This document shows, piece by piece, positions 1 to 64,000 of a stretch of 64,000 nucleotides of DNA. This DNA is from an uncultured Gammaproteobacteria bacterium (GTDB taxonomy: Bacteria; Patescibacteriota; Microgenomatia; UBA1406; HO2-37-13b), in the NCBI GenBank assembly GCA_964422025.1, contig CAYQYZ010000001.1, positions 13,410 to 77,409 on the forward strand, given 5' to 3'. Numbering within the stretch: position 1 is the stretch's first letter; every line of letters begins with the position of its first letter. The position numbers were made by a program, and so were the translations under genes. A model generated the notes under the pieces. The model searched no databases, was not told where the DNA came from, and was given only the letters and a program-made list of their open reading frames with translations.

Positions 1-1
1 T

Positions 2-349
2 GGTTTATCTGATGAACAATTAGCAACTGTTAAATCACGTTTGGTACTGGCAATTGAAGGCTTTGTTACTGTTCGAGTAAAAAAAATGGCAATGGATTCA
101 CAAGTAAGGGAAATGGTTGGTAACACTGATATTCCAAACACAGATAAACTTGCAAAAAGCATAGAAGCAGGTACTGGGATCTACTATCACCATCCTGGTG
201 GTAGAAACGAGGTAGAAATGCTTGCTCTTATGCAAAATGTACGTAGTGGGGCTGTTGCTACTAAAGATTTTCATGATTCCAGACGTCTCGATTCTGAAAA
301 AAAATCATCCACTATCCGAAGAATGTACTATTATTTAGGTCTTCTTTAG
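2..349 (+). CDS. hypothetical protein, C-terminal fragment (5' end outside window)
   Basis: The frame of track ORF 41..349 stays open back to nt 2 (GLSDEQLATVKSRL...). No motif recognised. Stop TAG 347-349 lies inside a 7-bp hairpin AGGTCTT/AAGACCT (337-358). Confidence 0.4.
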   Translation, partial: GLSDEQLATVKSRLVLAIEGFVTVRVKKMAMDSQVREMVGNTDIPNTDKLAKSIEAGTGIYYHHPGGRNEVEMLALMQNVRSGAVATKDFHDSRRLDSEKKSSTIRRMYYYLGLL

Positions 350-377
350 AAAAGACCTATCAAGGCTTGTTTCCCTC

Positions 378-406
378 TTGACATTTAGCAAACCCGTTGC
401 TATACT
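378..406 (+). promoter_or_regulatory. sigma70-type promoter upstream of lon
   Basis: TTGACA (378-383), 17-nt spacer, TGcTATACT with -10 at 401-406; 11 nt before ATG 418. Confidence 0.7.
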
Positions 407-417
407 GCTAACTACCT

Positions 418-2847
418 ATGAAAATACCTGGTATTTCTGACGAAAAACTATACCCAATTGTGCCTGTTCGCGACGGAATTGTGTTTCCGGGAGCCGAGCA
501 AGTTCTCTTGTTTGGACGATCAAAAAGTATCCTAGCAATCGATGAAGCCTTAAAGCGTGAAAAGAAAATAATTTTACTCATGCAAAAGAATCCTGATGTT
601 AACGACCCGAAACCAGAAGATCTACATCAAATTGGAGTTTTGGCTACTATTGAAAAAATGCTCAAAGGCGAGCGTGGCGAAGTGAGCGCATTGGTGCGCG
701 GAGAGACCCGAGTGAAAGTCGAAACTTTCCATATTCATAACGACATGTTCGAAGCCGAACTTCGATTCTTACCTGAAACCATTCTTGAACCCGCAACTAC
801 CAGTCAAGTTGAAGCATTGGTAAAACATATCACCAGCGAGCTTAAAAAAGCCGTCAATCTCGGAAAAGGAATTGAATTTGTTTTCTTAATGAATATCATG
901 AGCGGTGTTTCGCCTCAAGAATTCTCAAATCACGTAGCCATGATTCTGGATATTAAGACTCCTATCCGTCAACTGCTCCTCGAAGAAGATGACCTTCTTA
1001 TAAAGCTTCAAAAAGAGGCAGAGCTCATTACAAACGAGGTTAAAGTGCTTGAAATTGAGCATAGCATTTCAGTAAAAACACAAAAGAAGTTTGAAAAGGG
1101 AATGAAAGATGCCGTGTTACGTGAAAAACTTAAAACCATTGAACAAGAGCTTGGCGATGAGACTCCTGAGAATCGTGACATTAATGAACTTCGCGCAAAG
1201 CTTAAGAAAGCAAAAATGAATAAAGAGGCTGAAGAAAAAGCGTTTAAGGAACTTGATCGTTTGGCTCAAATGTCTCCGTACAATCCAGAAGCCTCTTACA
1301 TTCGAACGTATCTTGAGGTCATTGCCGATCTTCCATGGGGCGAAGCGACAAAGGGCGATGTAGATATTAAGAAAGCTGAAAAAGTACTTAATACCGATCA
1401 TTATGGGTTGAAAAAAGTCAAAGAACGAATTTTGGAATATTTGGCTGTTATGAAATTGAAGGAAATGAGTACTACTTCCAAAGAATCAAAAGTAAAACAA
1501 CCAACTATTTTATGTTTCGTAGGACCTCCGGGTGTGGGTAAAACGTCCTTGGGTCGATCAATTGCACGAGCGTTAGGTCGAAAATTCGTAAAAATGTCGT
1601 TGGGTGGCATTCGTGATGAGGCTGAGATTCGAGGTCACCGACGAACTTATGTTGGAGCAATGCCAGGTCGTATGATTCAGGGAATTCGACAAGTAAAAGT
1701 AAATAATCCAGTCTTTATGTTAGATGAAATTGACAAAATCGGTGGCGATTACCGAGGTGATCCATCAGCAGCACTGCTTGAGGCATTGGATCCGGAGCAA
1801 AATTTTGCATTTTCCGATCATTACCTTGAGGTGCCGTTTGATCTTTCCGATGTCATGTTTATTACAACTGCAAATATGCTCGAAACCATTCCGGGTCCGT
1901 TGCGCGATCGACTTGAGATCATTAATTTCTCAGGCTACACCGCTGATGAAAAATTTAATATCGCGAAAAACTATTTAACTAAAAAGCAAACGGAAGCACA
2001 TGGGCTGTCTGATCATAAAGTATCGATCGTCGATACTGCTCTTAAGAGCATAGCAGGTGATTATACTCGTGAGGCGGGAGTAAGAGAATTAGAGCGTCAA
2101 ATTGCTACGATTATGCGAAAAGTCGCGCGTGAAGTTGTTGAAAAGGGTAAAAAAACCTACTCTATTAAGCCATCTGATTTGCACGGATACTTAGGACCTA
2201 AAAAATATTCTTCACAGGTTATCGAAGAAAAAGATGCCATTGGAATTGTAAATGGTCTTGCGTGGACGCCAGTAGGCGGGGAAATTTTACTCATTGAAAT
2301 CGCTATTATGCCAGGAAAAGGAAATCTTATTCTTACGGGTCATTTAGGCGATGTTATGAAAGAATCTGCGCAAGCTGCCCTAAGTTATATTCGTTCCAGA
2401 TATGAAGTATTTGGTCTTGGTTCCGATTTTTATAATTCTATAGATATTCATATTCACGTTCCCGAAGGTGCTGTTCCAAAAGATGGACCATCCGCAGGAG
2501 TCGCAATAACAACCGCCATGATTTCAGCTCTTACAAAACTTCCTGTGAATCGCCAAGTTGCCATGACGGGTGAAATTACACTCCGTGGACGTGTTTTGGA
2601 AATCGGTGGAGTTAAAGAAAAAGTTATTGCCGCTCATCGTGCTGGAATTAAAACGGTTTTGTTGCCTGCAGATAATAAAAAAGATTTGGAAGATTTGCCA
2701 ACGTTTGTCAAAAATGACCTTACTTTCATATTTGTTTCGCATTTAGATGACGTACTTAAGAAAGCGCTTATTTTTCCCGGGGGCAAATTTAATTTTCGAA
2801 AACTTGAAAAAGTAACTGCTCCGGCAGAAACTCCTGTTCTTAATTAA
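418..2847 (+). CDS. lon: ATP-dependent Lon protease
   Basis: 809 aa. Lon N-terminal domain, Walker [10 protein letters not shown], and C-terminal protease motif PKDGPSAG with downstream Lys (GGVKEKV). Confidence 0.95.
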
Positions 2848-2892
2848 TTAACCTAAGAGGTTGAATGTGCCTAGCCAAGCCCGCAGGTTATC
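2848..2892. repeat. 27-nt TCAACCT-NNN-AGGTTG family repeat, locus A (one full unit plus one degenerate unit)
   Basis: TTAACCTaagAGGTTGAaTGTGCCTAg + ccAAGCCCGCAGGTTatc. Near-identical two-unit architecture at 40541-40587 and related units at 35641-35714. Confidence 0.75.
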
Positions 2893-2923
2893 AAAATAAC
2901 TGGGTTTGATACCCTTTTTACCA

Positions 2924-2952
2924 TTGACTTCTTTATGTGGATTGTCTAGAAT
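2924..2952 (+). promoter_or_regulatory. sigma70-type promoter upstream of the DsbA-like gene
   Basis: TTGACT (2924-2929), 17-nt spacer, TAGAAT (2947-2952); 9 nt before ATG 2962. Confidence 0.65.
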
Positions 2953-2961
2953 GAACGTATT

Positions 2962-3762
2962 ATGGCACAAAAAAATGTTACGATTCCGCTTAACCAGAAC
3001 ACCATTCTCGTCGTCGCGTTAGTAGTTATGGCTTTTTTTGCAGGATTCCTGTTGAACAAAAACAAAGCTCTTGAAGAAAAAGCTAAAACTGCTGGCACCG
3101 CTCAACAACAGCAACAAGAACCACCAGCAGCTCCAATTTCAGCTGAAAAAGTAAATAAATTATTTGGTAAAGGATATATTACATTTGGTGATAAAGATGC
3201 AAAAGTTAAATTTGTTGAAGTTTCCGATCCGAGTTGTCCGTATTGCCACGTTGCAGCCGGAAAAAATCCAGAACTTGCAGGATCAGTCGGTCCACAATTT
3301 AAGTATGAATCAGACGGTGGTACATACGTTCCCCCAGTTACAGAAATGAGAAAGTTAGTAGAAGATGGAAAAGCTGCATTCACCACTATTTATGCAAATG
3401 GTCATGGAGCCGGAGAACTTGCTATGCAAGCTCTGTATTGTGCTCATGACGATGGAAATTTCTGGGACGCTCATGATATGCTCATGACAAACGCTGGATA
3501 CGAACTTATTAACAATGTTGTTAAGAATGATGTGGCTAACATTGGAAAGTTGGTTGAATTCTTAGGCGACAAAGTAAATGCTGCGAATGTGACCAAGTGT
3601 TTGACGGATAAAAAACATGCCGCACGACTTGCCACTGAGCAACAGGTCGCTATGGATCTTGGATTCCAAGGAACACCATATTTCATAGTTAACACCACAC
3701 CATTTGCAGGTGCGTATAGCTACACAGATATTAAACCTACGGTAGATGGATTGTTGAAGTAA
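2962..3762 (+). CDS. membrane-anchored DsbA-family thiol:disulfide oxidoreductase
   Basis: N-terminal TM helix, Gln/Pro linker, thioredoxin CxxC motif (SCPYCH), and C-terminal GTPYFIV cis-Pro-type motif. Confidence 0.8.
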   Translation: MAQKNVTIPLNQNTILVVALVVMAFFAGFLLNKNKALEEKAKTAGTAQQQQQEPPAAPISAEKVNKLFGKGYITFGDKDAKVKFVEVSDPSCPYCHVAAGKNPELAGSVGPQFKYESDGGTYVPPVTEMRKLVEDGKAAFTTIYANGHGAGELAMQALYCAHDDGNFWDAHDMLMTNAGYELINNVVKNDVANIGKLVEFLGDKVNAANVTKCLTDKKHAARLATEQQVAMDLGFQGTPYFIVNTTPFAGAYSYTDIKPTVDGLLK

Positions 3763-3784
3763 TTTCACTTACCTTTAAAGAGTA

Positions 3785-3954
3785 GAGAAGGTATGATGGG
3801 TTGTTATTCTTCGTAAATACGGCGCGAGATATCTGATTCGAAGCTTGTTGGGAGGCCCGTTCCGATAAACAATGGAATGGGAGGGAACCCACTTCAAGCT
3901 GAGAATCACGATATCGAGCGGAGTATATTAAGAGGTTTATAGCGATACCTTCTC
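3785..3954 (+). ncRNA. candidate structured RNA (extended imperfect rod-like hairpin), family unknown
   Basis: Nested helices in a convergent intergenic gap: 3785-3794/3945-3954 (10 bp), 3807-3811/3930-3934, 3817-3820/3923-3926, 3823-3825/3918-3920, 3828-3833/3910-3915, 3834-3839/3903-3908, 3842-3847/3895-3900, 3849-3852/3888-3891, and apical 3856-3863/3874-3881. Two tandem GA/GA internal loops and one G.U pair favour the + strand. Confidence 0.35.
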
Positions 3955-4917
3955 AACTTTCACGTCCACCAATGTTCTTTTCAACACATTCCCCTTAATT
4001 AATATCCAGAATAACCACGCAGTAAACACGGTCTCAACAAATCCAAACAAAATAAACACGGGTTGTATAAGTAATACTATCAATAATGCCACCAACACTG
4101 GCACAATATAGCTGTATTGTTCCAGTAGTACCAACAGTTGTACTTGAATCTGTGGATGCATAGCCGCAATAATCGGTTCAATGTCTACATCGCCATTATC
4201 ATATACGTATACGTTTTCATACGGGATCGTGCTTGGATCAATTCCATACAATCTTCCTGTTTTCTCATCGACCATATTTTTTCCAACTTCTCGTAATACA
4301 CCCGCAGCAGCTTCCTTTTTTTGCTGATATCCGAGTCCATTATATTGTGGCCCTAACTTTCGAATAACTTGCGTGTTAATTTGTTTATTCACGAGTGGGA
4401 TCAATGGTTTACTCACAAATGTAATAAGCGTGTCATTTACTAATGTATTCGAGGCTATTCGATCACGTGTTTGTACAAAACTAATAAGCGAGAAAAATAT
4501 CATCAAATATATAAATGAAGTTCGCAAGGCAGGCATAAAAATTTCAGAAGGTATAAATTTTACAAATAATGCGGCCCGTGAAGTACTTGATGTGTACATG
4601 TATTGTTGCATCCACCAAAAAACCAGAGAGCTTAATACTGTTCCAATAATAGAGTGGCTTACCGCAAAGAATGTAAGTGCAAAAACGACTGTCGACACCG
4701 CATACAATTTCCCCATTTTATTTTCATTTGCCAGACCTAATAGAAATAATGTAAGAGAATCTAAATAGACTAAGAATATGGATATAAAAAATAGAATAAT
4801 ATTTATCTTCACCGCTCCACTTATGAGCGCGTACAAATTGATTCCTCCTAAGGTAAATCCCAATGCTATGGAAAGAAGTACCAAAATCCCCGCAAGAATG
4901 TTTTTTGTACTCAACAT
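3937..4917 (-). CDS. hypothetical polytopic membrane protein
   Basis: 326 aa. Several N-terminal TM helices, a soluble middle segment and two C-terminal TM helices. No motif recognised. Confidence 0.6.
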   Translation of the reverse strand: MLSTKNILAGILVLLSIALGFTLGGINLYALISGAVKINIILFFISIFLVYLDSLTLFLLGLANENKMGKLYAVSTVVFALTFFAVSHSIIGTVLSSLVFWWMQQYMYTSSTSRAALFVKFIPSEIFMPALRTSFIYLMIFFSLISFVQTRDRIASNTLVNDTLITFVSKPLIPLVNKQINTQVIRKLGPQYNGLGYQQKKEAAAGVLREVGKNMVDEKTGRLYGIDPSTIPYENVYVYDNGDVDIEPIIAAMHPQIQVQLLVLLEQYSYIVPVLVALLIVLLIQPVFILFGFVETVFTAWLFWILIKGNVLKRTLVDVKVEKVSL

Positions 4918-4932
4918 AGTCTATTTATAGCA
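4918..4932 (-). promoter_or_regulatory. extended -10 element 6 nt upstream of the start codon (leaderless-type)
   Basis: Minus strand reads TGcTATAAA-tagact-ATG (start at 4917). Confidence 0.5.
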
Positions 4933-4959
4933 AGAATTTATGTAACAAACAACTAGGCA

Positions 4960-4968
4960 TGATATACT
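4960..4968 (+). promoter_or_regulatory. extended -10 element
   Basis: TGaTATACT, 7 nt before ATG 4976. Confidence 0.45.
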
Positions 4969-4975
4969 CAATACT

Positions 4976-5623
4976 ATGAAAATCTACTTTGTTCGCCATG
5001 GCGAATCTGAACAAACCGATAAAGTTCACCAGTCTCCTGAAACAATATTAACCGATCATGGGAAAGCGCAAGCACGCCATGTTGCGAAATTTCTTTCTCA
5101 TATTCACATCGATACTATAATAACGAGCACTTACGCGCGATCTATGTTGACCGCGCAGGAGATCGCCAAAACCATAAAAGTACCTATTATTCGGAGCAAC
5201 TTATTTATTGAACGTCGAATGCCACATTCATTCGTTGGTAAGCCAGTCCAAGACGAAGCGCTGTCAGACATCCATCAAAGTATTCGCGATAATTTCTACA
5301 ATAAAAACTGGCACCACGAAGATGAAGAAAATTTTTATGATGTAACAGCGCGGGCAAAAAAAGCGCTCGAGTTTATTATTACAGAAAATAAGCAGGAAAT
5401 CATTGTAGTTACCCACGGATATTTTTTAACAATTCTGATCTTTTACATATTATTTAGCGACACCGATCATCCGGAGGCTTTTAAAGAATTTAAACAGAAA
5501 ACTGAATTTTCAAATGGGGGAATAACGATGTGTGAATATATGGACGATAAGTGGAAAGTAGTGAGTATGAATGGAATCACACATCTTCATCTTTCCTCTG
5601 GAGTATCGGATCTTTTTGAATAA
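4976..5623 (+). CDS. histidine phosphatase family protein (phosphoglycerate mutase-like)
   Basis: Catalytic RHGES motif at the N-terminus (FVRHGESEQ) and a later VVTHGYF motif. 215 aa. Confidence 0.8.
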   Translation: MKIYFVRHGESEQTDKVHQSPETILTDHGKAQARHVAKFLSHIHIDTIITSTYARSMLTAQEIAKTIKVPIIRSNLFIERRMPHSFVGKPVQDEALSDIHQSIRDNFYNKNWHHEDEENFYDVTARAKKALEFIITENKQEIIVVTHGYFLTILIFYILFSDTDHPEAFKEFKQKTEFSNGGITMCEYMDDKWKVVSMNGITHLHLSSGVSDLFE

Positions 5624-6066
5624 TACGCTATTTGATCTTTCAGCATAGTTTCACTAGTAATACGTATATGTGTGGTTAAATATGCAAGAAAAGTCGGAAA
5701 ATGTCTTTTATAGAGCAGTCGTAATATAGATTCAGCGATTTTTGAACTTTCAACTTTGTTCTTTTTAAGAGCCAAAATTTCTCGTTCAATCTCTCGCGAA
5801 ATTGAATCTACAAACCGATCTCTCATCGTCATTTTAAATTGCTGCGTTGCGTAAAATATTTCCGAATTCAGTTTGTGTCTGCTAAACTGTTCCTCAAATC
5901 CTGCTTTTTTTACCACAACAATGTGTGACATGTCTACCAATTCACTTGTAGTAAATATTTCACTACAGTTTGCACATGCTCTTCGTCTCCATATTCGGTC
6001 ATTATTATGAGTTTTTCGACTATTTTGAACAGTAGTTAATGCATTATTGCAGTGTATACAGCGCAT
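5587..6066 (-). CDS. nrdR: transcriptional repressor NrdR
   Basis: From Met33 of the track ORF: MRCIHCNN...RRRACANCSEIFTT zinc ribbon followed by an ATP-cone (VVKKAGFEEQFSRHKL...). The upstream 32 codons of the track ORF cover the predicted promoter and are not NrdR-like. Confidence 0.85.
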   Translation of the reverse strand: MRCIHCNNALTTVQNSRKTHNNDRIWRRRACANCSEIFTTSELVDMSHIVVVKKAGFEEQFSRHKLNSEIFYATQQFKMTMRDRFVDSISREIEREILALKKNKVESSKIAESILRLLYKRHFPTFLAYLTTHIRITSETMLKDQIAYYSKRSDTPEER

Positions 6067-6082
6067 GACAATATATTGATAT
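6065..6082. promoter_or_regulatory. NrdR-box-like palindrome (proximal)
   Basis: ATGACAATATATTGATAT with perfect 10-bp palindromic core CAATATATTG (6069-6078). It overlaps the nrdR start codon and is the exact inverted copy of 6156-6173. Confidence 0.55.
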
Positions 6083-6093
6083 CTAGTCCGAGC

Positions 6094-6122
6094 AGTATAA
6101 TTTAGGCGTGAAAAAAATGCAA
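6094..6122 (-). promoter_or_regulatory. sigma70-type promoter of nrdR
   Basis: Minus strand reads TTGCAT (6122-6117), 17-nt spacer, TATACT (6099-6094). It lies between the two palindromes. Confidence 0.6.
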
Positions 6123-6155
6123 GCGCAGGCACAACAAATTGTCTTATATTAGGGT

Positions 6156-6173
6156 ATATCAATATATTGTCAT
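6156..6173. promoter_or_regulatory. NrdR-box-like palindrome (distal)
   Basis: ATATCAATATATTGTCAT with core CAATATATTG at 6160-6169, 91 bp centre-to-centre from the proximal box. Confidence 0.55.
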
Positions 6174-6408
6174 AGGGGAAAAAGACCCTTACACACAGAT
6201 GGCTGTCCCCATAATACTACTTCAACTCGAAGGACCAAGCGATATGACCTTCCTTATTAAAAACTATGCAAGGCCGCTGGAAGAATCCATTAAAAGGAAT
6301 AGTAAGGAATAATATGGTATATGAGTACTAAGAAAAGCATTCGGCGCACTTCCTGAGGATAAGCACAGCTCTTTGTTATTCAAATAGACTTCCGTTTGGA
6401 CACAGATA

Positions 6409-6423
6409 TGATAATATACATCT
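6409..6423 (+). promoter_or_regulatory. extended -10 element 6 nt upstream of the start codon (leaderless-type)
   Basis: TGaTAATAT-acatct-ATG(6424). Confidence 0.5.
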
Positions 6424-7239
6424 ATGGATCCGTCGAGCGAATATGATAAAGCGTATGAAGCCTATCGAAGGAGAGATGTGGGTGAGCGAACAAAAAGATT
6501 GACGGGGGAATTGAAGAGTTCTTTAGCTGAAGGCAGGGTCCATTTTGGTCCGGTTTTTCACGTACAAACCTCTAGGGGACAAGCTATCAGTATTTCTACG
6601 CTTAAATCAGAAAGATCGCATACTTCTGCAGGAACTTCTCTACGCAACACTCGCTATTATCTTATTGCACAGGATTCTGATGGAAAAGTTTTAGGATTGT
6701 GCAAAACAGATTTACGCGATTTAGCTACTGGGATCGAAAGTGATGGAGAGGTTATGACATTGCCCGATGTGCCAGGCGTTGCCTCAACAATCGAACTCAC
6801 TAATCTATTCATACTACAAAATGAAGCAAATACACGTGGTCGTTCTATAGTCGATAAAGGAGATCCTGCGAACTTACGACGTTTAGCGAGTCTTGAGGAC
6901 ATGGCGTCAGAATCTGATGAACACTGGGAATTATATCAAAGAAAACTTGAGGAATCGAATCGTTGGTCACATTTATTTGGTCCAGAAGGCACATATGGGT
7001 ATAACGATGAATATAGACTAACCTTTGAACCAAATAGGGCCGCACAAATTACAATGGATATATTGGGGGCAGTAATACTTAACAGAGTCGATCGAGAGAT
7101 TGATGGAGGTAGAAGGATAATGGAACCGGTAGTTTCTTCAGTTACAGCTGCGCAACCAGACTATCAGAAACAGAATTTAATGTCATTTAATCAAAATATA
7201 ATACCACAGCTAGAGGGAATTATAATGGGTGGGAAATGA
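6424..7239 (+). CDS. hypothetical protein (Arg-rich orphan)
   Basis: 271-aa intact ORF with no recognisable motif. My hand count is about 23 Arg vs 10 Lys, opposite to the neighbouring housekeeping proteins. Confidence 0.55.
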   Translation: MDPSSEYDKAYEAYRRRDVGERTKRLTGELKSSLAEGRVHFGPVFHVQTSRGQAISISTLKSERSHTSAGTSLRNTRYYLIAQDSDGKVLGLCKTDLRDLATGIESDGEVMTLPDVPGVASTIELTNLFILQNEANTRGRSIVDKGDPANLRRLASLEDMASESDEHWELYQRKLEESNRWSHLFGPEGTYGYNDEYRLTFEPNRAAQITMDILGAVILNRVDREIDGGRRIMEPVVSSVTAAQPDYQKQNLMSFNQNIIPQLEGIIMGGK

Positions 7240-7247
7240 TATTTTTG

Positions 7248-7319
7248 TGACGCTACGGGGAATCGAACCCCGATTATCAGGATGAGAACCTGACGTCCTA
7301 ACCGTTAGACGATAGCGCC
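7248..7319 (-). tRNA. tRNA-Glu (anticodon CUC)
   Basis: 72-nt cloverleaf read by hand: acceptor GGCGCTA/TAGCGTC (one G.U), D arm GTCT/GGAC, anticodon arm TCAGG-TTCTCAT-CCTGA, T arm CGGGG-TTCGATT-CCCCG, discriminator A. CCA not encoded. Confidence 0.9.
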
Positions 7320-7327
7320 ATAAGTGA

Positions 7328-7356
7328 TTGACATTTCACAAATCGTGTAGTATATT
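7328..7356 (+). promoter_or_regulatory. sigma70-type promoter of greA
   Basis: TTGACA (7328-7333), 17-nt spacer, TATATT (7351-7356). A 53-nt leader carries SD GGGAGGG (7394-7400). Confidence 0.7.
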
Positions 7357-7409
7357 CTATCAAACCTGACCTCAAAATATCTTAGAACTTGACGGGAGGG
7401 TGTTTTTTT

Positions 7410-7871
7410 ATGGCCAATGCAAATGTAGTAACTCAAAAAGGATATAATAAAGTACTTGCGGAAATTGAAGAGCTTAGAAAAGTTAAGCGACCAATTGCGG
7501 TGGCACGACTTAAAAAAGCCCGTGAAATGGGCGATTTGTCGGAAAATAGTGAATATGTAGCTGCTAAGGAGGATTTGTCGTTCTTGGATGGACGTGCGCA
7601 AGAGCTTGAGTATTTGCTTCGTCAGGTAAAAGTAATTCCCGATTCATCGGATAACTCAATTATTGAGGTGGGGAGTGTTGTGGATGTTCTTGTAAATGGT
7701 AACAAAGACACGATCTCAATTGTCGGAGAGCTTGAAGCCAATATTGCAGAAAAAAAATTATCCAATAATTCTCCCATCGGCCAGGCACTTCTGGGAAAGA
7801 AAAAAGGGGATGTGGTTACGGTCACTGTCCCAGCAGGCGAAATAGAATACACGATTTTGAAAATTTCTTAA
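7410..7871 (+). CDS. greA: transcription elongation factor GreA
   Basis: MANANVVTQKGYNKVLAEIEELR... coiled-coil N-terminal domain and a C-terminal FKBP-like domain. ATG 7410 is preferred over track TTG 7389 because of the SD GGGAGGG 9 nt upstream. Confidence 0.9.
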   Translation: MANANVVTQKGYNKVLAEIEELRKVKRPIAVARLKKAREMGDLSENSEYVAAKEDLSFLDGRAQELEYLLRQVKVIPDSSDNSIIEVGSVVDVLVNGNKDTISIVGELEANIAEKKLSNNSPIGQALLGKKKGDVVTVTVPAGEIEYTILKIS

Positions 7872-7885
7872 CTATCTGCTATAAT
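7857..7885 (+). promoter_or_regulatory. sigma70-type promoter overlapping the greA 3' end; drives the leader or small RNA upstream of 8016
   Basis: TTGAAA (7857-7862), 17-nt spacer, TGcTATAAT (-10 at 7880-7885). Confidence 0.6.
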
Positions 7886-7941
7886 ACCTTCTATGTTACT
7901 AATGAATGTTATTAATTTAACAAATAAGTCAAAAAAACGCA

Positions 7942-7964
7942 TCCTTCTTGCGAGGGGCTTTTTT
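7942..7964 (+). terminator. weak terminator-like hairpin plus T6
   Basis: TCCTTC-ttgc-GAGGGG (4 Watson-Crick plus 2 G.U pairs), then C and T6, followed directly by ATG-TAA (7965-7970). Confidence 0.4.
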
Positions 7965-7991
7965 ATGTAACATAAAACATTACAACAACGC

Positions 7992-8015
7992 ACCCCTCGA
8001 AAGAGGGGTTTTTTT
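7992..8015 (+). terminator. intrinsic terminator-like hairpin (GAAA tetraloop) plus T-run, abutting ATG 8016
   Basis: ACCCCTC-GAAA-GAGGGGT 7-bp stem followed by the T-run 8009-8015. The 3' arm GAGGGG doubles as the only SD-like element for ATG 8016. Confidence 0.7.
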
Positions 8016-9080
8016 ATGGCACAAACAGAAATAACATCAACAGGGAAAATCGGCATGGATTTAGAAAGATCGGATGGTCGAGCATATTTAACAATGTCTG
8101 AGATAATTACTAATCCTGAAGATTTAATGTCTGCTTATACAGATCTTTCCAAGCAATCCGAACAGTATAGGCGAAGACGCAAAGTACTCCGTGCACGTTG
8201 TTCTAGAGAGGTAGTTTTTGCAATGACGGAGCAAGACCCTAATGCATTTGAAGTGGCGATTCCATTACATCTCTTTGAAGAGGAAACGGATGACTTCTTA
8301 ATTGTTATGGGAGCCAATGTTCATTCTTCACCAGTTCCTGAATGGGAAGCTGTGTATCAGTACTGGGAGAGTCGAAATGGGCAATCTCGAACACCTGTAC
8401 AAATTGTGGAACAATTACCTACACAGTTCCAACTTGTACAAACCTTTAATGAAGGCGATGTTCCTGAACTTCGAAAATTATGGAATGCATTTGGATGGTC
8501 TAAAGAAGGACTAATGCAGATGCAACAGAATGTGGGAAATGGAATTGCTTTTAGCGGAGTACGTGATACGGAAACAAGTAAAATAGTTTCTGCTACAATG
8601 GGTGAAATACTTTCCGTCGCAGGAGTTAACTTAGCCGAAACTACAGAGTATAGTACCGATCCAAATTACCGAAAGCTTGGCTTATGTACCGCGAGCGTGA
8701 TAGGACTGTCGGCTCAGCTACTGAATGAGCTTGAAGGTCTAGGGGGAATCCCTTTGATATTCGCTGAATTAAATATGTCTTCTCGTTCAGATATTGTTGC
8801 TCGTCATGCAGGTTTTACTATTCCGGGGGTTGAAGGAAAATCTGGACTTACTGCGCCACATCAGGTACTTCGAGCAAACGTTGCGGTTCTTGATGGAATG
8901 TCAGCAAATAGTTTAAACTGGCGAGACTTGGGATCAGATAGAAACGCCTACAGAGCGGCTTTCGCATATCCGCATAGATATACGAGAAACTTTGTTGTTG
9001 GAACTTTGACAGCGAAATTTATTAGAATGAATTATTCAGGTTTAGAACGTGCTCGAATTTTGGCACGCTATGAGGATTAA
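8016..9080 (+). CDS. hypothetical protein with C-terminal GNAT (acetyltransferase)-like region
   Basis: 354 aa. The segment ...AETTEYSTDPNYRKLGLCTASVIGLSAQLL... resembles the GNAT acetyl-CoA binding motif A (V-x-P-x-YR-x-x-G-L-...). The N-terminal ~150 aa is unrecognised. Arg-rich (about 26 R vs 9 K by hand count). Confidence 0.5.
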   Translation: MAQTEITSTGKIGMDLERSDGRAYLTMSEIITNPEDLMSAYTDLSKQSEQYRRRRKVLRARCSREVVFAMTEQDPNAFEVAIPLHLFEEETDDFLIVMGANVHSSPVPEWEAVYQYWESRNGQSRTPVQIVEQLPTQFQLVQTFNEGDVPELRKLWNAFGWSKEGLMQMQQNVGNGIAFSGVRDTETSKIVSATMGEILSVAGVNLAETTEYSTDPNYRKLGLCTASVIGLSAQLLNELEGLGGIPLIFAELNMSSRSDIVARHAGFTIPGVEGKSGLTAPHQVLRANVAVLDGMSANSLNWRDLGSDRNAYRAAFAYPHRYTRNFVVGTLTAKFIRMNYSGLERARILARYED

Positions 9081-9082
9081 TT

Positions 9083-10099
9083 ATGTATATACGATATTCA
9101 AAAACTAGTCTTGTATATAACCATCAGTATGAAGTCTTTAATGGACAGCGGGAAGTTCATCAAGATCAACCTCAACGGCTAGAAAAATTATTGGAGTCAC
9201 TCGCACAAGGCGGGTATGATTATGGGGAAACTGAATGTGTTGTTCCACGTCATGTTCTTTCAGTTATACATGATAATGATTATCTAACTTTTCTGCAATG
9301 CGCATCAGAACAAGTAAAGTCAGGTGACATATTATTTCCTTCAATATTTACCCATAAAAAACCGGAATCTAAAAATATTCTAGCTCAATTGGGCTATTAT
9401 AGCAACGATATGTATACGCCTTTACATCATAATTCGTATAATGCAGCTCTTGCTTCAGCATCGGTTGCATATGATTGCGCCCAACTGCTTTTAGCAAATC
9501 AATCGAAATTTTCTTATGCAGTTTGTCGACCTTCAGGTCATCATGCGGGTAAGCGTACAATGAGCGGATACTGTTTTCTAAATAACGCAGCGGTTGCTGC
9601 TCAAACGCTTGTGCAAAGTGGCAAAGTTGCAATTCTTGACGTAGATTTTCATCATGGAAATGGGACACAGGAAATATTTTATGATCGATCCGATGTTTTG
9701 ACTGTTTCAATTCACGCAGATCCTCAGGTTAAATTTCCATTTTATGCTGGGTTTGCACAAGAAAGCGGCGTAAATAAAGGAGAAGAATTCAATCTCAATA
9801 TTCCCCTTCCACTGGGAACCAATAATGATCAATATCACATAGCCTTGCAAAACGCGTTGCGGAATATTAAAGCATTCAATCCGTCATACTTAGTTCTTTC
9901 TTTAGGATTTGACACGCACGAAGCAGATCCTATTGGCGGTTTTTTGCTTACCACTGACTATTACACAAAAATGGCTCTCACAATTAAAGCAATGGAATAT
10001 CCGATCGTTGTTGTTCAAGAAGGTGGATACAAAGTGGAAACGCTGGGTTCTAATATTTTGGCATTTATGGACGGATTTACACATTCTAGTGCGGTATAA
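9083..10099 (+). CDS. histone deacetylase-family amidohydrolase (AcuC / acetylpolyamine amidohydrolase-like)
   Basis: RPSGHHA catalytic His pair, metal-binding motif DVDFHHGNGTQ, and late QEGGY motif. 338 aa. Begins 2 nt after the previous stop. Confidence 0.85.
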   Translation: MYIRYSKTSLVYNHQYEVFNGQREVHQDQPQRLEKLLESLAQGGYDYGETECVVPRHVLSVIHDNDYLTFLQCASEQVKSGDILFPSIFTHKKPESKNILAQLGYYSNDMYTPLHHNSYNAALASASVAYDCAQLLLANQSKFSYAVCRPSGHHAGKRTMSGYCFLNNAAVAAQTLVQSGKVAILDVDFHHGNGTQEIFYDRSDVLTVSIHADPQVKFPFYAGFAQESGVNKGEEFNLNIPLPLGTNNDQYHIALQNALRNIKAFNPSYLVLSLGFDTHEADPIGGFLLTTDYYTKMALTIKAMEYPIVVVQEGGYKVETLGSNILAFMDGFTHSSAV

Positions 10100-10106
10100 T
10101 ACTCCT
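10095..10106 (+). promoter_or_regulatory. -10 hexamer 6 nt upstream of the lysK start (leaderless-type)
   Basis: TATAAT(10095-10100)-actcct-ATG(10107). Confidence 0.5.
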
Positions 10107-11684
10107 ATGTTCTGGGCTGATCAATTAATACAAAATATCGACAAAAATAAAAAGCATCGGGTTGACGATCAATCGACTCCTTCGGGCGAACCACATGTCG
10201 GATCTCTTCGAGCTATTGCCATCCATGGCCTCATTTACGAGGCTATGAAAAAAGCTGGATATGAGGTGGATTTTACGTATGTTTTCGATGACATAGACCC
10301 GATGGACGGATTACCTACCTACCTTTCCGAAGGGGAGTTTGGTCAACACATGGGAAAACCATTAACATCCATTCCTGCTCCCGACGGTGTCTCTGCAAGC
10401 TTTGCCGCTCAATATTCAAACAGATACCACACTGCTCTAAAAAACCTTGGGTTTAATCCGACAATTAAATCGACAACGCAAATGTATAAAGCGGGAGAAT
10501 TTGATCCTTATATTAAATTTGCTCTCGATAACGTTGAGAAAGTTCGAGAAATCTATCTTACCGTTGCCAAACAACAAAAGCCTACAAACTGGTACCCGTT
10601 CCAAGTAATCTGTCCTAATTGTGGGAAAATTGGATCAAGTTTAGTAACCGATTGGGATGGGGAACAGGTAACATATGAATGTAAACCTGATCTTGTAAAA
10701 TGGTCGGTTGGTTGTGGGCATTCTGGTAAGATTTCACCATTTGGAGGAACTGGAAAACTAATGTGGAAAGTTGAATGGCCCGCAAGCTGGGCTGCGTTGG
10801 GAGTAACGGTGGAAGGCTCGGGTAAAGATCATATGTCTGCCGGGGGAAGCCATGATATAGGAGAACGCATTGCCCCTGAAATTTTTAAGTATCAGGCCCC
10901 CTTTGCATTTATGACCGAATTCTTCCTAGTTGGTGGCGCTAAAATGTCGTCTTCAAAGGGAATCGGATTTACTGCAATTGACATGTTCTCAATTATGCCA
11001 GCGGAATTGGTGAAGTTTTTGATTGTTCGAACACCATACAAACGCGCAATTAATTTTGATCTGACTGCTTCCGCAACAATTCCTGATTTGTTTGATGAAT
11101 ACGATCGCTGTGCAAAAGAATTTTTTAAATCAGGAACAGAAACTGACATGGGAAGAATGTATGAGGCGACTCAAATTGGGGAAGCAGACGTCTCTGGAGA
11201 AGTCTTGCATTTACCTCGTTTCCGCCAAGTTGCTACGCTCATACAAATGCCATCGGTCGATGTGCAGAAGTTTTTTGAAACTGAAAAGGGGAGTGCGCTC
11301 ACACAACCAGAGCAAGAGGTGCTCCAGGAGCGTGTTCGCTTTGCAAAAATATGGCTGGAACGCTATGCTGATGAAAAAGATATCTTTACCATTTCAAAAA
11401 CGCTTCCATCCCGCGCGTCGGAGCTTGATAGCGACCAAAAAGAGTTTCTTAGCAGAGTAGCGTCCGATCTGCTAAATGAGCAGTATTCTGATGGTGAAGC
11501 CTTGCAGCAAGCTGTATTCGAACTTTCCAAGACTGTTGGAATAGCCCCCAAAAAAGCATTCCAGGCAATCTACTTAGTTCTTATAAACAAGGATCACGGA
11601 CCCAAAGCCGGGTGGCTTTTGCAGGACGAATTAAAACGAAATAAAGACTTCCTAATAACGCGATTTACGAGTGATATCGCCTAA
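10107..11684 (+). CDS. lysK: lysyl-tRNA synthetase, class I
   Basis: Class I signatures PSGEPHVGSLR (HIGH-type) and KMSSSKG (KMSKS-type), plus the CPNCGK zinc knuckle. Start is at MFWADQL. The track ORF's upstream 66 codons overlap the deacetylase gene. Confidence 0.85.
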   Translation: MFWADQLIQNIDKNKKHRVDDQSTPSGEPHVGSLRAIAIHGLIYEAMKKAGYEVDFTYVFDDIDPMDGLPTYLSEGEFGQHMGKPLTSIPAPDGVSASFAAQYSNRYHTALKNLGFNPTIKSTTQMYKAGEFDPYIKFALDNVEKVREIYLTVAKQQKPTNWYPFQVICPNCGKIGSSLVTDWDGEQVTYECKPDLVKWSVGCGHSGKISPFGGTGKLMWKVEWPASWAALGVTVEGSGKDHMSAGGSHDIGERIAPEIFKYQAPFAFMTEFFLVGGAKMSSSKGIGFTAIDMFSIMPAELVKFLIVRTPYKRAINFDLTASATIPDLFDEYDRCAKEFFKSGTETDMGRMYEATQIGEADVSGEVLHLPRFRQVATLIQMPSVDVQKFFETEKGSALTQPEQEVLQERVRFAKIWLERYADEKDIFTISKTLPSRASELDSDQKEFLSRVASDLLNEQYSDGEALQQAVFELSKTVGIAPKKAFQAIYLVLINKDHGPKAGWLLQDELKRNKDFLITRFTSDIA

Positions 11685-11693
11685 GCGGTGGTG

Positions 11694-11705
11694 TATAATT
11701 ACCCC
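11694..11705 (+). promoter_or_regulatory. -10 hexamer 6 nt upstream of the serS start (leaderless-type)
   Basis: TATAAT(11694-11699)-tacccc-ATG(11706). Confidence 0.5.
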
Positions 11706-12983
11706 ATGCTTTCTATTGATTTTATCCGTGCCAATAAAGAAAAAGTAGCACTCAGTGCAAAGAATAAAAATCGAACAGTTGATGTCGATGCATTACTTAC
11801 GCTTGATGATACACGCCGCGAGTTAATTGGAAAAGTTCAAAAACTTCGCGAAGAAAGAAACTCACTTGCCAGTGCAGGGTCCGACGAGAGCGCACGAGAA
11901 AGAGGTCGAGCAATTAAGGATGAACTTAAAGCAATTGAAACAAATCTTACCGAAGTCGAGACAAAGCTCAACGACCTTCTCTTAACCGTTCCAAACGTAT
12001 ATCTCGATGAGGTGCCGGTAGGTACCGATGAATCGGGTAATCAAGAAATTTCAAAATGGGGAACTATTCCAGAATTTGACTTTACTCCCCTGTCGCATAT
12101 TGAACTGGGCGAGAAGTTAGATCTAATTGATCTCAAACGGGGCACTAAAGTATCAGGTTTTCGTGGTTATTTTCTCAAAAATCAGGCTGCACAATTGCAA
12201 ATGGCCCTTACTTTATACGTGCTTAACAAACTTGTTGCCAAAGGATATACTCCGATTCTTGCCCCTGCAATTGTAAAGAGTTTTACCCTTTTTGGAAACG
12301 GACAGTTCCCATGGGGTAAAGAGGAAGTATATGCGCTAAACGATGACGACGCATATTTGGCTGGAACCGCAGAGGTTCCCGTAACTGCGTACTTTGCAAA
12401 TGAAACGTTTTTAGAAAGCGACTTACCTAAAAAATTCGTCGCATTCTCTCCGTGTTTCAGAAAAGAAGCCGGATCATATGGAAAAGATACTAAAGGATTA
12501 TACCGCGTTCATGAATTTTTCAAAATAGAGCAAGTTATTATTGCAAAGGCTGACATTGAAGAAGCGAAAAAAATGCATGAAGAATTACAACGAAATTGTG
12601 TAGAAATTTTACAAGAACTAAATCTACCATACCACGTCTTGTTAATGTGCACAGGCGACATGGGTGAACCTCAAATGAAAAAGTATGATACGGAAGTATA
12701 TATGCCATCACGCGGAGGGTATGGAGAGACCATGTCAAATTCCATAATGGGCGATTTTCAAACGCGACGACTTAATATCAAATACAAAGATGCGGATGGA
12801 AATATGCATTTTACGTATTCACTTAATAACACTGCGATTGCATTTCCACGAATTCTGATTCCCTTACTTGAACTTAATCAACAAAAAGATGGGTCAATAA
12901 AAGTTCCCGAAATGCTGGTAAAATATACGGGCTTCGAAACAATCCCTGCACGTCATGCTGAACTTGTTTCAGCATCCCAATAA
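11706..12983 (+). CDS. serS: seryl-tRNA synthetase
   Basis: N-terminal coiled-coil arm and class II core (FRKEAGSYGKDTKGLYRVHEF, NNTAIAFPR). The last 10 codons (RHAELVSASQ) are supplied by a hairpin repeat. Confidence 0.9.
   Translation: MLSIDFIRANKEKVALSAKNKNRTVDVDALLTLDDTRRELIGKVQKLREERNSLASAGSDESARERGRAIKDELKAIETNLTEVETKLNDLLLTVPNVYLDEVPVGTDESGNQEISKWGTIPEFDFTPLSHIELGEKLDLIDLKRGTKVSGFRGYFLKNQAAQLQMALTLYVLNKLVAKGYTPILAPAIVKSFTLFGNGQFPWGKEEVYALNDDDAYLAGTAEVPVTAYFANETFLESDLPKKFVAFSPCFRKEAGSYGKDTKGLYRVHEFFKIEQVIIAKADIEEAKKMHEELQRNCVEILQELNLPYHVLLMCTGDMGEPQMKKYDTEVYMPSRGGYGETMSNSIMGDFQTRRLNIKYKDADGNMHFTYSLNNTAIAFPRILIPLLELNQQKDGSIKVPEMLVKYTGFETIPARHAELVSASQ
12951..12976. repeat. GTCAT-N-CTGA hairpin repeat family, copy at the serS 3' end
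   Basis: CGTCATGCTGAACTTGTTTCAGCATC. Same loop as 42638-42667 but with a compensatory C..G to G..C stem change. Confidence 0.75.
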
Positions 12984-12987
12984 TATT

Positions 12988-15855
12988 ATGTTCAATCCAT
13001 TCAAAAGTTTTTTCGACTTTAACAAAAAAGAAATCGATCGACTTGCCAAGCGAGCTGAGGAGATTAATAAACTTGAAGATTCGGTTCGTAGTCTAAAAGA
13101 CTCCGACTTTGCGCTAGAAACTAAAAAGTTGCAAGAACAAGTAAAGTCAGGCAAAAAGACATTAGACGAAATTCTACCGTACTCATTCGCACTTGTCCGC
13201 GAAGCCGCCCGAAGAGTTTTGGGAACGCGTCATTACGATGTTCAGCTTATGGCTGGAATTGCGCTTCATGAAGGAACGGTTGCCGAACAAAAAACCGGAG
13301 AAGGAAAAACATTGTCGGCCACATCTCCACTTTATTTAAACGCACTTACTGGTAAGGGTGTTCATTTAGTTACAGTAAACGATTATTTAGCAAGGCGTGA
13401 TGCCGGTTGGATGGGACAACTATTTAGTTTTCTTGGTCTTTCTGTTTCAGCAATAATCTCTGAACAATCATATATCTATGACCCTACTTTTACTGATTCA
13501 CAAGCAACTGACTGGCGACTAATTCATCTGCGACCTGTTTCACGTAAGGAAGCATATGATGCGGATATTACATACGGTATTAACTCAGAATTTGGATTTG
13601 ACTATTTGCGCGACAACATGGCCAATGAAATGACCGGACTTGTACAACGCGGATTTCACTATGCAATTATCGATGAGGTTGACTCAGTGTTAATCGACGA
13701 AGCTCGCACACCACATATTATTTCTGCAGCGTACGATAAAGATGTTTCAAAATATTACGACTACGCAACGATTGTTTCAAAATTGAAACCCAGCGATTTT
13801 ACGATCGATGAAAAACAAAGAACTGCTCATTTAACCGAAGAAGGAATCGCGACTATTGAAGGAATTCTAAAAGTTGAGAACGTTTACGAAAAAGATTTCG
13901 ATACCGTATTTCATGTTGAAGCTGCGCTAAAAGCTAGAACTCTTTTTACGAAGGACAAAGATTACATTGTAAAAGATGGCGAGGTTATTATTGTCGATGA
14001 ATTTACCGGACGCCTTTTATACGGCCGTCGATTTTCAGAAGGATTGCATCAGGCAATTGAAGCTAAGGAGAGAGTAGATATTAAACAAGAATCGCGAACA
14101 CTTGCAACGGTTTCATTGCAGAACTATTTTAGAATGTATGAAAAACTAGGCGGAATGACCGGTACTGCAGCAACAGAAGCCGAAGAATTTTCAAAGATTT
14201 ATAAACTTAATGTTATTATTTTCCCAACGCATCAAAAAGCAAGTCGTATCGATCATTCCGATTTGATTTATAAAACTGAACTTGGAAAGTTTAGCGCTGT
14301 TGTTGCTGATGTTGCCGCGCAACACAAAACAGGTCGACCAGTTTTAATTGGAACCACTTCTATCCAAAAGAATGAGCTGCTTTCTCAATTACTCAAAAAG
14401 AATGGTGTTCCACATACTCTATTGAATGCTAAAAACCATTTAAAAGAAGCACAAATTATTTCCGCTGCGGGGCAACGAGGAGCAGTAACCGTTGCAACCA
14501 ATATGGCAGGAAGAGGAGTTGATATTGTATTGGGCGGAGAAGCACCAAGCAAATACGAACGCCCTGTTGAAGCGAATGGTCATTCTGAGCATAGCGAAGA
14601 ATCTCAGTCTGACCGTCATCCTGAACTTTCCGCCCAAGGCGGATCAGGATCTTCGTCATCAATGAAACAAGCTAAAGAAAACGAAAAGTACGAAAAGAAA
14701 ATAAATGAATGGAGAAAGAAACATGATGAAGTTCTTTCACTCGGAGGATTATACGTCATTGGTACCGAACGTCATGAATCTCGCCGTATCGATAATCAGC
14801 TTCGAGGACGATCAGGACGACAAGGTGACGCCGGAGAAACACGATTCTTTGTGTCACTCGAAGATGATCTTATGAGAATCTTTGGTGGTGAGCAAGTTGC
14901 AAAATTAATGAATTTTTTTAACATTCCCGAAGATCAACCCCTTGAGCATAAAATGGTTTCTCGAGCTCTTGAGCAATCACAGGTAAAGGTTGAAGGATTT
15001 AATTTCGATATGCGAAAACATTTGGTTGAATATGATGATGTATTAAATAAGCAACGAGAAGTTATTTATAACTTACGAAATCAAATCCTTAGATCAGAAA
15101 ATAAAGAAATTGATGATATTGCTACAAACCTTTTTGACGAAGAAATTCAAACACTTGTAAACATGTACGTGTATCTTGAAGAAGAAGTAATTGAATTTGA
15201 AAAACTTGCAGTAGAATTTTCACAAATAATCGGAACTGACCCAAAGAAATTTCAAGCCGAACTTGAGAAGCTGGATAAACCAGAAATCGCTGCACTGTTA
15301 ACTAAGAAATTACAAACGAGTTATAAAAAGAAAGAAAAAGACCTAGGTGCCGATGTATGGAAACAAGCAGTTCAAATTGTATATTTATCTACAATCGATC
15401 GATATTGGACAGAACACTTAACCGCAATTGATGACCTTCGTGATGGCATTCGTTTCCGCGGATACGCCCAACTTGACCCGCTTGTTGAGTACAAGAATGA
15501 GGCGTACACAATGTTCGAAAAATTACTTTCAGATATCAATTACGATGTATCTCGTCGATTACTTCACATTGAAGTAACGCAAAATATTCCCCAAGCCCAA
15601 AGTATTGATGAAAGCAAAATGCAATTATCATCCGCTTCTGCAGTCGATCCATTCGCTGCACAATCCGATCCTCATGCTGGTCACGACCATTCTCATGACG
15701 GTCACGACCACTCCGGCCATACCCATACACATGTCGAGCAGAGTGTTCCCGCACAAAGCGCAAAAGTCGGCCGCAATGATCCATGTCCATGTGGAAGTGG
15801 ACTGAAATACAAAAAATGCGGCCTCATTAATGCTCCCGAGCACAAAAATGGATAA
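12988..15855 (+). CDS. secA: preprotein translocase ATPase SecA
   Basis: DEAD-like motor motifs (DEVDSVLIDEARTP, TNMAGRGVDI, GTERHESRRIDNQLRGRSGRQGD) and C-terminal zinc motif CPCGSGLKYKKCG. Start at MFNPFKSFF (ATG 12988). Carries a repeat-derived in-frame insert and a His-rich tract. Confidence 0.95.
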   Translation: MFNPFKSFFDFNKKEIDRLAKRAEEINKLEDSVRSLKDSDFALETKKLQEQVKSGKKTLDEILPYSFALVREAARRVLGTRHYDVQLMAGIALHEGTVAEQKTGEGKTLSATSPLYLNALTGKGVHLVTVNDYLARRDAGWMGQLFSFLGLSVSAIISEQSYIYDPTFTDSQATDWRLIHLRPVSRKEAYDADITYGINSEFGFDYLRDNMANEMTGLVQRGFHYAIIDEVDSVLIDEARTPHIISAAYDKDVSKYYDYATIVSKLKPSDFTIDEKQRTAHLTEEGIATIEGILKVENVYEKDFDTVFHVEAALKARTLFTKDKDYIVKDGEVIIVDEFTGRLLYGRRFSEGLHQAIEAKERVDIKQESRTLATVSLQNYFRMYEKLGGMTGTAATEAEEFSKIYKLNVIIFPTHQKASRIDHSDLIYKTELGKFSAVVADVAAQHKTGRPVLIGTTSIQKNELLSQLLKKNGVPHTLLNAKNHLKEAQIISAAGQRGAVTVATNMAGRGVDIVLGGEAPSKYERPVEANGHSEHSEESQSDRHPELSAQGGSGSSSSMKQAKENEKYEKKINEWRKKHDEVLSLGGLYVIGTERHESRRIDNQLRGRSGRQGDAGETRFFVSLEDDLMRIFGGEQVAKLMNFFNIPEDQPLEHKMVSRALEQSQVKVEGFNFDMRKHLVEYDDVLNKQREVIYNLRNQILRSENKEIDDIATNLFDEEIQTLVNMYVYLEEEVIEFEKLAVEFSQIIGTDPKKFQAELEKLDKPEIAALLTKKLQTSYKKKEKDLGADVWKQAVQIVYLSTIDRYWTEHLTAIDDLRDGIRFRGYAQLDPLVEYKNEAYTMFEKLLSDINYDVSRRLLHIEVTQNIPQAQSIDESKMQLSSASAVDPFAAQSDPHAGHDHSHDGHDHSGHTHTHVEQSVPAQSAKVGRNDPCPCGSGLKYKKCGLINAPEHKNG
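14578..14607. repeat. GTCAT-N-CTGA hairpin repeat, copy 1 inside secA
   Basis: GGTCATTCTGAGCATAGCGAAGAATCTCAG. Same length and arms as 42975-43004, with paired C-to-T and G-to-A stem changes. Confidence 0.8.
14614..14655. repeat. GTCAT-N-CTGA hairpin repeat, copy 2 inside secA (longer nested hairpin)
   Basis: CGTCATCCTGAactTTCCGCCcaaGGCGGATCAGGATCTtcg. Outer stem ATCCTGA/TCAGGAT, inner stem TCCGCC/GGCGGA. Confidence 0.75.
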
Positions 15856-16309
15856 TCCAGCGATAATTCGTTATGCAACTCCCGAAGACATTAAATACCT
15901 GCGGCTAATTCAAAGTAACGATGGATTTGAACATGTTTATTACTTGAATAAAGATCGACTCGAGAATTTATTTAAGCGCGGTGAGGTATTTCTCATTGCA
16001 TTCATCGGAGAAAAACCAGTTGGCTTTGGATCAATCGATTTTGAAATTCGTGCACGACTACATTTTTTATCTGTTGATATATCAGTGAAAGGAAAAAAAG
16101 TTGGTGCTTCTCTTATGTTAAGGATGCTCGATGAATGCAAGTAAAGAGGATATAAATTTGCACATACGTATGTAGAGGTAAATACAAATAAAGAGGATTT
16201 TCTAGTGAAATTTGGCTTTAAAAATATTGGTATATTTAAAGACCGATATGGTAAGGGTTTGGACTCGTCGATTTGGCAGAAAGATCTCTTAGATCCTTCA
16301 GGTGTCTAA
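15848..16309 (+). pseudogene. GNAT N-acetyltransferase interrupted by one in-frame TAA
   Basis: 15848-16141 encodes MDNPAIIRY...VKGKKVGASLMLRMLDECK. TAA sits at 16142-16144. The same frame continues RGYKFAHTYVEVNTNKEDFLVKFGFKNIGIFKDRYGKGLDSSIWQKDL to TAA 16307-16309, which is the expected GNAT C-terminal half. Confidence 0.7.
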
Positions 16310-17109
16310 TTATTCACACTCGTATATGACCTTAGAGCATATTTCCAAAAAGCACGAGTGAACATAAAGAACAATATCGTAAATACAATTAACCAAAGAA
16401 TTTGAGCAATCGATGCCTTCCCGACAAGTACCCGAGTTGGTACTGATATTGCAAATAAAATTGGAGTAATAATTAAGACGGTTGATATGCCAAAACGTTG
16501 CATAATGTCTGGGGGATTTCGCATGATTCCCGAAAAGCTATACAGAAGTTCAATTAAATTTGATAGTCGTGGGAACCATATAATGATTGTAGAGCAGCTA
16601 AACCAGAAACAATATGATGATACGATAGCAAAAATTATGAGAAAGAAATACATGAAAACACCCACTGGAGTTACATGAATATTATAAGCATTGATTACGT
16701 ATATCAAAAAAGCTGTTCCCATAAAGACTCGAACAAATTCATCATATCGAACTTGCCATAAGCTCATCAAGAATTGAGAGTCAATTGGTTTAATTAATAG
16801 TCCATCTAACCGACCGCTTAACACGGTCCCTGAAAATTCATGGAAGTTTTTTACAAAAAAGAAACGAAACAATCCCCACATACCTCCAAATGTTGCTGTA
16901 AGTATAAACAGCTCCGGTTTCGTCCATCCGTATACTGATTGAATTCGATATGTTAATACAAAAATAGAAATATAGTGAAAAATTCCCCAAATAGTAGATC
17001 CAACCAAATGGCTATAAAAACCACTTCGGTAGGCAAGCAAGTTTAATAAACTTACCCACAAAAATTGTATGTATATTTTAAAGTAGCGTTTCATATTATT
17101 GACCCACAC
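16306..17109 (-). CDS. ABC-2 type transporter permease
   Basis: 267 aa, 6 predicted TM helices, downstream of the ATPase and a paralogous permease. An alternative start at 17094 (MKRYFK) would remove the overlap. Confidence 0.7.
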   Translation of the reverse strand: MWVNNMKRYFKIYIQFLWVSLLNLLAYRSGFYSHLVGSTIWGIFHYISIFVLTYRIQSVYGWTKPELFILTATFGGMWGLFRFFFVKNFHEFSGTVLSGRLDGLLIKPIDSQFLMSLWQVRYDEFVRVFMGTAFLIYVINAYNIHVTPVGVFMYFFLIIFAIVSSYCFWFSCSTIIIWFPRLSNLIELLYSFSGIMRNPPDIMQRFGISTVLIITPILFAISVPTRVLVGKASIAQILWLIVFTILFFMFTRAFWKYALRSYTSVNN

Positions 17110-17878
17110 CGCTAAATCGTTTTAACCCAAAATGCCATAGGGTTTTATATATAGCAAAAAACAGCGCCATCCATAAGAACTGCATAAAAATAATCCATAT
17201 CTGCAATTGTATTGGGGCATTTCCTTGCAAAGATATAACGGGAAAATATATTATGTACGGAAACGGAGTTGCATAAGCAATCGATGCTACCCAATTAGGT
17301 AAAAATGTAATTGGCACCAATAAGCCCGAAAGAACCACGCGAATAACTTCCCACGTATTTAGTATACCTGCCATATCAGTAATCCAAAATGCAGTCAGAG
17401 AAAGTGTTGCCTGAACTATAAAGCACAAAAAATATGCATTAACAAGAATAAAAACAGTAGACAAAGATATGATTGGCAGGGGTATGTTGGGAATCAAGTG
17501 CTGTAAAATAAAAAAGCCAATAACTCCATAAACCCCTTGTAGCAGTCGATGGGGCATTTCATTAAGAAATTGCAATGCCAAATATGGAAATGGGCGGACC
17601 AAATAGCGAACCAGTCCACCTTCTCGAATATGATTTTTTGCAATTTCTTCCTCTATGTGAGACATAACAACTGTTACCACAACAATAAGTATTAAATAGT
17701 ACGAACTTATTTCCTCACGAGTAAGTCCTCCAATTAAAGCAGACTTTGATTTTACACCGCCCCAAAATAATATAAGCATGAGGGGGTTTATAATATTCAA
17801 AAGAAAGTAAACGAACGCTCGAGTTCTTTCTTGTAAAACATCTTCAAAATGAAGCAGAAGGATTTTAAAGTATCTCAT
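17096..17878 (-). CDS. ABC-2 type transporter permease
   Basis: 260 aa polytopic membrane protein, immediately downstream of the ABC ATPase. Confidence 0.7.
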   Translation of the reverse strand: MRYFKILLLHFEDVLQERTRAFVYFLLNIINPLMLILFWGGVKSKSALIGGLTREEISSYYLILIVVVTVVMSHIEEEIAKNHIREGGLVRYLVRPFPYLALQFLNEMPHRLLQGVYGVIGFFILQHLIPNIPLPIISLSTVFILVNAYFLCFIVQATLSLTAFWITDMAGILNTWEVIRVVLSGLLVPITFLPNWVASIAYATPFPYIIYFPVISLQGNAPIQLQIWIIFMQFLWMALFFAIYKTLWHFGLKRFSGVGQ

Positions 17879-17880
17879 AT

Positions 17881-18858
17881 CTACAGAGAAGTGGTAAAAA
17901 ATCGCCGAACAACGTCCTCTATACTTGGTTCCTCAACAGTAAATTCATCAACATCGAATTTATCTAGAATATGTGCCGCGACATGGTTCGTTTTTTCGCG
18001 AGCTACCGTTAATTCAATTTTTGAAGTACTTACTTTTTTGACATCGCCAAACTTAATAAAAGAGTCTTTATCAATAGGAGCGTTAAACGTAAATGTTAAT
18101 ATTTTATGTGGAGAATATTTTTGGACGAGTGTTGCGAGTTGTCCGTCGTACATTATTTTTCCCTGATCAATGAAAATAATGCGTTTACATAGTTTTTTTA
18201 CATCTTCCATGTAGTGGCTTGTTAATAAAATTGTTGCTTCATATTTTGCATTATAGTCTTTAATAAAGTCTCTCAAATTCTGCTGCATAACTACATCAAG
18301 CCCAATAGTTGGTTCGTCTAAAAACAATATCTCAGGGGAATGAATCAACTGATTAATAAGTTCACATTTCATACGTTGGCCGAGCGAGAGTTTACGGACT
18401 TGAATATGCAAAATATCGACAACATCAAGTAATTCAGTGAGCTCTTTAATAATCGGATTGAATCGAGCAGCTTCGACTTCGTATATCTCTTTGTTAAGCA
18501 AAAAAGATTCGTATGCCGGTAAGTCCATCCATAATTGATTTTTTTGTCCCATGACTAAGGAAATCTTTTTTAAGAATTCAGTTTTTCTGTCAAAGGGTTT
18601 ATATCCGGCAACAGATACTTTGCCCGATGTAGGATATATAAGTCCCGATAAGCATTTGAGAGTAGTTGTTTTCCCTGCACCGTTTGGGCCAATGAATCCA
18701 ATTAGCTCTCCCTTTTCAATTGAAAACGAAACGTCATTAACAGCATATTTTGTTATATATTCTCTGTTAAAGAGAGATTTGAAAGACCCAGCAATTCCGG
18801 GTTCTTTTTTATATGAAGAGAATGTTTTGGTTAGGTGTTCTACGGTAATGAGGGACAT
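17881..18858 (-). CDS. ABC transporter ATP-binding protein
   Basis: Walker A GPNGAGKTT, signature LSLGQRM, Walker B ILFLDEP. Confidence 0.9.
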   Translation of the reverse strand: MSLITVEHLTKTFSSYKKEPGIAGSFKSLFNREYITKYAVNDVSFSIEKGELIGFIGPNGAGKTTTLKCLSGLIYPTSGKVSVAGYKPFDRKTEFLKKISLVMGQKNQLWMDLPAYESFLLNKEIYEVEAARFNPIIKELTELLDVVDILHIQVRKLSLGQRMKCELINQLIHSPEILFLDEPTIGLDVVMQQNLRDFIKDYNAKYEATILLTSHYMEDVKKLCKRIIFIDQGKIMYDGQLATLVQKYSPHKILTFTFNAPIDKDSFIKFGDVKKVSTSKIELTVAREKTNHVAAHILDKFDVDEFTVEEPSIEDVVRRFFTTSL

Positions 18859-18873
18859 TTATCCATTCTATCA
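18859..18873 (-). promoter_or_regulatory. extended -10 element 6 nt upstream of the ABC ATPase start (leaderless-type)
   Basis: Minus strand reads TGaTAGAAT-ggataa-ATG (start at 18858). Confidence 0.5.
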
Positions 18874-18883
18874 CAAAATGAAG

Positions 18884-20122
18884 CTATTGTTCCATTTGCT
18901 CAATCTCAATCAGTCGATTGTATTTGGCAAGTCGCTCCGATCGGCTCATGCTGCCGGCTTTTAGGTAGTCTGCATCACAGGCGTATGAAAGATCTGCAAT
19001 AAACGAATCTTCAGTTTCACCGGATCGATGAGAAATAACGACTTTCATATTGGCTTCCTTTGAGAGCTTAATCGCGTCAACTGTTTCTTTAAGTGTGCCA
19101 ATTTGGTTTGGTTTTATAAGTACAGCATTAGTCGCTTTTTGAGCAATTCCTTTTTGAATGCGCAAAGGATCTGTCGTATAAAGATCATCACCTACGATAA
19201 GTCCGGTACCGCCAAAGTTCTTAGTGAATGTCGAAAAGTTACTCCAGTCATTTTCTGCAAAAGGATCTTCGAATGAAAATATTCCATAGGTTGTTTGGAG
19301 TTTATGATAGTACGCAGAGAGCTCTTGCGCGGTGAGAGTTTTATTTTGCTTCTTAAATAAGTATTCTCCCTCTTTAAATAATTCCGATGCTGCAACATCA
19401 ACTCCATATTTTATTTCATGCTCATGGTTGGAAAGTTTAACTGCGCGATGAATTATTTCGAACACTTCTTCGTTTGATTTAAGATCAGGGGAATAACCTC
19501 CTTCATCGCCTTTGAGCGTTAAGAGATTTTCTTTTTTCAGTAATTCTCCTAACGCCTGAAAAACTTCTTGGGCAATCTCTACTGCTTTACTCGGAGACTC
19601 ATTTTGCGGAATAATCATGAATTCCTGAATGTCAAAATTCCAATTTGCATGGGCGCCACCATTTACGATATTTACCATAAGCTTTAAGAATTGAGGTTTC
19701 GTTTCTGGGAAATAATATTCGTTAAGTGTTTTCCAGAGTGGTTCTTTTTTATGGTTTGAAAGAGCTCGGGCGCTTGCAAGTGAAACAGCCAATATCGCAT
19801 TAGCTCCCAACCGAGATTTATTTTCAGTTCCATCAAGTTCGATCATTTTCTCATCAACCTCTTGGAGCATTCTGATATCGTGCCCTTTTAGGATCTTATT
19901 GATTTCAGAATTTATATTCTTATCTGCTTTTCGTACACCTTTCCCTTCAAATTTGCTTTTGTCTCCATCGCGCAATTCTACTTTCTCATGACTACCAGTG
20001 GAGGCTCCGCTGGGTACCGATGCTTTTCCTACAACACCATTTTGTAATTCAACATATACTTCAATAGTAGGATTGCCTCGGGAATCAAGAATCTGGATTG
20101 CATGAACTGAATGGATCTTCAT
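18884..20122 (-). CDS. eno: enolase
   Basis: MKIHSVHAIQILDSRGNPTIEV..., SHRSGETED, IKPNQIGT. Confidence 0.95.
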   Translation of the reverse strand: MKIHSVHAIQILDSRGNPTIEVYVELQNGVVGKASVPSGASTGSHEKVELRDGDKSKFEGKGVRKADKNINSEINKILKGHDIRMLQEVDEKMIELDGTENKSRLGANAILAVSLASARALSNHKKEPLWKTLNEYYFPETKPQFLKLMVNIVNGGAHANWNFDIQEFMIIPQNESPSKAVEIAQEVFQALGELLKKENLLTLKGDEGGYSPDLKSNEEVFEIIHRAVKLSNHEHEIKYGVDVAASELFKEGEYLFKKQNKTLTAQELSAYYHKLQTTYGIFSFEDPFAENDWSNFSTFTKNFGGTGLIVGDDLYTTDPLRIQKGIAQKATNAVLIKPNQIGTLKETVDAIKLSKEANMKVVISHRSGETEDSFIADLSYACDADYLKAGSMSRSERLAKYNRLIEIEQMEQ

Positions 20123-20151
20123 ATTTTAAGTGTACCAGGTTGTGGGCCGGA

Positions 20152-21087
20152 TTAAAATAAATCCATTTGGTCAGAAGGTTTCTTCTCTTCAACTGGTTTT
20201 GGTGGAGTAACTGGTTTTGGCTGATTGCTTGCAAAATATCGTTTAAGAAGGGTATTAAATTCTAGTTTTTCAAAAAAGTCTTTTAAGCTTTGCTGATAGG
20301 GTGTTCGCACGCACTTATCAATTGAAAAGTCCAATTCAAGATCTCTCAAAATAGTAGCAAGTCGTTGTGACATACGTGCACTTTCTTTTCCTTTCTCCAA
20401 TAACTCACGAGTCTTAGGTGAAGCAACTTCATCTAAATGCTCATATATATTTTCAACTGTATTAAATTGAGCAAGGAGTGTTGCAGCAGTTTTAGGTCCA
20501 ATCCCAGTTACTCCTTTGTAATTATCCGATGGATCTCCCATAAGTCCTTTTAGTTCCGGAATTAAATGTGGAGGAATACCAAATTTTTCTAATGCACTTT
20601 CTTCGGTGTACAGCATAATATCTGAAATTCCTTTTTTTGGGGCAATTACAAACGTAGTTTTATCAACCAGCTGAACAATGTCTTTGTCTCCCGTAAGAAT
20701 GTATGTCTTATATCTTTCTTCCCCTGAAATCCTTGAAATCGTTCCAATAACATCATCGGCCTCAAATCCCGCTTTTTCAATATGTACAATTCCTGCACTT
20801 TCCAAAAACTCTTTCACATAGGGGAATTGTTTTGAAAGATCATCCTCCATTTCGGGCCGCTGACTTTGATATTCTGCATACATCTCTTTACGAAAAGTTT
20901 TTGCAGGAGTATCAAAACACACACAAACATGCGTTGGTGCAAAATCGTCTATCGTTTTAAGCAGCATTGAAGCGAATCCATACACGGCATTCGTAAGTAC
21001 TCCATTATGTGTTTTAAATCCGGGAAGGGCGTGGTATGCGCGGTGTATTAGGGCATTTCCATCAATTACAAGGAAGATTTTATTCAT
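20152..21087 (-). CDS. stand-alone 5'-3' exonuclease (Pol I N-terminal domain / FEN-like)
   Basis: LVIDGNALIHRAYHALP, the GDKD metal site, and H3TH motif GVTGIGPKTA. 311 aa with no polymerase domain. Confidence 0.85.
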   Translation of the reverse strand: MNKIFLVIDGNALIHRAYHALPGFKTHNGVLTNAVYGFASMLLKTIDDFAPTHVCVCFDTPAKTFRKEMYAEYQSQRPEMEDDLSKQFPYVKEFLESAGIVHIEKAGFEADDVIGTISRISGEERYKTYILTGDKDIVQLVDKTTFVIAPKKGISDIMLYTEESALEKFGIPPHLIPELKGLMGDPSDNYKGVTGIGPKTAATLLAQFNTVENIYEHLDEVASPKTRELLEKGKESARMSQRLATILRDLELDFSIDKCVRTPYQQSLKDFFEKLEFNTLLKRYFASNQPKPVTPPKPVEEKKPSDQMDLF

Positions 21088-22928
21088 TTTTTTCCTACCA
21101 AACGAAGGAACTCTTCATCATCGAGGCTCTCTTTTTTTACCAGTTCTGCTGCTACTTTGTCAAGTACTTGGCGGTTTTTTTTCAATATATCACAAGCTTT
21201 TTTGTAGCAATCCTCTAATATGCTCTTTACTTCTGCATCAATTTGTCCCATGACACTTTCTGATATGCTATTTTGTTCCCATGATTGTCGACCCCACTGC
21301 GTAACGTCAAAGCTTGGACCATAATTAACCGGTCCCAATCTACTCATGCCGTATTCTACAACCATTGCTCGTGCGATTTTTGTTGCTTGGTCAAAATCAT
21401 TTGAAGCGCCAGTCGTAATTTCTCCAAATACTGTTTCTTCAGCAGCTCGTCCACCCATCATCGAAACAATCATTTGAAGTAAATGAGTTTTAGTTTCATG
21501 CAATCTATCAGCTTTTGGAGGAATTAGCGTAAATCCAAGCGCCATACCTCGTGACACAATCGAGATTCGATGAATAGGATCTGTGTTCGGTTGAAAATAC
21601 GTAACAATTGCATGTCCGGCTTCGTGATATGCAGTGATATTTCTATCACCATCTGTCTGTAATCGTTTCTTTTCAGGACCCAGTTTTACTTTCGTAGCAG
21701 CTTCTTCAAGGTCTGCCATAAAGATTGCCGTATGATCTTGCCGTGCTGCAGCGATTGCTGCTTCATTCAACATGTTTTCAATATCTGCACCTGAAAATCC
21801 AACAGTTCGTTTTGCAATTTTGTCCCATGAGACTTTTTTATCGAATGGTTTGCCTTTTGCATGAATTTTCAGAATTGCTTCTCGGCCTTCCACGTCAGGG
21901 TAGTCAAGAATAATGCGTCGGTCAAATCGACCAGGTCTAAGTAATGCTGGGTCAAGTAAATCTCCACGATTTGTAGCAGCAATAACAATAACTTTATCGT
22001 TTGGACTAAATCCATCCATTTCTACGAGAATCTGATTTAGTGTTTGTTCACGTTCATCATGCGCCGGCATTGCGCCTTGCGATCTTGTTCGGCCAATAGC
22101 ATCAACTTCATCAATAAAAATAATTGCAGGGCCTTCTTTTTTAGCTGTTGCAAATAAATCACGAACTCGAGCTGCTCCAATTCCAACTAACATTTCCATA
22201 AATTCAGAACCAGCTATTGAAAAGAAAGGAACACTACTCTCGCCCGCGACTGCTTTGGCAAGGAGCGTTTTACCTGTTCCGGCAGGACCGAAGAGTAATA
22301 CGCCCTTTGGCGAACGAGCTCCTAATTTTTGATATTTTTTAGGATTTTTCAAGAAGTCGACAATTTCTTCAAGTTCTTTTTTTGCCTCATTAACTCCGGC
22401 AACATCCGCAAATGTAATTCGCGACATCTCTTTTGAATACTTTTTGCTCTTTGCCTGTCCGAATGAGAATACAGAATCTTGAGCTCCTCGCGCTTGGCGG
22501 AATAAGAAAATGAAAAAAGCAATCATAAGTAATGTTGGGAGCAGGTTTGAGAGAAAGCTGGTCATTGCCGAACTTGATTCTGAATCTTTCACTGAAATGT
22601 TAACTCCAGAAGAGTCAATGTTAGCTTCCTGCAACAAACTTAAAAAACTGCTATTAGTTTCTTTATTTGATTGAACTGTTGCTCCGTTTTTGTATGTAGT
22701 AGTAATTTTATTCGAATCTACAACGACGCTTTTCACTTTTTTTGCTTTAATATCTTGCATTACTTGCGTAACAGGCTTTTCAGGATATTTATTGCCTGAT
22801 GAAAGAAACGATGAAAGGAGTGTTACCGTAAAAAATGAAACCAATAGCACTAGGAAGAGAGTTTTTATATTCAACTTGAATTGAAACTGTGAAACTTTTT
22901 GTTTCGGTTTTTTAGTAGTTTCGGGCAT
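21084..22928 (-). CDS. ftsH: ATP-dependent zinc metalloprotease FtsH
   Basis: Two N-terminal TM helices, AAA+ Walker A GPAGTGKT, and zinc motif HEAGHA. Confidence 0.95.
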
Positions 22929-22937
22929 TGTGTGGCT

Positions 22938-22946
22938 ATTTTAGCA
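22938..22946 (-). promoter_or_regulatory. extended -10 element for ftsH
   Basis: Minus strand reads TGcTAAAAT, 9 nt before ATG (22928). Confidence 0.45.
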
Positions 22947-22952
22947 GGTTTT

Positions 22953-22961
22953 TGGTAAAAT
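22953..22961 (+). promoter_or_regulatory. extended -10 element for the tsaC-tsaE fusion gene
   Basis: TGgTAAAAT, back-to-back with the ftsH element. Confidence 0.4.
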
Positions 22962-22995
22962 TGCTAGCAGTAAACCGCTCTGGATCCCAATAAAT

Positions 22996-24060
22996 ATGAA
23001 AATTATCTCAAAAGACTCTATAACACAAAAGGAACTCATCGAGGAAATAAAAACAGTCATTCTGGCCGGGGGATTGGTGGTTTTGCCATCCGATACCGTG
23101 TATGGATTGTGTGTTGATGCGCGCTCAAAATCTGCAGTAGAAAAGCTGATTTCTTTTAAACGCCGTCCAATAGGTAAACCTATCTCGGTGTTTGTGGGTG
23201 ACACACAACGAGCGAGTAACTATGTAACTCTCAATAAGAGTCAAACAGCTCTTTTAAAGCAGCTTGCACCGGGGCCATATACATTTGTTCTACCTTCAAA
23301 GGGAACGTTGCGCCCGGAACTCGAATCGGAACAAGGAAATTTGGGAATTCGCATTCCTGATAATGCATTTATTAATGAGCTTATCGAGATCTTGGATTTC
23401 CCTATTACTGCAACATCTGCAAACCTCGCCGGTTCACCTTCTCATTATTCTGTCGAATCACTCGTGGAGAGTCTTTCGGATAAAAAGAAGCAAGAAATTG
23501 ATCTTATCATTGACGCCGGGAAACTACCATATAACAAACCCTCTACTGTTCTTGACCTAAGCCAGGAAACAGTTGCGGTTTTACGTTCGGGCGACGCTCA
23601 GGTTACCGAGTCTTACTCTTCTTCATCTGCTGCACAGACGGCGACTATCGGCAAAGATATCCTAGCACAATTAAAGAAAAAAGCTTTAGATAAACCTGGC
23701 ATTATCATTCTCCAAGGGGAACTTGGAGCAGGGAAAACTACACTAATTAAAGCAATCGGAGAAGAACTAGGAATAGCTAACATTGTCTCTCCCACCTATG
23801 TTGTGTGCTACGAGTATCCCACAACCGATGAACATTTTAAATTATTTCATCACTGTGACTTCTACAATATTAAAGAAGGAGACGAGCTTAATTTTCTTGG
23901 AATCGATGAAATGCTCAAGCCTCATGCTTTGGTTGCCATTGAATGGGGTGAAAAAAGTGGACCAATTTTTGAAATGTTAAAAGAAAAAGCACAAGTCGTC
24001 GTAATCTCGATGAGTTATATAAGCCAAGAAGGTCGAAAAATCGACATTACATATTTATGA
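22996..24060 (+). CDS. tsaC/tsaE: fusion protein: YrdC/TsaC-like threonylcarbamoyl-AMP synthase domain plus TsaE P-loop domain
   Basis: N-terminal ~200 aa is YrdC-like (VVLPSDTVYGLCVDA..., ITATSANLAGSP, PSTVLDL). The C-terminal ~140 aa is TsaE-like (LQGELGAGKTTLIKAIG, VSPTYVV, HCDFYNI, IEWGEK). Confidence 0.8.
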   Translation: MKIISKDSITQKELIEEIKTVILAGGLVVLPSDTVYGLCVDARSKSAVEKLISFKRRPIGKPISVFVGDTQRASNYVTLNKSQTALLKQLAPGPYTFVLPSKGTLRPELESEQGNLGIRIPDNAFINELIEILDFPITATSANLAGSPSHYSVESLVESLSDKKKQEIDLIIDAGKLPYNKPSTVLDLSQETVAVLRSGDAQVTESYSSSSAAQTATIGKDILAQLKKKALDKPGIIILQGELGAGKTTLIKAIGEELGIANIVSPTYVVCYEYPTTDEHFKLFHHCDFYNIKEGDELNFLGIDEMLKPHALVAIEWGEKSGPIFEMLKEKAQVVVISMSYISQEGRKIDITYL

Positions 24061-25082
24061 AAATCCTAGCAATCGATACGTCATGCGATGAAACATCAGT
24101 AGCCGTTACTGACGGACAAAAAATATTAGTAAATAAGATTTATTCCCAAGTACTAATTCACAAAAAATGGGGAGGAGTCGTGCCGAGTTTAGCAAAACGT
24201 GCACATGAAGAGCATATTGATGTGGTGGTAAACGAAGTGTTCAAAAAAGTTGAACAATCGCAAATTGATGCATTTGCCGTAACGTTCGGACCTGGCCTTG
24301 CTGTCGCTCTTGAAGTCGGTATTCTAAAAGCAAAAGAACTCTCCATTAAATATAAAAAGCCTCTAATAGCCGTCAATCACATGGAAGGACACATTTATTC
24401 TTGTTTTGCCCAAAATAGTGTAGGGAATCCTAAGAGTGAGTTTAAATTCCCGTATATAGCTCTACTGATCTCCGGAGGGCACACAGAGCTCGTCCTCTTT
24501 AAAGACCAAGGAGTGTATGAGATTCTCGGTCAAACGCTCGATGATGCCGCTGGGGAAGCGCTTGATAAAGCCGCTAAATTAATTGGTTTAGGGTATCCCG
24601 GGGGTGCGGTGATTGAGGAGTTAGCAATAAAGGGAGATAAAACGTTCCTAAAGTTACCTCGGCCTATGAAGGGATCAAAAGATCTGAATTTCTCGTTCTC
24701 AGGACTTAAAACTTCTTTCTACTACTATTATAGAGATTTGTCAGACAACGAAAAAACATCGCAGCTGTATGATCTTGCCGCTTCATATCAGGAAGCTGTA
24801 TTCGATAGCGTTCTCCATAAACTCGAAAAAGCCATTATTCAAACAGGAGTCTCATCACTCGTTGTTGGTGGGGGAGTTGCGGCAAACAAGTATCTAAGAG
24901 AGAGAATTAGGCAGCTTGCTAAAAAACATGCTGGGAGTGTACGTTTTCCTCCTTACAAATACCTATACGGCGATAACGCGGCTATGATTGGAATTGCTGC
25001 TCACTTTAAAGCTCAAAAAGGAGATTTTGTGAAGGATTTAACTTCTCTCCATAGGGTACCCCGGCTCTCCCTGTCATCCTGA
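24057..25082 (+). CDS. tsaD: tRNA N6-adenosine threonylcarbamoyltransferase TsaD
   Basis: ILAIDTSCDETSVAV, NHMEGHI, SGGHTEL, VVGGGVAANKYLR. ATGA overlap with the upstream fusion gene. Confidence 0.95.
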   Translation: MKILAIDTSCDETSVAVTDGQKILVNKIYSQVLIHKKWGGVVPSLAKRAHEEHIDVVVNEVFKKVEQSQIDAFAVTFGPGLAVALEVGILKAKELSIKYKKPLIAVNHMEGHIYSCFAQNSVGNPKSEFKFPYIALLISGGHTELVLFKDQGVYEILGQTLDDAAGEALDKAAKLIGLGYPGGAVIEELAIKGDKTFLKLPRPMKGSKDLNFSFSGLKTSFYYYYRDLSDNEKTSQLYDLAASYQEAVFDSVLHKLEKAIIQTGVSSLVVGGGVAANKYLRERIRQLAKKHAGSVRFPPYKYLYGDNAAMIGIAAHFKAQKGDFVKDLTSLHRVPRLSLSS

Positions 25083-25730
25083 TTATTTACTCGCTGCCAA
25101 TTCCGCATCAATTAGTTTACTAAACGCATCCATTGAGCCCGGATTACTTAATTTAACTCCATTCAAAAAGAACGTAGGTGTTGAATTTACTCCCAATGCT
25201 ACGCCACTCAGTCGATCGGCTTCAATTTTCTTATCAAATGCATCAGTATTATCTTTCTTAAATTGATCCATGTTCAGCTTTAATTTATTTGCATATCCCT
25301 CAAATGTTTTAACGGGTTCATCCAACTCTTCCCAATCCTTTTGATTTGTAAAAAGTAAATCGCCCATTTCATAGAATTTTCCTTGTTTGCCAGCAGCTTC
25401 GGCAGCTCGCGCAGCAACTATTGCATTTTCATGTTGTTGTAATGGAAAGTGCCGTTGTACAAATCCAATTTGATCTTTGTATTTTTCAAGAACTTGCTTT
25501 ATGAGTGAGTGATATTGTCCACATGCGGGGCACTGAAAATCGCTGTATTCAACTAACATGACTTTAGCCTTTTTATTAGCAGCCACATAATCAGTGTCGC
25601 GAACGGGAATATCTTGTCTCACTACGGTTTTAGGAGCAGAAGTCATGTACCATGCGCCAAAGAGGATACCGATTGTTAGTAAGCTTCCTGCAACGACGAG
25701 AGCGATTTTTTTAGGGGTAATATCGTCCAT
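25083..25730 (-). CDS. membrane-anchored DsbA-family thiol:disulfide oxidoreductase
   Basis: N-terminal TM helix and CxxC motif FQCPACG. Second such gene in the window. Confidence 0.8.
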   Translation of the reverse strand: MDDITPKKIALVVAGSLLTIGILFGAWYMTSAPKTVVRQDIPVRDTDYVAANKKAKVMLVEYSDFQCPACGQYHSLIKQVLEKYKDQIGFVQRHFPLQQHENAIVAARAAEAAGKQGKFYEMGDLLFTNQKDWEELDEPVKTFEGYANKLKLNMDQFKKDNTDAFDKKIEADRLSGVALGVNSTPTFFLNGVKLSNPGSMDAFSKLIDAELAASK

Positions 25731-25738
25731 AATTAGGT

Positions 25739-25747
25739 ATTATATCA
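25739..25747 (-). promoter_or_regulatory. extended -10 element
   Basis: Minus strand reads TGaTATAAT, 8 nt before ATG (25730). Confidence 0.45.
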
Positions 25748-25750
25748 CAC

Positions 25751-25825
25751 TGGTGGCTGAGGAGAGAATTGAACTCTCGACCTAACGCTTATGAAACGTG
25801 TGCTCTACCACTGAGCTACTCAGCC
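25751..25825 (-). tRNA. tRNA with CAU anticodon (elongator Met, or Ile2 if lysidine-modified)
   Basis: 75 nt: acceptor GGCTGAG/CTCAGCC, D arm GCTC/GAGC, anticodon loop TTCATAA, T arm GAGAG-TTCAATT-CTCTC, and encoded CCA. G1:C72 pairing and the absence of three G:C pairs in the anticodon stem argue against an initiator. Confidence 0.9.
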
Positions 25826-25853
25826 AATTCAGGGTATATTATACAATATTAGC

Positions 25854-26456
25854 TTACTTTCGGGCAGTAAATGAGGCCGGAGCGCGAATGATTTTTCTGC
25901 GCATAATAATCACTAAAGAGAGAGTTGTATTTGCAACAATTAAGAAAAGAGGGTACAGGGCTGTAATAATCGAAAAATTGGTTAATGCAGAAACAGAAAG
26001 AACGTGCTTAAAAGCACTTATCGTATAGTTTGAGAGCGTTTCTTGATATGGTTTGTAATATGATTTCCTCAGCGTAATAAATGTAGCAAGTACATCAGTA
26101 ATAGTAATAAGTATTGCAGCATATAAGGCAGTATCAGCTATAATCCAGCTTACCAATGCAATAAGAGCACCGCACAAGGCTATCCAATCAATAAGGACAA
26201 TATTTTTCTCGCCGTATTTGAGTGATAGTAGAAATATACCAAAGCAGAGTGCGCTAGAAAATCCCATTACCCACGATCCTGGGCCGGCACCATCACTTAA
26301 TTGAGCAAAGTAACTAATACCTGTAATAAGAGACCACACAAACCAGGTAAACGAGTGAGGTCGAGTCTTTTTAAGCAAAATATCTCGAATGTAGGGAATA
26401 ATAGCGACAAATCCTAGAACTACTGCGATGCTTCCGAGTAGTGATTGTATAGTCAT
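25854..26456 (-). CDS. 7-TM membrane protein, PQ-loop/SWEET-like (paralog 1 of 3)
   Basis: 200 aa. Two internal 3-TM repeats, each with an IPY/TLRK..KPY segment after its first helix, and a conserved GAGPG motif. Confidence 0.6.
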   Translation of the reverse strand: MTIQSLLGSIAVVLGFVAIIPYIRDILLKKTRPHSFTWFVWSLITGISYFAQLSDGAGPGSWVMGFSSALCFGIFLLSLKYGEKNIVLIDWIALCGALIALVSWIIADTALYAAILITITDVLATFITLRKSYYKPYQETLSNYTISAFKHVLSVSALTNFSIITALYPLFLIVANTTLSLVIIMRRKIIRAPASFTARK

Positions 26457-26457
26457 A

Positions 26458-27048
26458 TTAGTACCCCTTTGGTTTTAGTATAACTCGTCTGCGGGTAATT
26501 AATATAAATACAAAGCCCACATTTACGAAAGCAAGAATAAATGGATTTAGAGCTGTGATGACAGACACATTTTCTAATGCAAATAGCGAAATTACGAATT
26601 GAAAAATGGATGTTAAATACACCATAAGCGATTCTTCATAGGGTTTTTGATATGACTTTCTAATGGTAGGAATAAATCCGAATACATCAGCGATGGTGAC
26701 TAATATAATTGCATAAAGTGGAGTATTTGTAAGTATCCAGCTTGCAATAGCTATTAGTGAAATTCCCAAACAGACATAATCAACACGTGCTATATTTTTC
26801 TCACCCTTTTTGAGTGACAGAATAAAAACTCCAAAAGATACAAGCGTAATGGTTCCCATTACCCAAGCTCCTGGCCCTGCATTATCTGAAACTTGCCCTG
26901 CAAAACTAACCGCAGATGTTAAGCACCACACGAGCCACGAAAATGTATGGGGTTTTGTTGAACCATTCAAAACATCACGGTAGTAAGGGACATATCCTAT
27001 TAGAGCAATCAGAACAGAGAAAGTTCCAAGAATGCTATTCGTGTTCAT
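26458..27048 (-). CDS. 7-TM membrane protein, PQ-loop/SWEET-like (paralog 2 of 3)
   Basis: 196 aa, colinear with its neighbours (VPYYRDVLNGSTKPHTFSW, DNAGPGAWVMG, IRKSYQKPYEE). Confidence 0.6.
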   Translation of the reverse strand: MNTNSILGTFSVLIALIGYVPYYRDVLNGSTKPHTFSWLVWCLTSAVSFAGQVSDNAGPGAWVMGTITLVSFGVFILSLKKGEKNIARVDYVCLGISLIAIASWILTNTPLYAIILVTIADVFGFIPTIRKSYQKPYEESLMVYLTSIFQFVISLFALENVSVITALNPFILAFVNVGFVFILITRRRVILKPKGY

Positions 27049-27641
27049 TTCTTAAATCCTGCAGGAGCAGGAATAACTTTTCTTCGTGCGATAAGCAATA
27101 CATACATTCCCCAGTTAGCAAAAATCAAGAATGTCGGATACAAGGCGGTTGTAAGTGAGAAATTATCTAGCGCAAATAGTGCTAAGATAAATTGGAATCC
27201 TGCGACAGCATACGAAATGGCAGTTTCTTCATACGGCTTGTAAAAAGACTTTCGTGCGGTCGGAATAATTGCAATGCCATCAGTAATGGTAACGAGTATC
27301 GTTGCGTATAATGGTTCATCGGTTAAACTCCACGCAATAAGTGCACACCCGGCTAAAATTAGAGATACATAGTCAATAAGCGCGATTTCTTTTTCTCCTT
27401 TGCGTAAGGAAAGCAAGAAAATGCCGAAACACGCGGCTGCTGCTATGCCCGTTACCCATGCCCCGGGGCCGGCGTTATCAGCAATTTGTGCAAAAAAGCC
27501 AATTCCGGAAACAAGTGACCATATTAACCACGTAAATGAATGGGGTTTAGTTTTGTTTTTGAGAACATCTAAGTAATAGGGGACGTAATTGAAGGTGACT
27601 AGCACCACTGAAATTATTCCAAAAATAATATTTGTACTCAT
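27045..27641 (-). CDS. 7-TM membrane protein, PQ-loop/SWEET-like (paralog 3 of 3)
   Basis: Start taken at MSTNIIFG (27641) because the track ORF's upstream codons run into tRNA-Pro. Colinear with paralogs 1 and 2. Confidence 0.6.
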   Translation of the reverse strand: MSTNIIFGIISVVLVTFNYVPYYLDVLKNKTKPHSFTWLIWSLVSGIGFFAQIADNAGPGAWVTGIAAAACFGIFLLSLRKGEKEIALIDYVSLILAGCALIAWSLTDEPLYATILVTITDGIAIIPTARKSFYKPYEETAISYAVAGFQFILALFALDNFSLTTALYPTFLIFANWGMYVLLIARRKVIPAPAGFKK

Positions 27642-27645
27642 TATG

Positions 27646-27716
27646 TCGGGGTGGGGAGAGTCGAACTCCCGCCTCACGGTCCCAAACCGCGAATTCTACC
27701 GCTATACTACACCCCG
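27646..27716 (-). tRNA. tRNA-Pro (anticodon UGG)
   Basis: 71 nt: acceptor CGGGGTG/CACCCCG (C1:G72, as in bacterial tRNA-Pro), anticodon arm CGCGG-TTTGGGA-CCGTG, T arm GGGAG-TTCGACT-CTCCC. The D stem is weak. CCA not encoded. Confidence 0.8.
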
Positions 27717-27763
27717 TTTACTTAATTATACTTGATCTTTCCCTATATTTCCTGGTATTGTTA

Positions 27764-27775
27764 TACAATAGGCCT
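27764..27775 (+). promoter_or_regulatory. -10 hexamer 6 nt upstream of the start (leaderless-type)
   Basis: TACAAT(27764-27769)-aggcct-ATG(27776). Confidence 0.45.
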
Positions 27776-28435
27776 ATGAATATATTTTCAGGGGAAACGT
27801 ATAAGAACACGCTAAAACGCATTGTTGACGTGTGTGGAGCCATAATACTTATTATTTTTTTCTCTCCCATATGTTTATTGGCGGCTATTTGCATTAAATT
27901 AGGGTCAAAAGGACCGGTACTTGCTGATGTTCCCCAACGAGTCGGTTTGAAAGGAAAACTCTTCACGATGCATAAGTTTCGCTCTATGATCCTTAACGCT
28001 CACCATATGTTACGTAACGATGCTGAGTTTAAGCATTTATACGAGGAATATAAGAAAAGTAGCTTTAAGTTGAGGAAAGATCCTCGAATTACCTCAGTTG
28101 GAAAATTTCTACGCAAACATTCGATCGATGAAATCCCACAATTTATTAATGTGCTATCGGGCGAGATGAGTTTGGTTGGACCCCGAGCATATTATCAAGA
28201 CGAGCTTGAAGATCAACAAAAGAAATATCCTCATACACGCCCGTTGGTTGCCAAAGTACTCTCAGTTCGACCAGGAATTACAGGGTTATGGCAGGTTTCA
28301 GGGCGTTCCGAGATTAATTTCGACAAACGTATCGCTATTGACGCAGAGTATGTCGATAATGTATCATTAATGACGGACTTACAGATTATGCTCAAAACCC
28401 CGCTTGAAATGATTCAGGGGAAAGGTGCCGTATGA
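27776..28435 (+). CDS. polyprenyl-phosphate sugar-phosphate transferase (bacterial sugar transferase family, WbaP C-terminal-like)
   Basis: One TM helix followed by [34 protein letters not shown]. Start at MNIFSGE (27776). Confidence 0.85.
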
Positions 28436-30300
28436 TATTGCGAAAAAAGAAATTTCATCACACAGGAAAAAAACGTAAGCGAACCAGAATTTTTTGGTCT
28501 CTTGTGTTATTTGTACTTTTCCTAACGTTCTTCGTTGTTCTTCCGCTGAAAAATATTAATACCAAAGGTCGAGCTGTTGTTGCAAGTGCTCGAGTGATGA
28601 AAGATTCATTAAAGGGTGACGATATGAATAAAGTGCAGACTGACATGAAAGATGTCCGAACAAAATTTGATTCTTTCCAAAAAGATGCCAAAAAAATATA
28701 TTGGATGCGATTTATACCGGTAGCCGGATGGTATGTTTCAGACTTTAAACATGGTGTAGAAGCCGGCGAGAGCCTTATTAATGCGGGTCAAAAGGGAATA
28801 ACCGCTATAGCTCCGTATGCAGATTTGATTGGATTCAAAAAGGGAGGAGCCGGTTTTGCAGATCGTTCAGCTGATGATCGTATTCAAACCGCCGTATTAA
28901 CACTTGATAAAATTGTTCCCCAAGTTGATGCAATTGCTGTCGACATTGATGCTGCCCAAAAAGAGATTGATCAAATTGATCCTGGTAAATATCCGGGAAA
29001 ATATGGTGCTAAAATTGCAGGCTATCAAGAGCAATTTGATAGCGTCGCATCACTGTTTGTCGATGCAAAGCCGTTTATTAAAAAAGTTCCTAATTTACTC
29101 GGAGCACATGGAGAGCGAACATATATTATAGTTTTCCAAAACGACAAAGAACTTCGTCCAACAGGTGGATTCTTAACTGCGTATGCCATTTTTAAAATGA
29201 AAAATGGAAAAATGTCAGCGCAGCGTTCAGAAGATATTTATACTCTCGATGCCTCCATTTCAAGTCATCCAAAAGCTCCGGCACCAATTTTAGCCTATCA
29301 CAAAGGAGTATCTCAGTTAAATATTCGCGACAGTAATTTAAGTCCTGATTATTATGAATCTATGCAGGAATTTGAAAAACTGTATGCAAAAAGTAGTCAG
29401 AAAGTAGCCTACGACGGAATCATTGCAGTCGACACAAAGGTGCTCGTAGACATGTTACGTGTTCTTGGCGACACGGAAGCCGGCGGACATACGTTCTCAG
29501 CAAAACCTGATGATCGATGCGATTGTCCACAAGTAATTTACGAATTATTGAATGACATTGATCGTCCTGTAAATTATGTTAAGAACGATCGAAAGGGAAT
29601 TCTTGGGCAGCTTCTATATGCAATCATGCAGAAGGCGCTCGGATCATCTCCTTCTCAATATTGGGGTCAACTTACCCAAGATGGAATTGCGAATTTAGAA
29701 GAAAAGCATATTCTAATGTATCTTAAAGATGAAGAGGAACAGAAGGCGGCTGAAGCCATTAATTTTGCTGGTCGAATGCAACAAACAAAAGGGGACTTCT
29801 TACATATTAGCGATACTAACTTTGCCGGAGCAAAATCTAATTTATTCGTACAACACAATGTCACCTCCGACACCACTATCGATTCTAATGGAACCGTTAC
29901 TCGGAAACTCACTATTCGCTACAAGAATCCTCATCGAGCTTCAGATTGTAATTTAGAGCGAGGAGGACTCTGCTTAAATGCGCCGCTTCGAAATTGGCTC
30001 CGTATATATGTTCCGGAAGGGAGCAAATTGGTAAGCTTTAAGGGATCTCAAACTAAAACACAAACATATGATGAACTTGGTAAAACCGTTTTTGAAGGAT
30101 TCATGACGGTAAATCCAATGGGATCAGCTTTAGTAACAGTGGAGTATGAATTGCCCAATAAAGTAAAAAATCAAAAGGATTATACCCTGTACATTCAAAA
30201 GCAGCCAGGAACGGTTGGGCACGAATACACCGTGAATGTAAATGAAAAACTGCGTTCAAACACTCCCCTTGTCAAAGACTACCAACTTACGCTAAAATGA
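28432..30300 (+). CDS. DUF4012 domain membrane-anchored protein
   Basis: N-terminal TM helix and the characteristic LLGAHGERTYIIVFQNDKELRPTGGFLTAYA motif. Typical neighbour of sugar transferases. Confidence 0.75.
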   Translation: MILRKKKFHHTGKKRKRTRIFWSLVLFVLFLTFFVVLPLKNINTKGRAVVASARVMKDSLKGDDMNKVQTDMKDVRTKFDSFQKDAKKIYWMRFIPVAGWYVSDFKHGVEAGESLINAGQKGITAIAPYADLIGFKKGGAGFADRSADDRIQTAVLTLDKIVPQVDAIAVDIDAAQKEIDQIDPGKYPGKYGAKIAGYQEQFDSVASLFVDAKPFIKKVPNLLGAHGERTYIIVFQNDKELRPTGGFLTAYAIFKMKNGKMSAQRSEDIYTLDASISSHPKAPAPILAYHKGVSQLNIRDSNLSPDYYESMQEFEKLYAKSSQKVAYDGIIAVDTKVLVDMLRVLGDTEAGGHTFSAKPDDRCDCPQVIYELLNDIDRPVNYVKNDRKGILGQLLYAIMQKALGSSPSQYWGQLTQDGIANLEEKHILMYLKDEEEQKAAEAINFAGRMQQTKGDFLHISDTNFAGAKSNLFVQHNVTSDTTIDSNGTVTRKLTIRYKNPHRASDCNLERGGLCLNAPLRNWLRIYVPEGSKLVSFKGSQTKTQTYDELGKTVFEGFMTVNPMGSALVTVEYELPNKVKNQKDYTLYIQKQPGTVGHEYTVNVNEKLRSNTPLVKDYQLTLK

Positions 30301-30304
30301 TTTC

Positions 30305-30835
30305 GTGAGGTACAGTAACGATTTCGGCATTATTCTCAAAAAGAATCAACTTCTAGGCGATAATATTCTCGTTACGCTTTTTTCGCTGTCTAAAGGCAAA
30401 ATTGTGCTTAAAGCGTATGGGGTCAAGAAGCTTAATAGTAAACGCATGGCTCATTTGGAAACGGGGAATTACATTTCATTTTCAAGTTATCAAAAAGGTG
30501 CCCACACCACTCTCACGGAAACAGAGCTTGTTTATGGCTACTCCAAGATCCGCAAATCAAGCGATAAACTGGCATATTTATTTACTTATTTATTTGTGTT
30601 GAATAGAGTATTGCCCGAAGATCAGCCTGATGGGGCAATGTTTACAAATACAAAAGCATTTTTAAAAGAGCTTAATAATAAGCCAGAATTTGTTACCAAG
30701 GACCTTATTAAACATTTTGACCAACTTTTATTTACTGCCGGATTCTTGTCGCCCGAAAAACAAAATGGAGCTGGCTACGATACGATGCTTTTTGTAGAAG
30801 AAGTAATTGGAAGAAAGGTAGATGTGATGTTTTAA
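30305..30835 (+). CDS. recO: RecO-like DNA repair protein (short form)
   Basis: 176 aa. The N-terminal OB-fold pattern (GIILKKNQLLGDNILVTLFSLSKGKIVLKAYGVKK...) resembles RecO. No zinc-finger region. GTG start. Confidence 0.5.
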   Translation: MRYSNDFGIILKKNQLLGDNILVTLFSLSKGKIVLKAYGVKKLNSKRMAHLETGNYISFSSYQKGAHTTLTETELVYGYSKIRKSSDKLAYLFTYLFVLNRVLPEDQPDGAMFTNTKAFLKELNNKPEFVTKDLIKHFDQLLFTAGFLSPEKQNGAGYDTMLFVEEVIGRKVDVMF

Positions 30836-31917
30836 GTGAGCTTCTCGAATTCTGTGTCTTTCAATGATTTTACAAGTTCAGAAAGCTTAGGTACCGATGA
30901 TTTCTTAGTCACAAGTAACACATCCTCTGTATTAACTATTACAAAATCATCCAAATCCAATGTAACGATGAGCTTATTGGCATCATAATTGTAAATAATT
31001 GAATCAGAAGTATTTTTGGCTAAAACTTGTCCATGGGTTACATTTGCCTCCGGAGATTCTTCTAGGGCTTCTTTAAGAGCCTCCCATGCTCCTATATCAG
31101 ACCAACCAACATCGAGCGTTAAAACATACGATTCCTTTCCATCTAGTTTCTCATAAATTGCATTATCAACGTGTACCGTTGGGATTTGGGGATATTCTGC
31201 TTCGAGTACCGACTGAAAAGAGTCTGTGCCATAGGCTTGTGCTATAGCGTGCGTATGAATAAATACATCGGGCGCATGAAGTTCAAAAAGGTGATTCATA
31301 AATGCCGGAGTGGTCATAAAGTACCCAAGGTTCCATGCGTGATGTCCGCTTGCAAAGAAGCGCGCTGCGGTTTCAGTATCGGGTTTATATTTGAAACTCT
31401 TAAAACTGTGGATATCTGCATCTACTCCAACATCTACCTTATCACCGTATTCAATCCAACCAAGATTTTCGCTAGCAAAGCGAGGAACATGACCGATAAA
31501 GATGATTTTTTTTGGATCTTTGGCAATGATCTCTTGACTCGACATGATAGCATCCATGAACTCCACTGGCTTTTTAATGAAATGATCACTCCACATTATT
31601 AAAACTGGTTCATCGGGAAACTGTTTTGCAAGAATGCCAAATATAAATGCAACCGCAGCCCCGACATCTCGACGACAAGGTTCGCCAATAATATTGTCTG
31701 CGGGTATTTGAGGAAGCTGCTTACGAATAATATTTACGTATTCTGCTCCAGTAGAAATATATATATCTTCTGGTGCATACTTTTGACTTATTACTCCAAC
31801 CTGAAGTTGTATCGTTGACTTACCGTTTACGAGGGGTTCAAACTGCTTTGGACTGTTTTTACGTGACAGTGGCCACATGCGTGTGCCAGCTCCACCGGCA
31901 AAAATGACTGCTTTCAT
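30832..31917 (-). CDS. mannose-1-phosphate guanylyltransferase-like nucleotidyltransferase
   Basis: MKAVIFAGGAGTRMWPLSRKNSPKQF N-terminal signature. 361 aa. Confidence 0.8.
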   Translation of the reverse strand: MKAVIFAGGAGTRMWPLSRKNSPKQFEPLVNGKSTIQLQVGVISQKYAPEDIYISTGAEYVNIIRKQLPQIPADNIIGEPCRRDVGAAVAFIFGILAKQFPDEPVLIMWSDHFIKKPVEFMDAIMSSQEIIAKDPKKIIFIGHVPRFASENLGWIEYGDKVDVGVDADIHSFKSFKYKPDTETAARFFASGHHAWNLGYFMTTPAFMNHLFELHAPDVFIHTHAIAQAYGTDSFQSVLEAEYPQIPTVHVDNAIYEKLDGKESYVLTLDVGWSDIGAWEALKEALEESPEANVTHGQVLAKNTSDSIIYNYDANKLIVTLDLDDFVIVNTEDVLLVTKKSSVPKLSELVKSLKDTEFEKLT

Positions 31918-33035
31918 GATAAATTACTTTCGATGTATTGATTAAACTTCTTAATAAATATTTCTTTGCGAAACTTTTCAGCTTGTTTTGGACCTTCAAC
32001 TTTAGCTGATCTTGATAGAGTGTAGTACATTAATTCAAACTTTTCAAGCGCTTCTGTAAGCGACGATTCTGTCTGCTGGGGAAAAAGGATGCCAGTAATT
32101 TCAGGAACAATTGTCTCGGCAACTCCACTGCTGGCGTATGAAATGACTGGGCAGCCAAAGAACTGTGCTTCAAGTGCTGTATATCCAAATTCTTCTTTCT
32201 GGGGCAGTATAAGGGCTTTGGCGTGGGAATAGTACTCCGCCAGTTCTTGATCAGTAGCTTTTTCAACAAATGTTATATTTTTCCCCGCTATTCTTTTTAA
32301 TTTTTCCAATTGTGAGCCTGATCCGATGATGATAAGTTTTTTATTAAGTTTATTAAATGTTTTAATGACCAAATCGATTCTCTTATACTGCTCCAAACGA
32401 GATACCACTAAGTAATACTCTCCCCGCTCTCTTAATGCGCTAATCGGGGTTGGTTTAAATCCTTTCCAATAATCAATATCAAAGGGAGGATATATAGTTT
32501 CGGACTCTCTCTGGTAATACTTTTTAATGTTTGTAGAAACTATCTTCGATATTCCAATAAGTTTGTCGGGTCTGTTTGCGGCAATACGATCCCACGTTTT
32601 AAGATACCGCGTGTAGAGCGTATGTTGTGCAAGTCGTTCCATGAGAGATGGGTATGCCTCTGGCTGATCCCACAAGAATCGGGTAGGGGAAAGCATGTAG
32701 CAGATATGGAGAGTATCTGGGCGCGTTACAACGCTCTTAGCAAATGAGGAAGTAATTGAAATGACCACATCATATGACGGAAAATTCAGACTTTCAAAAG
32801 CAAACGGATACAGCGGTACGCAGAGCGTGCGGTTAGATTTTATAAACTCGGGAAGTTTTTGAATAAAACTCGTTTTAAAATTCAACTCCTTTGCCCAGGG
32901 AGCTTTCTCTATGTCGCAGTACGAGGTATAAAGGTCAGCGTGCGGATACATCTCTTTTAGAATCAAAAGAACTCGTTCTGCTCCTCCCCATTTGTCAATC
33001 CAGTCATAAACAATAGCAATTCTCTTGTTTTTCAT
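31914..33035 (-). CDS. glycosyltransferase, GT4 family (GT-B fold)
   Basis: C-terminal EX7E-type motif EEFGYTALEAQFFGCPVI. Confidence 0.8.
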   Translation of the reverse strand: MKNKRIAIVYDWIDKWGGAERVLLILKEMYPHADLYTSYCDIEKAPWAKELNFKTSFIQKLPEFIKSNRTLCVPLYPFAFESLNFPSYDVVISITSSFAKSVVTRPDTLHICYMLSPTRFLWDQPEAYPSLMERLAQHTLYTRYLKTWDRIAANRPDKLIGISKIVSTNIKKYYQRESETIYPPFDIDYWKGFKPTPISALRERGEYYLVVSRLEQYKRIDLVIKTFNKLNKKLIIIGSGSQLEKLKRIAGKNITFVEKATDQELAEYYSHAKALILPQKEEFGYTALEAQFFGCPVISYASSGVAETIVPEITGILFPQQTESSLTEALEKFELMYYTLSRSAKVEGPKQAEKFRKEIFIKKFNQYIESNLS

Positions 33036-34132
33036 ACGTTTTCGGTATAAATCTGCTGCGTTTTTTGAGTCATATTTTCAAACGAAAATCGTTTTGTATC
33101 GAGCTTAGGCGTAGTGAGTTTTTGATGAGCTGCCTGCTCTAAGGCTTTTCGTATAGACTCTTGGCTATACGGGTCGAATCGGAGCGTGCGCTCATGTAAA
33201 ATTTCATCGAAAACAGAAATTTTGGAGGCTAATATGGGGCACCCAAAATACTGGGCTTCTACTACTGGCAGTCCAAACCCTTCGGTAAGTGAGGGCTGCA
33301 CTAATGCATGTGCTTTTTTGAATAACGCTATTTTTTCTTGTTGTGAAATGTTAAATAACTGCAAAACTCGTTCCGAAATACCAAGATTATTAATAAGTTG
33401 TGTAATTGATGCAGAAAAAAAGTCTTTTGGTCCAACTACTATTAATTTCATTGTGGTCTTTGTTTGTGCAAAAGCCTTGAGCATTTTCTCAACGTTTTTA
33501 TGAGGGTATGAATTTCCAATATATATAAAATAGCGGGAATTTTTTAGAAAACTGTTTGTCGATGTAAATATCGACTCGTCAGGCTTCATTTTTTGAAGTT
33601 CAAAATCAATACCTTCATGTGTTACTACAATTTTGTTTTTATATTGATGTCCAAAATAATGAATAATAGCGCTTCGTACTGCTTCAGATGGCACAATTAC
33701 TTGCGTGCTTTTTTTGATTCCGCGTGCAAGAACATGCTGATAAACAGTATGTTTTACGTGAAATAAAGGGGTTGGAAGCGTAGTTGCTTGACCAGTTTTA
33801 AATAGTAAAGGAGTTAAATCATGAATAGTAATTACAAACGGTCGTAGGTAAAGATAAGGAAAACTGAAATAGGTAAAGTGCATTAAATCAAGTTTATCTT
33901 CATACAGAGTTCGTAAAAAATGAGTCTGTTCAGCGACTGAATGCCATCTGAAAGGTGCGGGTCGCTTAATCAGGTGTGCTTTGTTCGGAATAGTATCAAG
34001 ATCTTGTGGATACGCATATACATAATATTCAACAGTACCCGAGGAGGTTTGCAAATAGTGCAGCAAATTTCGAATATATACGCCAACTCCTGTTTGATTA
34101 ATTAATCGTGCATCAATGCCAATGCGTTTCAT
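33032..34132 (-). CDS. glycosyltransferase, GT4 family
   Basis: TEGFGLPVVEAQYFGCPIL motif. Confidence 0.8.
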   Translation of the reverse strand: MKRIGIDARLINQTGVGVYIRNLLHYLQTSSGTVEYYVYAYPQDLDTIPNKAHLIKRPAPFRWHSVAEQTHFLRTLYEDKLDLMHFTYFSFPYLYLRPFVITIHDLTPLLFKTGQATTLPTPLFHVKHTVYQHVLARGIKKSTQVIVPSEAVRSAIIHYFGHQYKNKIVVTHEGIDFELQKMKPDESIFTSTNSFLKNSRYFIYIGNSYPHKNVEKMLKAFAQTKTTMKLIVVGPKDFFSASITQLINNLGISERVLQLFNISQQEKIALFKKAHALVQPSLTEGFGLPVVEAQYFGCPILASKISVFDEILHERTLRFDPYSQESIRKALEQAAHQKLTTPKLDTKRFSFENMTQKTQQIYTENV

Positions 34133-35040
34133 CGGGGAAGTTTAGATTTTAATTTAATAAATAAATGAGTCAAATAATTTTCAACTTTTGAATTCTTTTT
34201 TGCAAGATTTTTATTGTAAAAAATTCCCATAGAATCATAAAAATGTTCGCCTGTTTTTTTCTGAACAGTTGACTCTGTCGTCTTTAGCCCACTGCGATGT
34301 TTGAGGTGCAACACGGTGAAGAGTGGATAGTAAATAATTTTATATCCTAATTCTTTAATACGAAATGAAAGATCGATATCTTCACCATACATAAAATAAT
34401 CTTCATCAAATCCTTTTATTTTATTCATAATACTTGCTCGCGTTAAATAGAAAGCTCCGGTAGGAGAATCAATTTCATGAATCGTTTTCAAATTCAGATG
34501 AGTTAAATGATATCCTCCAAATATTCTGTTGAGTAAGGGGACAGGAGAGAAAGCTTTTTCTAATTTTGTAAAATACGTAAATGCATTCCACAAACTTGGA
34601 AATCCTCGATGACTTGCAGGGTCAATAGTTCCATTAGGTAATTGAACGCGAACCGTTAATACTCCTACTTTTTCATGCTCTTCCAAATAATGAATCAGAT
34701 CAGCAAAGTTTACATCTTGCACGTACACATCGGAATTCAAAAAAAGTACGTACTTTCCCGTTACTAATTCAAGGCCTTTATTATTTCCTTTTGAAAACCC
34801 AAGGTTATTCTCTAAAAAAAGTGTTTTAACATCGACATTCTTACTGTCTGAGCGACATTGTTGAAGCATTTCAACTGACCCGTCGACTGAATGATTGTCT
34901 ACTAAAATAATTTCTGTAGAAACCGAAGGAGATTTTTGCAAAGCCTTTTCAAGATGTTCAAAACACTGACGTGTTATATCGAGAGTATTATACGAAACAA
35001 TAATGATTGACAAATCTTTCATAACATTTATCGAAACCAA
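34129..35040 (-). CDS. glycosyltransferase, GT2 family
   Basis: LSIIIVSYNT, VDNHSVDGS, and FLNSDV (DxD-type). Confidence 0.8.
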   Translation of the reverse strand: MVSINVMKDLSIIIVSYNTLDITRQCFEHLEKALQKSPSVSTEIILVDNHSVDGSVEMLQQCRSDSKNVDVKTLFLENNLGFSKGNNKGLELVTGKYVLFLNSDVYVQDVNFADLIHYLEEHEKVGVLTVRVQLPNGTIDPASHRGFPSLWNAFTYFTKLEKAFSPVPLLNRIFGGYHLTHLNLKTIHEIDSPTGAFYLTRASIMNKIKGFDEDYFMYGEDIDLSFRIKELGYKIIYYPLFTVLHLKHRSGLKTTESTVQKKTGEHFYDSMGIFYNKNLAKKNSKVENYLTHLFIKLKSKLPR

Positions 35041-35633
35041 GCGGCCCGGCCTAGTTTGTAGTGGAGATTTTTTTCTTTCCGTTGACCAATTTCTTTTGCA
35101 GGAACTCCACCAACGATTGAATATGGCGCAACGTCTTTAGTAACTACGGCTCCTGCTCCCACAATGGCACCTGTTCCAATGGTAACTCCTGGCAGAATAA
35201 TTGCTCGAGGTCCGATGAATACATAATCTTGGATTACGACTGGAGCTAATATGATGTCTTCTACTGCTGCAAAATGTTCACTATTCACGTTATGTTCACT
35301 GTTGTAAATCATGACTTGTGAAGCAATGTCGACGTGATCGCCAATAGTAAGTGGTGCGCGACCGTCGAGGACCGAGTATTCTCCAATAATAGTATCGTTT
35401 CCAATTTTAATTCGAGTAGGATCATAAAAGCGTGCATACATGTGAATACTTGAACCCTTGCCAATCGACATACCCGCAAACCGATATACTAAGCGTCTAA
35501 AAAGATGAAAAGGAACGCAACCTGCCTGATGAACAAAAAAAACAATGAATTCCATTAAGATTGTTCGTACGCGCAAAACTGCTTTCCTTGCAACCTCATC
35601 ACCGGTTAGTGTTCTACCTGTTTTATCTTTCAT
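35028..35633 (-). CDS. hexapeptide-repeat (LbH) acetyltransferase
   Basis: Left-handed beta-helix repeats (IGDHVDIASQVMIYN..., IGPRAIILPGVTIGTGAIVGAGAVVTKDV). Confidence 0.8.
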   Translation of the reverse strand: MKDKTGRTLTGDEVARKAVLRVRTILMEFIVFFVHQAGCVPFHLFRRLVYRFAGMSIGKGSSIHMYARFYDPTRIKIGNDTIIGEYSVLDGRAPLTIGDHVDIASQVMIYNSEHNVNSEHFAAVEDIILAPVVIQDYVFIGPRAIILPGVTIGTGAIVGAGAVVTKDVAPYSIVGGVPAKEIGQRKEKNLHYKLGRAAWFR

Positions 35634-35640
35634 ATTTTTG

Positions 35641-35714
35641 TCAACCTCGGAGGTGGTACATGCCTATTCAACCTCGGAGGTTGTACATGCCTATTCAACC
35701 TGGTAGGTTGTCAC
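35641..35714. repeat. tandem 27-nt TCAACCT-NNN-AGGTTG repeats, locus B (2 full units plus 1 degenerate)
   Basis: TCAACCTCGGAGGTgGTACATGCCTAT / TCAACCTCGGAGGTTGTACATGCCTAT / TCAACCTGGTAGGTTGTCAC. The units abut with no spacers. Unit 3 encodes the C-terminus and stop of the gene 35695-36810. Confidence 0.85.
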
Positions 35715-36810
35715 TATTGTCATTAGCTACTTTTTTCAATACTTCTAATGTCTTACTCGCACATTTCTCCCAACTAAACTCTTTAACTCTCTGCTCACCC
35801 TTGGCCTTAAGAGATGTACGTAACTCTTTATTAGAGAGTACTTCGCCTATCTTGTTTGCCATATCCATTGTATCATTTGGATCAAAATATACACAAGCAT
35901 CACTGCAAATTTCAGGCAGGCTAGAGTTATTGGAAACAATCACGGGGCAGCCGGCACTCATTGCTTCCAAAGGAGGATTACCAAAACCTTCATACAACGA
36001 CGGAAGGACATATACTTGCGCGTGCTTATAAAGAGCGTTTTTCTCCGCGTTCGTAACATATCCAGAAAATATTACATCTTCTTGGAGGTGTAACTGAGTA
36101 ACCCGTGCAAAAATCTCATCATACAACCAGCCTTTCTTTCCTACAATGTAGAGCTTTAGATCGGTATGCTCTTTTTTAAGAATACTGAAAGCCTCAATAA
36201 GTTTAGCAACGTTCTTGCGAGGTTGAAGTGTGCCTACATACAACAGGTATGGATATGATGGTACTTTAAATTCTTTAAGAGCTTCGGTAGAGTTAGCCTG
36301 GTTAAACCCATTATGAATAACTTCAATTTTTTCTTCAGAAGTTTCGTAGAACTTAATAATATCTTTTTTTGTATTTTCAGATACAGAAATAACCTTTTGA
36401 GAGTGATTTAGAGCATAACTTGTCCAATTCTTTAATTTATATAAATCTTTTTTCAAGAACTCTTCAGGGAAATAAAAATAGGCAACATCATGAATCGCAA
36501 CAACCGTTTTAACTGAAGAAAATCGAGGAATATAGTGAGCTGGGCAAAATAACACATCCGGTTTTTTATGCGTTGCTAAATACGCTGGAAAAAATATTTG
36601 GCTCCACGCAACGTAACCGGGAATTACCACATATTTAAAATATTCATTTTGTTCTGGAAGATCCGAAAGAGGGGGCTTTCTCAAATAAATTACAAATCTA
36701 GTTTGCTCATTTGCGCTTTTATGAAACTCTTTTAGCAAGTTAAGCGTATACATTGAAACACCGACTCGTTCACTTACATTCGCTTCATTTCCATCAATTC
36801 CAATAGTCAT
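35695..36810 (-). CDS. glycosyltransferase, GT4 family
   Basis: YEGFGNPPLEAMSAGCPVI motif. Confidence 0.8.
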   Translation of the reverse strand: MTIGIDGNEANVSERVGVSMYTLNLLKEFHKSANEQTRFVIYLRKPPLSDLPEQNEYFKYVVIPGYVAWSQIFFPAYLATHKKPDVLFCPAHYIPRFSSVKTVVAIHDVAYFYFPEEFLKKDLYKLKNWTSYALNHSQKVISVSENTKKDIIKFYETSEEKIEVIHNGFNQANSTEALKEFKVPSYPYLLYVGTLQPRKNVAKLIEAFSILKKEHTDLKLYIVGKKGWLYDEIFARVTQLHLQEDVIFSGYVTNAEKNALYKHAQVYVLPSLYEGFGNPPLEAMSAGCPVIVSNNSSLPEICSDACVYFDPNDTMDMANKIGEVLSNKELRTSLKAKGEQRVKEFSWEKCASKTLEVLKKVANDNSDNLPG

Positions 36811-37877
36811 AGTTCAATTGCTTCTATAAAACTTTTGTAATAATTCCGTGCATTGAATCCCATTGTACGTTTCTTTCCAGCTTCGATCAATTTCTTTCGA
36901 GTCGTTTCATTCGACGCGACCTCTATGAGTTTTTTTTGTATATCTTCTACACTCGTTGGATCAAATTGTAGAGCCACTCCGTCACTGATCTCTTTCAGAG
37001 AAGACGTGCTAGATGTAGCCACCGGACAGCCTAGCGCCATGGCTTCTACAACCGGGAATCCAAAACCTTCATATAATGATGGATATACAAAGCAGAGCGC
37101 ATTTCTATAGAGCTCATACAAATCTTCGTCGGGCACAAATCCCAAGAGTTTTATCCGATTAGAATTGTGCATTTTTTGATCTCCCCATCCTGTTGGCCCT
37201 ACAATTAACAAATCTGTGTCCGAGAGATTGGCCGCCTCAAACGCTTCAATCAGACGTGAAATATTTTTACGCGGCTCTAACTTTCCAACAGAAAGAATGT
37301 ACTTTTTCGAAGGAATGACAAGGTCGGATTTTGGTAATGGATTTGGAATAGTAACTGCCGGGTAAAGTACTTTTATTTTGCTCTCTTGAATATTCAAAAG
37401 CCTTACAAGGTCATCTTTCGTTGCCTGAGAATCGGCAAGGATTAAATCTACTTCTTTTTTCACATACGCAAGTCGTCTTTTTTGTACCGCCAAAATCTTT
37501 TTATGGACAGTCTCAGGGTATCTCATAAACACTAAATCATGAACAACGGTAACCTTTTTTGCGCTACTCGGTGCTTGGGTCCAATCAGATGATATGTAAA
37601 CGTCTTGTTTTCCAATAAACTTCTCAATTGTATACACATGTGCCTGATTCCATAAAATATCAAGTGCAGCTGGAGGTAGTTTTGCGGTTACAAGAGAGTG
37701 TTTCTCCTTGATACGCTCCTCAAGATCGCCAGGGAGTGAGCGTCGCAAAGACGAAAAGAAAAATGCGTATTCATTTTTCGAATCATACTCCAAAATCGCA
37801 TCAATCATCGAATGTACATATCGAGCTACTCCAGTTCCTTCATATGCGACTTGTGAAATATCTATGCCGATTTTCAT
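36807..37877 (-). CDS. glycosyltransferase, GT4 family
   Basis: YEGFGFPVVEAMALGCPVA motif. Confidence 0.8.
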   Translation of the reverse strand: MKIGIDISQVAYEGTGVARYVHSMIDAILEYDSKNEYAFFFSSLRRSLPGDLEERIKEKHSLVTAKLPPAALDILWNQAHVYTIEKFIGKQDVYISSDWTQAPSSAKKVTVVHDLVFMRYPETVHKKILAVQKRRLAYVKKEVDLILADSQATKDDLVRLLNIQESKIKVLYPAVTIPNPLPKSDLVIPSKKYILSVGKLEPRKNISRLIEAFEAANLSDTDLLIVGPTGWGDQKMHNSNRIKLLGFVPDEDLYELYRNALCFVYPSLYEGFGFPVVEAMALGCPVATSSTSSLKEISDGVALQFDPTSVEDIQKKLIEVASNETTRKKLIEAGKKRTMGFNARNYYKSFIEAIEL

Positions 37878-39076
37878 GTGTGTTTTATTTGCTGATACAC
37901 TCGTTCTAATTTAGCAGCAATTTTTGGATAGGCGTATTGTTGTTCAACGAGCTTACGTGCGCTAGCGCGTATGGAGGAGAATAGGGCGGGGTCATTCAGA
38001 ATTTGTTTTGCTTTCATTGCAAACTCTGCTGGATTTTTTGCAATCATAACATTTTTACCATCTTCCACATCAAGTCCTGCCACTCCTGTCTTAGAGGATA
38101 TTACGGGTAATCCCGAAGCCATAGCGCCCAAGATTTTGAGTCGGGTACCCCCGGGGCCTTCGAGTGGCGCAATAAATATAAGTCCTTTTCCGTATGCCTC
38201 TTTTACTGCCGCAATACTTGTTTTTGGTAAATCTAAAATTTCAATACGTTCTCCTTCTAACTGAGAAATCTTTTCATTAGCATACTGGCCGGCAATAATG
38301 CACTTAGCCTCAGGAATTTCTTCAAGAATTTTCGGAAACACTTTTTTGGCCAAAATGTCAGCTCCTTCCACATTTTGTAACCAGGAAAAATTAGCAACAT
38401 ATAAAAAGGTAATATCAGTTTTGTTTATTTTCTTTGAATATAATTCCATTAAATCTTCGCCAGCAGCATTGGGAATAATTTCCACGGGAAGATTTGGAAT
38501 AAGTTTATGCATCTCAACTTTATCTTCTTGCGAAACAGCGCCTACGATAGATGCTTTTTGCCAATACGTTTTTTCCCAGTATTTAAGCTTCATAATATCG
38601 ATTTTAAGGAGAGTAGGGAGCAGCGGAATAGGTAGATTGTCAATGTAATGCTGATACACACGATATTCAATTGTTTGTTCGACGAGAAGAATGGGAACGT
38701 TTGTTTTGGGAATATGAGGCATTACGTAAAACGTCTCAGCATGAATTAAATCGATCTGTTCGCGTTTTAGCAGTTTTTCAACAACTACTCGTGCCTCTTC
38801 TGAATAATTGCGTACAACCACAAACGGTAAAAGTCCAAATACACTTTTAAAAACATTTTTTACGGTCCATGGAGTTTTTGACCTGCTGCATGCATGAATC
38901 TCTTTACAGTATTGTTTTAAATGCGCAATATGCTCTTTTTCAGTGTCTTGCTTAATAAGTCCGATCAGATAAATGTCGTGGTGCTTACTGAGTTCTTTAA
39001 TTAAATTATATGATCGAATTTGTCCACCTGACGACGGAGGGTACGGTAAGTACGGCGTTAGCATCAATATTTTCAT
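37874..39076 (-). CDS. glycosyltransferase, GT4-like (GT-B fold)
   Basis: N-terminal MLTPYLPYPPSSGGQIRSYN and C-terminal GGTRLKILGAMASGLPVIS. Confidence 0.75.
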   Translation of the reverse strand: MKILMLTPYLPYPPSSGGQIRSYNLIKELSKHHDIYLIGLIKQDTEKEHIAHLKQYCKEIHACSRSKTPWTVKNVFKSVFGLLPFVVVRNYSEEARVVVEKLLKREQIDLIHAETFYVMPHIPKTNVPILLVEQTIEYRVYQHYIDNLPIPLLPTLLKIDIMKLKYWEKTYWQKASIVGAVSQEDKVEMHKLIPNLPVEIIPNAAGEDLMELYSKKINKTDITFLYVANFSWLQNVEGADILAKKVFPKILEEIPEAKCIIAGQYANEKISQLEGERIEILDLPKTSIAAVKEAYGKGLIFIAPLEGPGGTRLKILGAMASGLPVISSKTGVAGLDVEDGKNVMIAKNPAEFAMKAKQILNDPALFSSIRASARKLVEQQYAYPKIAAKLERVYQQIKHT

Positions 39077-40533
39077 AGCTTGAAGATCGTGGCTTTATTA
39101 CTTTCAAAAACAACCGAAAAATCGGGTACTTTTTTGACTTCTACAATTACATCGGGTTTGTCAGTTACAAAATAATCCGCACCTCTTTTTCGTAGGTCAT
39201 GTAAATCTTGCGTCACTGCCGGATACCCTTTTCTATTTGCGTTGTAAAGAAGTGTCGTATCTCCAACGGTATCAGTTACGATAATTGCATCATCTTCCGT
39301 TATTAATTTAATCGCTTGGGCAGTGCTTACAAGACTATCTGAAATGTTGTAATAGTCTTTTACGCGTTCATATGAAAACAACCAGGATCCGGCAAAGATT
39401 ACGATTATTGAAGCAATTAGCATCGTTTGATTAGCGATCTTTTTACCCAGTTGCACAAAGAGCGAAACGCCAAGTCCTACAAAGATTGCTACAGCAGGTA
39501 AAATAACGACTTGATAATAATCGTGTTGCACGTTACCTCCCTGAAAGGTGAAAAGATATAGCAATGCGCTCAAACCAATCGCGTAAAACAATGCACTCTT
39601 AAGCGGTTTTTTAATGATTCCAGCCATAAAGAACACAATCATGTATCCACCCAGCAGTAAAATTAAAATTCGTTCAAAGAAAACCCATCGGAAAAAAGAT
39701 GGTCGGAAAAATATATTTTGTAGACCTCCACTCGTGTTAACTCCAAAAAACAGCCACTCGCTTGCTGGAATTCCTTCAGGAAACTGAGCAATAAATAATC
39801 TCCATGCAATCAGTGGAGCAACAGTTCCTAAGAAGTATCCATACAGTGGAATATGTGAAACGACGCTAAAACCATATTTTCGAAACATTAAGTAGGCAAT
39901 TGGTAAAAGGTAAAAAATGACCGTTGGTTTTGTAAGTAACCCACACATAACTAGAAGCATCGAGAGTAGAAGGAGAATGCCTGCGCTTACTGTTGACTTT
40001 GATGTGTTTTTTGCATATTTATACGCGCACAAAATTCCCATGAACATGAATGAAACAGCGGGTGCATCGGGCAATACGACACGAGAGTAATATACAAAAA
40101 ATGGGAATACTGCGTATGTAAAAGCTGCGGCAATGGCAGCTGTCTGGCTTTCTTCCTGATAAAGCAAATAGTAAATAATACTTATCGTAATCAAAGAAAA
40201 TAGTATAGTTACCAGTCGTCCATACTGCTCAACCGGCATGATAGGGAGCATTGAGTGCATGACTGCTATGATGCTCTGGTAAATTGGGAATTCCACATAC
40301 CGCAGCCCTTCAGGGTTGTACAAACCAGTCTGAACATTCGATAAATCATCGTAGCGAGGTTTTAATAAATCAATCCCGTCCTTGGAATAATTACGCGCAA
40401 CGGCGGCAGTGTCTGCCTGTCGCCATGAATGCCAGTCAGCAAGTGGAGAGGTAAACTTATACATGCGCAATACAAAAGCAAGCAATAGTATCGCTCCCAG
40501 AATAAGCGTATTTTTTTTTGAAAGAAAGTTCAT
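39073..40533 (-). CDS. polytopic glycosyltransferase, ArnT/PMT-like (GT39/GT83-type)
   Basis: 486 aa, more than 10 TM helices, with the first-loop motif DWHSWRQADTAAVARNY typical of this fold. Confidence 0.6.
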   Translation of the reverse strand: MNFLSKKNTLILGAILLLAFVLRMYKFTSPLADWHSWRQADTAAVARNYSKDGIDLLKPRYDDLSNVQTGLYNPEGLRYVEFPIYQSIIAVMHSMLPIMPVEQYGRLVTILFSLITISIIYYLLYQEESQTAAIAAAFTYAVFPFFVYYSRVVLPDAPAVSFMFMGILCAYKYAKNTSKSTVSAGILLLLSMLLVMCGLLTKPTVIFYLLPIAYLMFRKYGFSVVSHIPLYGYFLGTVAPLIAWRLFIAQFPEGIPASEWLFFGVNTSGGLQNIFFRPSFFRWVFFERILILLLGGYMIVFFMAGIIKKPLKSALFYAIGLSALLYLFTFQGGNVQHDYYQVVILPAVAIFVGLGVSLFVQLGKKIANQTMLIASIIVIFAGSWLFSYERVKDYYNISDSLVSTAQAIKLITEDDAIIVTDTVGDTTLLYNANRKGYPAVTQDLHDLRKRGADYFVTDKPDVIVEVKKVPDFSVVFESNKATIFKL

Positions 40534-40540
40534 AATAAAT

Positions 40541-40587
40541 TCAACCTCTTAGGTTGACTGTGCCTACTTAAGCCCGCAGGTTGTCCA
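40541..40587. repeat. 27-nt TCAACCT-NNN-AGGTTG family repeat, locus C (one full unit plus one degenerate unit)
   Basis: TCAACCTcttAGGTTGAcTGTGCCTAc + ttAAGCCCGCAGGTTgtcca. The degenerate unit encodes the last residues (DNLRA) and stop of the gene 40568-42052. Confidence 0.8.
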
Positions 40588-42052
40588 GTCGCCCAATAAA
40601 GATTCCCATGGTATACCAGAATATATACGCAACTTTGGAAGCTTCAAACACATCAATATACCCCGCGTTAATTAACATGCCTCCCATGCCAAACAAAAGT
40701 GCTTTAAATATAAACTGTTCGTTGTCTTCAAGCTTTGTAAGACTAAGTCGCACGTAATTTCCCATCGAATAAATAATAAACATGAATAGGCCAAATCCTA
40801 GCAACCCAAATTCTCCCAACCATCGCAGATAGTCATTATCTGTTGACTCGGTGATTGACGACGGCCCAGTGCCTAGCAAAGGATTCTTTAATAAGGCATT
40901 TATAGCTCGTGGCCATTCAACTTGCAAACGAGTTGCAAACGAGATGTCGGTGGCGACGGCAGACACTTCTTTATAATTTGCGGAATCTGTGGAACCTGGT
41001 ACATTTCCCAGACCACTCTTTGTTGCTTCTTTAATAGCTTCATTAATCGACTGTTGTTTAATTACAGCAGCTTCCGATGACTGTTTTCTGTCATTTATTT
41101 GTATAAATGATGTTCCTGCTGGTAATTCTTTACTACTAATCCGTTGCGACACAACAACTTGGCCCGTTTGCTCGTTTACTAGTATTTGTTTAATTTGGAA
41201 CGTTTTGAGCAAACGTTGTGTTAGCTCTTTTTGAGAATAAACCAGTGCCAATGAAAAAGCCAATACAATCGCAAAATGTCGATATTTTCTTACATACAGT
41301 AAAAATAGCGGAGTAGATACGATGTACGCCAAAAATGATGATCGAGATGCAGTGAGCATAAGAATAAATACGCCCATAACGAAGATGGCATACAGAGAAA
41401 AATGCAATAAAACTTTCTTCTTCGTTGCTAGGAAAGTGCCAAAGATTATTGGGAGTGTTAATACTAAAAACGCTGCTAAATCATAATGTCCCCCAAAAGT
41501 CGATGAAATACGAGCTTCGGGGGTAAGAAACAAAATGTGGCCCTTGGCAAATTCAGGGTTCATGGTAGAAACAGCGGGTAAATTAAAGAATCGTTGGCCA
41601 ATTCCATAAAAACAGACGAGCGCAAAAGAAACAATCAAGCTTCCCAAAAGCCAATTAAATTGTTTTCTGCTCCGCACCGCATTAACTGCAACAAAGAATA
41701 TGATCATGTATTCAACTCGGCGTGCAGCGTGTAAGAGTGCTAAATTATGATACGGCAGCGTTTTGGTAATAAAAATTCCACTCGCAACAGCTAAGAATAC
41801 AGTTCCCCAGAACAAAACAATTGGCTTGGTAAAGACTGGATGTAATGAGGCTTTTTTTCGAAGCAGTTGAATCACAAAAACTGCAGCTATAAATGCAACA
41901 TAAAAATCTTCCAATCGAATAGCGATGTATGTGTATGTTACAAAATGAAATGGAAGTTTTGGATATAACGGAATAATAAATACAAACGCAGTTAGCAGAA
42001 TGGTGAGTAAGTTATTATCAATTGTTTTTAACAATGCCGATAGCTTGCGCAT
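40568..42052 (-). CDS. O-antigen ligase/polymerase-like (Wzy_C-type) membrane protein
   Basis: 494 aa, many TM helices with one large extracytoplasmic loop, in a glycan-locus context. Family assignment is by architecture only. Confidence 0.5.
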   Translation of the reverse strand: MRKLSALLKTIDNNLLTILLTAFVFIIPLYPKLPFHFVTYTYIAIRLEDFYVAFIAAVFVIQLLRKKASLHPVFTKPIVLFWGTVFLAVASGIFITKTLPYHNLALLHAARRVEYMIIFFVAVNAVRSRKQFNWLLGSLIVSFALVCFYGIGQRFFNLPAVSTMNPEFAKGHILFLTPEARISSTFGGHYDLAAFLVLTLPIIFGTFLATKKKVLLHFSLYAIFVMGVFILMLTASRSSFLAYIVSTPLFLLYVRKYRHFAIVLAFSLALVYSQKELTQRLLKTFQIKQILVNEQTGQVVVSQRISSKELPAGTSFIQINDRKQSSEAAVIKQQSINEAIKEATKSGLGNVPGSTDSANYKEVSAVATDISFATRLQVEWPRAINALLKNPLLGTGPSSITESTDNDYLRWLGEFGLLGFGLFMFIIYSMGNYVRLSLTKLEDNEQFIFKALLFGMGGMLINAGYIDVFEASKVAYIFWYTMGIFIGRLDNLRA

Positions 42053-42959
42053 AGGTTTTTTTTAGGTAGTCATTGTTGGTGGCCATGCCAAGAACAATAC
42101 AAATGACTGCTTTAAATTGTAGCATAATCCGTAGAACTTGCAATTGCAAGCGGCTATTATGTTTTTTGTAAAAATATAAAAATCCTTTAAACACTTGAAT
42201 TATGGGCTCACTCCGGCCATTACTGGAAGCACTTCCCAAATGGATTATGCGCGAATTCGGGTAAAATCCGGTCAGTAAATCATGTTTTTTTGCTCGATAT
42301 AACAAGTCAATTTCTTCCATATACATAAATATGGCTTCATCAAATCCGCCCAATTTATCAAAATCACTCTTTTTACACATAAAACAGGCTCCCGAAACCC
42401 AATCTACTTTTTTGGTGAAGCGTGGTGAAAAACGGGTCAATCCGTAATAATCTCCCCGTAAGAATAGGGCTGCAAACACTACGGGTAGTGTATAAAAGTG
42501 TCCTGCCGACGCTTGTGGTGTTTTCCCATCTTTTTCAATAAGTTTTGGACCAACAAACGCGTATGTGTTTAGGTCACTGGTAAAAAAGGAATACAAGGAG
42601 CTTATACTGTCAACCCCGTCATTCTGAGGCAGTTGTCCGTCATCCTGAACTTGTTTCAGGATCTCAGTATCAGAGTTAAGAAAAAGAAGATGTTTCCCCG
42701 TCGCCTGTTTCACTGCCGCATTATTTCCCTTTGAAAATCCAAGGTTCTCTTTACTCTCGATTACTTTCATGGAGAGTGAGGAGTGCTGTTTCTTGAATTC
42801 CTGGAGCATGATAACCGAATCATCTTTGGAGTCATTATCTAAAACAATAACTTCATAGGTAAATGATGCATCTTTAAGTGATAAAGCAATACTTTCCAAG
42901 CAGCGTTTTGTAATCGCAGATGTGTTGAACGAGATGATTATTATAGAAAGATCAATCAT
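42018..42959 (-). CDS. glycosyltransferase, GT2 family, with a repeat-derived in-frame insert
   Basis: LSIIIISFNT, LDNDSKDDS, FLNSDT. Start at MIDLS (42959) is supported by TATACT-N6-ATG. The insert LKQVQDDGQLPQNDGV follows the DxD motif. Confidence 0.8.
   Translation of the reverse strand: MIDLSIIIISFNTSAITKRCLESIALSLKDASFTYEVIVLDNDSKDDSVIMLQEFKKQHSSLSMKVIESKENLGFSKGNNAAVKQATGKHLLFLNSDTEILKQVQDDGQLPQNDGVDSISSLYSFFTSDLNTYAFVGPKLIEKDGKTPQASAGHFYTLPVVFAALFLRGDYYGLTRFSPRFTKKVDWVSGACFMCKKSDFDKLGGFDEAIFMYMEEIDLLYRAKKHDLLTGFYPNSRIIHLGSASSNGRSEPIIQVFKGFLYFYKKHNSRLQLQVLRIMLQFKAVICIVLGMATNNDYLKKTYAQAIGIVKNN
42617..42667. repeat. GTCAT-N-CTGA hairpin repeat, half copy plus full copy inside the GT2 gene
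   Basis: CGTCATTCTGAGG (42617-42629) then CGTCATCCTGAACTTGTTTCAGGATCTCAG (42638-42667). Confidence 0.8.
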
Positions 42960-42971
42960 TAATTTAGTATA
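42960..42971 (-). promoter_or_regulatory. -10 hexamer 6 nt upstream of the GT2 start (leaderless-type)
   Basis: Minus strand reads TATACT-aaatta-ATG (start at 42959). Confidence 0.5.
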
Positions 42972-42974
42972 ACA

Positions 42975-43004
42975 GGTCATCCTGAGTGCGGTGAAGGATC
43001 TCAG
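42975..43004. repeat. GTCAT-N-CTGA hairpin repeat, intergenic copy
   Basis: GGTCATCCTGAGTGCGGTGAAGGATCTCAG, between divergent promoters. Confidence 0.8.
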
Positions 43005-43017
43005 CTTTCTATCTCTT

Positions 43018-43045
43018 TTGACACCTGATAAAAAAGGAGTATAAT
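43018..43045 (+). promoter_or_regulatory. sigma70-type promoter
   Basis: TTGACA (43018-43023), 16-nt spacer, TATAAT (43040-43045). Confidence 0.65.
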
Positions 43046-43046
43046 C

Positions 43047-43982
43047 GTGTCATTATATTGTTATAGCACTGAAATTATGACTTCAGCAGCAGAAGATGGG
43101 CGAAAAATTACAGAACAACCAGCAAGTGGCCATTTTGCTCGCATGGATTGGGCACGATCAGTAGTAGATTATTTGAAAGTCGATGAAGCAATTGCCGAAT
43201 CAACTCCAGTGGTAGCCGCATATCAACAAGAAGGAAGAGTCCAATTGGAAAAAGCTCTTGCACAAAGATTAATTGCAACTTTCGGACATGAAGACGCATT
43301 AGTCGTCTTGGGTCATACGTATGCACAGCATCGGACAGTTGAAGATGCAGATCATGCTAAGTCATTATTTGACCAAAGACATAGAGAACTTTATGGCGTA
43401 CGAGATCCAAAATCATATGAAATGATTGGTGAATTAAATATTGCTAGTATGTTAAGAGGTCATTTTTGGGTCGAACCAGATTTTGCACTTGACTATCCTT
43501 CAGATGCACAGCGCTGGGGAAAGGCAGTAGTAAAACATCAGCAATATGTGGGTACGGTGAGAAGTATTGTTGAAGCCGCTCATCCAATGCATCGAGCTAT
43601 TGCGGATTACGCCGCGCCCATAGCCCAACAAGTCGAGGAAGATTTAGATTATCAATTATTGGAACGCATGCAAGAGAATTTTGGTCCTATTACGCCTAAC
43701 GTCCTGAATACGCTCTACGGAGAATTTGAATCTGAGGAAGCAAGACAACAGGCAGAACAAGTGCTTTTGGCTGATTTATCTGAAAGCCCTTGGTCAAGCT
43801 CTGTCTATCGCACAATACTTGCTCAGCGCAGCGATAGTGGCCAAGTTGTAAATCCGTCTGAGGATCCAGATCGGGCGGGCGAACAGCTCCGTTTTCTTCT
43901 AAAAACCTACACTCCGGGTAAAATTAATCCAATCGGAGTAATATTTGAAGAGGAAAGTCGGGTTGCGAATTCTCTTCGATAA
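43047..43982 (+). CDS. hypothetical protein (Arg-rich acidic orphan)
   Basis: Intact 311-aa ORF. Because the -10 box ends at 43045, translation more likely starts at ATG 43077 (MTSAAEDG). No motif recognised. About 21 R vs 9 K by hand count. Confidence 0.55.
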   Translation: MSLYCYSTEIMTSAAEDGRKITEQPASGHFARMDWARSVVDYLKVDEAIAESTPVVAAYQQEGRVQLEKALAQRLIATFGHEDALVVLGHTYAQHRTVEDADHAKSLFDQRHRELYGVRDPKSYEMIGELNIASMLRGHFWVEPDFALDYPSDAQRWGKAVVKHQQYVGTVRSIVEAAHPMHRAIADYAAPIAQQVEEDLDYQLLERMQENFGPITPNVLNTLYGEFESEEARQQAEQVLLADLSESPWSSSVYRTILAQRSDSGQVVNPSEDPDRAGEQLRFLLKTYTPGKINPIGVIFEEESRVANSLR

Positions 43983-44000
43983 TGAGGGTAGATTATTTTC

Positions 44001-44009
44001 TGATATACT
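44001..44009 (+). promoter_or_regulatory. extended -10 element for glyQS
   Basis: TGaTATACT, 7 nt before ATG 44017. Confidence 0.45.
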
Positions 44010-44016
44010 TTCCTGT

Positions 44017-45393
44017 ATGAATACGCAAGCTACATTAGATAAGATTACTGCACTCGCCAAGCGTCGGGGATTTATTTATCCTTCTTCCGACATTTATGGT
44101 GGCATGGCCAACAGTTGGGATTTTGGACACTACGGAACACTTCTAAAAAACAACATTCGCGATGCATGGTGGAAACATTATGTACTTGACCGACCTGACA
44201 TGATTGGTATTGAAGCAAGTATTTTTTTGAATCCAGCAGTGTGGCAAGCTTCAGGTCATGTCGCAAACTTTACCGATGCCATGGTTGATTGTAAAAATTG
44301 CCATTCGCGAACACGAGCTGATCATCTAATTGAAGGAGCGCTTAAGGATACTAAAGTTGAGGGGTTGCCGGTGGAGGAGCTCACAGAGCTCATTAAGAAA
44401 AATGCTATTAAATGTCCAAAATGTGGACTTTCCGACTGGACTGATGTTCGCCAATTTAACCTCCTTTTTGAAACAAAACTGGGTATTGTGGAAGGTGAAA
44501 AATCACAGGTGTTTTTGCGCGGAGAACTTGCACAAGGAATTTTTATCAACTTCAAAAATGTATTAAATTCCATGCGTGTAAAAGTTCCGTTTGGTATTGC
44601 TCAAGTAGGAAAAGCATTTCGAAATGAAATCACCATGGGTCAAGCTGTTCATCGAACACTTGAATTTGATTTAATGGAGTTTGAATATTTTGTTGATCCT
44701 AAAAATTGGGAAGAAACGTACAATTTTTGGCATGACGACATGTGGCAGTTTGCCCTTTCGCTCGGCCTGAAGGAGGAGAATTTGCGTTGGCGCGAGCATG
44801 AAGAATTTGAGCGAGCGCACTATTCCAAAAAAACAGCCGATATTGAATATGAATATCCATTTGGATTCAAAGAAATGTTTGGAATCGCGTACCGCACCGA
44901 TTTTGACTTGAAAAATCACATGGAAAAGTCGGGAGTTGATATGTCATATACCGATAAAGAAGGAAATAAATATATTCCCCATGTAGTCGAACCCACATTT
45001 GGACTTTCACGATTGTTAGGAATTGTGTTGACCGATGCATACTGCGAAGAGACTGTCGGGGAGAATACACGGACTGTTCTAAAATTACATCCAACACTCG
45101 CTCCAATTAAAGTTGCAATATTCCCATTGCAAAAAGACGAAAAGCTCCAAAGTCAGGCTAAAGAGATCTATAACGCTCTCAGTAAACAATTTGTTTGTGA
45201 ATTTGACGACGCCGGAAATATTGGAAAAATGTATCGCCGACAAGATGAAATTGGAACTCCGCTTTGTATTACAATTGATTATGAAACAGATACTGATGGA
45301 AAAGTAACGGTGCGCGACCGTGATAACATGAAACAAGAAAGAGTTGAAATTGCCAAACTTTCTCAGTATATTGAACAAAAGTTGACAAACTAA
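44017..45393 (+). CDS. glyQS: glycyl-tRNA synthetase (dimeric class II type)
   Basis: RRGFIYPSSDIYGG...WDFGHYG, motif 2 GKAFRNEITMG..RTLEFDLMEFEYF, and C-terminal anticodon-binding domain. Start at MNTQATLDK. Confidence 0.9.
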   Translation: MNTQATLDKITALAKRRGFIYPSSDIYGGMANSWDFGHYGTLLKNNIRDAWWKHYVLDRPDMIGIEASIFLNPAVWQASGHVANFTDAMVDCKNCHSRTRADHLIEGALKDTKVEGLPVEELTELIKKNAIKCPKCGLSDWTDVRQFNLLFETKLGIVEGEKSQVFLRGELAQGIFINFKNVLNSMRVKVPFGIAQVGKAFRNEITMGQAVHRTLEFDLMEFEYFVDPKNWEETYNFWHDDMWQFALSLGLKEENLRWREHEEFERAHYSKKTADIEYEYPFGFKEMFGIAYRTDFDLKNHMEKSGVDMSYTDKEGNKYIPHVVEPTFGLSRLLGIVLTDAYCEETVGENTRTVLKLHPTLAPIKVAIFPLQKDEKLQSQAKEIYNALSKQFVCEFDDAGNIGKMYRRQDEIGTPLCITIDYETDTDGKVTVRDRDNMKQERVEIAKLSQYIEQKLTN

Positions 45394-45395
45394 TT

Positions 45396-45863
45396 ATGAA
45401 AAATAAAAACACTCAGGTTGCAGTTGGAATTTTGGTTGCGCTTTTAGTTATTGGTGGATTGGTTATGTTTGGAATGAAAAAATCAGGAAGCTCAGAAGTA
45501 ACGGACGATTCTAATTTACCCCAAGCTGAAGTTATTCCCACGGTTGACGCTTCTACAAAAGTTATGCTTGAATCAGGAAAAGCCAAGGGGGAAGTTGTAC
45601 TTTCGATCGAGGGAATGCCCAAAGGTACGGCCGGATTTGAATATGAATTGGCATATAACACCAAAGGCGATGTTCAACAGGGAGCAATTGGAACGGTTAT
45701 GGATGTTGAAGGAGAATCTTCATATGAAAAAACAATCTGTTTATGTAGTGAATCTTCAGGAACCCGACGCTACCATGAGCTGATTGACGACAAAATAACC
45801 GTGTCAATTAAATTCGAAACCTCCGAAGGTCCACGAAAGTTCGAGAAAGAGTTTGAGATTTAA
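45396..45863 (+). CDS. hypothetical membrane-anchored / exported protein
   Basis: N-terminal TM or signal anchor (VAVGILVALLVIGGLVMF), then a beta-rich soluble domain. No motif recognised. Confidence 0.55.
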   Translation: MKNKNTQVAVGILVALLVIGGLVMFGMKKSGSSEVTDDSNLPQAEVIPTVDASTKVMLESGKAKGEVVLSIEGMPKGTAGFEYELAYNTKGDVQQGAIGTVMDVEGESSYEKTICLCSESSGTRRYHELIDDKITVSIKFETSEGPRKFEKEFEI

Positions 45864-45876
45864 GCGCTTCAGTGTA

Positions 45877-45885
45877 TGCTATAAT
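45877..45885 (+). promoter_or_regulatory. extended -10 element
   Basis: TGcTATAAT, 9 nt before ATG 45895. Confidence 0.45.
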
Positions 45886-45894
45886 ACTTGTTCT

Positions 45895-46164
45895 ATGGCC
45901 GTAGAGCTAATCAAATACGTCGATGGTCGAGAAGTGGAAAATATACCCATTCCAGCTGGATCTCGTTTGACTTGGAATGCTGGTGATAGTGGCGAGATTA
46001 TTTGCTCAGTAATTGCTGGCAGAGGTTCAGAAGATGCTTTTGTAAGTAGTATTGGTGGTGACATGCCATATAAACATATTGCTACCTTAGGTTCACAAGA
46101 TGCATGTGGTATTCCACTCTCAAGTAATGAACAGGTTGTCGTCTTCAACTCTAATTCTTCATAA
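45895..46164 (+). CDS. hypothetical small protein
   Basis: 89 aa from MAVELIKYVDG. No motif recognised. The start is chosen downstream of the extended -10 element. Confidence 0.45.
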   Translation: MAVELIKYVDGREVENIPIPAGSRLTWNAGDSGEIICSVIAGRGSEDAFVSSIGGDMPYKHIATLGSQDACGIPLSSNEQVVVFNSNSS

Positions 46165-46227
46165 TTTCCATTTACTATCTGCTCATATTAAGAACTCAAG
46201 AAGCGCATTTTTCTCCCTCTTTACCCC

Positions 46228-46256
46228 TTGACATCGCTCTAAATTGCGCCTAAAAT
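46228..46256 (+). promoter_or_regulatory. sigma70-type promoter of the dcw cluster (mraZ)
   Basis: TTGACA (46228-46233), 17-nt spacer, TAAAAT (46251-46256); 8 nt before ATG 46265. Confidence 0.7.
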
Positions 46257-46264
46257 GGATATAA

Positions 46265-46663
46265 ATGGCATTTCTTGGTGAATATAAAGTTTCAATTACG
46301 GCTGGGGGAAGAATAGTGTTACCGAAAAAGATACGAGAGCAAGTAAAAGGAGAAGTCTTTATTCTCACCAAAGGATTTGACGTTTGTTTAGGAGGCTACG
46401 ATAAAGCCGATTGGGACAAGCGATCAGATGCACTTTTACAAGTTTCGCTTCTTGACCGTGACGACATTGACCGTCGCCGATACATTTTTTCCGGTGCACA
46501 AGAAATTGGGCTTGATGACCAGGGACGATTCGTAATTCCTAAAGCACTTGCCTCATTTGCTGGAGCTTCGGTTGGCGAAGCAATCATTATCGGTGTTGGC
46601 GACCATTTTGAAATCTGGGAACAAAAGCGTTGGATTACCTATTCCAAAGCTACAAAACAATAA
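46265..46663 (+). CDS. mraZ: transcriptional regulator MraZ
   Basis: Two SpoVT/AbrB-like repeats (GRIVLPKKIRE and GRFVIPKAL). First gene of the dcw cluster. Confidence 0.9.
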   Translation: MAFLGEYKVSITAGGRIVLPKKIREQVKGEVFILTKGFDVCLGGYDKADWDKRSDALLQVSLLDRDDIDRRRYIFSGAQEIGLDDQGRFVIPKALASFAGASVGEAIIIGVGDHFEIWEQKRWITYSKATKQ

Positions 46664-46664
46664 C

Positions 46665-47456
46665 ATGCATACACCTGTATTACTAAAAGAAGTCATTGAA
46701 GGATTACGAGTAGTTCCTGATGGTTTATATATCGATGGCACCTATGGCGAAGGAGGACACGCACAGGCAATTGCACTAAAAAGTGGAAAAGTGCTTGGAA
46801 TTGACCTTGATGATGCGCAAGTTGTAAAGAGTAAACAAGGCTCGATACGAGTTGTACAAGGAAATTACGCAGAAATTGTCCAGATTGCAAGAAAAGAAGA
46901 ATTCTTTCCGGTCGATGGGGTGTTGCTCGATTTTGGCTTATCAATGGAGCAACTAAGTCATAGCAATCGTGGTTTTAGCTTTAAACATGGCGAAGAACCG
47001 TTAGATATGCGCATTGATGATACATCAACCGATCAAACGGCAGCAGATGTTATTAATAGCTATTCTCGACAAGAATTAACAGAGATTTTTAGCAGAAATG
47101 CTGAGCAACTAGGAGGTCAAAAACTTGCAAATGCAATTAAAAGTGGTGGAAAAGTAACAACGGTCGCTGATGTTGTTGATCGTATCGGTTCAGAAAGCGA
47201 AAGTACATTAAAACGAGTGTTCCAAGCATTACGAATTGAAGTGAATCATGAATTCGAAAATATAAAGGCAGGAATTGAAGGAGCATACGAGATTACCAAA
47301 GACGGAGGAAGAATAGTAATTATCAGTTTCCATTCGGTAGAAGATCGAATTGTAAAACAGTGGGCCAGGCAAAAAGGTTTGAAAGAAATTATGAAGCAAA
47401 AAGGGGGAACGCAGGCATTTGAACGAAGCGCAGTGTTACGAATTTATCAAAAATAA
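46665..47456 (+). CDS. rsmH: 16S rRNA (cytosine1402-N4)-methyltransferase RsmH
   Basis: HTPVLLKEV, DGTYGEGGHA, SFHSVEDRIVK. Start at ATG 46665, directly after the mraZ stop. Confidence 0.9.
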   Translation: MHTPVLLKEVIEGLRVVPDGLYIDGTYGEGGHAQAIALKSGKVLGIDLDDAQVVKSKQGSIRVVQGNYAEIVQIARKEEFFPVDGVLLDFGLSMEQLSHSNRGFSFKHGEEPLDMRIDDTSTDQTAADVINSYSRQELTEIFSRNAEQLGGQKLANAIKSGGKVTTVADVVDRIGSESESTLKRVFQALRIEVNHEFENIKAGIEGAYEITKDGGRIVIISFHSVEDRIVKQWARQKGLKEIMKQKGGTQAFERSAVLRIYQK

Positions 47457-47457
47457 T

Positions 47458-47718
47458 ATGAAAATACTTTACGGACTATTATTAACAGCAATGATCGGAG
47501 TCAACATTTACTTATTTGCACAAGGAATTGTGGTGTCAGACAACGTGCAGAAATTAGAACTTTCAACGCAAAAATTAAAAACAGAAAATAGCGAATTACA
47601 GGCCAAGTTGTATAACGTAAATTCGTTAAGTAACTTGGAACTTATCGCCCAAGATTTAGGATTCACCCAAAAATCACAACCACTTTTTCTTGATACACCC
47701 GCTTACGCTTCGCGATAA
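47458..47718 (+). CDS. ftsL: FtsL-like cell division protein
   Basis: 86 aa, single TM helix plus coiled coil, in the canonical ftsL position between rsmH and ftsI. Confidence 0.6.
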   Translation: MKILYGLLLTAMIGVNIYLFAQGIVVSDNVQKLELSTQKLKTENSELQAKLYNVNSLSNLELIAQDLGFTQKSQPLFLDTPAYASR

Positions 47719-47724
47719 GGTATC

Positions 47725-49398
47725 ATGACAAGTATGAATAGATTGTTCAGTTTAGCTGTCATTTTTTCAGTGTTCATTCTTGCTATTATTATTCGTCTCT
47801 TTTATATCCAAATTTTACGGCCCGACGCATTCTACTCGAATAACTACCTCCAAACCGACACTATTTCCGCAGACAGGGGAGAAATTTTTGATCGAAATGG
47901 GGAAGCGTTAGTATTAAATAGAACGACGTATCAGGCCTTTGCCCTGCCTAAAAAGATAACGGATAAACAAGCGTTTATTAAGAAAATTGATGGCGTATTA
48001 AAAGTCGGTGAAGCAACGATTGATGCAAAGCTTGATATGTCCAAGGAATGGATTCCTCTCAAATCAGGAGTTAGTCAAGATGACCGTAAAAAACTTAGCG
48101 CAATGCAGTTGGAAGCGTTAGGGTTCGATGAACAGTCATCTCGATTTTATCCTGAGTCTTCATTAGCAGCTCAGCTGCTGGGATTTGTAGGAAAAGATAA
48201 TGAAGGCGATAATACGGGATACTTTGGGATCGAGGGATTTTACTCGCGAGATTTGTCGGGATTACCCGGACTCTTCCTCACCGAGCGTGACATGTTGGGT
48301 AAACCAATTTTTGTAGGCACTCAAGATATGGTAACAGGTGAAGACGGACGAGATCTCTATCTGACCATTGATAAAGTGGTTCAACACATTGCAAAATCTA
48401 AATTGAAATCGGGAATTGAGCGATTTCAGGCAAAGGAGGGCTGTGTAATTATTGCGGATCCCAAAACGATGGAAATTTTAGCCCTTAGTTGCTTACCTGA
48501 CTACGATCCTGATAGGTACTTCAAATTCTCAGAGAGTTATTTCACCAATCCAACTATCACTAACCTATTTGAGCCCGGATCGATTTTCAAGCCGCTTATT
48601 ATGGCAAGCGCCTTAAATGAGAATGTCCTTAAGCCCGACGATACTTTTAATGAAGATGGTCCTGCGGTTGTTTCTGGATATCAAATCAAAACATGGGATG
48701 ATACGTATGCGGGAAATATAACATTCACCCGCGCGCTTGAAAAATCCTCCAATGTGGGTATGGTGCGGGTAGGAGAGCGACTTGGTGAGAAAAAACTGTA
48801 TTCATATTTACAAAAATTTGGAATTGGTGAGAGTACCAATATCGATTTACAAGGTGAAGTATCTGGATATTTCAAACCCCAAAAGGACTTTTATAAAATT
48901 GATTTTGCAACAGCCACCTTTGGACAAGGTTTAGTGGTTACGCCCATGCAAATGATTCGTGCATTTGCCTCGCTCCTCAATGGCGGGTATATTATGGAGC
49001 CGCACGTTGTAAAGTCGCTCAAAACGGGTGACGGCAATGTGAAAGATATTAATCCAAAAACACTTCGTCGAATTTTTTCCGATAAAACATCATTACAAAT
49101 TCGTTCTATGTTACAGCAGACCGTAGAGCATGCGGAGGCCAAGTGGGATCGACCGGTAGGCTACAAAATTGGTGGAAAAACTGGTACCGCTCAGGTTGTC
49201 GTAGAGGGTAAATATGATGCTTCCAAAACGGTGGCATCATTTATTGGATTTGCACCGGTCGATGATCCTAAATTCGTAGCTCTGGTAATATATAAAGAGC
49301 CTAAAAGTTCTCCATGGGGAAGTGAGACGGCCGCACCAACATTCTTTGAAATCGCAAAAGAACTGCTCGTTTATTATAATATACCTCCAGATAAGTAA
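47725..49398 (+). CDS. ftsI: penicillin-binding protein, class B transpeptidase (FtsI-like)
   Basis: N-terminal TM helix, SxxK (GSIFKP), SxN (KSSNVG), KTG (GGKTGTA). Confidence 0.9.
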   Translation: MTSMNRLFSLAVIFSVFILAIIIRLFYIQILRPDAFYSNNYLQTDTISADRGEIFDRNGEALVLNRTTYQAFALPKKITDKQAFIKKIDGVLKVGEATIDAKLDMSKEWIPLKSGVSQDDRKKLSAMQLEALGFDEQSSRFYPESSLAAQLLGFVGKDNEGDNTGYFGIEGFYSRDLSGLPGLFLTERDMLGKPIFVGTQDMVTGEDGRDLYLTIDKVVQHIAKSKLKSGIERFQAKEGCVIIADPKTMEILALSCLPDYDPDRYFKFSESYFTNPTITNLFEPGSIFKPLIMASALNENVLKPDDTFNEDGPAVVSGYQIKTWDDTYAGNITFTRALEKSSNVGMVRVGERLGEKKLYSYLQKFGIGESTNIDLQGEVSGYFKPQKDFYKIDFATATFGQGLVVTPMQMIRAFASLLNGGYIMEPHVVKSLKTGDGNVKDINPKTLRRIFSDKTSLQIRSMLQQTVEHAEAKWDRPVGYKIGGKTGTAQVVVEGKYDASKTVASFIGFAPVDDPKFVALVIYKEPKSSPWGSETAAPTFFEIAKELLVYYNIPPDK

Positions 49399-49402
49399 TT
49401 AT

Positions 49403-50608
49403 ATGTACAAAAAAATCGACGACTTTGTAAGCAATCTCATTTCCCACGTTATTGAGGCCGTTATTGCTCGGGCGTATTTTGGGTCTCCACAGAAGAAAAT
49501 TAAGGTGATTGGAATTACCGGAACTGATGGAAAGACAACAACAACGCATGCAATCTATCACATCTTAACAACATGCGGCAAAAAGGCCTCAATGATCTCC
49601 TCGGTATATGCAAATATAGCTGGACAGACTGCTGATACCGGTTTTCATGTAACAACACCTCGTGGATGGAAGTTATATAAATATTTACGACAAGCTGTAA
49701 ATGCAGGAAGTGAATTTTTTGTTCTTGAAACAACGTCGCATGCACTTGCCCAAAACCGCACATGGGGCATTCAGTTCGAAACTGGAGTGCTTACCAATAT
49801 TACCCAAGAGCATAGTACCGAACATACAAATTTTGGTGATTATATTGCTGCAAAAGCTCGACTCTTACTTTCGGCAAAAAAGAGCATAGTTAACAAAGAC
49901 GCGCAGATTTTTCCAACTATAAAGAATATTCTTGAAAGCCACCATAAATCTTTCAGTACATACTCTCTGCTGGATAAAACGGCCGACTTTGTTTGGAACG
50001 ATTCAACCAAAACCTCACTGGTTGAAGATTTTAATAAACAAAATATGCTTGCGGCTATTGCAACATGTAAGATCTTGGGTTTGGGTGAGCAGGAGATTTT
50101 GCATGCCGTTTCCTCGTTTACGCTTCCTAAAGGTCGTATGGATATTGTGCATACAGGAGACTTTACTGTGATAATTGATTTCGCCCATACTCCCAATTCA
50201 ATTCACAAGGTTCTTGAACAAATTAAGAAAAACTACTTAAAAAACCCAGGGAAGATAATTCATGTATTTGGATCTGCTAGTGAACGTGATGATATAAAGC
50301 GCCCACTAATGGGTAAAGCCAGTTGCGAGGTTGCGGATTACATTATTCTCACAGAAGAAGATTATCGAAATGAAGATGTTAAAAAAATTTGTACAGAAAT
50401 AGCCGCAGGATTTTCTTCTCAAACGCAGTATGAAATTGAACCTGATCGCGAGAAAGCTATTCATAAAGCTATCTCTATGGCCAAAAAGAATGATATAGTC
50501 GTACTAACCGGCAAAAGCCATGAAAAGAGCCTGGCTCGAAATGGAAAAGAAGTTCCATGGGATGAGTACAAGACAGTTAGAGATGCTCTTAATGAGCAAA
50601 AAATTTAA
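49403..50608 (+). CDS. murE: Mur ligase, MurE-like, lacking the usual N-terminal domain
   Basis: GITGTDGKTTT P-loop only about 35 aa from the start. HVTTP, ETTSHAL, TNITQEH. The position of the MurE DNPR motif reads EDYR. Occupies the murE slot after ftsI. Confidence 0.7.
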   Translation: MYKKIDDFVSNLISHVIEAVIARAYFGSPQKKIKVIGITGTDGKTTTTHAIYHILTTCGKKASMISSVYANIAGQTADTGFHVTTPRGWKLYKYLRQAVNAGSEFFVLETTSHALAQNRTWGIQFETGVLTNITQEHSTEHTNFGDYIAAKARLLLSAKKSIVNKDAQIFPTIKNILESHHKSFSTYSLLDKTADFVWNDSTKTSLVEDFNKQNMLAAIATCKILGLGEQEILHAVSSFTLPKGRMDIVHTGDFTVIIDFAHTPNSIHKVLEQIKKNYLKNPGKIIHVFGSASERDDIKRPLMGKASCEVADYIILTEEDYRNEDVKKICTEIAAGFSSQTQYEIEPDREKAIHKAISMAKKNDIVVLTGKSHEKSLARNGKEVPWDEYKTVRDALNEQKI

Positions 50609-50609
50609 T

Positions 50610-51929
50610 ATGAACAATATTTACATGGTCGGCATTAAAGGGGTTGGAATGACTGCAATGGCAGTATATTTAAAAGAGCGCGGGAAAAATGTGTGGGGAA
50701 GCGATGTCGATGAAACATTTCCAACTGACTCGGTATTAAGGGAGCATGATATCGATGTTGCAGGCGGCTTTGATGTTGCTCATATCAATGAGAGTATTGA
50801 CTTGGTAATCACTACCGGAGCTCATGGAGGACTCACAAATATTGAGGTCGGCGAAGCACAGAGGAAGAAAATTCCAGTTTATACTCAGGCGTTTGAGCTC
50901 GGGCATATTATGGAATCTTACAAACATAAGATCGCGGTTTGTGGTGCGCATGGAAAATCCACCACCAGCGCCATGGCAGCGTTTGTACTCCACGGGCTGG
51001 GCCTTAAGAGTTCTCACTTAATTGGAGCTTCGCGTTTTTCAGGACTGTATGGAGGGCATTACGGAGGTGATGACTATCTTGTCGTCGAAGCAGATGAGTA
51101 TGCTACATCACCGGGAGTAGATAATACAGCGAGGTTCCTTTCTTTAGATCCAAACATCATTATTTGTACGAACATTGATTTTGATCACCCAGATGTGTAT
51201 GCGTCTATCGATGAGATAAAAGCGGCCTACTTAAAATTTTTTCAAAAGCTTGACCCGCAAACGGGAACACTTATTTACAATGGTCACGATGAACACTGTA
51301 AAGAGCTCGTAGCGCAACTTTCTATTAAGAATCTGATTCCCTATTACGAAACTGACGTAGAGATCACTCTCTCAATTCCTGGTAGACATAATAAGCTAAA
51401 TGCGCAAGGAATAGTAAAATTGGCTGGTGTGCTCGGTATTGAGCAGGAGCTATGTTTGGGAGCGTTGCAAAGTTTTAAAGGTGTGAACCGGCGTTTTGAG
51501 AAAATCGCAGAGGGACTGTATGATGACTATGCTCATCACCCAGCAGAACTCTTAACAACTGTAGAATCCGCACGACAGCTTTTAAAGCAACAAAATAGTG
51601 GAAAGGTGATACTCATTTTTCAACCGCATACTTTTTCTCGAACAAACGCATTGCTCTCAGAGTTTGCTCAGGCGCTTTCGGGAGCGGATACTGCAATAGT
51701 TCTCGATGTATTCGCTTCAGCGCGAGAAGGAGTGTCTGACTCGGGCACCTCTGCGCAGCTGATCCAAGAGGCAGCTCGCCAAGGTCATCAAAATGTGACC
51801 TATTCCACCAGAGAGGATTTAATCGAGAAGTTGAAGAAAATATACCAAAAAGGCGATATTATTGTCACTGCAGGTGCTGGTAGCATTTATGAGGCCCATA
51901 GTGATATAATTAGGGGCTTGGAACTATGA
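50610..51929 (+). CDS. murC: UDP-N-acetylmuramate--L-alanine ligase
   Basis: MVGIKGVGMTAMA N-terminal Rossmann motif, GAHGKSTT P-loop, DDYAHHP. Confidence 0.85.
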   Translation: MNNIYMVGIKGVGMTAMAVYLKERGKNVWGSDVDETFPTDSVLREHDIDVAGGFDVAHINESIDLVITTGAHGGLTNIEVGEAQRKKIPVYTQAFELGHIMESYKHKIAVCGAHGKSTTSAMAAFVLHGLGLKSSHLIGASRFSGLYGGHYGGDDYLVVEADEYATSPGVDNTARFLSLDPNIIICTNIDFDHPDVYASIDEIKAAYLKFFQKLDPQTGTLIYNGHDEHCKELVAQLSIKNLIPYYETDVEITLSIPGRHNKLNAQGIVKLAGVLGIEQELCLGALQSFKGVNRRFEKIAEGLYDDYAHHPAELLTTVESARQLLKQQNSGKVILIFQPHTFSRTNALLSEFAQALSGADTAIVLDVFASAREGVSDSGTSAQLIQEAARQGHQNVTYSTREDLIEKLKKIYQKGDIIVTAGAGSIYEAHSDIIRGLEL

Positions 51930-52840
51930 ATATACTAAATCAATTGCAAGAGAAGCTTGGAAAAGATCGCGTGCAACCCAACTTTGTGCTAGCTCCGTTT
52001 ACTACATTTAAAATGGGTGGACCGGCAGAGTTTTATTACGAAGCAAAAACGCTTGAAGAGCTTGTACTGGCTGTAAAAACGGCGCACGATCTTAACCTCA
52101 AACTAACCCTGCTTGGAGGAATTTCTAATGTAGTTGTATCCGATGAGGGAGTGCAAGGGCTCGTTGTTCGAAATAGATATTCAGAAAAAGAGGTTAGTAA
52201 AGAAGAAGGTGATTTTGTATATATGAAAGTAAGTTCAGGATATTCAATAAGCGCACTTGCGAGTCAAACCGCCGCACAAGGACTTTCGGGTCTTGAATAT
52301 CACCTAGGACTTCCTGGGAGTGTTGGAGGTGCTATTTATATGAATTCAAAATGGACGAATCCCCTTTGTTATGTTGGTGACGTGGTTGATTCTGTGTTCC
52401 TCATTAACAAACAAGGGGAAACAAGAGTGGAACAGAAAGATTATTTCAAATTTGCCTACGATTACAGTATCCTTCACGAAACGCATGAAATTGTTGGATA
52501 CGTTATTTTCAAATTCACTAAAGATGACGCTGAAATACTCATTGCTCGCGGTCACGATGCAATTGAATATCGAAAAAAGACACAACCGTATGGAATTGCC
52601 AGTTCTGGCTGCTTTTTCCAAAATATCGACGGAGAATCCGCAGGAAAACTTATTGATGAGCTTGGATTTAAAGGATTTAGAGTAGGTGATTTGGAGGTTT
52701 CTACAATTCACGCAAACTTCATTGTAAATAACGGAAACGGTACTGTTTCTGACTTTAAAAAAATTGTAGAATCAATTAAACAAAAAGCATTGCAAGAAAA
52801 AGGACTAATATTACAAGAAGAGATTAAATTTATTCAATAA
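51926..52840 (+). CDS. murB: UDP-N-acetylenolpyruvoylglucosamine reductase
   Basis: FAD-binding domain FTTFKMGGPAEFY, LGGISNV, SGCFFQN. Confidence 0.9.
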   Translation: MNILNQLQEKLGKDRVQPNFVLAPFTTFKMGGPAEFYYEAKTLEELVLAVKTAHDLNLKLTLLGGISNVVVSDEGVQGLVVRNRYSEKEVSKEEGDFVYMKVSSGYSISALASQTAAQGLSGLEYHLGLPGSVGGAIYMNSKWTNPLCYVGDVVDSVFLINKQGETRVEQKDYFKFAYDYSILHETHEIVGYVIFKFTKDDAEILIARGHDAIEYRKKTQPYGIASSGCFFQNIDGESAGKLIDELGFKGFRVGDLEVSTIHANFIVNNGNGTVSDFKKIVESIKQKALQEKGLILQEEIKFIQ

Positions 52841-52844
52841 AAAT

Positions 52845-54191
52845 ATGACAACCGAAGATGCATTTATCGTAACCGGAGGAAAGCCAATTAGTGGAACTAT
52901 TTCAGTTTCAGGAGCAAAAAATGTCGCCTTAAAGGTTGTCATTGCTGCGTTAATGCTTCAAAAGCCCGTTACGCTTAAAAACATACCTAATATTAAAGAT
53001 ATTGAAGAGCTTTTAACGCTCATAGGTGACCTTGGTGGTAAATGGGAATTCATTTCAAAAAACACACTTTTGGTCGATGGAACATCGCTTTCACAAAACA
53101 AAGTTGCGCTGTTATATGGATCCAAAATTCGTGTTTCATTTATGATGTTCGCCCCACTCTTATATCGGCTTGGCACAGCGCTTATTCCCAATCCCGGAGG
53201 GTGTCGTATTGGAGCACGATCAATTGATCGCACCATCGATATGATGAAACAGTTTGGTGTAGAGGTTCAGTACAATTCGAAAACCGGATATTACACCGCT
53301 ACTCGAACAAAAGATCAATTTACTGCAATTCATTACCGTTTTGATAAAAAAACACATACCGGAACCGAACTCGCACTTCTTTTTGCAGCCTGTGCGAATG
53401 GAACGACTATTCTTGATAATTGCGCGCTTGAACCTGAAATTGACGACTTAATCGCATTCTTAAATATGAACGGCGCAAAAATTAAGCGAGCGGAAGATTC
53501 AATTGTTATTACTGGTGTAAATGAGCTTAGTAATCGCAGTAGCAAAGGCGAATTCACTATTATAGGCGATCGCAATGAGGCTGTTACCTATGCAGTTCTT
53601 GCGATGGCGACAAAGGGAGATATAACGGTTCTTGGTGCCGATGCAACTCATTTGGCTCCATTCGTTGAAAAAGTTCGCGCAGCTGGTGGAGGGATTGAAG
53701 AGAAAAAGAATTCGATAAGATTCTATTACAAAAAAGATCTCCAACATACATATGTAGTTACATTGCCTCATCCGGGCTTTATGACTGACTGGCAAGCTCC
53801 ATGGGCCGTACTTATGACACAAGCTCAAGGGAAATCGACTTTGCATGAAACCGTTTTTGAAAATCGATTCGGATACGTGAAAGAGCTCAAAAAAATGGGT
53901 GCAAACATTTCATTCTTTCAACCGGAATTGGAAGATCCACACCATATATACCAATTTAATGGAAACAAAAATGGAAAATACAAAAACCAAGCAGTCGAAA
54001 TAATTGGAAACACCCCGCTTCACAATGCGGTTCTTAAAGTTACCGACATGCGAGCAGGTGCTAGCTTGATTATTGCCGCACTTATTGCTCCCGGAGAATC
54101 AATAATTGATGGAGCTACTATTATTGACCGTGGTTACGAAGATATCGTAGAAAAATTATCAGATCTTGGAGCTTCTATTCGTCGGGTATAA
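52845..54191 (+). CDS. murA: UDP-N-acetylglucosamine 1-carboxyvinyltransferase
   Basis: ISVSGAKN, the loop containing the PNPGGCRIGARSID segment (Cys at the usual MurA active-site position), and MRAGASLIIAAL. Confidence 0.9.
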   Translation: MTTEDAFIVTGGKPISGTISVSGAKNVALKVVIAALMLQKPVTLKNIPNIKDIEELLTLIGDLGGKWEFISKNTLLVDGTSLSQNKVALLYGSKIRVSFMMFAPLLYRLGTALIPNPGGCRIGARSIDRTIDMMKQFGVEVQYNSKTGYYTATRTKDQFTAIHYRFDKKTHTGTELALLFAACANGTTILDNCALEPEIDDLIAFLNMNGAKIKRAEDSIVITGVNELSNRSSKGEFTIIGDRNEAVTYAVLAMATKGDITVLGADATHLAPFVEKVRAAGGGIEEKKNSIRFYYKKDLQHTYVVTLPHPGFMTDWQAPWAVLMTQAQGKSTLHETVFENRFGYVKELKKMGANISFFQPELEDPHHIYQFNGNKNGKYKNQAVEIIGNTPLHNAVLKVTDMRAGASLIIAALIAPGESIIDGATIIDRGYEDIVEKLSDLGASIRRV

Positions 54192-54198
54192 CACTACT
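54187..54198 (+). promoter_or_regulatory. weak -10-like hexamer 6 nt upstream of the start
   Basis: TATAAC-actact-ATG(54199). It lacks the conserved final T. Confidence 0.3.
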
Positions 54199-54765
54199 AT
54201 GAAATTACTACTGATGGATCTTGATGATACGCTTATCGATACGGCCCTATTTAAGCAGGCACTTTTTCAAAAACTTGCCAGTGTATATGACATCGATATT
54301 GAACAGGTTTTGCAAGTTTATGAAGATTTTCGGTCAAAACTTGATATGGACGATTGGATCTATGACTTCACCATGGCGTTTGATCAGGAAGTATGGTTTT
54401 CAACCAAAGACTTAGAACGCATGGGACTTCCCATTGTTGCTCACAAAGAAATGGTCGAGTTTGTTAAAAAGTTCACTGGAACCAAAATAATATTTTCACT
54501 GGGAAATATTAAACTTCAGAAACAGAAAATAGAGCTTGCACAATTGAAGAATTTATTTAATAGTATAATAATCACCAATAAATCCAAAATTGACGCCTTA
54601 AAAGCGTGGAGCCAGGATGGCACTTTGGTCATCGATAATGTGCGTTATGATGAAGTAGTTCTCGTTGATGACAACGAGCCTTTTTTAGAAAACGTTCGCG
54701 AATTGTTTCCCTGGATTACCACACTTAATCCAAAGCAGATGATTACCAAATCACCCATTAATTAA
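54199..54765 (+). CDS. HAD-superfamily hydrolase
   Basis: Motif I LLMDLDDTLIDT at the N-terminus and a late VLVDDN motif. Start at MKLLLMD. Confidence 0.7.
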   Translation: MKLLLMDLDDTLIDTALFKQALFQKLASVYDIDIEQVLQVYEDFRSKLDMDDWIYDFTMAFDQEVWFSTKDLERMGLPIVAHKEMVEFVKKFTGTKIIFSLGNIKLQKQKIELAQLKNLFNSIIITNKSKIDALKAWSQDGTLVIDNVRYDEVVLVDDNEPFLENVRELFPWITTLNPKQMITKSPIN

Positions 54766-54766
54766 T

Positions 54767-55972
54767 ATGAAAAAAATACCATTAGTCATTTTAGCTGCTG
54801 GTAGTGGAACGCGTTTGCGTCCGCTAACTACCACAATCCCAAAACCGCTCATTCAGTTTCTTGGAAAGCCTGTTATGCAGCATAGCATGGAAGCGGCGTT
54901 ACCGTACGTGAGCGAGTTTATTTGCATCGTAGGAGTTCATGAGGAAAAAATTCGAGCTTTTTTTGGAGATGCATTTCATGGTACTCCGATTACGTATATT
55001 GTTCAAACAGAACAATCGGGAACAGGTCATGCATTAAGTTTAGCAGCATCTGCGATCTCCGACGACACGTTTATGTCAATGTATGGCGACGATGTGTATC
55101 CTGCAGATTTTTTTGAGAAAGTTGCTCAACATGATGGTTATGCAATCGTTGGCCAGAAAAAAGAAAACTGGAAAAGCTTCGGAGTTTTGCGAGCGGGAAC
55201 TGATGGAAATCTGACTGAAATAGTTGAAAAACCTTCTGAATTTATAAGCGATCTCGTTAACCCTGGTTTGTATAAATTAGGGACAGACATTTTTTCATTG
55301 TATTCAAGCGTCTCTCTTTCAACCCGAGGAGAGTATGAGCTTACTGATCTAGTGAGCTTATTTATAAAAGAACATCCGGTAAAAGTTTTAGAATTTAAAA
55401 AAGGTTGGTATCCCCTTTCATATCCGTGGAGTCTTTTAGACGTAGTACAAGAGCTTACATCTGAAATGAAACCTTACAATAAGGGAACTATTGAAGAAGG
55501 AGTAATTATACGAGGTACCGTTGTAATTGGAGAAGGAACAGTTATCAAGTCCGGAGCGTATATTGAGGGGAACTTTTACATAGGAAAAAATTGCATTATT
55601 GGTCCGAATTGTTATCTAAAAGGTTTTGGATCGATTGGAGACGAATGTGTCATTGGAAATGCCGTGGAAGTTTGTCGATCAGTTATGGGAAATGGCGTAA
55701 ATATCCGACATCTATCGTATGTCGGCGACAGTGTAATTGGAAATTCTGTTAATTTAGCAGCCGGAACAATTCTCGCGAGTTTACGACACGATGGGAAAAA
55801 TGTACGCGTTACCGTGAATGGAATTCGTGTCGACAGTGGACGTCAAAAATTGGGTGCAATTATTGGTGATAATGTAAAAACAGGAATTCATACAAGTATT
55901 ATGCCTGGGTGTAAACTCGAAGCCGGTCGAGTTACTTTGCCAGCAGAAGTTGTTCGTGAAGACAAACCATGA
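54767..55972 (+). CDS. bifunctional sugar-1-phosphate nucleotidyltransferase / LbH acetyltransferase (GlmU-like)
   Basis: LAAGSGTRLRPLT..PKPL N-terminal nucleotidyltransferase signature and C-terminal hexapeptide repeats. Confidence 0.75.
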   Translation: MKKIPLVILAAGSGTRLRPLTTTIPKPLIQFLGKPVMQHSMEAALPYVSEFICIVGVHEEKIRAFFGDAFHGTPITYIVQTEQSGTGHALSLAASAISDDTFMSMYGDDVYPADFFEKVAQHDGYAIVGQKKENWKSFGVLRAGTDGNLTEIVEKPSEFISDLVNPGLYKLGTDIFSLYSSVSLSTRGEYELTDLVSLFIKEHPVKVLEFKKGWYPLSYPWSLLDVVQELTSEMKPYNKGTIEEGVIIRGTVVIGEGTVIKSGAYIEGNFYIGKNCIIGPNCYLKGFGSIGDECVIGNAVEVCRSVMGNGVNIRHLSYVGDSVIGNSVNLAAGTILASLRHDGKNVRVTVNGIRVDSGRQKLGAIIGDNVKTGIHTSIMPGCKLEAGRVTLPAEVVREDKP

Positions 55973-56934
55973 AAAAAATCGTTGTCATAGGTGGGGGAGC
56001 CGGTACATCAGTTGTGTTGCGAGGTTTGCGTGATTATCCGGTTTCGCTTTCCGCAATAGTGAGTATGATGGATAGCGGAGGTAGCACCGGACGTTTGCGC
56101 AGGCAATATGGAGTTTTGCCACCGGGTGATATTCGGCAAAGCTTGATTGCATTGTCAAATGCTCACCCCGATATTCAGCAGCTTTTCATATATCGATATG
56201 CCTCTGGAGATTTAAAAGGGCACAATATTGGAAACATTCTTTTATCTACCCTCGAGAAAATTGCTCCCGATTATATGTCATCACTTAAGCTTGCCGCAAC
56301 GTTATTACAAGTTGAAGGTGAAGTGATTCCAGTAACTACCAATAATGTGCAGTTGTGTGCCGAATATGAAGACGGCGAAGTTATTCTTGACGAGCATTTA
56401 ATCGATAGTGCTAAACACAAATCAGTTCGGATAAAAAAGGCATATCTTTCTCCAAATGCTCAGGCGACAAAAGAATCTCTGTCTGCAATTGCAAGCGCAG
56501 ACTATTTAATTGTTGGCCCCGGTGATCTTTATACAAGCTTAATACCTAATTTTTTAGTTAAAAACATTGCTGCGGAAATCAGGAAAAGTAAAGCGAAATT
56601 AATTTTTATCACTAATCTTATGACCAAACGAGGGCAAACTACAAAATATGCTTCATCGGATCATGTAAAGGATCTAGAACAGTATATTGGTAAAAAAGCA
56701 GATTACATCCTCGTTAATTCGGAAATAATTCCTGATGAGATTGTAACCTTTTACAAAAAATACCGAGAACATGTAGTGGCCGATGATTTGACGGAAAGCA
56801 GAAATACTCATCGAAAACCTCTTCTTAACGACCAGATCTTTGAAAAAGCTAAAGAGGACAAGGCAAAACGTAGCCTTGTACGTCATGATAGTAAAAAAAT
56901 AGGAAGTGCTATAATGGAGATAATAGGGAACTAG
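55969..56934 (+). CDS. YvcK/CofD-family protein (gluconeogenesis factor-like, UPF0052)
   Basis: VVIGGGAGTSVVLRGL, MDSGGSTGRLR, GPGDLYTSLIPN. Confidence 0.8.
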   Translation: MKKIVVIGGGAGTSVVLRGLRDYPVSLSAIVSMMDSGGSTGRLRRQYGVLPPGDIRQSLIALSNAHPDIQQLFIYRYASGDLKGHNIGNILLSTLEKIAPDYMSSLKLAATLLQVEGEVIPVTTNNVQLCAEYEDGEVILDEHLIDSAKHKSVRIKKAYLSPNAQATKESLSAIASADYLIVGPGDLYTSLIPNFLVKNIAAEIRKSKAKLIFITNLMTKRGQTTKYASSDHVKDLEQYIGKKADYILVNSEIIPDEIVTFYKKYREHVVADDLTESRNTHRKPLLNDQIFEKAKEDKAKRSLVRHDSKKIGSAIMEIIGN

Positions 56935-56936
56935 AT

Positions 56937-57293
56937 ATGCATCACATAATTCATCGACATACTAAATCATTCGGGCATGCCTGGCGCGGGATTTTACACT
57001 CACTTCGTACTCAACCAAATTTTTTAATTCATGTGGCTTTCTCATTAGGAGCTCTTTTACTTGGCTACATGCTTACTATCTCAGCGATTGAGCAAATAGT
57101 AATCGTTCTTGTGATTATATGCGGACTTGCAATTGAACTCATTAATACTGCTATCGAGGAAGCTTGTAACGCGATCGATGGAAACATTCGTGAAGAAATA
57201 AAAATTGCCAAAGACGCGGCGGCTGGGGCAATGTTAGTATATGCAATTGGAGCAATTATTATTGCTGGCCTTATTTTCTTACCCAAATTATAA
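56937..57293 (+). CDS. dgkA: diacylglycerol / undecaprenol kinase (DgkA family)
   Basis: 118 aa, 3 TM helices, ELINTAIE and KDAAAGA motifs. Confidence 0.8.
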   Translation: MHHIIHRHTKSFGHAWRGILHSLRTQPNFLIHVAFSLGALLLGYMLTISAIEQIVIVLVIICGLAIELINTAIEEACNAIDGNIREEIKIAKDAAAGAMLVYAIGAIIIAGLIFLPKL

Positions 57294-57295
57294 CT

Positions 57296-58333
57296 ATGTC
57301 ATTGTATTTATTAGCTTTTTTCATGTCATTTGCTACGAATTTAATTCTTATTATTCCTTTCATCGACTTTTTATACAAAATGAAATTTCAGCGAGCGCGC
57401 CAAGTCACTCGCGATATGTTCGACGAGCGAACCCCTATATTTGACCGCCACCATGCGGTTAAAGCGGGAATTCCTGTCGGAGGAGGCGTTTTAATTTCTG
57501 CAACAACCTTGATTATGTTTTTGGCAAGTATTGCTTATTTTATGATTTCTGGGAAAAATATTGTTTCGAATTATGCATCCGTGTTCTCTGAAATTAAAAT
57601 CATTATTTTCACTCTCGTATCTTTCTCACTATTAGGCCTTTATGACGATGTAAAAAAGATGCTTTTTATAAAAGAAGGATCATTTTTTGGCCTTCGCCTA
57701 CGACATAAGCTGGTAATAGAGATAATTTTGGCGAGCATTATTTCATATATGATGTTTACCGAACTTAAGATCGACATTCTGCACATTCCTTTTTTTGGAG
57801 TATATGAGATTTCATGGTTGTATATGTTATTTTCAACGTTCGTGATCGTATCATTTGCAAATGCGGTTAATATTACTGATGGCCTTGATGGTATGGCAAG
57901 TGGAACTCTTACCATTGCGCTTCTTGCTTTCTGGGCAGTATCAATATCTATTCTTGACACACCGCTTCTTGTTTTTATTGCGATTTGGTTGGGCGGACTC
58001 ATTGCATTTTTATACTTTAATATTTACCCCGCTCGATTAATGCTGGGCGATACAGGAGCATTGGCTTTTGGCGCAACATTCGCAGTCATCGGCTTACTAT
58101 TGGGAAAATCATTCGCATTACCAATCATTGGAGGGGTATTTGTAATTGAAATAACCAGCTCGCTTATTCAACTGCTTAGTCGTCAATTTCGAGGTAAAAA
58201 GGCTTTTCCCGTTGCACCGCTTCATTTGTGGCTCCAACATCGGGGATGGGCTGAACCTACGGTTGTTATGCGTGCATGGATTGCCGGTGCATTATTTGCT
58301 ACATTCGGTCTAATGGTGGCATTTGTGAAATAA
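57296..58333 (+). CDS. mraY: phospho-N-acetylmuramoyl-pentapeptide transferase
   Basis: 10-TM protein with NAVNITDGLDG and APLHLWLQHRGW (the usual MraY H-H motif context). Confidence 0.9.
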   Translation: MSLYLLAFFMSFATNLILIIPFIDFLYKMKFQRARQVTRDMFDERTPIFDRHHAVKAGIPVGGGVLISATTLIMFLASIAYFMISGKNIVSNYASVFSEIKIIIFTLVSFSLLGLYDDVKKMLFIKEGSFFGLRLRHKLVIEIILASIISYMMFTELKIDILHIPFFGVYEISWLYMLFSTFVIVSFANAVNITDGLDGMASGTLTIALLAFWAVSISILDTPLLVFIAIWLGGLIAFLYFNIYPARLMLGDTGALAFGATFAVIGLLLGKSFALPIIGGVFVIEITSSLIQLLSRQFRGKKAFPVAPLHLWLQHRGWAEPTVVMRAWIAGALFATFGLMVAFVK

Positions 58334-58347
58334 ACTCTCTTGGAGTG

Positions 58348-58359
58348 TATAATTAGAGC
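58348..58359 (+). promoter_or_regulatory. -10 hexamer 6 nt upstream of the start (leaderless-type)
   Basis: TATAAT(58348-58353)-tagagc-ATG(58360). Confidence 0.5.
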
Positions 58360-59703
58360 ATGCAAAAAGCTACTGTTTTTGAGTTTTCTTCAATAACTCC
58401 TAACTGGAGTAAAAAGAACATATCGTTTGAATACACGGTTTTTTTTGAAGATGGGGAAAAGCTTGTGTTCAATGAACAAATTGAACTCCCATCAATCCCG
58501 TATGTTGTACAACATGATAGTGAAGCAGTCGTTGCCGCACTCCAGGCCCTTCATTTAATGATAGGAGTTAGTTACTATAAATTGTATTGCCCGGAAACGA
58601 TTACAGCTCCCCAGTATAAACTATCAGCCAAACAAGCCGCTTTCTGGAATACGCTGTATACAAAAGGTCTTGGAGAGTTTTTTTATCAAAATAAAATGGA
58701 TTTTCATGGCTTGGTTAATTTTCCCGTTCATAGTCATCCTCCAAAAATAGAACATGGACACCATAAAAAATCAGGACAATCTCTTGTGTTAATAGGAGGC
58801 GGAAAGGATTCGTTAGTAACCGGGGAACTTGTTAAAAAGAGCGGTCATAAAATTACAGCGCTATATTCTCATCCGATTCAGGAGCGATCGCTCGAGATAT
58901 TGGGAATATCTGGTTTAAAATTTTCTCGCACACTTGATTCGCAACTTCTTGAATTAAACAATCTCCCGTACACTCAAAACGGTCATGTGCCAATAACGGC
59001 TCTTTTATCGTTCTTGGGAGTATTGTGTGCTGTGCTCTATGGATTCGACAACGTAATACTCTCTAATGAGAGAAGTGCTAATTATGGAAATGTAACGTAT
59101 TTAGGTGAAGAAATTAATCATCAATGGAGTAAGTCGCTTGAATGCGAGAAACTTATGAATGAGTATGTCTCCAATTATGTATGTCCGGCAGTTACATATT
59201 TTTCACTTCTGCGACCATTTTATGAAATAAAGATAGTCAAAATTTTCACTCAATTTCCTCAGTATTTCCCTGTTTTTGCCAGCTGTAACCGGAATTTTAA
59301 ACAGCAAAATGATGGTTCAAAAGCGTGGTGTGGAGAATGTCCAAAATGCGCATTTGTTTTTGCTCTGCTCAGTGCTTACGTACCTAAAAAAATGTTGGTA
59401 GAAATATTTGGCAAAGATCTCTATGACGACCCACTACTCTTGCAAACTTACAAAGAACTTCTAGGAACCGAAAATATAAAGCCGTTTGAATGTGTAGGAA
59501 CGCCGCAAGAAACAATGTATGCTATGCATGAAGCGTACAGTTGGGGCGAATATGCTTTGACCCCAATAATGAGATATTTTACTCAGGAAGTGTTGCCAAC
59601 TATAAAAGATGTCGAGGCGCTTCAGAAAGATGTGCTATCATACGGCGACGACGGTAATATTCCTGACGAGTTTAGAAAAATATTGAAAGAGTATGCTAAT
59701 TAA
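58360..59703 (+). CDS. uncharacterised PP-loop-like protein in the dcw cluster; candidate MurL-type epimerase
   Basis: 447 aa. LIGGGKDS resembles the PP-loop SGGxDS motif. A late WCGECPKC cysteine cluster is as seen in QueC-type PP-loop enzymes. The gene lies directly upstream of and overlaps murD. Confidence 0.45.
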   Translation: MQKATVFEFSSITPNWSKKNISFEYTVFFEDGEKLVFNEQIELPSIPYVVQHDSEAVVAALQALHLMIGVSYYKLYCPETITAPQYKLSAKQAAFWNTLYTKGLGEFFYQNKMDFHGLVNFPVHSHPPKIEHGHHKKSGQSLVLIGGGKDSLVTGELVKKSGHKITALYSHPIQERSLEILGISGLKFSRTLDSQLLELNNLPYTQNGHVPITALLSFLGVLCAVLYGFDNVILSNERSANYGNVTYLGEEINHQWSKSLECEKLMNEYVSNYVCPAVTYFSLLRPFYEIKIVKIFTQFPQYFPVFASCNRNFKQQNDGSKAWCGECPKCAFVFALLSAYVPKKMLVEIFGKDLYDDPLLLQTYKELLGTENIKPFECVGTPQETMYAMHEAYSWGEYALTPIMRYFTQEVLPTIKDVEALQKDVLSYGDDGNIPDEFRKILKEYAN

Positions 59704-60919
59704 CAAGCTTCGAGAGTATAAAAAGATTCTTATAGTTGGATATGGAGTTGAAGGAAAATCGACGCAAGCTTTTTTACAAAAATATCATCCTGACGCGCAG
59801 TTGACTATTGTAGATCAGCGCGACGGAGAGGATTATTTGGCACATCAAGAATCGTTTGATTTGGCAATTAAAACACCCAGCGTTTCTCCTAAAAGCATAA
59901 CCATTCCATATACCACTCAAACCAATATTTTTTTTGCAAATATTGACAAGAAGAAAATTGGGATCACCGGTTCAAAAGGAAAAAGCTCGACTGCTACATT
60001 ACTCCATCAAACATTACAGAGTGCGGGACGGTCTGCAAAATTATTGGGAAATATTGGCTACCCAATGCTTGACTATTTTTTGGGGGAAATGAGTGATAAC
60101 GATATATTCATTATCGAACTTTCAAGTTATCAACTAACAGATATTCAATATTCCCCTCATATTGCTTGTTTTCTAAATATTTTTGACGATCATATCGTCC
60201 AGCATGGGTCACGTAAAGAGTACTTTGATGCTAAAGCAAATATAGTCAAATATAGCTCTGAAGGAGATTATCTTATATATAACGGAGCATTTCCAGAAAT
60301 TGCGCAACTTGCGCAAATAACGAAAGCGCAGGGGATTGATTTTTCTGCTAGAAAAGATGAGCAGAGTCCTTCTCATCCTCAACTCAGTTCAGACTCAATC
60401 AGAGCAGCACACGAGATTGCCCGGCTATTAAATATCTCAGACGACATTTTCAGTGCCAGTGTTGCGAATTTTTCAGGACTTCCTCATAGACTTCAAAAAG
60501 TAGGGGAGTATAGAGGAATTACATTTATAAATGATTCATCAGCCACTACTCCCGAAGCTGCAGTTTTTGCAGTTGACCATTTACCAAAAATTGACACAAT
60601 CCTCCTTGGAGGGCTCGATCGCCAGTTAGACATAGGCGAATTAGTTACCAGAGCAACTCGAAAAAGCATTAAGCATTACATTCTATTTCCCGATACCCAA
60701 GAAAAATTAAAACAACAGTTACTCAAAGCAGGCGCTCCCGACGAGTCAATCCATTTCGCGCAAAACATGCAAGAAGCAGTAACCCTCTGCTATCAATATT
60801 CCACACCAGGAGATATATGTCTTCTTTCCCCCGGGTTTGCCAGTTACAATCAATATGCAAACTTTCCTGCTCGAGGTGACGACTTCGCTCGTTTAGTTCA
60901 GGAACTGGCATCGCAATAA
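59693..60919 (+). CDS. murD: UDP-N-acetylmuramoylalanine--glutamate ligase (MurD family)
   Basis: ILIVGYGVEGKS Rossmann motif, GITGSKGKSSTA P-loop, NDSSATTPEA. Confidence 0.85.
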   Translation: MLINKLREYKKILIVGYGVEGKSTQAFLQKYHPDAQLTIVDQRDGEDYLAHQESFDLAIKTPSVSPKSITIPYTTQTNIFFANIDKKKIGITGSKGKSSTATLLHQTLQSAGRSAKLLGNIGYPMLDYFLGEMSDNDIFIIELSSYQLTDIQYSPHIACFLNIFDDHIVQHGSRKEYFDAKANIVKYSSEGDYLIYNGAFPEIAQLAQITKAQGIDFSARKDEQSPSHPQLSSDSIRAAHEIARLLNISDDIFSASVANFSGLPHRLQKVGEYRGITFINDSSATTPEAAVFAVDHLPKIDTILLGGLDRQLDIGELVTRATRKSIKHYILFPDTQEKLKQQLLKAGAPDESIHFAQNMQEAVTLCYQYSTPGDICLLSPGFASYNQYANFPARGDDFARLVQELASQ

Positions 60920-60924
60920 TTCCT

Positions 60925-62031
60925 ATGATACGTCGAGTTAAACGTGCACAAATTGCACAAGCAGTAAAAAATCGCAAGAATTCGCTCATTCTTTTTTTCC
61001 TACCAATAATACTCACCATCATTGGCTTATTCTTTATTTTTGATGCTTCATCCATCAGTGCCTTTCGAATATTCGGCGATAGCTTTTATTTCTTTAAAGC
61101 ACAAGCGATGTGGATGATGATTGGAGTAACTTCGATGGTGTTTTTTTCTCGTTTTGATTACCACAAACTATATTATCTTGCGTTTCCTGCACTAATTGTT
61201 TCTATATTACTTCTTGTTGCCGTGCTTATTCCAGGGATCGGAGTTACTGTACTCGGAGCTCGGCGATGGATTTCATTTGGTGGAGCCTCGCTACAGCCTT
61301 CCGAAATTGCGAAATTTGGAGTAATACTTTATTTATGCTCGTGGTTTCGCTATAAAGAGCGCAATCGGTTTGGATCTTTTTTATTACTTTTGGGATTGGT
61401 CATGGCGCTTATTATGGTACAACCCGACATGGGAACGGCAATTATTATCGGAAGTCTGTTTGTGGCCGTTTATTACATAGCGGGGAATAGTTTGAGTCAT
61501 TTACTTTTTTTAGTTCCTGTAGGAATTGCGGCCGCATTAGTTCTTATTAAAATGGCTCCATATCGGCTTAAACGACTAACCGTATTTTTAGATCCTCAAA
61601 GTGACCCCATGGGAATTGGGTATCATGTAAATCAGATTTTGATTTCACTATCAGGAGGAGGAATTTTTGGTCGTGGACTTTCAGCATCACGCCAAAAATA
61701 CCAATTTCTACCAGAAGCCCATACTGATTCTATTTTTGCTATTATAGGAGAAGAAGTGGGATTTGTAGGAAGTATGCTTCTTATAATCGCATTCGTAACA
61801 CTATTGGCAAATATCTATTTAGTCGCGCAAAATTCCAAAGATCGCCTTGGACAGTTGCTTGCAGGGGCAGTATTTACATTAGTATGCTTGCAAGTAGTGA
61901 TTAATTTAGGAAGTATGGTTGGAGTAATGCCACTTACTGGTGTTCCACTTCCGTTTATTTCCTATGGAGGATCAAGTTTGCTTATATTTTTCTCACTCAT
62001 GGGAGTGGTTATAAATATTTCACGAAAATGA
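60925..62031 (+). CDS. ftsW: SEDS-family cell division protein FtsW
   Basis: 10-TM SEDS protein (LQPSEIAK, PEAHTDSIFA, GVPLPFISYGGSS) between murD and murG. Confidence 0.85.
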   Translation: MIRRVKRAQIAQAVKNRKNSLILFFLPIILTIIGLFFIFDASSISAFRIFGDSFYFFKAQAMWMMIGVTSMVFFSRFDYHKLYYLAFPALIVSILLLVAVLIPGIGVTVLGARRWISFGGASLQPSEIAKFGVILYLCSWFRYKERNRFGSFLLLLGLVMALIMVQPDMGTAIIIGSLFVAVYYIAGNSLSHLLFLVPVGIAAALVLIKMAPYRLKRLTVFLDPQSDPMGIGYHVNQILISLSGGGIFGRGLSASRQKYQFLPEAHTDSIFAIIGEEVGFVGSMLLIIAFVTLLANIYLVAQNSKDRLGQLLAGAVFTLVCLQVVINLGSMVGVMPLTGVPLPFISYGGSSLLIFFSLMGVVINISRK

Positions 62032-63110
62032 AAATTTTAATAACAGGTGGACATATTACCACGGCTCTTGCGGTCATTGAAGAGTTGCAGAAACATAATG
62101 GTGTGGAAATTGTAGTAGTTGGCAGGAAATATGCGGTGGATCACGAAAATACCGAGTCTTTTGAGTATAAAACGCTAAAGAAAAGAAATATTCGTTTTTT
62201 TCATCTAGCTGCGGGGAGGCTGACGCGATCATTCTCCATATATTCAATCATAAGTGTTTTCAAATTTCCAGTAGGTTTTTTACATGCGCTTAACCTCCTC
62301 AAGAAAGAGCGTCCTACTCATATTTTAAGTTTTGGTGGATACATTGCGTTGCCTATTGCAATAGGAGCGTACATTTTAGGAATTCCAGTATTCACTCATG
62401 AACAGACCATGCGCCCGGGATCCACAAATAGACTTATTGCTCAATTTGCAAAGAAAGTATTTGTATCATTCGATGGAGCAAAAAAGTTTTTTCCTTCAAA
62501 CAAAACGATTCTTACGGGGAATCCGGTTCGCTCAGTTATCCTTGAGCTAAGGCAAGAGACGACTGCGCGACCAACACTTCTCATCATGGGCGGATCTTTA
62601 GGATCGCACAGTATTAATGTTCATATAGAGAAAATTGTGGATGAGCTAACAAAAACGTTTACCGTTATTCATCAAACCGGAAACGTGGCGCAATACGGTG
62701 ATTATGCGCGTTTGAAAGAGAAGGAAAGTGAACTGTACAAAATATTTGAACATTTTGATGAGAAACAGCTTGCGGCATATTATGCGCAGTCATCACTTGT
62801 AGTAAGTAGATCTGGGGCTAACACAGTATGTGAACTCATCGCGCTTCAAAAACCAAGCGTATTAATCCCACTTCCCTGGGCAGCGAATGGAGAGCAGCAG
62901 GCGCAGGCCGATTTTATGCGCAATAGTGGCGTTAGTGAAACATTCGGTCAGGAGCAAGAGAGTGCGGTTTTATTACAAAAAATCCTCTCCGTATACTCAG
63001 CAAGCGACAGGTATAGAGAGAGTTTTAGTCGCCTAAAAGACCAACAAAGCCTCATCGCTCACGCAGCTCCTATTATCGTCGACGAATTGATCCATGAAAA
63101 GAATTCCTAA
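62028..63110 (+). CDS. murG: undecaprenyldiphospho-muramoylpentapeptide beta-N-acetylglucosaminyltransferase
   Basis: ILITGGHITTALAV (G-loop 1), GGSLGS, SRSGANTVCEL, EQQAQA. Confidence 0.8.
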   Translation: MKILITGGHITTALAVIEELQKHNGVEIVVVGRKYAVDHENTESFEYKTLKKRNIRFFHLAAGRLTRSFSIYSIISVFKFPVGFLHALNLLKKERPTHILSFGGYIALPIAIGAYILGIPVFTHEQTMRPGSTNRLIAQFAKKVFVSFDGAKKFFPSNKTILTGNPVRSVILELRQETTARPTLLIMGGSLGSHSINVHIEKIVDELTKTFTVIHQTGNVAQYGDYARLKEKESELYKIFEHFDEKQLAAYYAQSSLVVSRSGANTVCELIALQKPSVLIPLPWAANGEQQAQADFMRNSGVSETFGQEQESAVLLQKILSVYSASDRYRESFSRLKDQQSLIAHAAPIIVDELIHEKNS

Positions 63111-63786
63111 ACGAACACTTATTTTGATCGCTTTTTTAAGTGCAATCCTTCTTTCCTTTTTAGTCTATAAAACACTCTCAGTCACTACTATTGAGCTGCA
63201 TGGAGCGCAGACTCTTATTGGCCTTGATCAGTTCACTATGAAGCCACTCTTCCTCATAAATAGCAATGATGCATCTCAAGATCTTCTAAGTAGAAATCCT
63301 TCATTTGAGCGCATCGAAATATCTCGGCAGTACCCAAATAGGCTTATTATTACAGCTACAAAGAGTAAGATGGTCGGGGCACTCAAAGTTTCAAGTGGGT
63401 TTTATGAAATTAGTAGCACGGGAAAGGTTCTTTCCAAAGTGCGTACGAAAGAGGGTAAACTGCCGCTTATTCTATTACAACAACTCTTACCCTATGAGTC
63501 ATATTCTGTTGGACAGATCATGAGTAATCGCGAGGTTGTTTTTAGTGCCTATTTGTTGGGTCAATTTGCGCAAAATAATATTCCTATTGAGACGGTTGAA
63601 ATGCAGGGATTTGATGTGGTACTATGTAAAGGTGCTGGACATACATATGTGTTTTCAGCAAGTAAAGACAAGGTAGCACAGTTTTCGGACTTTGCCGTCA
63701 TATACCGGCAGTTTTTTGTTGAAGGGAAAAAATATAGCAAAATCGATGTACGTTTCGACAAACCAGTCGTCGTGTTTGAAAAGTAA
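63094..63786 (+). CDS. ftsQ: FtsQ-like cell division protein (POTRA)
   Basis: 230 aa with an N-terminal TM helix then a POTRA-like region. Canonical position between murG and ftsA. Confidence 0.65.
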   Translation: MKRIPKRTLILIAFLSAILLSFLVYKTLSVTTIELHGAQTLIGLDQFTMKPLFLINSNDASQDLLSRNPSFERIEISRQYPNRLIITATKSKMVGALKVSSGFYEISSTGKVLSKVRTKEGKLPLILLQQLLPYESYSVGQIMSNREVVFSAYLLGQFAQNNIPIETVEMQGFDVVLCKGAGHTYVFSASKDKVAQFSDFAVIYRQFFVEGKKYSKIDVRFDKPVVVFEK

Positions 63787-63788
63787 TT

Positions 63789-64000
63789 ATGGCAGACCAC
63801 ATTATTTCAGGAATTGACATTGGAACTAGTAAAACCGCTGTTTTAATAGCTAAAATTGGTGATGAAGAAACACAGCCACGAATCATGGGATTTGCGTCAG
63901 TGCCTTCTAAAGGTGTTCGAAAAGGCCAAATTGTCGATATAAATCAAGTTACTCAAACCGTTGAATCGGCGATAGATAAAGCTGAGCGCATGGCTGGTAC
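63789..64000 (+). CDS. ftsA: cell division protein FtsA, N-terminal fragment (runs off the window)
   Basis: MADHIISGIDIGTSKTAVLIAK...GVRKGQIVDI is the actin-like phosphate-1 motif. Confidence 0.85.
   Translation, partial: MADHIISGIDIGTSKTAVLIAKIGDEETQPRIMGFASVPSKGVRKGQIVDINQVTQTVESAIDKAERMAG

Follow-up and report, generated by a model that had tools for sequence, protein, structure and literature searches.

Published leaderless genes carry a TANNNT hexamer about 12 nt upstream of the start codon (PMC3160421), with the box 6–8 nt from the start (PMC6028130), and such genes have been validated experimentally in Deinococcus (PMC12340547). These TA-led genes are known in Actinobacteria and Deinococcus-Thermus and correspond to the GeneMarkS-2 'group C' genomes (PMC3160421, PMC6028130, PMC3898074, PMC12340547). 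A TA-like signal with a strong TG peak is described for Lactococcus (PMC3160421), and across bacteria the centre of transcription start lies 7 bp downstream of the box (PMC12641261). Part of the Parcubacteria lack the anti-Shine-Dalgarno (anti-SD) sequence in their 16S rRNA, and no alternative initiation mechanism was given for them (Tsurumaki et al. 2022, PMC9297842). We did not find Patescibacteria covered in the surveys of TA-led genes, nor literature linking the term 'leaderless' to CPR, Patescibacteria, Saccharibacteria, Microgenomates or Parcubacteria, although an earlier report may exist.

Here, we analyse a window of 64,000 nucleotides (the whole stretch of DNA under study) from a genome of the ultra-small Patescibacteria (CPR). 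About one third of its genes present a -10 box very close to the start codon, and the mRNAs of these genes are predicted to begin at the ATG or 1–3 nt before it. The TA-rich hexamers constitute a real pattern in the window and are not a product of chance.

Results

The genome has a GC content of 39%, and a search of the window with Rfam at gathering thresholds returned three tRNAs and nothing else. The leaderless-type layout is found in about 17–19 of the 61 protein genes, rising to approximately 60% among genes that are not tightly abutted to the gene upstream. Around 35 genes overlap the upstream gene or start no more than 8 nt from its end, and these are probably translated through coupling. 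SD-like leaders are present in only a handful of genes, namely greA, dagK and a few others.

The features are collected in Table 1, where Nx denotes x nucleotides between the box and the start codon. The original prediction had listed ten boxes at N6 and seven at N7–N9, and all 17 are present in the sequence as described. Eight of the ten N6 boxes are strict TANNNT hexamers, while those before 4917 (TATAAA) and 54199 (TATAAC) lack the final T; two strict N6 cases, eno 20122 (TGgTACACT) and 34132, were missing from that list. A spacing of exactly 6 had been proposed: N6 is indeed the mode, but N7–N9 are nearly as common in the lineage of the window. The further description of these genes as first in their transcription units was an assumption and partly circular, since many boxes lie inside the 3' end or the stop codon of a preceding co-directional gene. 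The distance behind that gene is 7 nt for lysK, 4 nt for recO, 7 nt for 54199, 21 nt for serS and 26 nt for 58360.

Table 1 Predicted -10 elements and related features in the window, by position (Nx, spacer between box and start codon).
Feature	Position	Strand	Context
Full promoter TTGACA-N17-TGcTATACT	378..406	+	N11 before lon ATG 418; short SD-less leader predicted
Full promoter TTGACT-N17-TAGAAT	2924..2952	+	N9 before ATG 2962 (DsbA-like)
TGcTATAAA (no final T)	4924..4932	-	N6 before ATG 4917
TGaTATACT	4960..4968	+	N7 before ATG 4976 (histidine phosphatase)
Extended -10 TGaTAATAT	6409..6417	+	N6 before ATG 6424 (271-aa ORF)
SD-like GGGAGGG (contrast case)	7394..7400	+	In conserved leader of greA (ATG 7410)
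-10 box TATAAT	10095..10100	+	N6 before lysK ATG 10107; TAA stop (10097–10099) of upstream HDAC-like gene inside box
lysK (class I lysyl-tRNA synthetase), predicted leaderless	10107..11684	+	Pfam tRNA-synt_1f: residues 2–355 against profile 2–357; public call gives same 525-aa product
-10 box TATAAT	11694..11699	+	N6 before serS ATG 11706; Seryl_tRNA_N aligned from residue 1
Extended -10 ttTGTGaTAGAAT	18865..18873	-	N6 before ATG 18858 (ABC ATPase)
TGgTACACT, uncertain	20129..20137	-	N6 before eno ATG 20122; Enolase_N starts at residue 3
TGcTAAAAT	22938..22946	-	N9 before ftsH ATG 22928; bases 6 and 7 after box c, a
TGaTATAAT	25739..25747	-	N8 before ATG 25730 (DsbA-like); directly after tRNA-Met 3' end
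-10 box TACAAT	27764..27769	+	N6 before ATG 27776 (Bac_transf sugar transferase); alternative TGtTATACA at N8
-10 box TAAAAT	30293..30298	+	N6 before GTG 30305 (recO); -35-like TTGTCA 18 nt upstream
Extended -10 TGtTATACT	42966..42974	-	N6 before ATG 42959 (family 2 glycosyltransferase)
TGaTATACT	44001..44009	+	N7 before ATG 44017 (class II aaRS with HGTP anticodon domain)
TGcTATAAT	45877..45885	+	N9 before ATG 45895 (89-aa ORF)
Full promoter TTGACA-N17-TAAAAT	46228..46256	+	N8 before mraZ ATG 46265; Pfam MraZ match
TATAAC, weak candidate	54187..54192	+	N6 before ATG 54199; no final T, no TG, 7 nt past murA stop
-10 box TATAAT	58348..58353	+	N6 before ATG 58360 (447-aa ORF, dcw cluster)

To quantify the N6 spacing, the 40-nt upstream regions of 56 automatically called genes of the window were shuffled 1000 times with dinucleotide content preserved; we observed 8 cases where the shuffles gave 1.6±1.2 with a maximum of 6 (z 5.2). 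Among Microgenomates-like relatives, the same count is 35 against 10.2±3.1 (z 8.0), and among other Patescibacteria (57 loci) it is 145 against 27.9±4.9 (z 23.8), with the excess visible in 48 of the 57 loci. Enrichment over shuffled upstream regions, on which the original prediction turned, is thus found in the window and in 80 related loci, all of which are serS neighbourhoods rather than whole genomes. Gene starts were taken as the 5'-most ATG, blind to the motif, with a crude caller that fails at 63% GC (Deinococcus radiodurans plasmid MP1), which made this plasmid uninformative as a positive control. We rely on shuffles and on other spacers as controls because internal in-frame ATGs are biased low at in-frame spacers, where TAA and TAG cannot occur.

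Two counts start from the motif. In the window, independently of annotation, TANNNT-N6-ATG opens a first-ATG ORF of at least 100 aa 8 times, compared with about 1.7 times at other spacers from 0 to 30. Out of 2233 TGnTAnnnT sites, 111 have at N6 an ATG that opens an ORF of at least 100 codons, compared with about 7 at other spacers. Run on E. coli, the gene-based pipeline finds N6 in 1/40, and on B. anthracis pXO1 (33% GC) in 0/31. A generic sigma-70 scan returns 62 sites against 56±8 in shuffles; a match to the -35/-10 consensus alone is therefore uninformative here, and the signal is carried by the distance to the start codon.

The N6 peak is sharp in all classes of upstream gap except for genes overlapping their neighbour (3.6%, equal to background). 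It is equal or stronger (32%) for genes lying 12–39 nt behind a co-directional gene. If the boxes are promoters, numerous ones must then lie within coding regions or at their ends, and the result is equally compatible with a translational signal.

The bases surrounding the box carry the features of a promoter. At unselected positions of the N6 class, T-17 is present in 65–71%, T-15 in 70–76% and G-14 in 58–72%, the inner bases of the box are T/A/A, and a weak TTG appears at -35. The TGn extension occurs in 11 of 19 window sites. The distribution of spacers has an abrupt left edge: TGnTAnnnT precedes first ATGs 0, 0 and 1 times at N3–N5 and then 91 times at N6, and in the Microgenomates-like set 0, 0 and 0 times at N3–N5 and then 19, 14, 12 and 11 times for N6–N9. 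Start codons at N6 are 91 ATG against 4 GTG and 1 TTG; GTG leaderless-type starts are rare but are found in other loci. A pyrimidine stands directly before the ATG in 81% of the N6 class, compared with 48% at internal ATGs (P about 1e-12). When the N8 and N9 classes are combined, the seventh base after the box is A in 33/52 (P = 5e-4) and the sixth is a pyrimidine in 37/52. The same box is also found 8–11 nt ahead of tRNA genes.

Judged from these sequence features, the hexamer acts like an extended -10 promoter of the sigma-70 type and not like a ribosome site. Transcription is predicted to begin some 7 nt past the box, at a purine that follows a pyrimidine, and the mRNAs would accordingly have no leader or one of 1–3 nt. 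The proposal that these are promoters with the start on or near the ATG thus draws support from the TG together with T-17, the left edge at N6, the pyrimidine/A signature and the conservation described below. At mraZ, bases 6 and 7 after the box are t and a, predicting a 2-nt leader; the product begins MAFLG, an N-terminus that we take to be typical of MraZ. The same two bases after the box at the 2962 gene predict a 3-nt leader.

Box and spacer length are held at lysK, serS, the ABC ATPase, 4917, lon and 2962 in genomes that are 75–83% identical at the DNA level, while the spacer sequence or the upstream flank around conserved boxes varies between relatives. At lysK, gcggTATAATactcctATG is kept in two relatives, L001 and L002, despite a different upstream gene there, and the alignment to relatives resumes at 10090. 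For the ABC ATPase gene, both relatives keep TTTTGTGnTAnAAT and the 6-nt spacer length, with a different spacer sequence, and at 4917 both keep TGCTATAAATA and the distance to the ATG. The entire promoter and leader of lon are conserved in the two genomes. The serS box is conserved in L001, and a 1-nt insertion in L002 shifts it to N7; similarly, the 2962 promoter is conserved in L001 and stands at N8 in L002. The box before eno is uncertain because it is conserved in neither. On a wider scale, 52 of 79 serS orthologues present TANNNT at N6–N9 before the conserved ATG (MLD/MLS). Separately, we observed that the promoters of 4976 and 4917 stand back to back in a divergent spacer of 58 nt.

Protein evidence agrees with the starts next to the boxes. 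The original prediction that the box marks the conserved N-terminus of lysK and serS is borne out by Pfam profiles beginning at residue 1–3 and by concurring public gene calls, in which the starts of lysK, serS and secA are identical to ours. Residues 1–78 of recO align to positions 1–79 of RecO_N. In the longer ORF of the glycosyltransferase gene, the Glycos_transf_2 domain begins at residue 12, equivalent to residue 5 when numbering starts at 42959. For the 27776 gene, the longer ORF from 27632 overlaps an opposite-strand tRNA-Pro, and the Pfam domain starts at its residue 62.

SD sequences are scarce. As had been claimed, the N6 cases lack them: GGAG or GAGG occurs in 0–3% of genes of the N6 and N7–9 classes. 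The accompanying claim that leadered genes do have an SD is correct for greA and a few others but does not appear to hold as a rule, since SD 4-mers stand at background among box-less genes (5–10%, compared with 7.7% at internal ATGs), with a slight enrichment of G-rich 4-mers in the Microgenomates-like set. The same pipeline finds an SD in 32–35% of E. coli and pXO1 genes (pXO1 32%). Judging from the conserved GGGAGGG ahead of greA, occasional use of an SD seems to persist in the lineage of the window. AGAGGGG before ATG 8016 was considered as an SD and rejected, since it makes up the 3' arm of a hairpin resembling a terminator. We sought 16S 3' ends in all loci and found one, in L080 and none from the lineage of the window; it reads ...GGAUUAUAAUUUUU, without CCUCC, and it is in the group of L080 that the N6 peak is sharpest, with SD nearly absent there.

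Discussion

In our reading, to which we assign a probability of roughly 0.8 on the basis of sequence, the hexamers are -10 elements of housekeeping promoters giving leaderless or near-leaderless mRNAs with SD-free initiation. The motif, its spacing, the promoter features and the conservation are observed directly, and from them we infer a transcription start position and a mode of translation. The promoters would be of the sigma-70/SigA type, most of them extended -10 elements TRTGnTAtaaT with a weak or absent -35, and RNA polymerase would begin at the seventh base after the box. With a 6-nt spacer this base is the A of the ATG, and the transcript would start 5'-AUG with neither leader nor Shine-Dalgarno; with spacers of 8–9 nt it would start from an A located 2–3 nt ahead of the ATG. 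Translation would then begin at the 5'-terminal or near-terminal AUG without SD/anti-SD pairing.

Base composition and gene calling could by themselves generate such a pattern: the genome has 39% GC, a TAA or TAG in frame at -12 can limit an ORF and at the same time supply the first bases of a TANNNT, the box and stop codons overlap where gaps are short, and the choice of start codon may be biased. We give this explanation almost no credence, because the observed count was never reached in dinucleotide shuffles, none of the other in-frame spacers (N3, N9, N12) has a peak, and about 50% of boxes have T as their third base, which means that most of them are not stop codons. AT-rich pXO1 gives no case in the same pipeline, and starts were set at the 5'-most ATG irrespective of the motif, with public calls agreeing for lysK, serS and secA. 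Real promoters with short-leadered mRNAs are a less remote, though still unlikely, alternative, in which transcription starts 1–5 nt before the ATG or the true start codon lies further downstream. The frequency of N7–N9 relative to N6 in the lineage of the window, the A at the seventh position in the N8 and N9 classes, predicting leaders of 2–3 nt, and lon at N11 all fit it. In the N6 class, however, the seventh base coincides with the A of the start codon and follows a pyrimidine in 81% of cases, and the N-termini of lysK, serS, recO and eno are fixed at these codons by Pfam profiles and by alignment of orthologues. Moreover, leaders of up to 5 nt are conventionally counted as leaderless and offer no room for an SD.

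The box might instead act in translation, as a non-SD ribosome-binding or unstructured A/T-rich element of the Bacteroidetes type on longer polycistronic transcripts with starts further upstream. Its frequency before genes 0–39 nt behind a co-directional gene speaks for this possibility, as do the background level of SD, which calls for another initiation signal, and the loss of the anti-SD from the 16S rRNA of at least one related genome. We nevertheless consider it very unlikely: T-17, T-15, G-14 and the weak -35 TTG are contacts of RNA polymerase and not of the ribosome, and the pyrimidine/A at the sixth and seventh positions is fixed even when the ATG lies 2–3 nt further on. Overlapping genes, which also need a ribosome site, have no motif, and the same box stands before tRNA genes.

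The architecture yields a concrete rule, open to testing, by which gene starts and promoters could be placed across a very large phylum that is for the most part uncultivated. A leaderless model in gene finders would improve start calls such as those of lysK, serS and 27776, and for genetic tools in Patescibacteria, TGnTATAAT placed 6 nt ahead of an ATG should suffice for expression. The architecture is also a candidate initiation route for Parcubacteria without an anti-SD, a gap left by PMC9297842. A broader version, in which extended -10 leaderless initiation together with tight gene-to-gene coupling is the main form of translation start in Patescibacteria and SD is nearly dispensable, seems to us just as apt to fail as to hold; if true, it would explain initiation in those Parcubacteria. 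On this version, the machinery might even accept near-leaderless mRNAs arising from tRNA 3' processing: in 10 of 57 cases, the ATG of a long ORF comes 0–8 nt after a tRNA gene. The reach of these implications is limited by the fact that the mechanism is already established in Actinobacteria and Deinococcus-Thermus.

Comparison with known systems

The anti-SD-less Parcubacteria (PMC9297842) are matched by the 16S 3' end of L080. Low-GC Gram-positive extended -10 promoters share TRTGnTATAAT, a weak -35 and a start 7 nt downstream, but in Firmicutes they mostly give leadered mRNAs with strong SDs, as in pXO1 (SD in 32%, N6 in 0/31). Archaeal leaderless transcription (group D) is similar in that the majority of transcription units are leaderless with little SD; it differs in promoter type and distance, with a TATA box about 22–26 nt upstream of the start, and no peak is present at spacers 20–30 in our data. 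In the non-SD Bacteroidetes (group B), SD is likewise rare and A/T-rich sequence precedes starts, but their motif stands before all genes, including internal ones, and so cannot be a promoter, whereas here there are promoter features and no motif before overlapping genes.

The TA-led genes of group C are alike in having the first T of TANNNT about 12 nt upstream of the start, a spacer of 6–8 and no SD, in affecting 20–40% of genes or operons, and in that the same gene is leaderless or SD-led depending on the genome, a switch that serS shows here. They differ in composition and sequence, our genomes being AT-rich (33–45% GC) with a full TATAAT and strong TRTGn as opposed to the bare TAnnnT of high-GC phyla, and in position, many of our boxes falling within the final codons of the preceding gene or within its stop codon. 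Group C genomes also use SD for internal genes, whereas the remaining genes here are almost without SD enrichment. The novelty of our findings lies in the lineage, the Patescibacteria; in kind, the genes belong to the TA-led, group C class already known.

Results

Our re-reading of the window sequence confirmed each site cited in the original prediction, which held that many genes are leaderless, with a TANNNT-type box exactly 6 nt before the start codon (N6) and no Shine-Dalgarno (SD) sequence. Eight of its ten N6 boxes are indeed of TANNNT type, while TATAAA (4917) and TATAAC (54199) are not; two further strict cases precede eno (20122) and the gene at 34132. Among 61 protein genes of the window, tabulated and curated by hand, strict TANNNT boxes lie at N6 in 10 genes and at N7-N9 in 7, the lon box being at N11; 35 genes overlap the co-directional upstream gene or sit at most 8 nt behind it, 4 have an SD-like leader and 5 are unclassified. 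A box at N6-N9 is present in 15 (58%) of the 26 window genes that are not tightly abutted. Chance would produce far fewer N6 boxes in the window: counted without annotation, there are 8 at N6 but about 1.7 at other spacers, and the dinucleotide shuffles proposed with the original prediction give 1.6±1.2 (maximum 6 in 1000).

To cover related Patescibacteria, one motif-blind gene caller (ORFs of at least 120 codons, 5'-most ATG, greedy non-overlapping choice) was run on the window and 80 serS-centred loci, yielding 953 genes. An N6 box precedes 14-32% of genes in nearly all upstream-gap classes; no excess is seen for overlapping genes (3.6%, equal to background) or, in the Microgenomates-like set, for co-directional gaps above 100 nt (2.3%, 1/43). 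The N6 peak is seen in 48 of 57 loci; against shuffles its z-score is 8.0 in the Microgenomates-like loci and 23.8 in the other Patescibacteria. The identical pipeline finds N6 boxes in 1/40 E. coli genes and 0/31 pXO1 genes (33% GC), and finds SD 4-mers in 32-35% of the genes of both.

That the box is a promoter and not a ribosome site follows from five observations that do not depend on the T, A and T used for selection. At unselected positions, the N6 class carries T-17 (65-71%), T-15 (70-76%), G-14 (58-72%) and the inner bases T, A, A, its consensus reading TRTGnTATAAT, with a weak TTG at -35 in the larger set; TGn is present at 11 of 19 window sites, and sites without it tend to carry a -35 element (TTGACA at mraZ, TTGACT at 2962). 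Before first ATGs, TGnTAnnnT occurs 0, 0, 1 and 91 times at N3, N4, N5 and N6, and in the Microgenomates-like set never at N3, N4 or N5 and 19, 14, 12 and 11 times at N6 to N9, a sharp left edge; a promoter any closer would start transcription inside the codon. Whatever the distance to the ATG, a pyrimidine and then an A form the sixth and seventh bases after the box: the sixth is a pyrimidine in 81% of the N6 class, where the seventh is the A of ATG, and the seventh is A in 57% of the N8 and 76% of the N9 class. In the N7 class the seventh base is mostly T, and initiation therefore probably shifts to the A of ATG. This pair is the signature of a start site at the canonical distance of 7 nt; across 49 bacteria the box-to-start distance is centred on 7 bp (PMC12641261). 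Read from motif to gene, 111 of 2233 TGnTAnnnT sites have a long-ORF ATG at N6, against about 7 at other spacers, and like boxes are found 8-11 nt before tRNA genes.

GGAG/GAGG occurs in 0-3% of N6 and N7-N9 class genes and in 5-10% of box-less genes, the level at internal ATGs (7.7%). The expectation that leadered genes carry an SD holds for greA (GGGAGGG, conserved) and a few others but fails as a rule, box-less genes being at background. A 16S rRNA 3' end without the anti-SD CCUCC lies at 1-302 of L080, a locus from a related genome outside the window's own lineage; it reads ...GGAUUAUAAUUUUU versus the consensus ...GGAUCACCUCCUUU, and matches the anti-SD loss published for part of Parcubacteria (PMC9297842).

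The two closest relatives, L001 and L002, share 75-83% DNA identity with the window. At lysK both keep gcggTATAATactcctATG although two extra genes in the window give it another upstream neighbour, and the alignment restarts exactly at the box. At 18858 (ABC ATPase) both retain TTTTGTGnTAnAAT and the 6-nt spacer length, with the spacer sequence altered. The serS box is retained, with a 1-nt insertion in the L002 spacer, as are the lon and 2962 promoters, -35 elements included; neither relative conserves the eno box. Among 79 serS orthologues with protein-anchored ATG (MLD/MLS), 52 have TANNNT at N6-N9, and 4 of the 27 others have an SD, which is the change from leaderless to SD-led form that Zheng et al. 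reported (PMC3160421).

Pfam matches start at residue 1-3 in lysK, serS, recO (GTG start) and eno, and for lysK, serS and secA the gene calls published for an independent assembly use the same starts. The preference for 27776 over a longer ORF is consistent with the data, since the longer ORF overlaps the opposite-strand tRNA-Pro and the Pfam domain starts 13 residues downstream of 27776.

Coordinates of additional features in the window
Position	Strand	Feature
7855-10090		354-aa ORF and HDAC-like gene, missing in L001 and L002, whose lysK stands directly after greA
7857-8018	+	Directly past greA stop; TTGAAA-N17-TGcTATAAT, best full promoter in first 20 kb
7893	+	ATG at N7 from this promoter; ORF of merely 25 codons
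8016		ATG adjoining the second of two terminator-like hairpins downstream of the 7893 ORF
10095-10100		Upstream stop overlapping -10 box (HDAC-lysK): TAA is bases 3-5 of TATAAT
25825		tRNA-Met, mature 5' end preceded by TAnnnT box
25854-27641	-	Three tandem paralogues, ~200 aa each, 53% mutual identity
27639-27716		tRNA-Pro region, minus strand; 3' end 27645, mature 5' end (27716) preceded by TAnnnT box
27641	-	ATG of 198-aa ORF, 3 nt past tRNA-Pro 3' end

Upstream stop codons overlap the box in preferred registers in other loci as well, and co-directional pairs that have an N6 box show an excess of gaps of 4, 7, 9 and 12 nt, on small numbers.

Between tRNA-Pro and the 198-aa ORF there is no space for a promoter or SD, and this start is supported because the three paralogues align from Met1. 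These share the motifs PH..F.W and GPG.WV, have no Pfam match and look like membrane proteins. Of 57 tRNA genes in the window and 60 loci, 10 have a same-strand long-ORF ATG 0-8 nt downstream, including cases in L021, L024, L028, L033, L040, L042, L046 and L052. This suggests that tRNA and mRNA are transcribed together and that processing of the tRNA 3' end would leave a leaderless or near-leaderless mRNA, as in mitochondrial 'tRNA punctuation'. The boxes upstream of tRNAs, seen in many loci (for example agTATAATtaagtaaa directly before tRNA-Pro), lie ~8-11 nt from mature 5' ends, so that the precursors would have 5' leaders of only 1-4 nt.

The 7857-8018 region has a fold z of -4.2, an alternative long-range pairing between two G/C-rich arms and no Rfam match. 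It may encode a leaderless leader peptide coupled to an attenuator, or else be a small RNA.

The window has 39% GC, tight gene packing, three tRNA genes and no rRNA genes. Pfam matches comprise lon, nrdR, greA, class I lysK, serS, secA, eno, ftsH, sua5-tsaE and tsaD, with one cluster of glycosyltransferase genes and one of dcw/mur genes. The window's SerS shares 92% identity with that of MAG contig CAYPSA010000001.1 (mislabelled 'uncultured Gammaproteobacteria'), 90% with a 'Candidatus Roizmanbacteria' MAG, 56-69% with Woesebacteria, Gottesmanbacteria and Microgenomates MAGs, and 43-54% with Paceibacteria-, Nomurabacteria- and Saccharibacteria-labelled MAGs; because of this ranking, we place the source among the Microgenomates-type Patescibacteria (CPR). 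Many MAG records (L001, L003-L005, L007 and other loci) that are clearly Patescibacteria by SerS and gene order are titled 'uncultured Gammaproteobacteria bacterium' or 'uncultured Candidatus Saccharibacteria', so titles are an unreliable guide to taxonomy in this set.

Discussion

We observe the sequence architecture, its statistics and its conservation, and infer where transcription starts and how ribosomes are loaded. The housekeeping holoenzyme would recognise the extended -10 element, melt the DNA and start transcription at the seventh base after the box, giving an RNA with a pppAUG 5' end at N6 spacing and one with 2-3 extra 5' bases at N8-N9. Translation would then have to begin at the 5'-terminal AUG without SD pairing, and overlapping or abutting downstream genes would probably be served by termination-reinitiation.

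We regard this as a known kind of gene architecture, here in Patescibacteria. Our literature search, of incomplete coverage such that a prior report may exist, found no paper tying leaderless expression to CPR/Patescibacteria; for TM7x only indirect, RNA-seq-inferred start sites exist (PMC12641261, Table 1). The geometry is that of the TA-led or leaderless genes of other phyla: TA-led genes carry TANNNT some 12 nt ahead of the start codon (PMC3160421), the box lies 6-8 nt before the start in GeneMarkS-2 group C, to which 90% of Actinobacteria and 97% of Deinococcus-Thermus belong (PMC6028130), and in Deinococcus-Thermus a -10 motif in ~30% of ORFs has been experimentally validated (PMC12340547). 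Unlike in those phyla, however, the genome here is AT-rich, the box is a full TATAAT with a strong TRTGn extension, promoters lie inside the last codons or stop codon of the preceding gene, and SD sequences are nearly absent from the other genes.
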